A stretch of 64,000 nt of DNA from Myxococcota bacterium (lineage in GTDB: Bacteria; Myxococcota_A; UBA9160; SZUA-336), in contig CBDFGR010000001.1 in the NCBI GenBank assembly GCA_965247115.1, positions 32,001 to 96,000 on the forward strand, read 5' to 3'. A program made the translations under genes and the position numbers. Of the stretch, positions 1-64,000 are shown one piece after another (within the stretch, counting starts at the first letter, position 1; each line of letters begins with the position of its first letter). Under the pieces are notes generated by a model. It saw nothing but the letters and a program-made list of their open reading frames with translations, was not told where the DNA came from and did no database searches.

Positions 1-2
1 GA

Positions 3-248
3 ATCCTCCTCACCATCTACTTCACGCTGGTCCGAAATGTGGCGAGTGAGGAGCACGTGGAGAAGGCCGTGGCGCCGGTGGCGGAACGGTCCGCATCGAA
101 TAGCGACCGGATCGGTGCTGCCGAGCGCGACCTATCGGGCGTCCAGCAGCAGCTACGGGACGTGGAGCGACGTCTCGGCAGCCTCGAAGGGAAGGTGGAC
201 GACATCCCCGAGAAGGTCGTCCGTGCGATCCGAGGGGGGACACCATGA
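3..248 (+). CDS. Membrane protein with coiled-coil C-terminus, holin/XhlA-like (5' truncated by window edge)
   Basis: Frame open from base 3: hydrophobic ILLTIYFTLV, then heptad-like DLSGVQQQLRDVERRLGSLEGKVD; ATGA overlap with next gene; lysis context. Confidence 0.45.
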   Translation: MLLTIYFTLVRNVASEEHVEKAVAPVAERSASNSDRIGAAERDLSGVQQQLRDVERRLGSLEGKVDDIPEKVVRAIRGGTP

Positions 249-529
249 AACAAGCTCTCATCCTTGCGCTGCTGCTCCTGCCGTCCTGCGCGATGCAGAT
301 CGGGCCAGGAGAGCACGGCTGGGTGATGTGGGATATCTGCGGCTTTGAAGGCGGCGCCGAGGCCGAGCTCGAGGTCATGGGCAACGCCCTGCGGGTCGGA
401 TGCAGCGACAGCGACAAACCCGCTGCCGTAGCGGACGAGGTCCCGCGGGTCGGATGCAGCGGCAGCGACAAACCCGCTGCCGTAACGGACGAGGTCCCGA
501 TCACGGGCCGCGTCACGGTCGATGAGTGA
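245..529 (+). CDS. Small phage lipoprotein
   Basis: MKQALILALLLLPSC signal peptide with lipobox-like Cys. Confidence 0.6.
   Translation: MKQALILALLLLPSCAMQIGPGEHGWVMWDICGFEGGAEAELEVMGNALRVGCSDSDKPAAVADEVPRVGCSGSDKPAAVTDEVPITGRVTVDE
391..498 (+). repeat. 2 x 54-bp in-frame tandem repeat (RVGCS[D/G]SDKPAAV[A/T]DEVP)
   Basis: 391-444 and 445-498 differ at 2 positions. Confidence 0.95.
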
Positions 530-547
530 GCGGGGGGTGAGAGGGGA

Positions 548-955
548 ATGGGGCTTCTAGACGGCCGACTGCAGCGGCCGATCCCGAAGGAGGCGAAGCG
601 GACGCTTGCAGAGATCCCGGAGCACTTCCAGGACGACGGCTGCTCGAGCTCGCCGGACGACCTCTTCGGCTTCGACTTCCGCTGGGCCTGCCGGATCCAC
701 GACTGGAGGTACTGCACCCGCTGTCACCCGGCCGGCTCGATGACGTGGCAGCGCAAGAACGACGCCGATGGGGAGCTCAAGGAGAACATCCGCACATCGC
801 TCCCGTGGCGCTGGCGCTGGGTCCGGTTCCTCTACCACCGCGCGGTCTTCGTGGGCGGGAACTTCGGTGCTTACGACACCTGCGGCCCGGAAGCGGGCCT
901 GCGCTGCCGGCACAACAAGAGGAAGCCGGACTGGATGCGTTCGCTGGCGCCATGA
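548..955 (+). CDS. Prokaryotic phospholipase A2-like / DUF1353-like protein
   Basis: DGCS...ACRIHDWRY...RKNDAD motifs (C-x-x-HD-x-x-Y). Confidence 0.6.
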   Translation: MGLLDGRLQRPIPKEAKRTLAEIPEHFQDDGCSSSPDDLFGFDFRWACRIHDWRYCTRCHPAGSMTWQRKNDADGELKENIRTSLPWRWRWVRFLYHRAVFVGGNFGAYDTCGPEAGLRCRHNKRKPDWMRSLAP

Positions 956-1323
956 GCCTGCCTCTCTCGGAGCCGCACCAGATCGACTGGGTCGATGTAG
1001 GCGAGTTCGTCCTCTGGTGCTGGCAGCTCTGCTGCTGGTACGGCGGATCGGTGACGGGGGGCTGCCGCACCGAGAGGCGGAACGCGCTTGTGGGCGGCCA
1101 CGAGAAGAGCAAGCACCAGTTCGGGTCCGGGTGGGGGGAGGCGATCGATATCGTCTTCGATACGCCTCTGGGCCGCGAGATGGCGATTCTGCGGACGCAG
1201 CGCGAGCGGCCTGAGTACCACACCTACGTCGGCGAGCACTACGAGCCGACGCGGCTCCACGTTCAGGGCTGGAAGTACGGGGAGACGCCGCACAGCCGCG
1301 CGCTCTTGCTCGAACTTTCCTGA
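952..1323 (+). CDS. Peptidase M15A (Zn D-Ala-D-Ala peptidase-like) endolysin
   Basis: TGGCRTERRNALVGGHEKSKH...GEAIDI...LHV motif set; ATG 952 overlaps upstream stop (ATGA). Confidence 0.75.
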   Translation: MSLPLSEPHQIDWVDVGEFVLWCWQLCCWYGGSVTGGCRTERRNALVGGHEKSKHQFGSGWGEAIDIVFDTPLGREMAILRTQRERPEYHTYVGEHYEPTRLHVQGWKYGETPHSRALLLELS

Positions 1324-1334
1324 AGGGACATAAT
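1306..1334 (+). promoter_or_regulatory. Putative sigma70 promoter for DUF2946-TBDR unit
   Basis: TTGCTC-N17-CATAAT, 23 nt before GTG 1358. Confidence 0.45.
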
Positions 1335-1357
1335 CCGCGCTTGCGTCGGGCGAGGGT

Positions 1358-1726
1358 GTGCGGGTGAACTCAGCGCTGAGGGTCCGGGAAAGCTTCCGGC
1401 GATGTTCGCTGGTTCTCGCCCTGCTCCTGGCGCAGAGCGGCTCGCTAGCCCAGGTCCACGCAGCGAGTCACGCGGAGCCCCCAGCCCTCGGGGCCGTCGC
1501 TCCGGGCGAGTTGCCGGGCAACCCACCCGTCGGTCACAACGAGCAGAGCTGCTCGGACTGTCTGGCGGGCTCGAAACTCGCCTCCGCCGCCCTCACCAGT
1601 TCGGCGAGCCTTGGGCAGCCGTGCGCGGGCGGCGCACCGATCGCCGCCGACCCATGGGCGACCCCCGAAGCCGCCCCGGATTTAATCCGGCGGCCCCGAG
1701 CTCCTCCGGCGAAGCGCCTGGCCTGA
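1358..1726 (+). CDS. DUF2946/CruR-like leader protein with CxxC and C-terminal RAPP motif
   Basis: Signal-like N-terminus, HNEQSCSDC, C-terminal PRAPP, directly upstream of a TonB-dependent receptor. Confidence 0.75.
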   Translation: MRVNSALRVRESFRRCSLVLALLLAQSGSLAQVHAASHAEPPALGAVAPGELPGNPPVGHNEQSCSDCLAGSKLASAALTSSASLGQPCAGGAPIAADPWATPEAAPDLIRRPRAPPAKRLA

Positions 1727-1845
1727 TCCGGCGGCGCCCCGCGCGCCGTACCGATCTCGCCCCGACCCGCCCCGAGGGGACCCGTGCGCGCGGTGTGCAC
1801 CGGTTCCGCCGGGGCCAGCGCCAAGGCCCGAGGAGCTTGGAACGA

Positions 1846-4050
1846 ATGAGAGTCAAGAGCCGACGCAATCCGTTTATCGCCCCGCTGCGCGCAATCGCCG
1901 CCCTGGGCGTCCTGTGCTGCACGGTCGCGCCGTTACCCGCGTGGGGCCAGGAACCGACGCCCGCCGCCGGAACGCCACCCACCTCGACCCACGGCTCGCA
2001 CGAGCCAATCGAAGAGATCGTCGTGACCGCTTCGCCGCTGGGTCGCGACGAAGCCAGCACGACCACGGCGATCAACGTGATCAGCCGGAATCATCTTCTG
2101 ACGCACGGCGGCTCCACGCTGGGCGAGGCCCTGGCTTCCGAGCCCGGAATTTCCACTTCGGGCTTCTCCGCGGGGTCAAGCCGGCCAGTGATTCGGGGAC
2201 AGTCCGGCATCCGCATCAAGACGACCGAGAACGGCCTGGGCACGGCCGACCTGGCCGCCATCAGCCCCGACCACGGGGTGCCGGTCAACCTGCTCATGGC
2301 CCAACGGATTGAGGTGCTGCGCGGCCCTTCGACGCTGCGATACGGCGGCACGGCGATCGGCGGTGTGGTGAATGTCCTGATCGACCGGGTGCCGAGCCGG
2401 GTCCCCCCAGGCGCTCTGAGCGGGGAGATCCTGGGCGCCTGGGGCAGCGCCGCGGAGCGCCGGGACGGGGCGTTCCTGCTCGACGGGGCGCTGGGCCGGC
2501 TGGGCTTGCACATCGACGGCGCGAAATGGCGTTCCGAAGACTACGAAGCCCCAGGTGCGAAGGTGCGCAACTCCCAGACCGACGGCTCCGCGTTTTCCGG
2601 CGGCCTGGCCTGGCTGGGCGATGGTTTCCGCCTGGGAGTTGCACGCTCGAGTTTCGAGAACGAGTACGGCGTCCCGGCGGGCGAGCACGTCATCGACCTG
2701 AGCAAGGACGTCTGGCACCTGGAAGCCGACTGGCTGGAGCCGGTTCCGGGCCTGTCTCGGATTGAACTGCGGGGGGCGTTCTCCGACTACGAGCACAGTG
2801 AGTTCGAAGGGGACCTCCAGGAGTCGGATTTCGATTCCGACGTATCCGAGCTGCGCATGGAAGTCCTGCACGAACCCCTGCTGGAGTCGGGGTCGCTGCG
2901 CGGGGCGCTGGGAGCGCACTACATTCGACGCAAGTTCGAAGTCACCAGCGAAGCCGATCCCTTCCTGGAGCCCAGCCGCACCGATACGTGGGCCCTGTAC
3001 GCGGTCGAGGAATGGCTGTTGTCCGATCGACTGACCGCGGAACTGTCGGCCCGCCTGGAGCGCGTCGAGATCGAAGGCTCGCTGCCGGGGGTGGCGCGAT
3101 GCGACCAGCGCTTCAACCCCTTCAGCGCCTCGTTCGGGCTGGTGTATCGCCCCGCCGACGGGGTTTCGCTCGCGCTGCGGGCCTCCTCCACGGAGCGCGC
3201 CCCCGACGCGACTGAGCTGTATTACCGGGGTGAGCATCACGCCACGGGAACCTACGAGATCGGCGACCCCGACCTGGACCTCGAACGGGCGGACGCGGCC
3301 GAACTCACGCTTCGCGTCCGGCGCGGGCGGTTCTCGCTCACGACCGGTCTCTTCTACACGAACTACAAGGACTACATCGACCTGACGGCCACGGGCCGGA
3401 TGATCGCCGACAAGCACGGCCACGACCACGGAGAAGAAGAGGAGCACGACGACGAGGACCATGACGAGGACGAGGATCATGGGGACGAAGACCATGACGA
3501 GGACGGGGATCACGACGAAGAAGACCACGAAGAAGGCGAGGAACACGACGATCACGAAGAAGAGGGAGACGGGCACGACGAGGGCGGGCTGATCGAGGCC
3601 GAGTTCCTGCAGCAGGACGCGGTCTTCTACGGCGGCGAACTCTGGCTCGACTACAATCTCTTTGAGTGGGCCGGGATCGAGTTCGGACTGGACGCGCAGT
3701 TCGACGCGGTGCGCGGCCGCCTGGACAGGGGAAACGTCCCGCGCCAGCCGCCCTTCCGCTACGGAGCGGGGCTTCACTTCCGCGGCGAACGCTTCGACGG
3801 GCGCGTCGGCTTCCTGCGCCACGCCCGCCAGAAGCGCACCGGCGCGCTCGAGACGTCGACCGACGCCTACACACTGTTGGAAGCTTCCCTCGCCGTGCGG
3901 CTGATCTCAGCGGGGAACCGCTTGCTGGAACTGGATCTGAGCGGACGCAATCTGCTCGACGAGCGCGCCCGAAACCACCTGAATTTCCGCAAGGACCTGT
4001 TCCTGCTGCCCGGGCGGTCGATCCGGGTTTTGCTGCGCGGGCGCTTTTGA
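1846..4050 (+). CDS. TonB-dependent metal receptor, ZnuD-like, with His/Asp/Glu-rich loop
   Basis: RBS AGGAG at 1831; signal peptide, EEIVVTASPL TonB box, RPVIRG plug, RIEVLRGPSTLRYG, C-terminal PGRSIRVLLRGRF; 12-His acidic insert at 3415-3582. Confidence 0.9.
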   Translation: MRVKSRRNPFIAPLRAIAALGVLCCTVAPLPAWGQEPTPAAGTPPTSTHGSHEPIEEIVVTASPLGRDEASTTTAINVISRNHLLTHGGSTLGEALASEPGISTSGFSAGSSRPVIRGQSGIRIKTTENGLGTADLAAISPDHGVPVNLLMAQRIEVLRGPSTLRYGGTAIGGVVNVLIDRVPSRVPPGALSGEILGAWGSAAERRDGAFLLDGALGRLGLHIDGAKWRSEDYEAPGAKVRNSQTDGSAFSGGLAWLGDGFRLGVARSSFENEYGVPAGEHVIDLSKDVWHLEADWLEPVPGLSRIELRGAFSDYEHSEFEGDLQESDFDSDVSELRMEVLHEPLLESGSLRGALGAHYIRRKFEVTSEADPFLEPSRTDTWALYAVEEWLLSDRLTAELSARLERVEIEGSLPGVARCDQRFNPFSASFGLVYRPADGVSLALRASSTERAPDATELYYRGEHHATGTYEIGDPDLDLERADAAELTLRVRRGRFSLTTGLFYTNYKDYIDLTATGRMIADKHGHDHGEEEEHDDEDHDEDEDHGDEDHDEDGDHDEEDHEEGEEHDDHEEEGDGHDEGGLIEAEFLQQDAVFYGGELWLDYNLFEWAGIEFGLDAQFDAVRGRLDRGNVPRQPPFRYGAGLHFRGERFDGRVGFLRHARQKRTGALETSTDAYTLLEASLAVRLISAGNRLLELDLSGRNLLDERARNHLNFRKDLFLLPGRSIRVLLRGRF

Positions 4051-4217
4051 ACCCGGCCGGATTGGACAAGCCGCCGCGGCACCGCCGATAATCGGGTGCC
4101 TCGGCGGCCTCGGCGCGTCCCGCGCCGCTCGGACGCTACGGCGAGCCGGGGAGAGAGGGCCTGACTGGCACCACCACGATTTTCACTCAGGTCGCCGCGG
4201 GAACGGCCGCGGTTTAC

Positions 4218-4928
4218 ATGGCGCTGCTGCTCGTCGGTTGCACCTATCGGGTTCCGCTTCCGGTGATTCGGGAGGGTGAGCCCAGGAACATCGAGTACCG
4301 ACAGCTCGAGGTAGACGACTTCTGGGGCACTCCTTGGGGGGACTGCTTGGCGTTCACGTCCACGCACCTGAAATTTCGGCCAACGGAGCCCCCGATGGCT
4401 TACGAGCACAACGCCGATGGTGGCGTGACCGCAAGGATTGACGACGGGTTCGAGGTATACGCGATCATGGATCGAGCCATGTCTTTTTGGCACGTCCTAA
4501 AGGTCATTAGAGCAGAGCGAGAACAGCCAGAATATCGACGAGGCAGAAGAGCCGTTCCGACAGGAGAGAAAGGGGCTGGGAAGCTCTCCGTGCTCGAGCA
4601 TGAGCAGGGACACTTCGCTCTAACCGAGATCGCGGCCAGGCTGCTCACGAAGAACATGATGGTGCTTCAGGGCTCCGGTGCAACGGAGACGGAAGCCTCG
4701 GACGCATTGTGGAAGGAGAGCAATCGCGAATACGCGAAGGTCAGGGAAGGACTGAGTTCCGGCCACGAGAAGTACGACCTCGAATCGAACATATGGAATT
4801 GGATCCCTGACAACCAGTGGGAGTGGAGCCCTCACAACCAGAGGGAGTGGAGCCCTCACAACCAGAGCGTCTGGACGGAGTACTTCGATAAGAGACTGCG
4901 CATGACGGACGGCAATGGAGTGCGCTGA
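4218..4928 (+). CDS. DUF922-like putative Zn-dependent protease, lipoprotein
   Basis: LLVGC lipobox; LEHEQGHFALTEIAAR (HExxH plus E). Confidence 0.6.
   Translation: MALLLVGCTYRVPLPVIREGEPRNIEYRQLEVDDFWGTPWGDCLAFTSTHLKFRPTEPPMAYEHNADGGVTARIDDGFEVYAIMDRAMSFWHVLKVIRAEREQPEYRRGRRAVPTGEKGAGKLSVLEHEQGHFALTEIAARLLTKNMMVLQGSGATETEASDALWKESNREYAKVREGLSSGHEKYDLESNIWNWIPDNQWEWSPHNQREWSPHNQSVWTEYFDKRLRMTDGNGVR
4811..4867 (+). repeat. ~2.4 x 24-bp tandem repeat (NQ[W/R]EWSPH)
   Basis: CAACCAG[T/A]GGGAGTGGAGCCCTCA repeated. Confidence 0.9.
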
Positions 4929-4991
4929 AGCCCACCCCCGGGCCTGCGTACTATGAACAAACTTTCCTCGCGTTCACAGGTCATAGATCGC

Positions 4992-5180
4992 TCAGAAGAA
5001 AGCTTTCACGACTGTCGCCGCAATCGCCGCTGCGACCGCGATGCCGCTCAGAACTCCGCCCAATATCCAGACCTTCAAATTGCTGATGTCGGTCTTGGTT
5101 GCGATGTTCTTATCCCTATTTTCCTGGATGGCGACCACTCGCTCATCTATCCGAGCAAGTTGCACCTCAAGTGCTCTCAC
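4992..5180 (-). CDS. Small coiled-coil + C-terminal TM protein (DUF1640/Bdr-like)
   Basis: VRALEVQLARIDERV...ATKTDISNLKVWILGGVLSGIAVAAAIAA; GTG start overlaps upstream TGA. Confidence 0.55.
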   Translation of the reverse strand: MRALEVQLARIDERVVAIQENRDKNIATKTDISNLKVWILGGVLSGIAVAAAIAATVVKAFF

Positions 5181-5272
5181 TTGGAAGCGCCTACTCGGGC
5201 TACACGACCCGGGTACTGGCCGATGAACGCACACGCCTCTCTGTAGGTGACTGGCTGCAATTCGAGGCTCAC
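5177..5272 (-). pseudogene. 31-codon remnant, N-terminus resembling XF1762-family phage protein
   Basis: GTG-SLELQPVTYREACAFIGQY then divergent to TGA; starts 17 nt after repeat copy at 5290. Confidence 0.35.
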
Positions 5273-5323
5273 TCCGACGATTCTTCGCCGACGGGATGGA
5301 TGCCCGACGCACTCGGCCACTCT

Positions 5324-5632
5324 TCAGCCTGCTCCGATTTTTCGACCGATCTGCGTCGGAGATGCTCCCATCGCAAGGAGCGCACGCACGAGCAGATCAA
5401 TCGTTGCTTCTCCCTTCTCCAGTTTCGCTACACGTGGCTGGCTCGATCCCATTCGAGCTGCAAGCTGCGTCTGGCTCACTCGTCCTTTGGCTCTCTTCTC
5501 CTTCACTGCCTTTGCGAGGGCGACCTTCATCTCGATGAATGCCATCTCGCTGTCCGAGAGATCCAGGAGTTCCTGAACCGTCCCGATCTGCCAGCCGTCG
5601 GCCTCAAGGGCCTCCAGTTCCTTCTTCTTCAT
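5324..5632 (-). CDS. XRE-family HTH antitoxin (HigA-like)
   Basis: VSQTQLAARMGSSQPRVAKLEKG HTH; downstream of RelE-like toxin. Confidence 0.85.
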   Translation of the reverse strand: MKKKELEALEADGWQIGTVQELLDLSDSEMAFIEMKVALAKAVKEKRAKGRVSQTQLAARMGSSQPRVAKLEKGEATIDLLVRALLAMGASPTQIGRKIGAG

Positions 5633-5716
5633 GGGTGAGCTTCTTCCTGAGTTGGGGGGGCTGGACCTGGATCCGTTGGGGGGGACCTTCAGTCCATCGC
5701 GGGTCTCAGTCGAGAC

Positions 5717-6073
5717 CTACCGTGTGCTGCCTCTCCTCTTTGCTTCGTCATAGCGCGCGAGGCGCTGTTTGGTTGTTTCGATGACGCCCTTGGGGGTCCG
5801 CTTCGTATCCTTGTCGAACCACTGGATCACCACGATCCGGTCGGCGTCGATTCGGTAGAGAATTCGCCATGTCGCCTTCGCCTTTTCGTCCTTGATTCGA
5901 AGCTCATGCACCCTCCGCCCGATCGCGGGCATCGGCCGAGAGTGGGGCATCGAGAGCGACTCGCCTTGCTGCAGTTGCCGGAGCAGGAACCCTGCCCATA
6001 GGCGAGCTTCCTGACTCATCGGCGGTGTGTGCCATTCTGCGGCGAGCCAAGCAATCGGCTTGTCCTCTGCCAT
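5717..6073 (-). CDS. RelE/ParE-superfamily toxin (Gp49/DUF891, HigB-like)
   Basis: LSMPHSRPMPAIGRRVHELRI...WRILYRID...FDKDTKRTP pattern. Confidence 0.85.
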   Translation of the reverse strand: MAEDKPIAWLAAEWHTPPMSQEARLWAGFLLRQLQQGESLSMPHSRPMPAIGRRVHELRIKDEKAKATWRILYRIDADRIVVIQWFDKDTKRTPKGVIETTKQRLARYDEAKRRGSTR

Positions 6074-6082
6074 ATGCCGAGA

Positions 6083-6110
6083 ATGATATACCTATTTCGG
6101 TATATGTCAA
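6083..6110 (-). promoter_or_regulatory. TA promoter with operator palindrome
   Basis: Minus strand TTGACA-N16-TATCAT; inverted repeat ATATACC-N6-GGTATAT (6086-6105) fills the spacer; ATG about 10 nt after -10. Confidence 0.75.
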
Positions 6111-6208
6111 GGGGTTGGCTGCCCGTCATTACTTCTGTTTGGGAATTATCCCTGAAACTTTCCACGCCCGAGCCGCCAGCGCTTCGTCTCCGACGGTTTG
6201 CGAGGTCA

Positions 6209-7165
6209 CTACGGTCCGATCAGCAAGGCTGTGGTGTTTACGTTGAAGCGATGTGTTTCGAGTTCACCTTCAAGACGGTATTTGGCAAGTTCAAGGTAAG
6301 CTGGCTCAATCTCGATTCCTATGGAATTCCGGCCCATGTGCATCGCAGCGATCAGGGTTGAACAGGTCCCGACAAATGGGTCTAGTACAGTATCCCCAGC
6401 GAACGAAAACATGCGGATCAGGCGCTCAGCAACTTCCGTGGGATAGGGCGCCGGGTGTCCGTTCCGCGTCGAAGCCCCTTTAATGTCCGTCCACGCCGAC
6501 TTGAACCAGCTCCGAACCTCCGCTTTGGTCAGCATCGAGAGTGCCTGTTGCTCGGCGGACGGCGAGCGGTAACCTGCTCCCTTCCTGAAGAACAGAATGT
6601 ATTCCACATCATTCTTAATCACGCCGCCGGGCTGGTAGGGCTTTCCGTAGTAGCGCGCCCCGTTGCCGCTCGCCTCTTGGAGGCCGTTAGAGATCTTGTG
6701 CCAGAAGATCGGCGTAAGACAGTCCAGACCCAGCGCGCGGGATCGGACCTGAATATCCGCATGTAACGGCACGACGTAGTGTTTCCCGTTCTTTTTCCTC
6801 GACATACACACGTCGCCGACCACGCAGCAGATCCTCCCACCTGGCACCAACACGCGCTCACACTCGCGCCATACGCGATCTAGAGACACCAGAAACTGCT
6901 CGTAATCTTCTATATCGCCAAGCTGGTCTTTGGCAGCGGGATGCTTTTTCAACGTCCAGTATGGCGGGGATGTGACAATCAGATGTATGGAGCCCGCTTC
7001 TATCTGATCCAGCTTTCTCGCGTCGCCCAGGTGGAGCGTGTGTGTCGTCTTATCGAACGGCTCCGGCCACTGGCTATCCCGATGTCTCTGGTTGGCCTCA
7101 AGCAGATTTTCGAGGCTTCCAGATTTCTCCCGAACCGGGTCATAGACATTGAGCGGCTCGTTCAT
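6209..7165 (-). CDS. Site-specific DNA methyltransferase (N4-C/N6-A, beta class)
   Basis: IVTSPPY catalytic motif before HPAPYP and VLDPFVGT AdoMet motif. Confidence 0.9.
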   Translation of the reverse strand: MNEPLNVYDPVREKSGSLENLLEANQRHRDSQWPEPFDKTTHTLHLGDARKLDQIEAGSIHLIVTSPPYWTLKKHPAAKDQLGDIEDYEQFLVSLDRVWRECERVLVPGGRICCVVGDVCMSRKKNGKHYVVPLHADIQVRSRALGLDCLTPIFWHKISNGLQEASGNGARYYGKPYQPGGVIKNDVEYILFFRKGAGYRSPSAEQQALSMLTKAEVRSWFKSAWTDIKGASTRNGHPAPYPTEVAERLIRMFSFAGDTVLDPFVGTCSTLIAAMHMGRNSIGIEIEPAYLELAKYRLEGELETHRFNVNTTALLIGP

Positions 7166-8232
7166 CGTTCGCCTTCTTGACTGACGGGATGGATGCCCGT
7201 CTGCAATCGCGAGCTCAGCACTCGGAATGCCCTCGCAGCCACAGCCGGTACGACTCCGTTACCGAGGCAGCGCAATCGGTCCATCCGAGAGGGAACCCCA
7301 TCAGCCACTCGACCCATGTCGGGTTCAGTGAGCCACCAGCCATCGCCGGAAGATCCGGGCCGTTCGTTCTTGCCCGCTCCTTCGCCGCCCCCTCCGGGGT
7401 CCTGCGCCCCTTGATGCTGTCGGCTGCTCGGGGCGTCGGCCACACCAAGACCACCTCGCTCAACGGTCGAGCATTCGTCCCGATCAGATTTTGCTTCGCG
7501 TCGCCTGCGGTCGGCGTGGGCCATCTCCCATTCCGCGCCATCGTCTCCAGGCTCTCGCGCACCGGACCCACCCGGCCCATCCCGCCGCCCTGATTCGTCC
7601 CGTAGGTCTGGGCGCTGGGCGTCGGGAACATCCTGACGGCATTTTCCAGCCCGACTTGGCGCTTCCCCTTGTCGGTCTTTCCTTTCGCCAGAATGTCCTC
7701 GGGCTTCATGGTCCGTCCCCCGTTTGGCACGCCGGGAGTAGGCCAAGATGAAGACGCGCCGCCTGAGGTGCGGTGCTCCGCTTCCGGCTGCACTGAACAC
7801 ACTCCACTCCGCATCGAACCCGAGCCCGGCCAGGTCTCCGAGAATGTGTCCCAGCCCGTGACCAAGGAGGCCTGGCACGTTCTCCAGGAACACGTAGCGG
7901 GGTCCCACCTCGCGAACGATGCGGGTAATGTCGGGCCAGAGCCAGCGGTCATCGTCTACGCCCCGCTGGTCCCCGGCCACGCTGAACGGCTGGCATGGGA
8001 AACCGGCAGAGATGAGAGCCACCTCACCGCTAAAGAGGCTGCTTGGGAAGGTCGCGAGATCGTCCCAGATAGGCGCGCGATCCAAGGCCTGGTCTTCCAT
8101 CCGCGCCACGAGACAGGCCGCTGCGTAGGCGTCCCGCTCGCAGTAACCCATACAGCGATACCGTGGTCCGAGGGCAAGCTTGAGTCCCAGCTCAAGTCCT
8201 CCAACTCCGGCACATAGAGCCACACCGTTCAA
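7162..8232 (-). CDS. C5-cytosine DNA methyltransferase, large (alpha) polypeptide
   Basis: TTG start with RBS GGAGGGAG, overlapping upstream TGA; LCAGVGG (I), AGFPCQPFS (IV), ENVPGL (VI), PHLRRRVFI (VIII), LGNGVVP (X). Confidence 0.85.
   Translation of the reverse strand: MNGVALCAGVGGLELGLKLALGPRYRCMGYCERDAYAAACLVARMEDQALDRAPIWDDLATFPSSLFSGEVALISAGFPCQPFSVAGDQRGVDDDRWLWPDITRIVREVGPRYVFLENVPGLLGHGLGHILGDLAGLGFDAEWSVFSAAGSGAPHLRRRVFILAYSRRAKRGTDHEARGHSGERKDRQGEAPSRAGKCRQDVPDAQRPDLRDESGRRDGPGGSGAREPGDDGAEWEMAHADRRRREAKSDRDECSTVERGGLGVADAPSSRQHQGAQDPGGGGEGAGKNERPGSSGDGWWLTEPDMGRVADGVPSRMDRLRCLGNGVVPAVAARAFRVLSSRLQTGIHPVSQEGER
7215..7952 (-). CDS. Overlapping-frame ORF with WPTP repeats and motif-IX-like segment; putative beta polypeptide of the C5 MTase
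   Basis: WPTP/FPTP x4 and LNPTWVEWLMGFPLGWTD, nested in the Dcm gene in another frame. Confidence 0.6.
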   Translation of the reverse strand: MTAGSGPTLPASFARWDPATCSWRTCQASLVTGWDTFSETWPGSGSMRSGVCSVQPEAEHRTSGGASSSWPTPGVPNGGRTMKPEDILAKGKTDKGKRQVGLENAVRMFPTPSAQTYGTNQGGGMGRVGPVRESLETMARNGRWPTPTAGDAKQNLIGTNARPLSEVVLVWPTPRAADSIKGRRTPEGAAKERARTNGPDLPAMAGGSLNPTWVEWLMGFPLGWTDCAASVTESYRLWLRGHSEC

Positions 8233-8618
8233 TCTCCCTCCGTACCGACGGGATGGATGAACGTCGGTCGAACGTACCGGAGCGGATCGATCAGCTCCCT
8301 CATTCGCTTGTAGCACTTGGGAGCCATCCGGAATCGAGCCTCCTCGTGGTAGAGAGCAGCGAGTTCGTACCAGTGCTCCGCCAAGGCGCCCCAGACTGGA
8401 TCAAGCGCCTCCATCTCGGGTAGCCGTTCCTTCCACTCTGGGAACCTCTCGAGGAGTCGCAGGCACCGGCCCAAGTCGTCGGGATCAAGAGGGTAGGCGC
8501 AGGCGTCGGGGTCCTCACGGTCGGGATCAATCCCGGCCATGTATCGAGCGAGCGCCATCGACGACATGCCCGTATCCCTACCCGCCATCCACCGCATGAC
8601 CTCGCGGAGATCAGCCAT
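8229..8618 (-). CDS. Phage hypothetical protein
   Basis: DTGMSS...YPLDPDDLGRCLRLLERFPEW; coupled to neighbours. Confidence 0.65.
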   Translation of the reverse strand: MADLREVMRWMAGRDTGMSSMALARYMAGIDPDREDPDACAYPLDPDDLGRCLRLLERFPEWKERLPEMEALDPVWGALAEHWYELAALYHEEARFRMAPKCYKRMRELIDPLRYVRPTFIHPVGTEGD

Positions 8619-8877
8619 TGTCTCGACAAGCGGGATGGATGCCCGTCATTGGACCATCGCTTCGCGTAGGTCCGCAGACACGCCGATGCTCTTCGACAGG
8701 GATGTCGAGTGCCCCCAAGATCCATCGGCGGGTGCGGAGCTGGGGTCGATGCCAGCCGCGCTCGATGGCGCGGACGGTGGACCAGTGGACACCAGCCCGC
8801 TCGGCCAGTTCCTCTCGGGAGAGCAGCCGTGTCTCGCGTTCGTAGCGTAGATCGTTGGGGTCGCCGTTCGTCGTCAT
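8611..8877 (-). CDS. XRE-family HTH DNA-binding protein (frame open upstream to 8958)
   Basis: LSREELAERAGVHWSTVRAIERG HTH. Confidence 0.75.
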   Translation of the reverse strand: MTTNGDPNDLRYERETRLLSREELAERAGVHWSTVRAIERGWHRPQLRTRRWILGALDIPVEEHRRVCGPTRSDGPMTGIHPACRDNG

Positions 8878-8954
8878 GGAATGTCCGATTGACTGCCCGG
8901 GTTGGCTGCCCGTCTGCAATTGCGCCTCTTCCGGTGTGGGCTCCTGATCTGTCA

Positions 8955-9278
8955 TCACTTCTCCTCCTGACCCACGCTGTGGGCACCCGTCGGCGCACAG
9001 TCAGCGACAGTCAGGCCATCGGGAAAGATGATGTGCTCGGGGTCCTTGAAGTGGAACAGCCCGTAGCCGTTGCAGTGACACGCCCAGGAGATGCCGATGT
9101 CACCACGGAACTCCAGCATCTCCATGCCCTTACGTTTCTCACAGAGGCGCCCGCACATCTGGATCGCGACGCACTTTCGCTCGTTGGTAAGCTCAAACTT
9201 CTTGGGTGCTGGCTCCGGAAGCTCTGGCAGATCCGGACCGCACGCGACGAGCACGAGGGCGAGCAAGGTTCGCTTCAC
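8955..9278 (-). CDS. Cys-rich lipoprotein, hypothetical
   Basis: MKRTLLALVLVAC lipobox; RBS GAGGAGG. Confidence 0.65.
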   Translation of the reverse strand: MKRTLLALVLVACGPDLPELPEPAPKKFELTNERKCVAIQMCGRLCEKRKGMEMLEFRGDIGISWACHCNGYGLFHFKDPEHIIFPDGLTVADCAPTGAHSVGQEEK

Positions 9279-9312
9279 TTTCCCTCCTCAGGAACGCCGG
9301 GATGGATGACCG

Positions 9313-9657
9313 TCACCACCCCATCCCCACCGTTGTCTTGATCCGCTCCCGCGCCTGGTCGTGCAGGTAGTCGTGCTTGAGGTCCATCCCGAGGCCTCGG
9401 CGGCCGAGCTCGATCGCGACCTTCACAGTCGTCCCCGATCCGACGAATGGATCGAACACAAGCCCGCCGGCCGGACAGCCCGCGAGGATGCAGCGCTTCG
9501 CGAGCTCGGTGGGGAAGACGGCCATGTGCGCGCCGTGGTAGGGCTCTGTGGCCAGGCTCCAGACAGTGCGCGCCCGCGAGTCCCTCTGCGCGTGCTGGAT
9601 CTTGCGCTCGCGCTGGTCGGCCAGAGGAATCGCTCGAGCGTCGCCACGGACCAGCAC
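9313..9657 (-). pseudogene. Internally deleted N4/N6 DNA methyltransferase
   Basis: N-terminal LVRGDARAIPLAD joined to C-terminal RTVWSLATEPYHGAHMAVFP...DPFVGSGTT; SPPY catalytic motif missing. Confidence 0.7.
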
Positions 9658-9863
9658 TCAGTCTCCTTGACCCGCGGGTTGGCTGCCCGTCAGGCGTACC
9701 GCTCGAAGGTGGCGGCTGTAGCTGGAGAGTTCGGGATCTTCGAGGACCTGGTTGACTGTCTCGTGCACGCGTCGTCGCGGCTCCGTCGGCAACTTTGCGA
9801 GTGGTCTCTGTCGCGTAAGTGCCCGAGAACATTGGCTTGATGTAACCCATACACGCCAACGTA

Positions 9864-9891
9864 GCGGGTTCAAATCCCGCCCCGGGCACCA
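9864..9891 (+). other. att site: duplicated 3' end of a tRNA (probably tRNA-Leu)
   Basis: GCGGG-TTCAAAT-CCCGC T-arm + CCCGGGC-A-CCA, with no D/anticodon arms upstream. Confidence 0.8.
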
Positions 9892-9934
9892 ACAACCAAA
9901 GAGGCGGCGGCGAAGGACCCCACCTACGGTGGTC

Positions 9935-10810
9935 TCACCTGTTGAGTATCAGCACTGCGGCCGGAGGACTCGCCGTAGGGTTACTTGGGTTGAAGTCGTC
10001 TATCACGGTACACACGATAATCGGATGGCTCATGGCGCCGCCCGCGGTCAACTGCCGAACGACTGCGTGCCCACCAAAGAAGCTGAAAGTGTCGTTCTCC
10101 TCGACAACGACGGGTGTGGTGGGGGAACCAAGTCCGCCACCCAGATGGATCCGTGTCTGGCCGAGTTCGCTCAGCAAGCCATTGTCGCTCGTGTACTGGA
10201 AGCCCAGTCCGCCTGTGTCACTTCTCCTGTCGATGTTCGTTTCGAAGAATCCGCTGGTTATGTCCGCAGAGTTGAGTTCCTGTCCCATGGCCTCTAGGAC
10301 CTCGGCGTCGGTATCCTCCAAGGCGGCGGCATTCCGTGCCCAGCACTCTGCCTCCGCAGGAGCTGGAGGGTAGAACCCCGGAGTGATGTCGAAATCCATC
10401 ATGATCCCGTCGTTGTGGGTGTTGCCGGCGTCGAAAATATCGAACTCAGAATTGCCGATTTGAATCTTCTTGGAGCTGTCGGTGCCCACCCGCACGGGAA
10501 ACGGGGGGAGTGGCGTTGTGTTTTGGTCATCGTCTGGGTAGTCGATGCCGCCTTCCGCGTCGTCCGTCGATGATTGCCTCCCGAAGTTCAAGGTGGCGCC
10601 CTCGGGTGCGTCGTTTGGTGGCCCGGTGTTGCAGTGCTTATGATGAGTGCCCACCTCCCTGTTGCAGGGGTGCGCCTGCGCAGGAGCGACCGCCAAGCCC
10701 AGTACCAGCACAAAGACTGAAAACGCGCAGAGTGCTGTGAATGTTCCTGGCAAGGCACAGAGCACCACTGATCGAGACCAGGCTTTGGATGAGAAATTCT
10801 TTGAGTTCAT
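9935..10810 (-). CDS. Secreted hypothetical protein
   Basis: RBS GAAGGAG; signal peptide ending AVAPAQA; mature N-terminus HPCNREVGTHHKHC; acidic. Confidence 0.65.
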   Translation of the reverse strand: MNSKNFSSKAWSRSVVLCALPGTFTALCAFSVFVLVLGLAVAPAQAHPCNREVGTHHKHCNTGPPNDAPEGATLNFGRQSSTDDAEGGIDYPDDDQNTTPLPPFPVRVGTDSSKKIQIGNSEFDIFDAGNTHNDGIMMDFDITPGFYPPAPAEAECWARNAAALEDTDAEVLEAMGQELNSADITSGFFETNIDRRSDTGGLGFQYTSDNGLLSELGQTRIHLGGGLGSPTTPVVVEENDTFSFFGGHAVVRQLTAGGAMSHPIIVCTVIDDFNPSNPTASPPAAVLILNR

Positions 10811-11069
10811 ATCGATTCTCCTTCTGGTACGGCACGCACTGAAGTCCCGGGCCAGGTCGCTGATCCGATGGCGTCCCACGGGTCTGTGAGCCCGCATGTA
10901 GAGCACGTTCGTGGTCGAGCAGCTCCCTAGCCCCCGACCGTTCGCGGATCCAATGATCCGAACCTACCCAAGCTGCTCGGCACTAACTTCACCTCAATGT
11001 CCCCTCTTCCTCACTTCTCGCAGTCGTGGGATACTGAACACACCATTCGTGGTCGCGGGGTAATCGTAA

Positions 11070-13544
11070 GTGACTGGATCCTCTGCGGATTCTGGTTCCG
11101 CTGATAGGCGTGGGGATGCAAGAGATTCTGTAGGTCGCGTGTACGCTTTCGGGGACTTCGAGCTGCGGGCTGAGAGCTGCGAGCTGCTTCGATCGGGCCG
11201 TCCCACCGATCTCCAGCTCATCCCGACGAGGTTGCTCCTCTACCTTCTCGAAAACCGCGAACGGGCGGTGCCCAAGACGGAGCTCCTCGACGAGATCTGG
11301 CCGGACACCCACGTGAGCGAATCCGCCTTCACTACGGCGGTGGGAAGGCTTCGTCAGCAGCTAGGAGATGACGGAGCTACTCAGCGCTTTATCCGGGCTC
11401 GCCGAGGTCGCGGGTATCAGTTCGTCGCAGAGGTCGAGGAGCGTTTTCAGACGGAGGCTACCCCGAGACGGGAGGAACCGCCTGCACTCTCGGATGGAGA
11501 TCCGATTCTTCGAGAAGGCTCTCCCGATCGAATCGTTCGCCCGAATCGCTTCGGTCTGCGGACCGCCCAGCGAGGTGCGGTTGCCGTTCTCCTAGCCCTC
11601 CTCGCGCTCGTCTGGTGGTACGGGAGGGCGCCCACTGGGTCGGTCAGGGCCCTCGCGTTCGAGGAACGGGACTGGGTGCTCGTCGCCGCCTTCGAAAATC
11701 ATGCCGGCGAGGTGCTCTTCGATGGCACACTCGAGGCCGCCTTGGCGCGAGAGCTCGGCAACTCGCGCTTTGTCAATGTGGTGCCGCGGGAGCGGATCCA
11801 GGACACCCTGCGGCTCATGAAGAAACCCTTGGACACCCGCGTGGACTCCGAGGTGGGCCGCGAGATCTGCCTGCGCGACGGGGGCATCCGCGCGCTGTTG
11901 ACGGGCCGCGTCGATAAGCTCGGCTCGGCGTATCTGTTGAGCGTAGAGCTCGTCGACCCGACAGAGGGGCTCACAGTCGCGAGTCTGAGCGAGACCGCGC
12001 AGGGGGAGGACCAGGTGCTGTCGGCCCTCCATCGGCTTGCCACGAGCACCCGTGAAACGCTCGGCGAGGAGATCCAGCAGCTCCGCGTGAGCGACGAGGA
12101 GTTCGAGACAGTCAGCACGACCTCGTTGCGAGCTCTTCAGCTCTTCTCGCAGGCCGATGCCGCGATCGCGAGGCAGAAGAACGACGTCGCAGAGGTGCTG
12201 CTGAAGCAGGCCATCGTGGAGGACCGCGAGTTCGCCTCCGCGTACAACCACCTCGCGCACTCGCTCAGAAATCAACGCCGACCGCAGGAAGAGTTCATTC
12301 CTTACGCCCGCAGAGCTCTGGAACTGTCCGAGCCGCTTCCCGAGCGCGAGCGCTACTTCATCGAGGGAAGCTACTTCTCTTTCCTGGGGCAATACGACCA
12401 GGAGATACTGAGCTACGAGGCGCTTCTCCAGCTCCATCCCGATCACTACTGGGCAAACAACAACATGGCCGCGATGCTGCAGCTTGTGGGCCGAGCGGAG
12501 GAAGCCATTCCGTATTTTGTGCGGCGGGCCGAGCTACGGCCTCACGACTTCCGCGTGAACGTCCAGGCCGGGTGGCAGGTCGCCTTGTCGGGAGACTCGA
12601 GTCAGGCCGCGCTCCTGTTTGGAAAAGCCGTGGAACTCCTTCCGCCACTCTCGGACCCGCCACCGACGCCGAACGGTGCACGTGCAGTTGCGGCGACACT
12701 CCTTTACCCGACCCAGGACCTCTGGCTACGAGGAGATCTGGAGCGTCTGGTAACGGAGCTAGAGCGCTGGGAAGAGAGGCTGCCCTCGATGCACCCCGAT
12801 CTGCGGAAGGGCGTGGCCTGGTATCTGTCCCTCGGCTATTGGAGCGTTGGGCAGACCAGAACGGATCTCGGTGTCTTCACTATGTCCGATGAAGGGGATC
12901 GCACGTTGCGCGCGTTGGCTATCGCGAGCGCACAGGACGATTTGACACTGCTGCGCGAGACTCTACAAGAGGAGTCCACCGACATGAGCGCGTGCTGGAT
13001 AGACAACACCTGGTGCGTGCCGCTTGCCAGTCGCCGAGTTCAGCTGCTCGCTCAAGCCGGACTCTTGGCCGAGGCACGAGAAGCGCTAGCACAGTTCGAG
13101 GCCTTGGACGGCGCCCCTTGGCTCTATAAGGAGAGCGTCCTCCTGGTCCTACGCGGCGAGCTCGCCCTGGCCGAGGGACATACGGATGCCGCCATCTCGT
13201 TGCTGGAAGCGGGGCTGCCGCTCGAGAGATCCCGATTCAGCTTCATCCATCTCCCCGGATCGATATCTCTGTCGAGTGCCTTGCTGGAGAGAGGCGAGCG
13301 AACCAGGGCCCTTGGCGTGCTGCAAGAGACATCAGAGCTCAAGTCTCGGACCTACGTCAACAGGTGGCAGTGGGTGAACGCCCAGGTCGTTCTCGCAGAC
13401 CGCTACCGTGAGCTGGGTTACGAGGCCGAAGCCCGAGAAATCGAAGAGGAGCTGCTCGGGCTGATGGCCTATGCCGACCCTGACTTTCCTCTCCTTCTCC
13501 GACTTCAAGGGATCAGCAACTCAGCCATCCAGGACAGTGGTTGA
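11070..13544 (+). CDS. CadC/OmpR-type winged-helix transmembrane regulator with TPR sensor domain
   Basis: YAFGDFEL...LLLYLLENRERAVPKTELLDEIW...LRQQLGDD...GRGYQF; TM segment; TPR-like repeats. Confidence 0.85.
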   Translation: MTGSSADSGSADRRGDARDSVGRVYAFGDFELRAESCELLRSGRPTDLQLIPTRLLLYLLENRERAVPKTELLDEIWPDTHVSESAFTTAVGRLRQQLGDDGATQRFIRARRGRGYQFVAEVEERFQTEATPRREEPPALSDGDPILREGSPDRIVRPNRFGLRTAQRGAVAVLLALLALVWWYGRAPTGSVRALAFEERDWVLVAAFENHAGEVLFDGTLEAALARELGNSRFVNVVPRERIQDTLRLMKKPLDTRVDSEVGREICLRDGGIRALLTGRVDKLGSAYLLSVELVDPTEGLTVASLSETAQGEDQVLSALHRLATSTRETLGEEIQQLRVSDEEFETVSTTSLRALQLFSQADAAIARQKNDVAEVLLKQAIVEDREFASAYNHLAHSLRNQRRPQEEFIPYARRALELSEPLPERERYFIEGSYFSFLGQYDQEILSYEALLQLHPDHYWANNNMAAMLQLVGRAEEAIPYFVRRAELRPHDFRVNVQAGWQVALSGDSSQAALLFGKAVELLPPLSDPPPTPNGARAVAATLLYPTQDLWLRGDLERLVTELERWEERLPSMHPDLRKGVAWYLSLGYWSVGQTRTDLGVFTMSDEGDRTLRALAIASAQDDLTLLRETLQEESTDMSACWIDNTWCVPLASRRVQLLAQAGLLAEAREALAQFEALDGAPWLYKESVLLVLRGELALAEGHTDAAISLLEAGLPLERSRFSFIHLPGSISLSSALLERGERTRALGVLQETSELKSRTYVNRWQWVNAQVVLADRYRELGYEAEAREIEEELLGLMAYADPDFPLLLRLQGISNSAIQDSG

Positions 13545-13680
13545 GTCCCCACTTACCGAGATGGGCGCGACAGCGCACTTGGAGCTGCGTGAAGGAGGAG
13601 GGATGCCGGCGCCATCAGGGTGGACCCAGTCGGACCAAGCCTGCGGGTCCCCCGCGCGGGGCGCCGCGGTTCGATCCGCG

Positions 13681-14004
13681 TTAGTCGGGGTTGGAGAAGC
13701 GGAAGGAGCTTCGGACGGTCTCTTCGGGAGTCTGCTCGAGCAGCGTCTCGAGGGTGTCGCGGTCCACGATCGTCGTGCGCTGGTAGGACATCTCGGGTCG
13801 TTCGAGCTCTATGCGGTAGAGCTCGAGCGGGCCGCGCAGGATCTGGCGTATGTGGGCGTGGCCACCCTCGTCGAGGTCTCGCTGGATCGAGCTCAGGATT
13901 CGGCGGACTCGCCGCTCTCGCTTCTCGATCTCGTCCAGGTCCAGGTCGAAAGCGCGGGCTCCGCGCAGCCGTCGGAAGCTTCCCGGAATGGACGAAGGAG
14001 GCAC
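13681..14004 (-). CDS. Hypothetical protein
   Basis: Compact ORF 9 nt downstream of PilZ gene, protein-like composition. Confidence 0.55.
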   Translation of the reverse strand: MPPSSIPGSFRRLRGARAFDLDLDEIEKRERRVRRILSSIQRDLDEGGHAHIRQILRGPLELYRIELERPEMSYQRTTIVDRDTLETLLEQTPEETVRSSFRFSNPD

Positions 14005-14013
14005 GAGTTAATG

Positions 14014-14574
14014 CTATCCGAGGGCTTCCGGGGCGGCAACCGAACGCGTGTCCTCCCGTGAGAGTCGCTTCAGTGTGCGTTCGTAGCGAGTGCGTGCGCT
14101 GTCCGCACCGTCGAAGAGATGGACTCCCACGATGGCGATCGGACGGGCGCCGTGGGAGCCGGGGACGAATTCCACGCGGGTCCAGCGTACGCGGCCGCTG
14201 AACTCGACAGGTGGGTCCTCTTCGTTCAGAAGTAGCTTCACGAGCATGCGCGCACCGACCCACGGCGGGCGAGGGCAGCGCAGGCACAGGCCGTTTTGCG
14301 AGACGTTCACCGTTCGCGCCTCTTCGTTCGCGGCGAAGAAGAGCGCACCTGTTACCGGATTGTGTATGGGGTCGATGCTGGTGGTGCGGGCCAGGAGCTC
14401 TGCATCGAACCGCGTCTCCGGCGTGTGTTGAACGGGAGGTTGAGTCGGAGTGGCGTCGACGGTGGGGGAGGGCCAGAGGGGAATCAGGCGCCAGCTATCC
14501 GATTGACCGGGGTGCAGCTCCGGAACTGCCTGGAGCGACATGTCGACGGTGTCGCTTAGGTCGTTGTCCTTCAT
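14014..14574 (-). CDS. PilZ-domain protein
   Basis: RBS GGAGGAGG; TVNVSQNGLCL (NxSxxG) and GRVRWTR...VGVHL strands. Confidence 0.7.
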   Translation of the reverse strand: MKDNDLSDTVDMSLQAVPELHPGQSDSWRLIPLWPSPTVDATPTQPPVQHTPETRFDAELLARTTSIDPIHNPVTGALFFAANEEARTVNVSQNGLCLRCPRPPWVGARMLVKLLLNEEDPPVEFSGRVRWTRVEFVPGSHGARPIAIVGVHLFDGADSARTRYERTLKRLSREDTRSVAAPEALG

Positions 14575-14625
14575 GCGTCCCTCCTCCGCTTTCTCCTCCG
14601 AGTTTCGGTGCCAGGGACGGGGTGC

Positions 14626-14653
14626 TTGACTTTCGTCTTTTCTTCGATACAGT
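14626..14653 (+). promoter_or_regulatory. Putative sigma70 promoter for HNH gene
   Basis: TTGACT-N16-TACAGT. Confidence 0.5.
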
Positions 14654-14692
14654 GTCCATCGTCCTCACCCCACAACACGAGGACATTCCCGC

Positions 14693-16414
14693 TTGGATTC
14701 GGAAGCTTGGTGGAGGTTGGAGCAACGCTTGGTGGCGCTGGCTCGCTCCGCAGGGCCATTGCGCGTGGCTCTGGCTGAGCTGTCTGCTTGGCTCGTCGAG
14801 AGAGAGGCGTGGCAGCCCCTGGGGTACGCGCGCCTGTCGGACTACGCGGACGAGGCGCTGGGGCGCTCGGCGAGATCGCTGCGGGACCTCGCGCGCGTCG
14901 GGCGAGAGCTCCCTTTCCAGCCGCTGCTGCACGCCGCGCTGGTCAGCGGGGAGCTCGGGTGGACCAAGGTCCGACTGCTCGCGCGAGTCTGTACGGCCGC
15001 GAATGAGGCGAGCTGGGTCGCGTACGCTCGCAGTCTGACGAGCGCGGCGCTCTCCCGCGCCGTGCGCAAGGTCGACACCGGCTCGCTCGAGGGCGATGGC
15101 TTCGAGCGGGATTGGAGTCGCAACCACTGGTTCGAGGTCGCCTGTACGTCTGAGGTGCGGCTGCGATGGCACCAGGCGAGGAACCTGGCGCAGCGCGTGC
15201 ACGGCGGCCGCGTCAGCTTTGGGCAGTGTGTGGAGATGGTCACTGCCGAGGTGATCTCTGCATTGCCGCCAGACGTCGATCCCGTGCCTCGTACTGGCAC
15301 CGATGCGGAGAACCGGGATGCTGAGATTGACGTCGGGGGCGATCCTGAAGTCACCGTTCCCCCTTTCCTCGATAGATCTCCTGTACCCCACGACGACACG
15401 GTGGAGTCGCTTCCTGCCGCGATCGAGGCGTTGCTCCGCGACGGCGACAACATCGACGCGAGGGAGCTCCATCGCCGCTTGCACAAGGCCATCGAGATGG
15501 AGCGGCAGCTCGACACTCGGATTGGCCCCTTGCTCGACCTGCTGATGCGACGGCGCATCTACTGGCTCATGGGGTACACGAATCGCGAGGCGTATGTGCG
15601 GGAGAGGCTTGGACTGGATCCCTCGTGGGGTCGGGCGCTCCTGAGAATCGAGCGCGCCGCGCGCGCGAGCCCGGCGTTCGCCGCGGCCTATCGACTCGGG
15701 CAGTTGAGCGCGCTCCAGGCGGCGACGCTGCTCCCCCTCGTGCTGGGCGAGCTCGACGAGCACAGGATGACGCCATGGATCGAGCGCGCCGGAGAGGTCT
15801 CTCTGCGGCAGCTCCGCGACGACGTCGATCTGGCGCTGCTGGTTCGAGAGACCGACCCCGCGAGGTGGTTTCGGAGCGGGGGACTTCCGGAGCAGGAGCC
15901 GGGCAGCGAAGAGGATCAACTCGACGACCGGGAAATCGGTGCGCCGCATAGTGGTCTGGAGGAGACGTGCAGCGTGGGCTGTCAACTCGAGCTGGACGCG
16001 ATTCGGTTGCTCCGGGTGTTGCTGTGTACGGTGCAGAGGCGCCTGGAGCCAGAGCTCGGGCGCCTCCCGACGCGCGGGGAGGCTCTCGGGGCGATGATCG
16101 AGCACGCGATGGCGGAGTGGGGCGGGGATGACGAGAGAGTTCCGCGCAGGTATCGGGTCTTCGCTCGGGACGGCTGGCGGTGTGTAATTCCGGGCTGCAC
16201 CTCCATGCGCAACCTTCACGATCACCACATCGAGTTTCGTTCCGCAGGGGGGAGTGACGAGCTCGAGAACCGAACCACGCTCTGTGCGTTCCACCACCTG
16301 CGGGGGGTGCACGCCGGGGTCGTCCGATTGACTGGGCGCGCGCCGGACCGGCTGCGCTTCGAGCTGCCGCTCGCGGTCTACGCATCGGGCGACCGGCTGC
16401 TTGCGACCCTCTAG
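14693..16414 (+). CDS. DUF222-like + HNH endonuclease domain protein
   Basis: RDGWRCVIPGC...HDHHIEFRSAGGSDELENRTTLCAFHH. Confidence 0.85.
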   Translation: MDSEAWWRLEQRLVALARSAGPLRVALAELSAWLVEREAWQPLGYARLSDYADEALGRSARSLRDLARVGRELPFQPLLHAALVSGELGWTKVRLLARVCTAANEASWVAYARSLTSAALSRAVRKVDTGSLEGDGFERDWSRNHWFEVACTSEVRLRWHQARNLAQRVHGGRVSFGQCVEMVTAEVISALPPDVDPVPRTGTDAENRDAEIDVGGDPEVTVPPFLDRSPVPHDDTVESLPAAIEALLRDGDNIDARELHRRLHKAIEMERQLDTRIGPLLDLLMRRRIYWLMGYTNREAYVRERLGLDPSWGRALLRIERAARASPAFAAAYRLGQLSALQAATLLPLVLGELDEHRMTPWIERAGEVSLRQLRDDVDLALLVRETDPARWFRSGGLPEQEPGSEEDQLDDREIGAPHSGLEETCSVGCQLELDAIRLLRVLLCTVQRRLEPELGRLPTRGEALGAMIEHAMAEWGGDDERVPRRYRVFARDGWRCVIPGCTSMRNLHDHHIEFRSAGGSDELENRTTLCAFHHLRGVHAGVVRLTGRAPDRLRFELPLAVYASGDRLLATL

Positions 16415-16442
16415 CGCTTGCGACCCTTTAGAGTAGGGGGGG

Positions 16443-17162
16443 ATGGTGACAATCGAAGGGGTTCGCCCGATCGTGGAGGCCATTCGGGCCGGGCGGCGCA
16501 GGGTTCTCGAGGTGACCCTGCCTGCGGCCGCCAAGCTATCGGAGCTCGAGGGGGTCCTGGCGGACGCCGGAATTCCCACCAGACCCGGCAAGCCTGGCGA
16601 GCCAGTCGTCGCGACCGCGGAGCCGTTTCCCGAGGAGGGCTTCGAAGAGCTCCTGATCGAGGATCGGCCTCGCTTCCTGGTGGCGCTGGACCGGGTTACC
16701 GATGTCGGGAATCTCGGATCGATCGCCCGCTCTGCCGAAGCTGCAGGGGTGATCGGCCTGGTTATGGAGCACCGGCGTGCTCCGCCCATCGGTCCCGGGG
16801 CGCTGCGGGCCAGCGCGGGGGCGATCGAGCATCTCAGGGTCGGGCGGACGCCGAACCTGCGCAAGGCTCTGGACCTGTGCAAGGCCGAGGGGCTGGCCGT
16901 GCTCGTGGCGGAGCCGGGGGGCCGCCCGATTGATGAGCTTCCGCCCAGTACACTCGCAGGCGAGCTCGTCTGGGTTTTCGGAAGCGAGGATCGCGGCACG
17001 CGCTCTGGAATCCGGGATCAGGCAACAGAACTGGTTGGAATTCCCCTCAGCGGGGCAGTTTCGTCCCTCAACGTCGCCTCGGCGGCGGCCTATCTGCTGC
17101 TACGCACCGCCGAATTTCGGTTGGCGACGACCGGAGGCGGGCCGACTCTTCTGGCGAACTGA
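16443..17162 (+). CDS. rlmB: 23S rRNA (Gm2251) methyltransferase, TrmH/SpoU family
   Basis: LDRVTDVGNLGSIARSA, FGSEDRG, SLNVASAA motifs. Confidence 0.8.
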   Translation: MVTIEGVRPIVEAIRAGRRRVLEVTLPAAAKLSELEGVLADAGIPTRPGKPGEPVVATAEPFPEEGFEELLIEDRPRFLVALDRVTDVGNLGSIARSAEAAGVIGLVMEHRRAPPIGPGALRASAGAIEHLRVGRTPNLRKALDLCKAEGLAVLVAEPGGRPIDELPPSTLAGELVWVFGSEDRGTRSGIRDQATELVGIPLSGAVSSLNVASAAAYLLLRTAEFRLATTGGGPTLLAN

Positions 17163-17189
17163 AATTCTCCTGATACAATCGGAGGTTGC

Positions 17190-17265
17190 GCTGGCGTAGC
17201 TCAATTGGCAGAGCAGCTGACTTGTAATCAGCAGGTTGGAGGTTCGAGTCCCCTCGCCAGCTCCA
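17190..17265 (+). tRNA. tRNA-Thr(TGT)
   Basis: Cloverleaf, loop CTTGTAA, CCA end; TGnTACAAT upstream. Confidence 0.95.
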
Positions 17266-17404
17266 CACCCGTGAGGTGAGGAGCGAGGGGACGGGACATA
17301 GCCTTACATATCCCCTTACATAGTATGGGACGATTCTCCCGGGCCTCGAGTTAGTGGGGGTGCTCGCAGGGGCTGGGTTTTTTTTACGCTTGGGTCGGGT
17401 CTCC

Positions 17405-17490
17405 GGAGAGGTACCGAAGTGGTCAAACGGGACAGGCTGTAAACCTGTTGGCTTCGGCCTTCGGAGGTTCGAATCCTCCCCTCTCCACCA
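17405..17490 (+). tRNA. tRNA-Tyr(GTA)
   Basis: Loop CTGTAAA, long variable arm, CCA. Confidence 0.95.
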
Positions 17491-17512
17491 TTCGATACGA
17501 AGGAGCGACGAC

Positions 17513-17589
17513 GCGGGAATAGCTCAGTTGGCTAGAGCACAAGCCTTCCAAGCTTGGGGTCGCGGGTTCGAGTCCCGTTTCCCGCTCCA
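17513..17589 (+). tRNA. tRNA-Gly(TCC)
   Basis: Loop CTTCCAA, CCA. Confidence 0.95.
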
Positions 17590-17599
17590 GGTTTGTTGG

Positions 17600-17675
<76 letters not shown>

Positions 17676-17742
17676 GCGCGTTGAGCAAAGAGGTACGACA
17701 AGCCCCCTAGGGCAATGGAATCTCCCTCTGGAGAAGGAATAG

Positions 17743-18933
<1,191 letters not shown>

Positions 18934-18958
18934 CCTCGTACGGCTCAGTACAAATCAC

Positions 18959-19035
18959 AGGTCAGTAGCTCAATTTGGTAGAGCAGCGGTCTCCAAAACC
19001 GCAGGTTGGGGGTTCAAGTCCCTCCTGGCCTGCCA
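18959..19035 (+). tRNA. tRNA-Trp(CCA)
   Basis: Loop CTCCAAA, CCA end, usual position before secE. Confidence 0.95.
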
Positions 19036-19075
19036 GATCCAGTGAAGTCGTTCGGAAGAGCGAGGAAGAGAGGAC

Positions 19076-19282
19076 GTGAGTAAGAACCCGATCGAGTGGG
19101 CCGATGAGTCGCGCGCCTTCCTCGGCGAGGTACAGGTCGAGTTCAAGAAGGTGACCTGGCCCTCGCAGAAGGAGACGGTCGCGGGCACGGTCGGCGTGAT
19201 CGTATTGGTCACGATCGTTGGGACAGCCCTGTTTCTGGTCGACTGGATGCTGTCGGCCAGCATGCAACTGATTTGGCCCTAG
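19076..19282 (+). CDS. secE: Preprotein translocase SecE
   Basis: EFKKVTWPS motif + TM. Confidence 0.95.
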   Translation: MSKNPIEWADESRAFLGEVQVEFKKVTWPSQKETVAGTVGVIVLVTIVGTALFLVDWMLSASMQLIWP

Positions 19283-19842
19283 AACCACCTCTCTCCCCCG
19301 ACACCGACGAGGTCGAAGTGGCAGCGTTTTGGTACGTGCTTCACACATATTCGGGCCAGGAGGCCCGAGCAAAGCAGGCGCTTCTCGAGAAGGCGCGAGC
19401 CTTCAATCGAGAAGACGCGATCAAGGAGGTCTTCATCCCGGAAGAGGATGTCGTCGAGGTCGTCAAGGGGCAGCGTCGCACGAGTAAGCGCAAGTTCTTG
19501 CCGGGCTATCTACTGGTGAAGATGGAGCTCGACGACGAGGTCTGGCACATCGTCAAGAACACCTCGAAGATCACGGGCTTCGTCAACCCCGGAGGGAGAC
19601 CGACGCCCGTTCCCGAGGCAGACGTCGAGCGCATGCTCGGGCAAACCAAGACCGAGAAGCCCACGCCCAAGATCAGTTTTGAAGAGGGAGAGGACGTTCG
19701 CGTGGTTCAAGGTCCCTTCTCGAATTTCTCGGGTCGGGTGAGCGAGGTTCGCCCCGAAAAAGAGCAGGTTCAGGTGATGGTGGCGGTGTTCGGTCGCTCG
19801 ACACCGCTCTGGCTCCCCTTCGAACACGTGGAAAAGGCCTGA
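19273..19842 (+). CDS. nusG: Transcription factor NusG (start uncertain)
   Basis: [30 protein letters not shown]. Confidence 0.95.
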
Positions 19843-19843
19843 C

Positions 19844-20269
19844 GTGGCAAAGAAGATCGTCGCGCTCATCAAGGTGCAGTGTCCTGCAGGTCAGGCGAAC
19901 CCTTCCCCCCCGGTGGGACCCGCGCTCGGCCAGCACGGCGTCAACATCATGGAGTTCTGCAAGGCGTTCAACGCGCGCACGCAGGACCAGCAGGGCCTGA
20001 TCATCCCCGCGGTGATCTCGGTCTACGCGGACAGGACATTCACCTTCATCACGAAGACCCCGCCCGCTGCCGTTCTGCTGAAGCGCGCAGCAAAGATCGC
20101 CAAGGGCTCCGGCGAGCCGAACAAAGAGAAGGTAGGCAGGGTCACGGCAGAGCAGGTCAAGGAGATCGCGGAGATCAAGATGCCTGACCTGAACGCGAAC
20201 GACGTCGCCGCGGCCATGAAGATCGTCGAGGGAACGGCGCGCTCCATGGGCATCGAAGTCGAGGGATAG
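19844..20269 (+). CDS. rplK: 50S ribosomal protein L11
   Basis: [15 protein letters not shown]. Confidence 0.98.
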
Positions 20270-20271
20270 CA

Positions 20272-20973
20272 ATGGCACACGGCAAGAACTACCGAGCTTC
20301 CGCGGAGAAGATCGACGCCACCAGGAGCTACCCGCTCCAGGAGGGGATCGACCTGCTGCTCGAGACGAAGCAAGGGAAGTTCGACCAGACGGCCGAGGTC
20401 GCAATGAACCTCGGCGTCGATCCTCGCCACGCGGACCAGAACGTGCGCGGCGCGGTCGTCCTGCCCCACGGTACGGGCAAGACGGTCCGGCTCATCGTCT
20501 TTGCCAAGGGCGACAAGGAGACGGAGGCGAGCGCGGCCGGTGCGGACGAGGTCGGGGGTGAGGAGCTCGCGAAGCGCATCCAGGACGGCTGGCTCGAGTT
20601 CGACCGCGTGATCGCGACGCCGGATATGATGAGCGTGGTGGGTCGCCTGGGACGGGTCCTCGGCCCGCGCGGACTGATGCCGAATCCGAAGGTGGGAACG
20701 GTCACCTTCGACCTCGAGCGGGCGGTCTCCGAGCAGAAGTCCGGCAAGGTCGAGTTCCGCGTGGACAAGGCCGGCATCGTGCACGCGCCTTTCGGGAGGC
20801 TCTCGTTTTCCCGCGAGCAGCTCGCCGAGAACTTCCTCGCGATCGCCGACGTGGTGATGAAGGCGAAGCCCGCCGCCACGAAGGGTGCGTACGTGAAGAA
20901 GATCTCGATCTCTTCGACCATGGGCCCAGGAATCCTCATCGACTCCGCAGACATGCAGGCAGCGCTGCGCTAG
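20272..20973 (+). CDS. rplA: 50S ribosomal protein L1
   Basis: [15 protein letters not shown]. Confidence 0.98.
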
Positions 20974-21001
20974 CAGCCAACAGCGGGAGGCAATCGGACA
21001 G

Positions 21002-21532
21002 GTGCAGACGCGACAGCAGAAAGAGGACGCGGTCAGCGTCCTCCGCGACAAGCTCCAGCAGGCCAACGCCGTGCTCGCCGTGGACTACCGTGGGCTCACG
21101 GTGGCGGAGGCGAACGATCTGCGTGCTCGCCTCCGCGGTGCCGGCGATGGCCAGATCGAGTACCGGGTGGCGAAGAACACGCTGCTTCGGCGGGCCACGG
21201 AGGGCACGGGGGTCGAGGGGCTCCACGCTTATCTGCTGGGCCCCACGGCTGTAGCGCTCGCTCCGGACGAGCCCTCGGCACTGGCCAAGGTGCTCGTGGA
21301 CTTTGCGAAGGAAAACGACAGGTTCGAGATCAAGGGCGGCGTCGTCGAGGGCGAGGTCGTGGACCGGGAGACAATCAACCAGCTGGCCGCGCTGCCCGGT
21401 AAAGAGCAGCTGCGCGCCATGCTGGCGGGCACGCTTCAGAGCCCGCTGCGGAACCTGGCCGGAACCCTTTCCGGGCTGCTGGGCCAGGTGCGCAATGCGC
21501 TCGAACGACGTCAAGAGCAACTGGAAACATGA
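21002..21532 (+). CDS. rplJ: 50S ribosomal protein L10
   Basis: DYRGLTV, VAKNTL. Confidence 0.97.
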   Translation: MQTRQQKEDAVSVLRDKLQQANAVLAVDYRGLTVAEANDLRARLRGAGDGQIEYRVAKNTLLRRATEGTGVEGLHAYLLGPTAVALAPDEPSALAKVLVDFAKENDRFEIKGGVVEGEVVDRETINQLAALPGKEQLRAMLAGTLQSPLRNLAGTLSGLLGQVRNALERRQEQLET

Positions 21533-21597
21533 ACCGAAGACCCCGTTCCGGCGCCATTGGGGCGCCTTGATCTGACCGGGGTAGGGAGGAAGGCAGC

Positions 21598-21972
21598 ATG
21601 GCAGCGGTAGAAGAGATCTTCTCGCAGATCAACGAGCTCAAGCCGATGGAAATCGCCGAGCTCATCAAGCGGATGGAAGACGAGTGGGGCGTGAGCGCCG
21701 CTCCGGCGGCGGTCGCGGTCGCAGCGCCTGGCGCGATGGGCGCCGAGGCCGAGGAGGAGAAGACGGAGTTCGACGTCATCCTCATCTCGCACGGCGAAAA
21801 GAAGATCCAGGTAATCAAAGAGGTGCGCGCGATCACTGGCCTCGGCCTCAAGGAGGCCAAGGAGCTGGTGGAGAGCGCGCCGAAGGCGGTCAAAGAGGCC
21901 GTCGACAAGGACGAGGCAGAGAAGGTCAAAGAGAAGATCGAGGCCGCCGGCGGGCAGGTCGAGGTCAAGTAG
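21598..21972 (+). CDS. rplL: 50S ribosomal protein L7/L12
   Basis: EEKTEFDV...[12 protein letters not shown]. Confidence 0.98.
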
Positions 21973-21999
21973 CTCACATCCAACGACGCGGAGGACTGA

Positions 22000-26121
<4,122 letters not shown>

Positions 26122-26130
26122 GGGGGCAAC

Positions 26131-30312
<4,182 letters not shown>

Positions 30313-30327
30313 CTAGCCCCTGAGTTG

Positions 30328-30355
30328 TTGACTTGGGGTAGATTCCTGTTAGTAT
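30328..30355 (+). promoter_or_regulatory. str operon promoter
   Basis: TTGACT-N16-TAGTAT with extended TG. Confidence 0.6.
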
Positions 30356-30510
30356 CCGGGCCCTTTCGCGCGAGGGGCAGCCTGCGCGACGGGGTCCGTT
30401 CCAAAGCAATTTGTGTATTTCCCCCGGATCCACCGGACTGTCGCAGAGGGGGGTGAGACTCCCTACCTGGCCACAGTCGACGGGTCTGGATTCGTTCGTT
30501 TAGAGGTCGC

Positions 30511-30882
30511 ATGCCGACGATTCAGCAGCTGGTTCGCAAGGGTCGCAAGACCAAGAAGCGAAAGACGAAGGCTCCCGATCTGGCAGGCTGTCCCCAGAAG
30601 CGGGGCGTCTGCCTGCGTGTCTCGACCCAGACCCCGAAGAAGCCGAACTCTGCGCTACGCAAGGTGGCCCGCGTGCGGCTGTCCAACCAGCGCGAGGTCT
30701 GGGCCTACATTCCCGGCGAAGGCCACAACCTCCAGGAGCACTCGATGGTTCTGGTGCGGGGCGGCCGGATCAAGGATCTGCCCGGCGTCCGCTACCACGT
30801 AGTTCGAGGAACGCTCGATACGCTGGGCGTAGATGGTCGCAACAAGTCGCGTAGCCTCTACGGAACGAAGCGGCGCAAGTAA
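30511..30882 (+). CDS. rpsL: 30S ribosomal protein S12
   Basis: [17 protein letters not shown]. Confidence 0.99.
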
Positions 30883-31352
30883 TGCCACGCCGCCGCGAGG
30901 TCCCGAAGCGCCGTATCACCCCCGATCCCAAGTACGGGGATCGGCAGGTGGCCAAGTTCATGAACGTGCTGATGAAGGCTGGCAAGAAGAGCGCGGCGGA
31001 ACGGATCGCCTATGGGGCGCTCGAGATCATCGGCGAGCGCACGGGCGATGAGCCGCTCCGAACGTTCCGGCGGGCCATGGATAACATCCGTCCCCGTCTC
31101 GAGGTGAAGAGCCGCCGCGTGGGTGGGGCCACCTACCAGGTGCCGCTGGAGGTGCGTCCCGATCGCGGAACCGCGCTTGCAATGCGCTGGGTCGCGCTCT
31201 ACGCACGCCAACGTTCCGGGAAGTCGATGAAGGAGAAGCTCGCCGCCGAGCTCTTGGACGCAGCCAACGAGCGGGGCGAGGCGGTTCGGCGGCGCGAGGA
31301 GATGCACCGGATGGCGGAGGCCAATAAGGCCTACGCCCATTACCGCTGGTAG
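30882..31352 (+). CDS. rpsG: 30S ribosomal protein S7
   Basis: [12 protein letters not shown]. Confidence 0.99.
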
Positions 31353-31375
31353 GCGGGCATCGGTGAGCCTGGATC

Positions 31376-33442
31376 ATGGCACGGGACACGTCGCTTGAGC
31401 AGACCCGCAACATCGGCATCATGGCCCACATCGATGCCGGTAAGACGACGACGACCGAGAGGATCCTGTTCTACACGGGGATCACCTACAAGCTGGGCGA
31501 AGTCCACGAGGGCAGCGCCACCATGGACTGGATGGCGCAGGAGCAGGAGCGGGGCATCACGATCACCTCGGCTGCGACCACATGCGAATGGCGTGACCAC
31601 CGGGTCAACATCATCGACACTCCAGGTCACGTCGACTTCACCATCGAAGTAGAGCGATCGCTCAGAGTCCTGGACGGAGCGGTCGCTGTCTTTTGTGCGG
31701 TGGGCGGTGTGGAGCCGCAGTCCGAGACCGTCTGGCGCCAGGCCGACAAGTACGCCGTCCCGCGCATCGCGTTCGTGAACAAGATGGACCGGGTTGGCTC
31801 TGACTTTCTCGCAGTGACCAAGCAGATCGAAGAGCGCCTCGGTGCGAAGCCCCTGGTCCTACAGCTACCCGTTGGCTCGGAAGACGAGTTTCGCGGTGTG
31901 GTCGACCTCTTGACCGGGAAGGCGCTCATCTGGGACGAGGAGAGTCTTGGGGCGAATTTTCACGAGGAGGAGGTCCCCGAGCGGCTGGTGGAAGAGGTCG
32001 CGGCAGGCCGCGACAGGCTCTTCGACACGATCGCGGACTTCGACGAGGAAATCCTGGAGCGCTACCTGACCGGGCAGGAGGTTTCGGTGAGCGCGATCCG
32101 CAAGGTCATCCGCAAGGCAACGTCCGAGCTCGAGGTGGTGCCGGTCCTGTGCGGCTCGGCGTTCAAGAACAAGGGAGTCCAGCCGCTGCTCGACGCGGTG
32201 CTCGACTACCTCCCGTCGCCGCTGGACGTTCCTCCCATGGTCGGGACGAATCCGAAGGGCGAGAAGGTCGAGCGCCAACCGCGCAGGGACGATCCGCTCG
32301 CCGCTCTCGCGTTCAAGATCGTCACCGACCCCTACGTGGGGCTGCTGACCTTCGTCCGGGTCTATTCGGGCAGGATCGACGCGGGCTCGTACGTATTGAA
32401 CTCGACTGACGGCCGTCGCGAGCGCGTGGGCCGGATCATGCAGATGCACGCCAACAAGCGCGAGCAGATCGAGTCCGTCTCCGCCGGAAACATCGCGGCG
32501 ATCGTCGGTCTCAAGTCCGTCTCGACCGGTGACACGCTTTGCGACGAGCGAGACCCGGTCGTGCTCGAAGCGATCGAGTTCCCCGATCCCGTGATCGAGA
32601 TCGTTATCGAGCCCAAGACCAAGGTCGATCAGGAGAAGACCTTCGAGGCGCTGCACAAGCTGGCCGTCGAGGATCCGTCGTTTCGGGTCGTGACGAACCC
32701 CGAGACGGGGCAGACGCTGATCGCGGGACAGGGCGAGCTCCATCTCGAGATCATCGTCGACCGCCTGCTGCGCGAGTTTCAGGTCGTGGCGAACGTCGGC
32801 AAGCCGCAGGTCGCCTACAAGGAGACGATCTCTCGAGCGACCCGCGGCGTGGGACGCTTCGTCCGGCAGAGCGGCGGCAAGGGGCAGTTCGGGCACGTGG
32901 TACTCGAGCTCGAGCCGAACGAGTCCGGTGCGGGGATCGAGTTCGAGCAGAAGATCGTCGGTGGGGCGGTCCCAAAGGAGTACTTCAAGCCCGTCGAGCA
33001 GGGCGTGCGAGAGTCGCTGCAGACCGGCGTGCTCGGAGGGTTTCCCGTGGTCGACGTGCGGGTCAAGCTCGTCGACGGGTCGTACCACGAGGTGGACTCC
33101 TCGGAGATCGCCTTCAAGGTCGCGGGCTCCATGGGGGCCCGCGACGGGCTCACGAAGGGCAAGTCGCAGCTGCTCGAACCGATCATGGCGGTGGAGGTCG
33201 TAGTCCCGGAGCCCTACATGGGCGCCTGCATCGACGACTTGAACAGCCGCGAGGGCAAGGTTCGCGGCATGGAGGCGCGCGGCAACACACAGGTCATCCA
33301 GGCCGGCGCGCCGCTGCGGAACATGTTCGGGTACGTGAGTGCCCTGCGCTCTCTCACGCAGGGCCGCGCGACCTACACCATGCAGTTCGACCACTACGCG
33401 GTGGTACCCGCGGCGGTGGCGCAAGAGATCGTTCAACGGTAG
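31376..33442 (+). CDS. fusA: Elongation factor G
   Basis: [17 protein letters not shown]. Confidence 0.99.
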
Positions 33443-33463
33443 CTCCCTCTGGAGAAGGAATAG

Positions 33464-34654
<1,191 letters not shown>

Positions 34655-34665
34655 CGGAGAAGACG

Positions 34666-34983
34666 ATGGCAGACCGCGGCACACCCAAGATTCGGATCCG
34701 GATGAAGGCCTTCGACAGCCAGCTGCTGGATATGAGCGTGTCCGAGATCCTGGACACCGCGGTGCGGACCGGATCGCGGACCGCGGGGCCGATTCCCCTC
34801 CCGACGTCGATTCAGAAATACACGGTCCTGCGCGGCCCGCACATCGACAAGAAGTCACGCGAGCAGTTCGAGATCCGCACGCACCGCCGGCTCGTCGACA
34901 TTCTCGATCCCACTCCGCAGACCGTCGATGCGCTCATGAAGCTCGAGCTGTCTGCCGGAGTTGATGTGGAGCTCAAGCTCTAA
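34666..34983 (+). CDS. rpsJ: 30S ribosomal protein S10
   Basis: [17 protein letters not shown]. Confidence 0.98.
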
Positions 34984-34999
34984 CAAGAAGCATGTAACT

Positions 35000-35572
35000 A
35001 TGGACCTGGACAGCAAAATATTCGACGCGCCGGTTCGCACGGACCTCCTTCACGCGGTGGTCGTGGGACAGCTCGCCAAGCGGCGGAGCGGGACGGCTGC
35101 GACGAAGAACCGCTCTCTGGTGTCGGGAGGCGGCGCCAAGCCCTTCAAGCAGAAAGGAACGGGTCGCGCTCGACAGGGCTCGAGCCGGGTCTCGCAGATG
35201 TCGGGCGGCGGGGTCGTATTCGGTCCCCAACCGCGCGGCTTCGAGCAGAAGATCCCGAAGAAGGTGCGGGCGGCCGCGCTCCGCTCCGCCCTGTCGCTGC
35301 GCAAGCGCGATGAGCGGATCCGGGTGATCGACTCCATCGAACTGCCCGAGATCAAGACGCGGCTCCTGGCCGAGCAGCTTCGCGAGCTGGGTACCGAGGA
35401 TGCGTTGATCGTGACCAGGGAGCGCGACGCTCGACTGGAGCTCGCGGGGCGGAACCTGCCGAAGGTCAAGGTCCTCGCCGTTGCGGGACTGAACGTGAGA
35501 GACGTCCTGGCTCGCGAGCATCTCGTGTTGCTGCAGGACGCGCTCGAGGCAATCGTGGAGAGGCTTGGCTGA
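35000..35572 (+). CDS. rplD: 50S ribosomal protein L4, apparently N-terminally truncated
   Basis: KPFKQKGTGRARQGS; L4-like sequence (NKKHVTMDL) runs back into the rpsJ stop; first usable ATG at 35000. Confidence 0.92.
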   Translation: MDLDSKIFDAPVRTDLLHAVVVGQLAKRRSGTAATKNRSLVSGGGAKPFKQKGTGRARQGSSRVSQMSGGGVVFGPQPRGFEQKIPKKVRAAALRSALSLRKRDERIRVIDSIELPEIKTRLLAEQLRELGTEDALIVTRERDARLELAGRNLPKVKVLAVAGLNVRDVLAREHLVLLQDALEAIVERLG

Positions 35573-35859
35573 TGAACCCGCGGCAGGTCATTCAGAGGCC
35601 GATCATCACGGAGAAGAGCACGATCGAGCGTGAGACGCACAACATCGTAAGCTTCGCGGTCAGCACCCACGCGAACAAGCTCGAGATCAAGTCCGCCGTG
35701 GAGGAGCTCTTCGACGTGAAGGTCATCGACGTGCGCACGTCGCGGGTCCATGGCAAGACCCGCCGCATGGGCAAGCACGCTGGGAAGCGTCCGGACTGGA
35801 AGAAGGCTCGAGTGCAGCTCCGCGAGGGCGACAGCATCGAGTTCTTCGAAGGCGTCTGA
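35572..35859 (+). CDS. rplW: 50S ribosomal protein L23
   Basis: PIITEKS, WKKARV. Confidence 0.97.
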
Positions 35860-35860
35860 A

Positions 35861-36688
35861 GTGCCGAACCGAAAGTACCAACCCACTTCGCCGGCTCGCC
35901 GCGCCATGTCGGTCGAGGACTTCTCGGACCTGACGAAGAAGAGGCCCGAGAAGAAGCTCATCGCTGCCCTGAAGAAGAGCGGCGGCCGCAACAATCATGG
36001 CCGGATCACGAGCTTTCACCGCGGAGGGGGCCACAAGCGGCGCTATCGCAAGATTGACTTCCGGCGCGACAAGCTCGGCATCCCGGCCAGGGTGGCAGCG
36101 CTGGAGTACGACCCGAACCGGAGCGCCCGCATCGCGCTGCTGCACTTCGCGGACGGGGAGAAGCGCTACATCCTGGCGCCGCTCGGTCTCGCCGTGGGCG
36201 ATGAGCTCATGTCCGGAGAGCGAGCGGAGATTCGGCCGGGCAACTCGTTGCCGCTCTCGGTGATCCCGCTCGGCACGGTGATCCACAACATCGAGCTCAA
36301 GCCGGGCAAGGGCGGACAGCTGGTGCGATCGGCCGGCGTGGGTGCGCAGCTCATGGCGCGCGAGGGCAAGTACGCGAACGTCAAGCTGCCCTCGAGCGAG
36401 ACCCGACTCGTCCTGCAGACTTGCAGCGCCACGGTGGGCCAGGTCGGCAACACCGACCACGACAACGTCTCCGTAGGCAAGGCGGGCCGCACGCGCTGGT
36501 CCGGTCAGCGACCGAATGTCCGCGGCGTCGCGATGAACCCGGTCGACCACCCCCACGGAGGTGGCGAGGGCCGCAGCTCGGGCGGCCGGCACCCCGTGAC
36601 TCCCTGGGGCGTCCCCACCAAGGGTCACCGTACGCGCAAGAACCGAAAAACCGATCGACTCATTGTGAAACGACGAGGACAGAAGTAA
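35861..36688 (+). CDS. rplB: 50S ribosomal protein L2
   Basis: GTG start; [17 protein letters not shown]. Confidence 0.98.
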
Positions 36689-36966
36689 TGGCCAGATCCG
36701 TAAAGAAGGGTCCTTACCTCGAGAAGCCGCTCATGAAAAAGGTGGAGCAGCTGAACGACTCGGATCAGAAGCGCATCGTGCGTACCTGGTCGCGGCGCTC
36801 GATGATCCTTCCCGAGATGATCGGCCACACCTTTCACGTTCATAACGGCAAGCTCTTCATGCCCGTATTCGTGACGGAGAACATGGTCGGGCATCGTCTC
36901 GGCGAATTCGCCCCTACTCGTCGCCAGGCCGCTCATGCCGGCGACCGCAGGCTCAGGCAGAGGTAG
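36688..36966 (+). CDS. rpsS: 30S ribosomal protein S19
   Basis: [22 protein letters not shown]. Confidence 0.98.
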
Positions 36967-36970
36967 GGGC

Positions 36971-37318
36971 ATGGAGGTGCGCGCGAGACTCAAGGGCTAT
37001 CGGATGGGTGCCAGGAAGGGGCGGAAGGTCGCGGATCAGATTCGCAACAAGTCGTGCGCGCAGGCCCTGGACATTCTTCGCACCACGCCGCGGGAGGCCG
37101 GTAGGCCGATCGAGAAGCTCCTGCGCTCCGCCCTCGCGAACGCAGAGGAGCAGAACGCGCGCCACTCCGCGGGTATCGATCTCGACAACCTGTACGTCAA
37201 GAACATCATGGTCGACGAGGGCCCGCGCAGCTGGCGCATTCGACCGCGGGCCCAGGGTCGTGCCGCATGGATCAACAAAGCCTCGAGCCACGTCAGCGTG
37301 ATTCTGGACGAGCGCTAG
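36971..37318 (+). CDS. rplV: 50S ribosomal protein L22
   Basis: [17 protein letters not shown]. Confidence 0.97.
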
Positions 37319-37340
37319 GCAGAAGGTAGGAGACAACACG

Positions 37341-38021
37341 TTGGGTCAGAAAGTTCACCCGTACGGATTCCGCCTCGGGATCATCAACGGCTGGCAGTCC
37401 AACTGGTACGCCGAGCGGAACTTCGCTGCGCTCCTGCACGAAGATCTACGAATCCGCGACTACATCAAGCAAAAGGTGTTTCACGCCGGAATCAGTCGCA
37501 TCGGGATCGAACGTCGCGCGGAAAAGATGTCGGTGAACATCCACACCGCCCGTCCGGGCATCCTGATCGGCAAGCGTGGGGCGGACGTCGAGGCGCTTCG
37601 CCTGGAGATTGCGAAGATGACCTCGAACGAGGTCTTCATCAACATTCGCGAGGTTCGCAAGGCCGAGATCGACGCACAGTTGATCGCCGAGAACATCGCC
37701 GCCCAGCTGATTCGCCGCGTCGCCTTTCGGCGCGCCATGAAGAAGGCCCTGACTTCGGCGATGAAGTTCGGTGCGCAGGGCATCCGGGTCAAGGTGGGCG
37801 GTCGGCTCGGAGGTGCAGAGATGTCGCGTACGACCCAGTACATGGAGGGTCGAGTGCCGCTCCACACGCTGCGGGCCCAGATCGACTACGGGATGGCCGA
37901 GGCGAAGGCCTCGTATGGCGTGATCGGGGTCAAAGTCTGGGTGTTCACCGGGATCGTTCCCGAGGCGCAGGTACAGGACCAGCGTCTCGGTACCGGCTCG
38001 TCCGAGGCGCAGGTCGGCTAG
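37341..38021 (+). CDS. rpsC: 30S ribosomal protein S3
   Basis: [22 protein letters not shown]. Confidence 0.98.
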
Positions 38022-38024
38022 CAC

Positions 38025-38438
38025 ATGCTCCAACCCAAGCGAATGAAGTTTCGCAAGGTCCAGAAGGGCAGGCTGCGGGGCAAGGCCATGCGCGGCTCCA
38101 GCCTTGCATTCGGCGAGTACGGCCTGCAGGCTCTGGAGCACGGTCGGATCACGGCCCGCGAGATCGAGGCGGCCCGCATTGCCATGACGCGGCACGCGAA
38201 GCGGGGTGGCAAGGTCTGGATCCGCGTCTTCCCGTCCAAGCCGATGACCAAGCGGCCGCCTGAGACCCGCATGGGCAAGGGGAAGGGGAGCCCCGAGTTC
38301 TGGGTCGCCCCCGTGAAGCCGGGCCGCATCCTCTATGAGATGGACGGGGTGACGGCCGAGGTGGCAAAGGAATCCCTACGGCTTGCGGCGCACAAGATCT
38401 CGGTGCGGACGCGGATCCTCGAGAGGACCGAGGCATGA
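38025..38438 (+). CDS. rplP: 50S ribosomal protein L16
   Basis: [10 protein letters not shown]. Confidence 0.98.
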
Positions 38439-38629
38439 AGGCCGCGGACGTCAGGAAGTTGACCGACGAGGAGCTGGAGGCACGGGTGCAGGAGGCGCGA
38501 GACCATCTGTTCAACCTCAAGATCAAGCACGCGACGGGTCAGCTCGAGAACTCCGCGAGCGTGCCTGCTGCGCGCCGCGATCTGGCGCGCGCACTCAGCG
38601 TCCGCACAGAGCGAGGTCGAAGCGCATGA
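38435..38629 (+). CDS. rpmC: 50S ribosomal protein L29
   Basis: [15 protein letters not shown], position. Confidence 0.95.
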
Positions 38630-38874
38630 GCGAGCGGGGTCTCCAGAAGACGCGTGTCGGCGTCGTTGTAAGGGACAGGATGGACAAGTCTGTGATCGTC
38701 GAGGTCACCCGGACCGTGCTGCACCCGCTCTACAAGAAACACATACGCAAGCGCAGCCGGTTCATGGCTCACGACGAGAACAACACCTACAAGATCGGCG
38801 ACACGGTCCAGATCACCGAGACCCGCCCGCTCTCGCGGCGCAAGCGCTGGCGGGTCAAGGAGAAGCCTGCGTGA
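38626..38874 (+). CDS. rpsQ: 30S ribosomal protein S17
   Basis: [18 protein letters not shown]. Confidence 0.97.
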
Positions 38875-39239
38875 TCCAGGCCGAGTCGGTTCTGAACGTA
38901 GCGGACAACTCCGGCGCACGGCGGGTTTCATGCGTCAAGGTGCTCGGCGGATCGCAGCGACGCTACGCCTCGATCGGCGACATCATCATGGTGTCGGTCA
39001 AAGAGGCGCTGCCCAACAGCCGCGTAAAGAAGAAGCAGCTGCACAAGGCAGTGATCGTTCGCACCAGGAAGGAGATCGGCCGCTCCGACGGTTCCTACAT
39101 TCGCTTCGACAACAACTCGGTGGTGCTGATCGAACAGAACCAGGAGCCGATCGGAACGCGCATATTCGGCCCCGTGGCTCGCGAGCTGCGGGCGAAGCGC
39201 TTCATGAAGATCGTCTCCCTGGCGCCCGAGGTGCTGTAG
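38871..39239 (+). CDS. rplN: 50S ribosomal protein L14
   Basis: [19 protein letters not shown]. Confidence 0.98.
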
Positions 39240-39550
39240 TGGCCGCGAAGGTACGCGTCGGCGACACGGTGGAAGTTCTCTCGGGCAAGAACAAGGGCGC
39301 CCGCGGCGCGGTGCTCCGAGTAGATTCGAAGAACAGCAAGGTCCTGGTGGAACGGATCAACCTCGTCAAGAAGCACCAGAAGCCCAGCGGCGCGAATCGA
39401 CAGGGGGGCATCATCGAGAAGGAGGCACCGCTGCAGCTCTCGAACGTGGCTCTCGTCCACAAGGGCGATCGGACCCGCGTCGGGTTCAGGAGCATCGACG
39501 GGCAAAGGGTGCGCTGGAGCCGAAAGCATGACGAGGCGATCGATGCCTGA
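39239..39550 (+). CDS. rplX: 50S ribosomal protein L24
   Basis: [22 protein letters not shown]. Confidence 0.97.
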
Positions 39551-40097
39551 GACCTACGAGCCGCGAGCTCTGGAGCGCTACAGGCAGCGAGCGGTTCCCG
39601 CCCTGCGGGAGCGATTCAGCTACAAGAACCCGATGCAGGTACCGAAGCTCCGAAAGATCACCCTGAACGTGGGGCTCGGCGAGGCGCTGACGAACGCGCG
39701 GCTGCTCGAATCTGCCGTCGCGGAGCTCGGCGAGATCAGCGGGCAGAAGGCGGTGGTGACCAAGGCCAAGAAGTCGGTTGCGAACTTTCGCCTGCGCGAA
39801 GGCCAGTCGATCGGGTGCATGGTCACGCTGCGCCGCGAGCGAATGTATGAGTTCTTCGATCGCCTGGTGAACGTGGCGTTGCCGCGCGTTCGGGACTTCC
39901 GGGGTGTCTCTCCGCAAGCCTTCGACGGGCGCGGGAACTACACGCTCGGGATCCTGGAGCAGGCGATCTTTCCCGAGATCAACCTGGACAAGATCGAGCG
40001 CATCCGGGGCTTGAACGTGAGTATTACAACCACGGCATCGACCGACGAAGAGGGGCACGCGCTCCTCAGCGAGCTCGGGATGCCCTTTAGGACGTGA
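39543..40097 (+). CDS. rplE: 50S ribosomal protein L5
   Basis: [16 protein letters not shown]. Confidence 0.98.
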
Positions 40098-40104
40098 GAC
40101 GGCG

Positions 40105-40314
40105 ATGGCCAAGGTATCGAATGTAAATCAGCAGCTTCGCCTGCGCGCGGACCGCGCCGCCGGCAAGCTCAAGTTCAAGTCCCGCTACTACAATCGCTGC
40201 CGTCGCTGCGGTCGTGCTCGCAGCTACTACCGCAAGTTCGACGTCTGTCGGATCTGCCTCAGGAAACTTGCGCTGGAGGGCAAGATTCCGGGCATGACGA
40301 AGTCGAGCTGGTGA
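40105..40314 (+). CDS. rpsN: 30S ribosomal protein S14 (Zn-binding type Z)
   Basis: RCRRCGR...CRIC. Confidence 0.95.
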
Positions 40315-40324
40315 GGGGGCCAAC

Positions 40325-40720
40325 GTGCTGACAGATCCGATCGCCGACCTGTTGACGCGGATCCGCAACGGCGGGCGTGCGCGTCTCGTGCGCGTCTCGC
40401 TGCCCGGTTCACAGCTCAAGGCGGAGATCGCGCGGGTGCTCAAGGAGCTGGGTTTCATCTCTGGCTTCTCCAAGGAGGGCGACGCGAAGAAACCCACGCT
40501 CTCGGTGGAGATCCGCTACAACGCGGAGAACGCCCCGATCATCGAGGGCATCGAGCGGGTCTCGCGTCCCAGCCGCCGGGTGTACGTCGGCTGGGACGAG
40601 ATCCCGCAGGTCCGCAACGGCTTGGGGATCGCAATCCTCTCAACGCCGCGCGGAGTTCTGACTGATGCGCAGGCCAGGGAATCTCACGTCGGGGGCGAGA
40701 TCCTGGCGCGGGTGTGGTGA
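40325..40720 (+). CDS. rpsH: 30S ribosomal protein S8
   Basis: DPIADLLTRIRN. Confidence 0.98.
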   Translation: MLTDPIADLLTRIRNGGRARLVRVSLPGSQLKAEIARVLKELGFISGFSKEGDAKKPTLSVEIRYNAENAPIIEGIERVSRPSRRVYVGWDEIPQVRNGLGIAILSTPRGVLTDAQARESHVGGEILARVW

Positions 40721-40726
40721 GGAACG

Positions 40727-41269
40727 ATGTCTCGTATAGGCAAGCTGCCCGTTCCGCTCGGTTCCGGCGTGGAGATCAGCGTCGCGGGAGGATCCGTGCG
40801 CGTGAAGGGCCCCAAGGGGGAGCTCTCCGAGGCGCTGGCCCCGCTCACGAGCATCGAGGTAGCGGACGGTGCGGCGGTCGTGAAGCGAGCAGACGACTCC
40901 AAGCGTGCCCGGGCGATGCATGGGCTCATGCGCAGCCTGCTCGCGAACATGGCCACTGGGGTGACGGACGGCTTCGAGCGCCGGCTCGAGATCGTGGGGG
41001 TCGGGTACAGGGCCGCGGTTGCAAACGAGACGCTCACGCTCAACGTCGGGTATTCCCATCCCGTCGGGATGGAGATCCCGATGGGCCTCGAGGTGGTAGC
41101 CGAGAGCCCGACGCGCCTCGTGGTCAAGGGAGCCAGCAAGCAGGCCGTCGGCCAGTTCGCCGCGGAGATCCGAAAGATCCGCAAGCCGGAGCCTTACAAG
41201 GGAAAGGGAATCCGCTACGCGAACGAACACATCCGCCGCAAGGTCGGTAAGGCGGGAGCGGGGGTGTAG
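40727..41269 (+). CDS. rplF: 50S ribosomal protein L6
   Basis: MSRIGK, PEPYKGKGIRY. Confidence 0.98.
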   Translation: MSRIGKLPVPLGSGVEISVAGGSVRVKGPKGELSEALAPLTSIEVADGAAVVKRADDSKRARAMHGLMRSLLANMATGVTDGFERRLEIVGVGYRAAVANETLTLNVGYSHPVGMEIPMGLEVVAESPTRLVVKGASKQAVGQFAAEIRKIRKPEPYKGKGIRYANEHIRRKVGKAGAGV

Positions 41270-41271
41270 GC

Positions 41272-41634
41272 ATGGCTATCACGGAACGGAGGCGACTCTG
41301 GGAGAGACGCAAGCAGCGCTCGCGAAAGCAGCTCCGGACCTGCGAGCGCCCGCTGCTCACGGTCTACCGCAGCTCCAAGCACATCTACGCCCAGATCGTC
41401 GACCCGCTCACGGGCCGCACGCTGGCGGGGGCATCGACCCGCTCGCCCGCGCTGCGCCAGGGCTTGACGTCGACCAGCGACGTGGAGGCCGCCAAGCAGG
41501 TGGGCTCGGCCATCGCCAGGAAGGCCCTGGACCAGGACATACAGAAGGTGGTGTTCAACCGAAACGGTTTCGTCTTCTCGGGACGCGTCAAGGCAGTCGC
41601 CGACGCGGCCCGAGAAGCCGGCTTGAGTATCTAG
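41272..41634 (+). CDS. rplR: 50S ribosomal protein L18
   Basis: [21 protein letters not shown]. Confidence 0.97.
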
Positions 41635-41647
41635 CGTAGGGAAGCAC

Positions 41648-42160
41648 ATGACAGCGAGGACAGACGAGAGGCGCGAGTTACTCAACCCGAACGACTTCGA
41701 GCTGGAAGAGCGGGTGGTCAGCATCAACCGTGTGGCGAAGGTCGTGCGGGGCGGGCGCCGCTTCGGTTTCACGGCGCTGGTCGTGATGGGAAACGGGGCC
41801 GGGATCGTCGGTTCGGGTATGGGCCGGGCGAACGAGGTTCCCGAGGCGATCCGCAAGGGAGTCGAGCAGGCGCGCAAGAGCCTGGTCCGGGTGCCACTGG
41901 TGGAGGGCACTATCCCCTACCAGGTCGTGGGTGAGTCCGGAGCTGGCAAGGTACTTCTCAAGCCTGCCTCCAAGGGCACGGGTGTGATCGCGGGGGGCGC
42001 GGTGCGCGCGCTGTGCGAGGCGGCCGGGGTACAGAACGTGCTCACGAAGTGCTTGGGCACGAGCCGTCCGCACAACGTGATCCGCGCGACGCTCGAGGGT
42101 TTTGGGAGGCTGCGGGAGCCCGCAGCCCGGCGCGCGGAGCTGCTGGGCTTGGAAGCATGA
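41648..42160 (+). CDS. rpsE: 30S ribosomal protein S5
   Basis: [12 protein letters not shown]. Confidence 0.98.
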
Positions 42161-42351
42161 GCAAAGCAAAAGCAAAACAGATCCGCGTACGGCAGGTGAG
42201 GAGCGCGATCGGCTTCCCCCGCGATCAGCGCGCCACACTGCGCGGGCTGCGCCTGGGTCGGCCCGGCAAGCAGGTTGAGCTCGATGACGGACCTGCGGTG
42301 CGGGGCATGATCCGCAAGGTGACTCACCTGGTGGTGGTCGAGGAGGCCTGA
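42157..42351 (+). CDS. rpmD: 50S ribosomal protein L30
   Basis: VRSAIG...[11 protein letters not shown]. Confidence 0.95.
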
Positions 42352-42821
42352 TGCTGGACCGCCTTGCCCCCGGAGCAGGTGCTCGTAAGCCCCGCAAACG
42401 CGTGGGTCGCGGGATCGGGAGCGGCAGCGGCAAGACCTGCGGCCGGGGACAGAAGGGCGCGGGCTCGCGCTCCGGCTTCAAGCGAAGGCCCTGGTTCGAG
42501 GGTGGCCAAATGCCACTGGCGCGGCGCCTCCCCAAACGGGGCTTCACGAACAATTTTCGCCGGCCCTACCAGGTTGTGAACCTGAAGGAGCTGGAACGCT
42601 TCGACCGAGGGAGCGCCGTGGACACGGAGACGCTGTCGCGCGCAGGGCTGGTCGCGCGACCCGACAAGCCGGTCAAGATCCTGGCCGAGGGCGAGATCTC
42701 ACACGCGCTCAAGCTGCAGGTGGACGCGGTCAGCGCCGCTGCCCGCGCCAAGATCGAGACGGCGGGCGGCTCGATCGAGATCGTGGCCACACGCAAACGT
42801 AGGGGGGGCGGGGGCTCGTGA
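42351..42821 (+). CDS. rplO: 50S ribosomal protein L15
   Basis: RVGRGIGSG, FEGGQMPL. Confidence 0.98.
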   Translation: MLDRLAPGAGARKPRKRVGRGIGSGSGKTCGRGQKGAGSRSGFKRRPWFEGGQMPLARRLPKRGFTNNFRRPYQVVNLKELERFDRGSAVDTETLSRAGLVARPDKPVKILAEGEISHALKLQVDAVSAAARAKIETAGGSIEIVATRKRRGGGGS

Positions 42822-44131
42822 ACCCGGGCGCTGTACAGAACATCGGGCGCGTTCCCGAGCTCTACCGCCGCATCCTGTTCACTTTCGGGATGCTCGCCGT
42901 GTATCGGCTCGGTTGCGCGGTCCCCACTCCGGGCATCGACCCGGAGCAGGTCCGCAGCTTCTTCGAGGAGACCGGGGGCGGGCTCTTCGGGCTCATCAAC
43001 TTGTTTACCGGAGGAGCCTTCGAGCAGCTGTCGATCTTCGCGTTGGGGATCATGCCCTACATCAGCGCCTCCATCATTCTGCAGCTCCTCACCGTGGTGA
43101 TCCCGAAGCTCGAGGAGCTGAAGAAGGAAGGCGAGGAGGGCCGCCGCGTCATCACGCGCTACACGCGCTATGGCACCGTGGTGCTCGCGATCGTGCAGGG
43201 CTTCCTGATGGCCACCGCCCTCGAGCAGGGCGCGTTCGGCCAGAATGCGGTGCTGTCGCCGGGCTGGAGCTTCCGGATCATGGCGGTCATCACGCTCACC
43301 GCCGGAACCTCCTTCATCATGTGGCTCGGAGAGCAGATCAACGAGAGGGGCATCGGGAACGGCATCTCGCTCGTCATTTTTGCCGGCATCGTCGTCTCGA
43401 TCCCCTCCGCCACGAGTAATCTCCTCGACCTGGTGAGGACGGACCAGATGACGCCCATCGGGGCGATCCTGCTGCTCGGCTTCATGGTGGCTGTCGTCGG
43501 CGCCATCGTCTACGTCGAGCGCTCGCAACGGCGCATCCCGATCCAGTACGCGCGCAGGGTGGTGGGGCGCAAGCAGATCTCCGGCGGCATGACCTACTTC
43601 CCCCTGCGGCTCAACACGTCCGGCGTCATCCCGCCGATCTTTGCCTCGTCGCTTCTGTTGCTGCCACTCCAGGTCTCCGCCTGGGGCGGGATGGAGTCGC
43701 TCTCCGACTTTGTGAACGACTACCTCGGCTTTACCGGCATGACCTACAACGTGATCTACGTCTCTCTGATCATGTTCTTCGCGTACTTCTATACCGGCAT
43801 CCTGATCAACCCGGACGACGTTGCGGACAACATCAAGAAGAACGGCGGCTACATCCCCGGGATCCGGCCGGGGAAGCGCACTGCCGAGTACATCCTGCGT
43901 GTGCTGAACCGGATCACGCTGCTCGGTGCCTGCTACCTGGCGGTTGTCTGCGTGCTCCCGAACCTGCTGGCGGCGCAGCTCGCAGTGCCGTTCCTGTTCG
44001 GAGGGACGGCGCTCCTGATCTGTGTGGGCGTGGCCATGGACACGGTGGGGCAGATCGAGGCCCACCTGGTTGCGCGCAACTACGACAGCTTCGTGCAGGG
44101 CGCAAGGATCCGCGGGCGAGGCGGTCGATGA
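42818..44131 (+). CDS. secY: Preprotein translocase SecY
   Basis: ALGIMPYISASII, IPGIRPG. Confidence 0.99.
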   Translation: MNPGAVQNIGRVPELYRRILFTFGMLAVYRLGCAVPTPGIDPEQVRSFFEETGGGLFGLINLFTGGAFEQLSIFALGIMPYISASIILQLLTVVIPKLEELKKEGEEGRRVITRYTRYGTVVLAIVQGFLMATALEQGAFGQNAVLSPGWSFRIMAVITLTAGTSFIMWLGEQINERGIGNGISLVIFAGIVVSIPSATSNLLDLVRTDQMTPIGAILLLGFMVAVVGAIVYVERSQRRIPIQYARRVVGRKQISGGMTYFPLRLNTSGVIPPIFASSLLLLPLQVSAWGGMESLSDFVNDYLGFTGMTYNVIYVSLIMFFAYFYTGILINPDDVADNIKKNGGYIPGIRPGKRTAEYILRVLNRITLLGACYLAVVCVLPNLLAAQLAVPFLFGGTALLICVGVAMDTVGQIEAHLVARNYDSFVQGARIRGRGGR

Positions 44132-44694
44132 GCGAACAAAACCTGATCCTGATGGGGCCGCCCGGGGCGGGCAAGGGCACCCAGGCGAAGCGGCTGGCGA
44201 AGCACTTCGGGATCCCGCAGATCGCCACCGGCGACATCCTGCGCGAGGCGGTGGCCTCGGGCTCCGAGACGGGGCAGCGGGCCCAGGCGATCATGGAGCG
44301 CGGCGACCTCGTTCCTGACGAGCTCGTGATCGAGATCGCCCGAGAGCGGCTGGTCAGGGACGACTGCGCCACGGGCTTCGTTCTGGACGGCTTTCCCCGG
44401 ACGACACGGCAGGCCGAGGCGCTGGACGCTATCCTCGCGGGGAGGGGTCGGGAGCCGGTGCGAGTCGTCGGTCTCGTCGTGGTCGAGGAGGAGCTCGTCC
44501 GGCGAATCCTCAGCCGGGGCGAGGGCCGTTCGGACGACAACGAGGAGTCGCTCCGGAACCGACTCGAGGTGTACCGGCGCGAGACGGCGCCGGTACTCGA
44601 ACACTACCGCGGGGCCCTGATCGAGATCGAGGGCGCCGGAGACATGGACCAGATCGCGAGGGCGATCGTTGCGGCAGTGACAGACGAGCGATGA
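44128..44694 (+). CDS. adk: Adenylate kinase (short-LID type)
   Basis: GPPGAGKGTQ, LDGFPRT, RSDD. Confidence 0.95.
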   Translation: MSEQNLILMGPPGAGKGTQAKRLAKHFGIPQIATGDILREAVASGSETGQRAQAIMERGDLVPDELVIEIARERLVRDDCATGFVLDGFPRTTRQAEALDAILAGRGREPVRVVGLVVVEEELVRRILSRGEGRSDDNEESLRNRLEVYRRETAPVLEHYRGALIEIEGAGDMDQIARAIVAAVTDER

Positions 44695-45464
44695 TCCACT
44701 TGAAGTCCAAGCACGAGCTCCAGACCATGCGCGAAGCCGGTCGCCACGTAGGCGAGATCCTGCTTGCCATGCGCGAGCTCGCGAGGCCCGGCTTCAGCAC
44801 CGCGGAGATCGACCGCGCCGCGCGTCTCGAGATCCGCAAGCGGAAGCTCGAGTCCTCTTTCCTCGGGTACAGCCCGGGCGGCGCCCCGCCGTATCCGGCG
44901 GTCATCTGCACCTCGATCAACGCCGAGATCGTCCACGGCATCCCGGGCAAGCGCGAGCTCGTGGAGGGCGACATCCTGAAGCTCGATTTCGGCGTCGTCT
45001 GCGGCGGCTTTCACGGCGATTCGGCACTCTCCATTCCCGTTGGCGAGATCAGCGAGGAGTCACGCCGCCTGATCGAGACGACCCGGCGTAGTATGTACGA
45101 GGGCATCAAGCACATGTGTCCCGGACAGCGGCTCGGCGACGTGGGCCACGCGGTCCAGGAGCTGGCGGAAGACGGGGGCTACTCCGTGGTGCGTGACTTC
45201 GTCGGGCACGGGGTGGGGAGAGAGCTGCACGAGCCGCCGCAGCTGCCGAATTTCGGACGCCCCGGGCGTGGCCAGCGGCTCCGCGCCGGGATGGTGCTGG
45301 CGATCGAGCCGATGGTGAACCTCGGCTCGCCAGAGGTGAAGGTTGGTAAGGACGGCTGGACGGCGACGACGGCGGACGAGCTGTTGTCCTCCCACTTCGA
45401 GCACACGGTGGCGATCACAGACAACGGTCCTGAGATCCTCACGGCGGTTCCGGGAAGTCACTAG
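44691..45464 (+). CDS. map: Methionine aminopeptidase type I
   Basis: GHGVGRELHE, AIEPM, HFEHT. Confidence 0.97.
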   Translation: MIHLKSKHELQTMREAGRHVGEILLAMRELARPGFSTAEIDRAARLEIRKRKLESSFLGYSPGGAPPYPAVICTSINAEIVHGIPGKRELVEGDILKLDFGVVCGGFHGDSALSIPVGEISEESRRLIETTRRSMYEGIKHMCPGQRLGDVGHAVQELAEDGGYSVVRDFVGHGVGRELHEPPQLPNFGRPGRGQRLRAGMVLAIEPMVNLGSPEVKVGKDGWTATTADELLSSHFEHTVAITDNGPEILTAVPGSH

Positions 45465-45479
45465 GGTGCTGGAGCGCGC

Positions 45480-45593
45480 ATGAAGGTTCGAGCGAGCGTC
45501 CGCAGGATGTGTGACAAGTGCAAGGTCATCCGGAGGAAGGGTGTCGTCCGCGTGATCTGCGAGAACCCCAAGCACAAGCAACGACAAGGATAA
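45480..45593 (+). CDS. rpmJ: 50S ribosomal protein L36
   Basis: Hand translation [37 protein letters not shown] (below ORF-track cutoff). Confidence 0.97.
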
Positions 45594-45596
45594 GAC

Positions 45597-45980
45597 ATGG
45601 CACGAATTGCTGGCGTGGATCTTCCGCGAGAGAAGGCGATCAAGGTCTCTCTCACCTACATCTTCGGCATCGGTGACAGCTCCGCGGTGAAGATCTGCGA
45701 CGAGGCCGGCGTGCCCCGAGAACGCAAGACCTTCGATCTGGACGAGAGCGAAGTGGTACGGCTTCGCGATGCGATCGAGGAAAAGCACAAGGTCGAGGGA
45801 GATCTGCGGCGTGAGCAGACCCAGGCGGTCAAGATGCTGATGGACATTGGTTGCTACCGGGGCCTTCGACATCGACGTGGCCTCCCGGTGAGAGGACAGC
45901 GAACCCATACGAACGCGCGCTGCCGAAAGGGCCCGCGCCGGGCAGTTGCGGGCAAGAAGAAAGCGCCCACCAAGAAATAG
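45597..45980 (+). CDS. rpsM: 30S ribosomal protein S13
   Basis: [18 protein letters not shown]. Confidence 0.98.
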
Positions 45981-45986
45981 GATGCA

Positions 45987-46373
45987 ATGGGAAAAACGAA
46001 AAAAGTCAGAAAGCGCGTCAAAAAGAATATCCCTACCGGGGTGGCCCACGTCCAGGCGACGTTCAACAACACGATCGTCACCATCACGGACGTTGCGGGA
46101 AACACCATCGCGGCATCCTCCTCTGGCCAGGTGGGCTTCAAGGGGTCACGCAAATCGACGCCCTTCGCGGCACAGATCTGCGCCGAGCAGGTCGCGAAAA
46201 AGGCGATGGAGCACGGCGTCCGCCAGCTCGCCGTCATGGTGAAGGGTCCGGGATCTGGCCGTGAGTCCGCGGTGCGCGGTCTCCAGGCATCCGGGTTCCG
46301 GGTGACTTTCCTGCGCGACGTGACGCCGATCCCGCACAACGGTTGCCGGCCGCCGAAGCGGCGCCGGGGCTAG
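45987..46373 (+). CDS. rpsK: 30S ribosomal protein S11
   Basis: [14 protein letters not shown]. Confidence 0.98.
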
Positions 46374-46381
46374 GAGGGCGC

Positions 46382-47008
46382 GTGGCACGCTACCGAGGAC
46401 CCGTTTGCCGGCTCTGTCGACGCGAGGGAATGAAGCTCTTCTTGAAGGGCGAGCGCTGCTTCAGTGACCGATGCTCGATCGAGCGCCGCAACTATCCTCC
46501 AGGACAACACGGCCAGTCGCGGCCGAAGTTCTCGGACTACGGCCTGCAGCTGCGCGAGAAGCAGAAGGTCCGGCGCATCTACGGCGTGCTGGAGGCCCAG
46601 TTCCGGAAGACCGTCAAGGAAGCCGAACGAATGCGAGGGGTAAAGGGCGAGAACCTGATGGCGCTCCTGGAGCGACGCCTCGACAACGTGCTGTACCGCG
46701 TCGGGTTCCTGACCTCGCGGAGCGAGGCGCGGCAGCTCGTGCGGCACGGTCACTTCACGGTCAACGGCCGTAAGGTGACGGTGCCATCGTACCGAGTGCG
46801 CAAGGGCGACGTGCTCGGGCTGACAGGGCGCGGCAAGAAGGCGGAGCGGATTGCGAACGCCCTGGAGTCGCTCGAGGCCCGCACGATTCCGAGCTGGCTC
46901 GAGATCGACAAGGAGAATTTGCAGGGAAGCATCCTCTCGGATCCGGTCCGTGAGGAGCTGACGCTTCCCGTTCAAGAACAGCTCATCATCGAGCTCTACT
47001 CCCGTTAG
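46382..47008 (+). CDS. rpsD: 30S ribosomal protein S4
   Basis: [24 protein letters not shown]. Confidence 0.98.
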
Positions 47009-47052
47009 CCGGTAGTGGCGAAGCGGACGCAAACGAAAACTGGAGGGCGTGT

Positions 47053-48072
<1,020 letters not shown>

Positions 48073-48078
48073 CGCAGA

Positions 48079-48465
48079 ATGCGGCACCGCAAGGACCATC
48101 GAAAGCTGGGGCGCAGCCCCTCGCATCGCAAGGCGATGTTGCGCAACCTCGTGACATCCCTGCTCGAGCTCGAGCAGGTACGCACGACGGAGGCGAAAGC
48201 CAAGGAGGTGCGTAGGGTTGCCGAGCGCATGATCACGCTCGGAAAGCGCGGCACCTTGCACGCGCGCCGCCGTGCCCTGCGAACCATCCGCAGCAAAGAG
48301 GTGGCCGGCAAGCTCTTCGATACGTTGTCCGAGCGGTACAGCGAGCGAGCCGGAGGCTACACACGAGTGATGAAGGTCGGACGCCGCGTGGGCGACAATG
48401 CCGAGATGGCGATCGTTCAGCTGATCCCGGAAGGCGAGTCGGCCCCGGACGAATCGACGCGGTGA
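48079..48465 (+). CDS. rplQ: 50S ribosomal protein L17
   Basis: MRHRK...GGYTR. Confidence 0.98.
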
Positions 48466-49001
48466 CCTCTCCGCGCGGACGAGTCGTCCCCCTGCTGGTG
48501 GCCGCCGCGCTGGTGGCCACGGCGGCGGGCGTCCTCGCTGGGTTTCGTGGTACGAGCGCGCCCCCGCTCCGGGTGGGGACGCCGGCTCCCAACTTCTCGC
48601 TGCCGTCTCTTACCGGTCCGGATCGCTCGCTGGTGGAGCTGCGAGGCCGGGTGGTGTTCGTCAACTTCTGGGCCACGTGGTGCGCCCCCTGCAAAGAGGA
48701 GGCACCGTCGCTCGATCGCCTGTACCGCAGCTTCCCGCGCGAGAGCTTCGAGATCCTGGCGGTCAGCATCGACGCTGAGGGACAGGACCGGGAGGTGAGC
48801 GAGTTCGGGGTCGACTACGGGCTCTCCTTTCCCATCCTGCTCGATCCCGAGCAACGCACCTACGGGGCGTACAAGGCGAGCGGGGTTCCGGAGACCTTCG
48901 TGATCGGGGTCGACGGACGGGTGATCGAGCGCTTCATCGGACCGCGGGACTGGGACCAGCCGCGCTACGCGAGCGCCGTGCGGCGCCTCATCGATGGCTG
49001 A
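48462..49001 (+). CDS. TlpA/ResA-family thiol-disulfide oxidoreductase
   Basis: [16 protein letters not shown]. Confidence 0.9.
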
Positions 49002-49323
49002 CCGACGAGCGAAAGGCGCGAGACGGCGCTGGCTGCGCCGAGTGGCCCTGGCCCTTGGCCCCGTGCTCGCACTGAGCGGGGCTTCCGTCGCGCTGGTGCT
49101 CGACCGCGAGGACGGGTTACGGACGCTGATCGACCTGCGCCGCCAGGCTCGCGACGCCCACACGCGTGTCGATCGCTTGAGTGCCGAAAAGCAGCGCCTC
49201 TCCTCGCTCGTGAGCGGCCTGCGCTCGGACCCCGAGCAGGTGGAAGCCGCCGCGCGCAGCCGGCTAGGCATGCTGCGGCCAGGAGAGGTCGTCGTTCGCA
49301 TGCCGAACACCGGCGGGCGTTGA
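48994..49323 (+). CDS. FtsB/DivIC-family septum formation initiator
   Basis: TM + coiled coil + VEAAARSRLGMLRPGE. Confidence 0.8.
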   Translation: MADRRAKGARRRWLRRVALALGPVLALSGASVALVLDREDGLRTLIDLRRQARDAHTRVDRLSAEKQRLSSLVSGLRSDPEQVEAAARSRLGMLRPGEVVVRMPNTGGR

Positions 49324-49344
49324 GGCCGCCCGGGGACGCCGGCC

Positions 49345-51021
49345 GTGGATCGTGAGGTGCGCGAACGGCTGCTGGAACGGGTCAGGGAGGCGGCGGCGAG
49401 CGTCGTTCGTGAGATCGACGCGACCTGCCTCGACCGGCTCGACTCGGTTCAGGTAGTTCCCAGCAAGGGCCCGGAGCACGGAGACTTCGCCAGCAACGCG
49501 GCGATGGTGCTCGCCAAGGCGCTTGCCAAACCCCCGCGCGAGATCGCGCAGCGGATCCAGCGAGTGCTCGGCGAATCCGACGCGCTCGTGGCCAAGACCG
49601 AGGTTGCTGGCCCCGGCTTCCTGAACTTCTTCCTCGTGCCCACGCACTGGAACGAGCTGCTCGTGCGCATTCTCGAGGACGCTCCGGCCTTCGGTCGCAG
49701 CGACGAGGGCCAGGGGCAACGCGTGATGGTGGAGTTCGTCTCGGCCAATCCCACGGGACCTCTCACGATCGGGCACGGACGCAATGCAGTGCTCGGAGAC
49801 TGCATAGCGAACCTGTTGGAGGCGACCGGGTACGAGGTCGTGCGCGAGTACTATTTCAACGATGGCGGTCGCCAGATGCGTGTGCTCGCGCAGTCCCTCC
49901 GGGCTCGGTACGAGCAAGAGCTCGGCCTGGAAGCAGAGCTGCCAGAGGAGGGCTACCAGGGCGACTATCTGGTCGACGTGGCGAGACAGCTCGCCCGTGA
50001 AGAGGGGCGGGGCTGGCTCGAGAGCGACGAGAAGTGCTTCCGGGAGCGCGCGCAGGCGGCCATGTTCGAGGACATCGGTCGAACCCTCGACCGGCTCGGC
50101 ATCCACTTCGACAAGTACACGAACGAGCAGTCCCTGTATGACGAGGGGCGCGTCGAGTTGGCGCTCGAGGACCTCGGGGCGACAAACCTCGTCTTCGAGA
50201 GCGACGGGGCCGTCTGGCTGCGCTCGACCAGCCTCGAGCTCCCGCGGGACCGGGTGCTGGTGAAGTCGACCGAGGAGCCCACGTACCTGCTGCCCGACAT
50301 CGCCTACCACCGCGAGAGCTTGCGCCGCGGCTACGCGGCGATCATCGATGTGCTCGGCCCGGATCACATCGAGCAGTTCCCCTACGTGCGCGCCGCGATC
50401 TCCGCTCTCGGTGAGGACGCGGACAGGATCGAGGCGGTCATCTACCAGTGGGTCAACCTGCGGCGCGGTGGGGAGCTCGTGAAGATGTCGACGCGCAAGG
50501 CGTCCTTCGTGACCGTCGACGAGCTGCTCGACGACGTGGGCTCCGATGTGTTCCGGTACTTCATGATCGAGCGTCGCGGTGAGACGCATTTCGACTTTGA
50601 CGTGGAGCTCGGACGCGAGCGCTCGGAGCGCAACCCCGTCTACAAGATCCAGTATGCGCACGCTCGCCTGTGCAGCATCCTGCGCCTCGCCCCCGAGCGA
50701 GGACTCGAGCTCGGGACCCCAGAGCAGATCGACTGGCAGCGCCTCGAGGCGCCCGCGGAGCTGGAGCTCTGCAAGCTGCTGGATCGCTTCCCCGAGCTCG
50801 TCGCGCACGCGGCAAAAGCCAGGGAGCCCATGGAGGTCGCACGCTACCTGCTCGACCTGGCGACCGCCTTCCACAGCTACGTCTCGGATGGCGTGCGTCA
50901 CCGTGTGCTGTCCGATGACCGCGAGCTGTCCATGGCCCGCCTCGGTCTGGTGCGCGCGATCCGCAGCACGCTGGCGAACGGACTGGGCCTGCTCGGCATC
51001 GAGGCGCCGGAGCGGATGTGA
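49345..51021 (+). CDS. argS: Arginine--tRNA ligase
   Basis: SANPTGPLTIGHGR, KMSTR, IQYAHAR, APERM. Confidence 0.97.
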   Translation: MDREVRERLLERVREAAASVVREIDATCLDRLDSVQVVPSKGPEHGDFASNAAMVLAKALAKPPREIAQRIQRVLGESDALVAKTEVAGPGFLNFFLVPTHWNELLVRILEDAPAFGRSDEGQGQRVMVEFVSANPTGPLTIGHGRNAVLGDCIANLLEATGYEVVREYYFNDGGRQMRVLAQSLRARYEQELGLEAELPEEGYQGDYLVDVARQLAREEGRGWLESDEKCFRERAQAAMFEDIGRTLDRLGIHFDKYTNEQSLYDEGRVELALEDLGATNLVFESDGAVWLRSTSLELPRDRVLVKSTEEPTYLLPDIAYHRESLRRGYAAIIDVLGPDHIEQFPYVRAAISALGEDADRIEAVIYQWVNLRRGGELVKMSTRKASFVTVDELLDDVGSDVFRYFMIERRGETHFDFDVELGRERSERNPVYKIQYAHARLCSILRLAPERGLELGTPEQIDWQRLEAPAELELCKLLDRFPELVAHAAKAREPMEVARYLLDLATAFHSYVSDGVRHRVLSDDRELSMARLGLVRAIRSTLANGLGLLGIEAPERM

Positions 51022-51518
51022 GGATCTTGACCGCCACTCTCCTGCTTGCCGTCGGCGGGGGCGCAGGGCTCGTGCTGGGCTCGCTGCTCGAAGCTCCCCG
51101 GCTACTGCTCCAGAGCTGGCTCGGACCCGTGGTACGTGTCGAGCTTCAGGGCGCCGCCCCGGGCCCGACCACCGAGGTTCTCCTGACGGAGTTCAACGCC
51201 ATTCAGCACGCGCCGCTCCCAGCTGTCGCCGCGGCGCCTGTGTCCGAGACGACGCCTGTGTCCGAGACGGCCGAGACAATTGGGCCCCGCGAGTCGGGGC
51301 CCGTCGTACAGGTGCGGGCGTACCGCGAACGCAGCGAGGCCGAGCGCTTGGTCGGGGAGCTCCGCGCGCGGGGCTTTCAGGCGTTCATCAGCCGGACCCG
51401 AGGGGATGCGGGTACGCGCTCCCGCGTTCGTGTCGCACCGCTTGACGGAGAGCCGATCTCCCGGCTGAGCGAGCGGCTCTCCGCCCTCGGCTACGAGACC
51501 TGGACGACGATCGAGTGA
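51018..51518 (+). CDS. SPOR-domain protein
   Basis: N-terminal TM, VQVRAY...AERLVGELRARGF...RVRV; follows argS. Confidence 0.75.
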   Translation: MRILTATLLLAVGGGAGLVLGSLLEAPRLLLQSWLGPVVRVELQGAAPGPTTEVLLTEFNAIQHAPLPAVAAAPVSETTPVSETAETIGPRESGPVVQVRAYRERSEAERLVGELRARGFQAFISRTRGDAGTRSRVRVAPLDGEPISRLSERLSALGYETWTTIE

Positions 51519-52373
51519 GCAGCTGGCTGCTGACCGGCGCGAACGGACAGCTCGGGCGCTCTGTCATGGAGCGTGCATCCGAGCTTGGCGTAGACGTGCG
51601 CCCCTACGCGCACGCGGAGCTCGACGTGACGGATGCCGAAGCCGTAGCCTCTGCTATCGAGGAGGCGCGGCCCGGCGTGGTGCTGAACTGCGCCGCATTC
51701 ACGAACGTGGACCTCTGCGAGGAGCGGGTCGAGGAGGCGCAGCGGGTGAACGAGCTCGCTCCCGGAGTGCTGGCCAACGCGTGCAAGGGCGGGCCACTTC
51801 TGGTTCACGTGAGCACGGACTACGTCTTCGACGGCGCGTCGCCGTGTCACCTGACGGAGGACGCCCCCACGAGGCCACTCGGTGTCTACGGGCGCACGAA
51901 GCTCGGAGGCGAGCGCGCCGTGCGCAGGTCGGGGGCCGATCACCTGATCGTGCGCAGCCAGTGGCTCTTCGGGCCGGGACCGAACTTCGTGCGCACCATT
52001 CTGGCGCGTGCGATCGAGGGCGTGGCGCTGCGGGTGGTCGACGACCAGATCGGACGGCCGACCTGGACCGGCTCGCTTGCGGCCGCGATCTTCCAGGCTG
52101 TTGAGCTCGGAGCGCGGGGCGACCTGCACCTCGCCTCGGAGGGTGTCGCCAGCTGGTACGATTTCGCTCGAGAAGCCATCATCGAAGCTGCGCGTAGAGG
52201 GCTGGTTCGACCGGTCGCCGTCGAGCCGATCCCCACCCGAGAGATGCCGCGCCCGGCCGCGCGCCCCGCGCACGCCGTGCTCGGCCTCGAGCGCGCCAGG
52301 AGACTGGGCGTCGCGCTGCCGCACTGGCGCCAGGCGCTGGTCGGGTATCTGGAGCGGGAGGCGGGAGGCGAAG

Positions 52374-52381
<8 letters not shown>
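51515..52381 (+). CDS. rfbD: dTDP-4-dehydrorhamnose reductase
   Basis: [21 protein letters not shown]. Confidence 0.93.
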
Positions 52382-53315
<934 letters not shown>

Positions 53316-53318
53316 CGC

Positions 53319-55133
53319 GTGCGAGAGTTTCAACAGAGCCAGATCCGCAACTTTGCCATCATCGCCCACATCGATCACGGCAAGTCCACGCTCGCGGATC
53401 GTCTGCTCGAGGCCACGGGGACGCTCTCCGAGCGGGAGAGGGTCGACCAATTCCTGGACAAGATGGAGCTGGAGCGAGAGCGCGGCATCACCATCAAGGC
53501 GCAGACGGCTCAGATGCGCTATTGCGCGAGGGATGGCGAGGAGTACCTGCTCAACCTGATCGATACGCCGGGCCACGTCGACTTCCAGTACGAGGTGTCG
53601 CGCTCCCTCGAGGCTTGTGAGGGGGTGCTCCTGGTCGTCGACGCGGCGCAGGGAGTGGAGGCTCAGACCGTCGCCAACGCGGAGGTGGCGATCCTAGCGG
53701 GACTCGAGCTCATCCCCGTGATCAACAAGACCGACCTCCCGAACGCCGATCCCGAGCGGATCCTGCGCGAGATCGAGGAGATCGTGGGCATCCCGACTGC
53801 TGACGCCCTCTGCATCTCCGCCAAGACGGGAGCCGGGATCGACCTTGTGCTCGAGGCGATCACGGCCCGCGTTCCCGAGCCTTCGGGAGACCCCGATGGT
53901 CCGCTCAGAGCGTTGATCTTCGACAGCTGGTACGACTCCTATCTCGGCGCGACGATGCTCGTGCGTGTGGTGGACGGCCAGCTCGAGCGGGGAGTCAGGC
54001 TGCGAATGCTCGCGACCGGCGCGGAGCACGACGCGGGCTTTGTGGGCGAGCTCGTTCCGGACGTCCACGCGGTCGAGCGGGTTGGCTGCGGACAGGTGGC
54101 GGTGCTGGCCGCCAGCATCCGCGATCCGAAGGCGGTACAGATCGGAGACACCCTCACCGAGGCGGCGCGTCCGGCCGCCGAGCCTCTTCCGGGTTTCCAG
54201 CCGATGCAGCCCATGGTCTGGAGCGGGCTCTACCCTGCGGATCCGGCCCACTACGATGCCCTGCGCGCGGCGATTGCGAAGCTGCAGCTGAACGACTCCT
54301 CGTTCTCCGCCGAGCCGGAGACCAGCGAGGCGCTCGGCTTCGGCTTCCGCTGTGGCTACCTCGGCCTGCTGCACATGGAGATCGCCCAGGAGCGGCTCGA
54401 GCGCGAGTACGGGCTCGACCTGATCATCACCGCGCCCACGGTCGTCTATCGGGTCGTGAAGAGCGACGGTGCGGAGATCGAGATTCACCGACCCAGCGAC
54501 CTGCCCCCTGCCGGCGAGATCCGCGAGATCCTCGAGCCCCGGATCCTGGCGCAGATTCACGTGCCTGCCGAGTACCTCGGCGCCGTGCTGGCCCTGTGCC
54601 AGGCCCGTCGCGGCGTCCAGCAGGAGCTCGTGGTCCACGGCGACAATCGGGCCGTCGTGCGCTACGAGCTGCCCCTGGCGGAGGTGGCGGTCGACTTCTA
54701 CGATCGGCTCAAGAGCTCGACGCGGGGCTACGCGTCCATGGGCTACGACCTGAGCGGCTTCGAGCCCGAGAGCCTGACCAAGGTCGACGTGGTCGTGAAC
54801 GGCGACCGGGTCGACGCGCTCTCGATCATCGTGCACCGCGACTCCGCCTACCGACGTGGGCTTGCTCTGATCCGAAGGATGAAGGAGCACATCCCGCGGC
54901 AGATGTTCGAGGTGGCGATCCAGGCGGCGCTGGGCACGAAGGTCATCGCGCGTGTCACCGTCAAGGCGCTGCGCAAGAACGTGACCGCGAAGTGCTACGG
55001 CGGCGACATCACGCGGAAGAAGAAGCTGCTCGAGAAGCAGCGCGAGGGAAAGCGGCGGATGAAGCGCATCGGCAACGTGGAGATCCCGCAGGCCGCGTTC
55101 CTCGCGGTCCTGTCCAGCGACGAGGGGGGATAG
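53319..55133 (+). CDS. lepA: Elongation factor 4
   Basis: IIAHIDHGKSTLADR, KCYGGDITRK. Confidence 0.98.
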   Translation: MREFQQSQIRNFAIIAHIDHGKSTLADRLLEATGTLSERERVDQFLDKMELERERGITIKAQTAQMRYCARDGEEYLLNLIDTPGHVDFQYEVSRSLEACEGVLLVVDAAQGVEAQTVANAEVAILAGLELIPVINKTDLPNADPERILREIEEIVGIPTADALCISAKTGAGIDLVLEAITARVPEPSGDPDGPLRALIFDSWYDSYLGATMLVRVVDGQLERGVRLRMLATGAEHDAGFVGELVPDVHAVERVGCGQVAVLAASIRDPKAVQIGDTLTEAARPAAEPLPGFQPMQPMVWSGLYPADPAHYDALRAAIAKLQLNDSSFSAEPETSEALGFGFRCGYLGLLHMEIAQERLEREYGLDLIITAPTVVYRVVKSDGAEIEIHRPSDLPPAGEIREILEPRILAQIHVPAEYLGAVLALCQARRGVQQELVVHGDNRAVVRYELPLAEVAVDFYDRLKSSTRGYASMGYDLSGFEPESLTKVDVVVNGDRVDALSIIVHRDSAYRRGLALIRRMKEHIPRQMFEVAIQAALGTKVIARVTVKALRKNVTAKCYGGDITRKKKLLEKQREGKRRMKRIGNVEIPQAAFLAVLSSDEGG

Positions 55134-55140
55134 GGCTATA

Positions 55141-55947
55141 ATGCGAGAGGAGTCGGGTATGTCGACGGAGGCGAAGACGGAGACGAGGGAGCGCGGCTCT
55201 TTCGAGACCGTGCGCGCCGTACTGGTCGCCGCCCTGATCGCTCTGTTCATCCGCTCCTTTGTTGTCGAGCCTTTCAAGATCCCCTCAGGCTCCATGATTC
55301 CGACGCTGCTAGTCGGCGACTACGTGCTCGTCAACAAGTTCTCGTACGGCGTGCGGCTGCCTTTCACAGGGACCCTGCTGTTCGGGAAGTCCAGGCCCGA
55401 GCGCGGAGACGTGATGGTGTTCCGCTATCCCGACGATCCGAGCCAGGACTTCATCAAGCGGGTCGTCGGGGTCTCCGGTGACCGCATCGCGGTGCGCGAC
55501 GGGCGGCTCTGGCTGAACGGCCAGCCCGTAGATCGCATGCCGGACGGCGAGTTCGTATATCGCGATGTGACGAACCAGCGCGAGATCCGGACCAAGCGCT
55601 TCATCGAGCGGACCGAAGAGGTGGACTACACGATCATCCACTCGCGCCCTGGCGCGAGCCGACGCAACGGTCCATGGGTCGTCCCCGAGAACAAGTACTT
55701 CGTGATGGGCGACAACCGGGACAACTCCCAGGACAGCCGGCTCTGGCGTGAGCCCTTCGTCTCCGAGGAGCAGATCAAGGGGCGCGCCTTCATGATCCAC
55801 TGGTCCTGGGTCGTCTCGTACGGCTCCGCGCGGAACCGCAGCTTCATAGCAGACCTGCTGCATACCTTGTGGAGGGTGGTGACGCTGCAGGTGGAGAAAA
55901 TTCGCTGGAATCGAGTTGGTCGCTCGCTCGGCGGTCGCGCGGATTGA
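55141..55947 (+). CDS. lepB: Signal peptidase I
   Basis: IPSGSMIPTL, FIKRVVG, GDNRDNSQDSR. Confidence 0.97.
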   Translation: MREESGMSTEAKTETRERGSFETVRAVLVAALIALFIRSFVVEPFKIPSGSMIPTLLVGDYVLVNKFSYGVRLPFTGTLLFGKSRPERGDVMVFRYPDDPSQDFIKRVVGVSGDRIAVRDGRLWLNGQPVDRMPDGEFVYRDVTNQREIRTKRFIERTEEVDYTIIHSRPGASRRNGPWVVPENKYFVMGDNRDNSQDSRLWREPFVSEEQIKGRAFMIHWSWVVSYGSARNRSFIADLLHTLWRVVTLQVEKIRWNRVGRSLGGRAD

Positions 55948-55972
55948 CGGGGACCGGCGCGTCCGATAGGTT
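55944..55972 (+). promoter_or_regulatory. Putative pyr operon promoter
   Basis: TTGACG-N17-TAGGTT. Confidence 0.55.
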
Positions 55973-55979
55973 CCGGTCG

Positions 55980-56013
55980 CTCTTTTAATCCCATCCGGAG
56001 AGGTGGGGAAAGG
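55980..56013 (+). promoter_or_regulatory. PyrR RNA-binding site overlapping pyrR RBS
   Basis: CTTTTAATCCCATCCGGAGAGGTGGGGAAAGG matches the CUUUAA...UCCNGNGAGG PyrR binding-loop consensus. Confidence 0.75.
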
Positions 56014-56019
56014 CACTCG

Positions 56020-56559
56020 ATGAGCGAGGCCAGGGCCGACTCCGCTCGCGTCGTGCTCGACGCGCCAGGGATACAGCGCGCCGCCACCCGAATCGCGCAC
56101 GAGATCGTAGAGAAGAACGGTGGCACCGAGGCTCTCGTTCTGGTTGCCATCGTCAAGGGCGGCCGCCCCATCGCCGAGCTGATTCGCGATCGTCTGCGCG
56201 AGATCGATGGCAGCGACGTGCCCCTGGGCACCCTCGACGTCACGCTGTACCGCGATGACGTGATCGGTCACGGCCGCCGTCCGGTCCCGAACCCGACGCG
56301 GATGCCCGTCGCGATCGGCGGTAAGCGCATCGTGCTCGTCGACGACGTGATTTTCACGGGCCGGACCGTGCGCGCCGCCATGGACGCGGTCATCGACTTC
56401 GGGCGGCCGGACGCAATCCAGGTGGCCACGCTGGTCGATCGCGGTCACCGGGAGCTCCCGATCCGTGTGGACTTCGTGGGCAAGAACATCCCGACTTCCC
56501 GCTCGGACAAGGTCGTCCTGCAACGCAACCCTGAAGGAGAGCTCGAGGTGGTCGTATGA
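56020..56559 (+). CDS. pyrR: Pyrimidine regulator / uracil PRTase PyrR
   Basis: [33 protein letters not shown]. Confidence 0.97.
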
Positions 56560-57467
56560 GAGGCCTGCTGGGAATCGAGAGCCTCACGCGCCAGGAGATC
56601 GAGCGCATCCTCGATACGAGCGAGGCAATGCTTGAGGTCTCTCAGCGCGAGATCAAGCGCGTGCCGACGCTGCGCGGCAGGACGGTGATCAACCTCTTCC
56701 TCGAGCCCTCGACGCGAACGCGCGTGAGCTTCGAGATCGCGGCCAAACGACTCTCGGCTGACGCCATCAACGTCTCGTCCTCTGGCTCGAGCCTGTCGAA
56801 GTCTGAAACCCTCGCAGACATGGGCCGCAACCTGGCCGCCATGAACGCCGATCTGCTCGTGGTCAGGGATCGGGCGGCGGGCGTACCCAAGATGCTCGCG
56901 GACCGCCTCAACCTGCCGGTCATCAACGCGGGCGACGGTTGTCACGAGCACCCCACGCAGGCGTTGCTCGACGTGTTCACGGTGCGCCAGTCGCTGGGCA
57001 CGCTGGACGGACGCGTCGTGGCTATCGTGGGCGACATCTCGCATAGCCGCGTTGCTCGCTCCGATATCTACGCCTTCACGAAGCTCGGCGCGGAGGTGCG
57101 GGTCGCCGGCCCGCCCACGATGATGCCCGCCGGCGTCGAGCTGCTCGGCGTGAAGCCGTGCTACTCGATGGAGGAGGCTCTAGACGGTGCCGATGTGATC
57201 GTCATGCTGCGGATCCAGCGCGAGCGGCTCGAGCGAGCTCTCTTCCCATCGGTTCGTGAGTACTCCCAGACCTTCGGGCTCAACCTGCGCACACTGGCCC
57301 TGGCCAAGCCCGATGCGATCGTGCTCCACCCCGGGCCGATCAACCGGGGAGTGGAGATCGCGAGCGAGGTCGCAGATTCGGAGCCCTCGCGCATCCTCGA
57401 TCAGGTCACGAACGGGGTCGCGGTCCGCATGGCCGCGCTCTATCTGCTGACGGGAGATGGGGAGTGA
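56556..57467 (+). CDS. pyrB: Aspartate carbamoyltransferase
   Basis: [22 protein letters not shown]. Confidence 0.97.
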
Positions 57468-58740
57468 GGACACGAATCCGGGGAGTCCGAATCCTGGATC
57501 CGTCGAGCGGGCGCGACGAGCTCGGCGAGCTCGACGTGGACGGGGGTCGGATCGCGGAGCCTGTCGCGCACCAGACGCCCGACGAGGTCGTCGAGGGCGA
57601 CGGCCTCTGGCTGGCGCCCGGGTTCGTCGATCTGCATACGCATCTACGCGAGCCCGGTCAGGAGTACAAGGAGGACATCGCGACGGGTACCCGTGCCGCA
57701 GCGGCCGGCGGCTTCACCGCGGTCTGCGCCATGGCGAACACGGATCCCGTGAACGACAGCCCTGCGGTGACCGAGTTCATCCAGCGCAGGGCCCGGGATA
57801 CCGCCGCGGTGCGCGTGAACGTGATTGCAGCGGCCACCCAGCAGCTGCGCGGCGAGATCATGTCCGAGATGGCGGGCCTCGCGGCGGCGGGTGCGGTGGC
57901 GTTCTCCGACGACGGGGCCGTGATCATGAACGCGGGCGTGATGCGCCGCGTGCTCGAGTACGCCAGGGGCGTCGGCCGTCCGGTCATCGCGCACTGCGAG
58001 GATCTGGAGCTGCGCGGACCGGGCGTGGTCCACGAGGGCGCGCACGCGACCTGTTGCGGTCTGTCGGGCTCCCCCGCCGAGGCCGAGACCGTGATGGTCG
58101 CCCGCGACATCGAGCTCGCTCGTCTCACGGGAGCCCACCTGCACGTCGCGCACGTTTCGGCCGGGCGATCGGTCGAGCTCATCCGTGAGGCCAAGGCCGC
58201 GGGCGTCCGCGTCACCGCAGAGGTGACGCCGCACCATCTCTCGCTCTCCGACGAGGTGATCCGCGACTACGACACGAACACGAAGATGGCCCCGCCGCTT
58301 CGGACGGCACGTGACCGCGAGGCACTGCGGGAGGGGCTGGCGGATGGCACGCTCGATTGCGTGGCCACGGATCACGCCCCCCACGCCAGCTACGAGAAAG
58401 ACGTCGAGTACGGCGAGGCGGCCTTCGGAGTCGTGGGCCTCGAGACGGCTCTCCCCTGTGTGCTCGAGCTCGTACGCGAGGGAAGGCTCTCCCCGCTCGC
58501 TGCGGTGGCCCGACTCTCCACGCAGCCGGCCCGGGTGCTGGGCCTGCGCGGCGGAACCCTGGAGGTCGGAAGCCCCGCGGACCTGGTGCTCGTGGATCCG
58601 GATCAGGTCTGGAAGCTCGAGAGGCGCGACCTGCACTCGCGCTCACACAACTCCGCCTTCCTCGGCCGCGAGCTACGCGGGCGCGCGGTCCTCACCTGGG
58701 TGGGTGGACGCACGGTGTACGCCCTGGACGGGGCTGCGGA

Positions 58741-58744
<4 letters not shown>
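57464..58744 (+). CDS. pyrC: Dihydroorotase
   Basis: [17 protein letters not shown]. Confidence 0.95.
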
Positions 58745-63049
<4,305 letters not shown>

Positions 63050-63058
63050 GGCGCGGCG

Positions 63059-64000
63059 GTGTCGGAGTTTCTCGAGCTGGTTCGCACCATACACGGTCCG
63101 CTGGAGTTCGCGCGCGGGCAGCCCGAGCGGCTGGAACGCACGCCGGGACTGCGCGAGAGCCTGCTCGGCGCGCTGCGACGCGGCGCCGAGCTGCACATCC
63201 CGCCAGAGGCGAAGCGGCGCCTGGAAGCAGCCGCCCGCGCGCTGGAGACGGGCGACGCAGCCCAAGCACTCGAGTTCGCCTCCGAGCGACTCGCCCCGAT
63301 CCTCGATCCCACCTACCCACAGCGGGCGCTCAGCCAGCCAACCGTGCGCCTGCCGGGTGTTGGCCCGAAGACGGCCGATGCCCTGGTCCGAAAGGAGATC
63401 CGGCGCGTCGAAGATCTGCTCTTCTTCCTGCCGCGATCCTACGAGGATCGGCGCGAGCTGTGCTCGATCGAGGCGCTGCAGGTCGGTCGCCCCGCCTGCT
63501 TCCGGGGCACCGTGACCCGGGCCCACGTCGTCTCGAGCCGCAAGGGGCGGAGCTTTCTCCAGGCCGTCGTCAGCGACGACACGGCCTCGGTTCAGCTCAA
63601 GTGGTTCCGAGGGGTCGCGCACTTCCGCGACAGGGTCGTGCCAGGCGCGGAGCTGCTCGTGGCGGGAGACGTGCGCCGCTATCGCTTCGCGAAGGAGCTG
63701 CACCATCCGGAGGTCGAGATCCTGAACGACGCAACGGCTCTCGAGCACCTGTCACGGATCGTTCCCACGTACTCCGCCGTCGAGGGCGTGCCGCCGCGCA
63801 CGCTGCGCCGGCTCGTCCAGGCGGCGGTCGAGCACGCAGGCGACCTGGTCGAGGCCTGGCTACCGCCGGAGGTGACGCGGGAGCTCGCGCTGCCGGAAGT
63901 GGGCCACGCGCTCCGTGAGGTCCACGCGCCGGATCCCGAGCTCGACCCGGAGCAGCTGCGGGAGCGGCGAACGCCCTACCACATGCGCCTGGTCGCGGAG
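63059..64000 (+). CDS. recG: ATP-dependent DNA helicase RecG (N-terminal part, runs off window)
   Basis: Hand translation: LPGVGPKTADALVRKEIRRVEDLLFFLPRSYEDRR...LHHPEVE...IVPTY wedge/OB region. Confidence 0.85.
   Translation, partial: MSEFLELVRTIHGPLEFARGQPERLERTPGLRESLLGALRRGAELHIPPEAKRRLEAAARALETGDAAQALEFASERLAPILDPTYPQRALSQPTVRLPGVGPKTADALVRKEIRRVEDLLFFLPRSYEDRRELCSIEALQVGRPACFRGTVTRAHVVSSRKGRSFLQAVVSDDTASVQLKWFRGVAHFRDRVVPGAELLVAGDVRRYRFAKELHHPEVEILNDATALEHLSRIVPTYSAVEGVPPRTLRRLVQAAVEHAGDLVEAWLPPEVTRELALPEVGHALREVHAPDPELDPEQLRERRTPYHMRLVAE

What the first reader, a model, noticed from the sequence alone, without database searches (positions are those of the whole stretch)
5290..9691. Candidate novel gene-cassette system: eight direct-oriented 19-bp sites each precede one gene
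SEEN: plus-strand copies are GACGGG-ATGGATG-CCCGAC (5290), AAGGGG-TTGGCTG-CCCGTC (6109), GACGGG-ATGGATG-CCCGTC (7183), GACGGG-ATGGATG-AACGTC (8247), AGCGGG-ATGGATG-CCCGTC (8629), CCCGGG-TTGGCTG-CCCGTC (8896), GCCGGG-ATGGATG-ACCGTC (9296) and CGCGGG-TTGGCTG-CCCGTC (9673). The layout is 6-bp inverted arms around a 7-bp asymmetric spacer. On the coding (minus) strand, seven of eight lie 10-18 nt before a start codon (5272, 7165, 8232, 8618, 8877, 9278, 9657), several with a clear RBS in between; the eighth abuts the -35 of the TA promoter. Each interval (about 270-1070 bp) holds essentially one gene or one TA pair. By eye I found no good copy in the other ~59 kb. KNOWN: tyrosine-recombinase core sites are inverted arms around 6-8 bp asymmetric spacers, and integron arrays consist of promoterless single-gene cassettes plus self-promoted TA cassettes. 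These sites are not attC or dif/pdif. INFERENCE: a phage-borne cassette array shuffled or excised by site-specific recombination, with the recombinase outside the window. Alternatives are start-associated regulatory sites or mRNA hairpins.
Basis: partly seen in the sequence, partly recalled or inferred. Interest (0 to 1): 0.88.

Follow-up and report, generated by a model that had tools for sequence, protein, structure and literature searches.

The report
Shuffled prophage genes sharing one joint
Prophages of an uncultured myxobacterium link their accessory genes (DNA methylases, a toxin-antitoxin pair, small unknowns) with one 17-19-letter DNA joint, and six copies of this gene row in the same genome show whole genes swapped, lost and re-ordered exactly at that joint, likely by recombination between joints.

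Summary
The motif is rare in the 5.17-Mb genome: 24 true copies, all in seven prophage or island loci.

The array is the att-proximal accessory operon of a temperate phage family. One copy lies in a roughly 44-kb prophage with capsid, portal and terminase genes.

The six paralogous arrays share modules at 97-100% identity, but in different orders and sets. The crossovers fall inside the 17-nt core GACGGGCAKCCAWCCCG. The core comes in two spacer classes, CATCCAT and CAGCCAA, which never mix.

The joint is usually translated. One fixed frame through it ends in a stop that overlaps the next start codon in 8 of 10 junction types.

So "cassettes shuffled at the sites" is supported. A dedicated site-specific recombinase is not. 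No recombinase lies in the arrays, the flanking integrases are only 24-30% identical, and no attC-like structure exists.

My best reading is short-homology exchange at a conserved joint, likely helped by the phages' own RecT- or Sak4-type annealases. An integron-like system with a minimal 6-7-6 core remains possible (about 0.2).

Closest known: Cluster K SAS (GGG-N7-CCC), T4 PeSLs and L5 stoperators. This scan has noted similar conserved phage joints on other DNA before.

The parts
9673..9691 (-). Joint S1, class CAGCCAA; precedes methylase M1 (GTG 9657)
9296..9314 (-). Joint S2, class CATCCAT, left arm GACGGT; its first two bases complete M1's TGA stop; precedes M2 (GTG 9278, GTGA overlap in frame 2)
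8896..8914 (-). Joint S3, class CAGCCAA; precedes or lies inside the HTH gene M3 (ATG 8877, or GTG 8958 overlapping M2's stop)
8629..8647 (-). Joint S4, class CATCCAT; inside the 3' tail of M3; precedes M4 (ATG 8618, ATGGCTGA)
8247..8265 (-). Joint S5, class CATCCAT, left arm GACGTT; inside the 3' tail of M4; precedes M5 (TTG 8232, TTGA)
7183..7201 (-). Joint S6, class CATCCAT, perfect 6-7-6; inside the 3' tail of M5; precedes M6 (ATG 7165, ATGA)
6109..6127 (-). Joint S7, class CAGCCAA with CCCC; abuts the -35 of the TA promoter
5290..5308 (-). Joint S8, class CATCCAT, left arm GTCGGG; followed by GTG 5272 (GTGA)
9313..9657 (-). M1: N4/N6 DNA methylase, here an internally deleted 114-aa remnant (330 aa in two other copies)
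   Evidence: Pfam PF01555; about 0.65 kb missing relative to L002
8955..9278 (-). M2: 107-aa protein with a lipoprotein-like signal; no family
8611..8877 (-). M3: XRE-type HTH protein (88 aa, or 115 aa from GTG 8958)
8229..8618 (-). M4: 129-aa protein of phage family phrog_1229 (DTGMSS...DPxDLGRCLRLL); function unknown
7162..8232 (-). M5: C5 cytosine DNA methylase; only the N-terminal half matches the family in this frame
6209..7165 (-). M6: N4/N6 DNA methylase, 318 aa, full-length match
6083..6110 (-). Sigma-70-like promoter of the TA pair (TTGACA-16-TATCAT)
5324..6073 (-). M7: toxin-antitoxin pair, Gp49/HigB-like toxin (5717-6073) and HTH antitoxin (5324-5632)
4992..5272 (-). M8 region: 31-codon ORF (5272-5177) coupled by GTGA to a 62-codon membrane ORF (5180-4992); gene model uncertain
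9821..9892 (+). Degenerate tRNA-like att remnant 130 nt outside S1; its last 29 nt equal C1:279037-279065

Best explanation
The 17-19-bp sites are a conserved gene-to-gene joint in the att-proximal accessory operon of a family of temperate Myxococcota phages, and whole genes have been exchanged, deleted and re-ordered with crossovers inside the joint; the exchange is likely driven by short-homology recombination between joints of the same spacer class, predicted to be helped by the phages' own RecT- or Sak4-type annealases, not by a dedicated site-specific recombinase.

Shown:
- Each module carries the left arm of its 3' joint and the bases after CCCG of its 5' joint wherever it goes.
- Each module has a fixed spacer class on each side.
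- The joint is embedded in translated sequence, and one fixed frame through it stops at the next start codon. Any upstream gene can therefore be coupled to any downstream gene.

Inferred:
- The joint is the only sequence shared by otherwise unrelated genes. Rare annealing or strand exchange there, during phage replication or between co-resident prophages, would produce in-frame recombinants that still express their genes, so they persist.
- The joint is kept uniform by being copied in each exchange, and perhaps by a cis role in coupled translation or protein binding. That role is untested.
For: Motif specificity:
- 8 observed against 0.57 expected in the window.
- 24 of 28 PWM hits in 5.17 Mb lie in seven loci, and the other 4 lie inside long ORFs.
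- G000 has 21 hits at up to 1 mismatch. Each of 40 relatives has 0-2.

Mosaic structure:
- Paralogous arrays share 97-100% identical modules in different orders. The orders are A M1-M8; B without M5; C DUF5131-M3-M4-M6-x-M1-M8'; E M4'-M6-x-106aa; F M1-M2-131aa-M5.
- 7 of 10 distinct breakpoints in the window array lie within 25 nt of a site. My hand binomial gives about 3e-5 for 12% site coverage.

Hybrid joints:
- GACGTT always travels with M4 and GACGGT with M1. tcggtacgg travels with M5 and tcagtcaag with M6.
- 9 of 9 modules seen with two different partners keep the same spacer class.

Discordant histories: A against B shows 0 differences in 998 bp across M2-M4, but 3 in 268 (M1), 4 in 1044 (M6) and 7 in 789 (M7).

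Phase lock:
- The frame-2 stop lies within -3 to +13 of the start in 8 of 10 junction types.
- The genome null is 14.8% per frame (P = 7.7e-6), or 36.5% for the best frame (P = 0.0065).

Phage context:
- Capsid, P22-type portal and TerL genes lie in element C.
- A RecT-like gene sits next to int in A and C. AAA_24 (Sak4-like) plus DUF669 sit next to int in E, and that end is shared with F.
- The motif is confined to the first ~5 kb after attL.

Independent contigs of four runs from one sample carry the same junction variants.
Against: - The identity shared by recombining joints is only 11-13 nt in two events (S2 x S8 and S5 x S6). This is well below the minimal pairing segments quoted for RecA (31-34 bp) and Red-beta (23-27 bp) in PMC3945230 (passages read). 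Repeated use of so short a patch is what a site-specific enzyme would give.
- The 6-7-6 dyad with a 7-bp spacer better conserved than the arms is the layout of a tyrosine-recombinase core, and homology alone does not explain it.
- Island B (8.4 kb) has no annealase gene.
- No related array was found outside this genome, so conservation over time could not be tested.
- Four or five breakpoints lie 11-14 nt upstream of a joint, or where one partner has no joint. Not all exchanges used the core.
Confidence: 0.5

Rival explanations
1. A dedicated site-specific cassette system. The joint would be a minimal 6-7-6 core site, with inverted arms GACGGG/CCCGTC around a 7-bp overlap. A trans-acting recombinase, most plausibly a tyrosine recombinase, would cut and rejoin it. 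The two spacer classes would behave like incompatible lox variants. In the circular phage the order would be int - attP - array, which recalls intI - attI - cassettes.
For: - The consensus has a dyad with a 7-bp spacer, and the spacer is invariant within each class.
- All exchanges stay within a class, 9 of 9.
- Crossovers fall inside 11-17 nt of identity, below the published pairing minima.
- The cassettes are promoterless and co-oriented, plus a self-promoted TA pair.
- The arrays start 0.13-0.8 kb inside attL, so they follow int across attP in the excised form.
- The genome holds 32 Phage_integrase matches that could act in trans.
Against: - No recombinase lies in or next to any array.
- The integrases of the array-bearing elements are unrelated at 24-30% identity and use different tRNA cores.
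- The arms are imperfect in 5 of 8 window copies.
- There is no attC-like folded structure.
- No new junctions appear in the run contigs, which is weak because contigs drop rare variants.
- Several breakpoints lie 11-14 nt outside the core.
Confidence: 0.2
2. Primarily a cis-regulatory site. An asymmetric protein-binding sequence on DNA or mRNA would be placed before each gene of the operon to control elongation or coupled translation, in the manner of L5 stoperators or Cluster K start-associated sequences. Recombination at it would be only a by-product of its being repeated.
For: - The sites have one orientation and a fixed place 10-18 nt before starts. They are restricted to the non-structural accessory operon.
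- The GGG-N7-CCC core is the same architecture as the Cluster K SAS GGGATAGGAGCCC (PMC3203893, passages read).
- The position is phase-locked to the stop/start overlap.
- An XRE HTH gene (M3) sits in three of the arrays.
Against: - The joint contains no SD, promoter or terminator.
- There is no conserved RNA fold and no compensatory arm changes.
- There is no unusual complementarity to 16S rRNA: 7 nt, the mode of 500 shuffles.
- The motif is absent from the rest of the prophages, unlike stoperators.
- Neighbouring co-oriented genes in arrays D and E lack it.
- Two discrete spacer classes without intermediates are not expected for a single binding protein.
Confidence: 0.25
3. Assembly artefact. 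The different module orders would be chimeric joins made by the assembler at a short repeat in a metagenome-assembled genome.
For: The genome is a MAG, the modules are near-identical repeats, and the independent unitigs break at the joints.
Against: - Logan contigs of four runs carry each junction variant with flank on both sides of the joint: M1|M8, M4|M6, 131aa|M5 and x|M1 (tables 5 and 7).
- Unitig depths scale roughly with the assembled copy numbers (tables 2 and 8).
- Each array has its own unique chromosomal flanks and att remnants.
Confidence: 0.03

Closest known systems
Start-associated sequences (SAS) of Cluster K mycobacteriophages (Pope et al. 2011, PMC3203893; passages read)
   Same: Both are short asymmetric repeats with symmetric GGG-N7-CCC outer bases. 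Both occur in one orientation, lie just upstream of starts of unrelated genes, and are restricted to the non-structural part of a temperate phage. Both sometimes contain the upstream gene's stop codon and are rare in the host genome. The function of SAS was still unverified in 2025 (PMC12699233, passages read).
   Different: SAS contains the Shine-Dalgarno AGGAG and sits 3-7 bp from the start. Here the joint has no SD, sits 10-18 nt upstream with a separate SD after it, is 17-19 bp long, comes in two spacer classes, and is shown to be the crossover point of gene shuffling.
PeSL (promoter-early stem-loop) cassettes of T4-type phages (Arbiol et al. 2010, PMC2839356; abstract and passages read)
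   Same: Both are conserved short elements flanking non-essential genes in plastic regions. Insertions, deletions and replacements between related genomes occur at them. Whether a dedicated recombinase or the phage's general recombination acts is an open question in both. PeSLs also have a GGGG...CCCC stem motif.
   Different: PeSLs are composite sigma-70 promoter plus terminator units that isolate each gene transcriptionally. Here there is no promoter or terminator, and the genes are translationally chained. The phages here are temperate prophages, not lytic myoviruses. Mini-circles have not been looked for.
Stoperators of Cluster A mycobacteriophages (L5 gp71 sites; search listing and abstract of PMC9283540 seen, details recalled)
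   Same: Both are asymmetric sites of 13-17 bp at gene junctions, in one orientation relative to transcription, in many copies per phage.
   Different: Stoperators are spread over the whole genome. Here the motif is confined to one ~5-kb operon. Repressor binding is unknown here.
Integron cassette arrays (IntI, attI, attC; recalled)
   Same: Both are co-oriented, promoterless single-gene cassettes, with TA cassettes carrying their own promoter. Recombination sites lie between genes and partly overlap ORF ends.
   Different: There is no IntI next to the array. The sites are 19 bp, not 57-141-bp folded attC. No attI is present. The system is phage-borne.
Conserved stop/start joints in phage mini-gene arrays noted earlier by this scan (e1-9749229, e1-8237631, e1-6120994, e1-5729657, e1-8183147)
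   Same: Unrelated phage accessory genes are chained by a short, letter-perfect joint, and related phages swap genes exactly there. The shared protein endings are a by-product of the joint.
   Different: Those joints include the SD and start and link tiny genes. Here the joint lies upstream of the SD and has a dyad layout and two classes. It links full-size genes (methylases of 318-358 aa, a TA pair). The comparison set is six paralogous copies within one bacterial genome.

Membership tests
Integron | IntI-type tyrosine integrase gene adjacent to the array, with attI | tested here: not met
   No recombinase ORF lies in or beside any of the arrays (Pfam). The nearest Phage_integrase genes are phage integrases at the opposite prophage end. 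They were not tested for the IntI-specific insert.
Integron | attC sites: 57-141-bp imperfect palindromes with R''-L''/L'-R' boxes | tested here: not met
   The conserved element is 17-19 bp, and the flanks are module-specific right up to its ends.
Integron | Co-oriented promoterless cassettes | tested here: met
   All genes are on one strand. The only sigma-70-like promoter belongs to the TA pair.
Cluster K SAS | 13-bp asymmetric GGG-N7-CCC repeat in one orientation, in the non-structural region | tested here: met
   The cores are GGGCATCCATCCC and GGGCAGCCAACCC. All copies are co-oriented and confined to the accessory operon.
Cluster K SAS | Contains the SD (AGGAG) and lies 3-7 bp from the start codon | tested here: not met
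   No SD lies in the motif. The start codon is 10-18 nt after the 19-mer, with a separate SD in between.
PeSL | Strong sigma-70 promoter plus stem-loop terminator in each element | tested here: not met
   One promoter-like site in 5.2 kb, belonging to the TA pair, and no terminator at the joints.
PeSL | Recombination between elements, giving indels, replacements and mini-circles | tested here: inconclusive
   Indels, replacements and re-ordering at the joints are shown. Circles could not be tested because only contigs of the runs are held.
Stoperator | Many copies across the whole phage genome, bound by the immunity repressor | tested here: not met
   No copies lie outside the first ~5 kb of elements A-F. 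Binding is not testable with these tools.
Tyrosine-recombinase core site | Inverted binding arms around a 6-8-bp overlap that must match between partners | tested here: inconclusive
   The consensus is 6-7-6, and exchanges occur only within a spacer class (9 of 9). However, the arms are imperfect in 5 of 8 window copies, and only CGGG/CCCG is well kept.
Tyrosine-recombinase core site | A cognate recombinase | tested here: not met
   None is consistently linked to the arrays. The element integrases are 24-30% identical to each other.
pdif / Xer modules | 28-bp 11-6-11 XerC/XerD sites in alternating orientation around modules | tested here: not met
   The sites are 19 bp and all in direct orientation.

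The most novel reading that the evidence does not exclude
A phage-borne, integron-like gene-cassette system. It would use a minimal 19-bp 6-7-6 core site in two mutually incompatible spacer classes, be serviced in trans by a recombinase encoded elsewhere, and move methylase, toxin-antitoxin and other accessory genes between co-resident prophages with unrelated backbones. The design would preserve translational coupling after every exchange.
Probability: 0.2. Interest if true: 0.85.

Novelty: new variant of a known kind. Interest (0 to 1): 0.6.

Why it matters
The modular theory of phage evolution has long proposed linker sequences between genes as the places where modules are exchanged. Clear natural cases are few (PeSLs in T4-type phages), and the function of the similar Cluster K SAS is still unknown.

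This case is unusually clean. One genome holds six near-identical but differently ordered arrays, the crossovers can be placed within 11-17 nt, two joint classes never mix, and a reading-frame design keeps genes coupled after any swap.

The cargo is anti-restriction-type: three to four orphan DNA methylases, plus a TA pair. The joint may therefore be how these temperate phages rapidly re-assort counter-defence genes.

It also gives a simple test bed, two joints flanking a marker. That could decide whether such joints work through short homology with phage annealases or through an unrecognised site-specific enzyme.

Tried and rejected
- **RNA hairpin.** MFE folds of 12 junctions give no common structure and no SD sequestration. 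Arm mismatches are not compensated.
- **Pairing with 16S rRNA (TURBS-like).** The longest complement is 7 nt, the mode of 500 shuffled motifs.
- **Known RNA family.** Only a sub-threshold tRNA hit at the att remnant.
- **Promoter in each unit.** None apart from the TA promoter.
- **Motif in other genomes.**
  - 40 relatives are at background.
  - IMG/VR gave 12 single hits.
Of the 80 loci held, none is an array.
- **Own motifs around homologous genes.** The 16 loci encoding M4-family proteins and the two closest M1 homologues among 400 Myxococcota genomes, at 52% identity, have no comparable repeat.
- **The phage's own integrase as the enzyme.** The att cores (tRNA-Gly, tRNA-Lys, tRNA-Leu and an unidentified tRNA-like remnant) and the integrases differ between elements. 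A resemblance of CGGG-N7-CCCG to the T-arm core of the window's att remnant was judged too weak to use.
- **Junctions or circles in reads.** Only Logan contigs of four runs of one sample are held, and they show only junctions already in the assembly. This says nothing about rare forms.
- **Island boundaries from the same-genus genome G002.** Synteny resumes only at window position ~13.7 kb, so this was uninformative.
- **The four PWM hits outside the arrays.** They lie inside long ORFs and are chance matches.

Full report
**1. The observation**

A degenerate 17-mer finds 8 copies at up to 2 mismatches, all on the + strand between 5290 and 9691. Shuffles give 0.57 expected and never more than 2.

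Read on the coding (minus) strand, the core is GACGGGCAKCCAWCCCG. There are two spacer classes. CATCCAT occurs five times in the window and CAGCCAA three times. The two variable spacer positions co-vary, and no hybrid occurs in any array.

The site at 6109 abuts the -35 of a TTGACA-16-TATCAT promoter. This is the only sigma-70-like promoter in 4800-10000.

- The inverted arms are imperfect in 5 of 8 copies, with no compensating changes.
- Most sites are not intergenic, because upstream ORFs read through them.
- The GTG at 5272 opens only a 31-codon ORF. It ends in a GTGA overlap with a 62-codon membrane ORF.

**2. The motif is not a common genomic word**

The window is G000:C1:32001-96000 of a 5.17-Mb, 3-contig, 66% G+C genome. 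Earlier notes of this scan call it an uncultured Myxococcota lineage. I did not check that label.

| Scan of the genome | Result |
|---|---|
| Core, exact | 11 |
| Core, up to 1 mismatch | 21 |
| Core, up to 2 mismatches | 30 |
| PWM, at least 14 bits | 28 hits |

Of the 28 PWM hits, 24 fall in seven loci:
- C1 37292-41675, the window (8)
- C2 134965-137088 (5)
- C2 237026-239886 (4)
- C2 762926 (1)
- C3 1180938-1182392 (2)
- C3 2391373 (1)
- C3 2565748-2566530 (3)

The other 4 hits lie inside long ORFs and are chance matches.

Forty related genomes have 0-2 hits each at up to 1 mismatch, against 21 in G000. The reversed-pattern control gives 0-1 per strand in each genome.

**3. What the genes are**

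In coding order the window array is as follows (Pfam, PHROGs):

| Unit | Following joint | Content |
|---|---|---|
| M1 | S1 | N4/N6 methylase, here an internally deleted 114-aa remnant; two other copies are 330 aa |
| M2 | S2 | 107-aa lipoprotein-like protein |
| M3 | S3 | XRE HTH protein |
| M4 | S4 | 129-aa protein of phrog_1229 |
| M5 | S5 | C5 methylase |
| M6 | S6 | N4/N6 methylase, 318 aa |
| M7 | S7 | Gp49/HigB-like toxin plus HTH antitoxin, with their own promoter |
| M8 | S8 | small membrane ORFs |

M4 belongs to a widespread family of unknown function, marked by DTGMSS...DPxDLGRCLRLLERFPEW.

**4. The arrays belong to prophages**

Each array starts 0.13-0.8 kb inside a displaced tRNA 3' fragment (attL) and reads inward.

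| Element | Description |
|---|---|
| A | Shares a 4.66-kb RecT-int end with C at 99% identity |
| B | 8.4-kb island: attL - array - five small ORFs - integrase - tRNA-Gly |
| C | ~44-kb prophage with Phage_capsid_3, P22-type portal and gpA-type terminase; also a RusA-like resolvase, a replication initiator and a RecT-like annealase next to its integrase |
| E | AAA_24 (Sak4-like) plus DUF669 next to its integrase; this end is shared with F |
| F | Array begins 260 nt inside a tRNA-Lys attL fragment |

The motif is confined to the first ~5 kb of every element and is absent from the rest. In the excised circular phage, the order would be annealase - int - attP - array, all co-oriented. This order is my inference from the prophage maps.

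**5. Shuffling at the joints**

BLAST of the arrays against one another gives blocks of 97-100% identity whose order differs:

| Element | Module order |
|---|---|
| A | M1 M2 M3 M4 M5 M6 M7 M8 |
| B | M1 M2 M3 M4 M6 M7 |
| C | DUF5131 M3 M4 M6 x M1 M8' |
| D | x M1' ... |
| E | M1' ... M4' M6 x 106aa |
| F | M1 M2 131aa M5 |

In the window array, 7 of 10 distinct block ends lie within 25 nt of a joint (S1, S2, S3, S5, S6, S7, S8). The other three are an internal M1 deletion, a break inside M4 next to a transposase-like gene in E, and an indel in M5. With about 12% of the array lying within 25 nt of a joint, my hand binomial gives roughly 3e-5.

The junction sequences show hybrid joints:
- The left-arm variant GACGTT always follows M4, whether M5 or M6 comes next.
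- GACGGT always follows M1, whether M2 or M8 comes next.
- GGCGGG follows 131aa.
- The bases after CCCG always go with the downstream module: tcggtacgg with M5, tcagtcaag with M6, tcggcgaag with M8.

The crossovers therefore lie within CAKCCAWCCCG.

Nine of nine modules seen with two different partners keep the same spacer class on that side. Exchange occurs only between like joints.

Module histories are discordant. A and B are identical over M2-M4 (0 differences in 998 bp). They differ in M1 (3 in 268), M6 (4 in 1044) and M7 (7 in 789).

The backbones that carry these near-identical modules are otherwise unrelated or much more diverged, at 82-95% identity.

Not every break is in the core. 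The 3' ends of M5, M6 and M7 break 11-14 nt upstream of a joint where the partner copy has none. Two joints carry 10-11-nt internal deletions.

**6. Are the junctions real?**

Logan contigs of four runs, all from one sample and possibly the source of the genome, break at the joints. Their loose ends carry the M1|M8, M4|M6, 131aa|M5 and x|M1 junctions. Unitig depths roughly follow the assembled copy numbers. No junction absent from the assembly was seen. Contigs drop rare variants, and no raw reads are held.

**7. The joint is translated and phase-locked**

One frame through the joint reads ACG GGC AKC CAW CCC, giving TGIHP or TGSQP. The real frame of M3, M4, M5, x, 131aa, a 55-aa ORF in B and a short ORF that overlaps M2's stop all run through the joint in this frame. 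M1 and the ORF before S1 instead stop at the TGA formed with the first two bases of the joint.

In 8 of 10 distinct downstream modules this frame meets its first stop between -3 and +13 of the next start codon. The forms are TGAGTG, GTGA, TTGA, ATGA and ATGGCTGA. In one module it is in frame with the gene. Only the TA unit, which has its own promoter, escapes the pattern.

I took 1,460 crude genes with an SD from this genome as a null. A frame chosen at random does this in 14.8% of cases, and the best frame in 36.5%. This gives P = 7.7e-6 and P = 0.0065 for 8 of 10.

After an exchange the tail of the upstream protein changes. M4 ends ...FIHPVGTEGD before M5 and ...FIHPVSQEGER before M6. The stop/start overlap is kept either way.

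**8. What the joint is not**

- No common RNA fold and no SD sequestration.
- No unusual 16S complementarity.
- No Rfam family.
- No promoter or terminator.
- No attC-like length or structure.

**9. Who does the exchange?**

No recombinase gene lies in or beside any array. The genome has 32 Phage_integrase and 3 Resolvase matches. The integrases of the array-bearing elements are only 24-30% identical to one another and use different tRNA cores. This argues against an integron-like platform or the phage's own Int as the enzyme.

The complete elements do encode single-strand annealing proteins: RecT-like in A and C, Sak4-like AAA_24 plus DUF669 in E and F. Such proteins are known to make phage mosaics by relaxed homologous recombination (PMC3945230, abstract and passages; PMC5499656, abstract only).

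Against a pure homology mechanism, two events used only 11-13 nt of identity. The same paper quotes minimal pairing segments of 31-34 bp for RecA and 23-27 bp for Red-beta. The 6-7-6 layout, with a spacer better kept than its arms, is also what a tyrosine-recombinase core looks like.

My weights are:
- about 0.5 for short-homology exchange at a conserved joint
- 0.2 for a dedicated site-specific system
- 0.25 for a primarily regulatory site at which recombination is incidental
- 0.03 for an assembly artefact

**10. Comparison with what is known**

The closest described element is the Cluster K mycobacteriophage SAS, GGGATAGGAGCCC. It shares the GGG-N7-CCC architecture, the asymmetry, the single orientation and the position before starts of unrelated non-structural genes. 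Its function is unknown (PMC3203893, passages; PMC12699233, passages). SAS contains the SD and sits 3-7 bp from the start. Our joint does neither.

PeSLs of T4-type phages are the closest in behaviour: recombination between conserved elements shuffles ORFs and produces mini-circles (PMC2839356). PeSLs, however, are promoter-terminator units.

Stoperators are genome-wide. Integron attC and pdif sites fail on length, structure, orientation or integrase.

This scan has noted conserved stop/start joints in phage mini-gene arrays on other DNA before (e1-9749229, e1-8237631, e1-6120994, e1-5729657, e1-8183147, e1-5931638). I did not test those notes.

The present case differs in five ways:
- It links full-size genes.
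- The joint lies upstream of the SD.
- The joint has a dyad layout.
- It has two non-mixing classes.
- It offers six paralogous arrays within one bacterial genome.

**11. Limits**

No related array was found outside this genome:
- relatives
- IMG/VR
- metagenome contigs, with the scan truncated
- M4-family loci
- the closest M1 homologues among 400 Myxococcota genomes

Conservation over evolutionary time is therefore untested. Gene models come from a crude GC3-based ORF picker. Several prophages are rearranged or decayed, and I did not resolve their full history.

**12. Verdict**

The enzyme is unknown. I class the finding as a new variant of a known kind (conserved phage linker joints), with interest 0.6.

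Noticed in passing
window 9313-9657; L001 8973-10004: The window's M1 methylase lacks about 0.65 kb present in the 330-aa copies of elements C and F. Element B's copy matches in two overlapping pieces in different frames, so it is probably frameshifted. The most widespread cassette is therefore decaying in several copies.
   Followed up: partly
window 7162-8232: The C5 methylase ORF is open in one frame. However, a WPTP-rich stretch ending NPTWVEWLMGFPLGWTD, which by my recollection looks like a target-recognition domain, is in another frame (7215-7952). Pfam matches only the N-terminal half. Possibly two frame changes or a decayed gene. The copy in F has a 114-bp insertion.
   Followed up: partly
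window 1402-4050: The TonB-dependent receptor ORF carries a ~60-residue His/Asp/Glu-only insert (HDHGEEEEHDDEDHDEDEDHGDEDHDED...). It also has a long Arg/Pro-rich N-terminal extension that may be an over-called start.
   Followed up: no
whole genome (G000): The genome has 32 Phage_integrase matches and about 35 displaced tRNA or tmRNA 3' fragments, including tandem ones at tRNA-Gly, tRNA-Thr and tRNA-Pro. It is unusually crowded with integrative elements.
   Followed up: partly
C1:1354-2102, C2:278633-279380, C3:5241-5988, C3:2634119-2634892: Four 98-99% identical integrase genes each sit beside a tRNA-Lys or a tRNA-Lys-like 50-nt fragment. Two of them lie within 6 kb of contig ends, so they probably break the assembly.
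   Followed up: partly
window 9821-9892 versus C1:279037-279065; C3:2564454 versus C3:2634119: The att fragments next to arrays A and F are inverted relative to their full-length partners, or paired with the wrong integrase type. This suggests large rearrangements or chimeric prophages, possibly made by recombination between the arrays themselves.
   Followed up: no
L002 ~8755-8780 and L001 ~8940-8965: Two joints carry 10-11-nt internal deletions between short direct repeats (GGGCAG...GGGCAG and CGGG...CGGG). The deletions remove the spacer and right arm, leaving dead joints at array edges.
   Followed up: partly
L002 12250-17850 (element C, just after the array): More methylation genes follow the array without joints: a D12 adenine methylase, an MTaX1 protein, a full-length C5 methylase and a 439-aa phrog_9592 protein. 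One prophage thus carries five or more DNA methylase genes.
   Followed up: no
L001 8722-8889: A 55-aa ORF with a CPCC...H...H zinc-finger-like pattern lies between attL and M1 of island B. It reads through a degenerate joint in the same frame as the other upstream genes.
   Followed up: no
C1 ~5150-5510 (rc) and C3 ~1214500-1215450: A ~0.3-kb segment near the integrase end of elements A and C matches many overlapping registers in element E. This indicates a tandem repeat array there.
   Followed up: no
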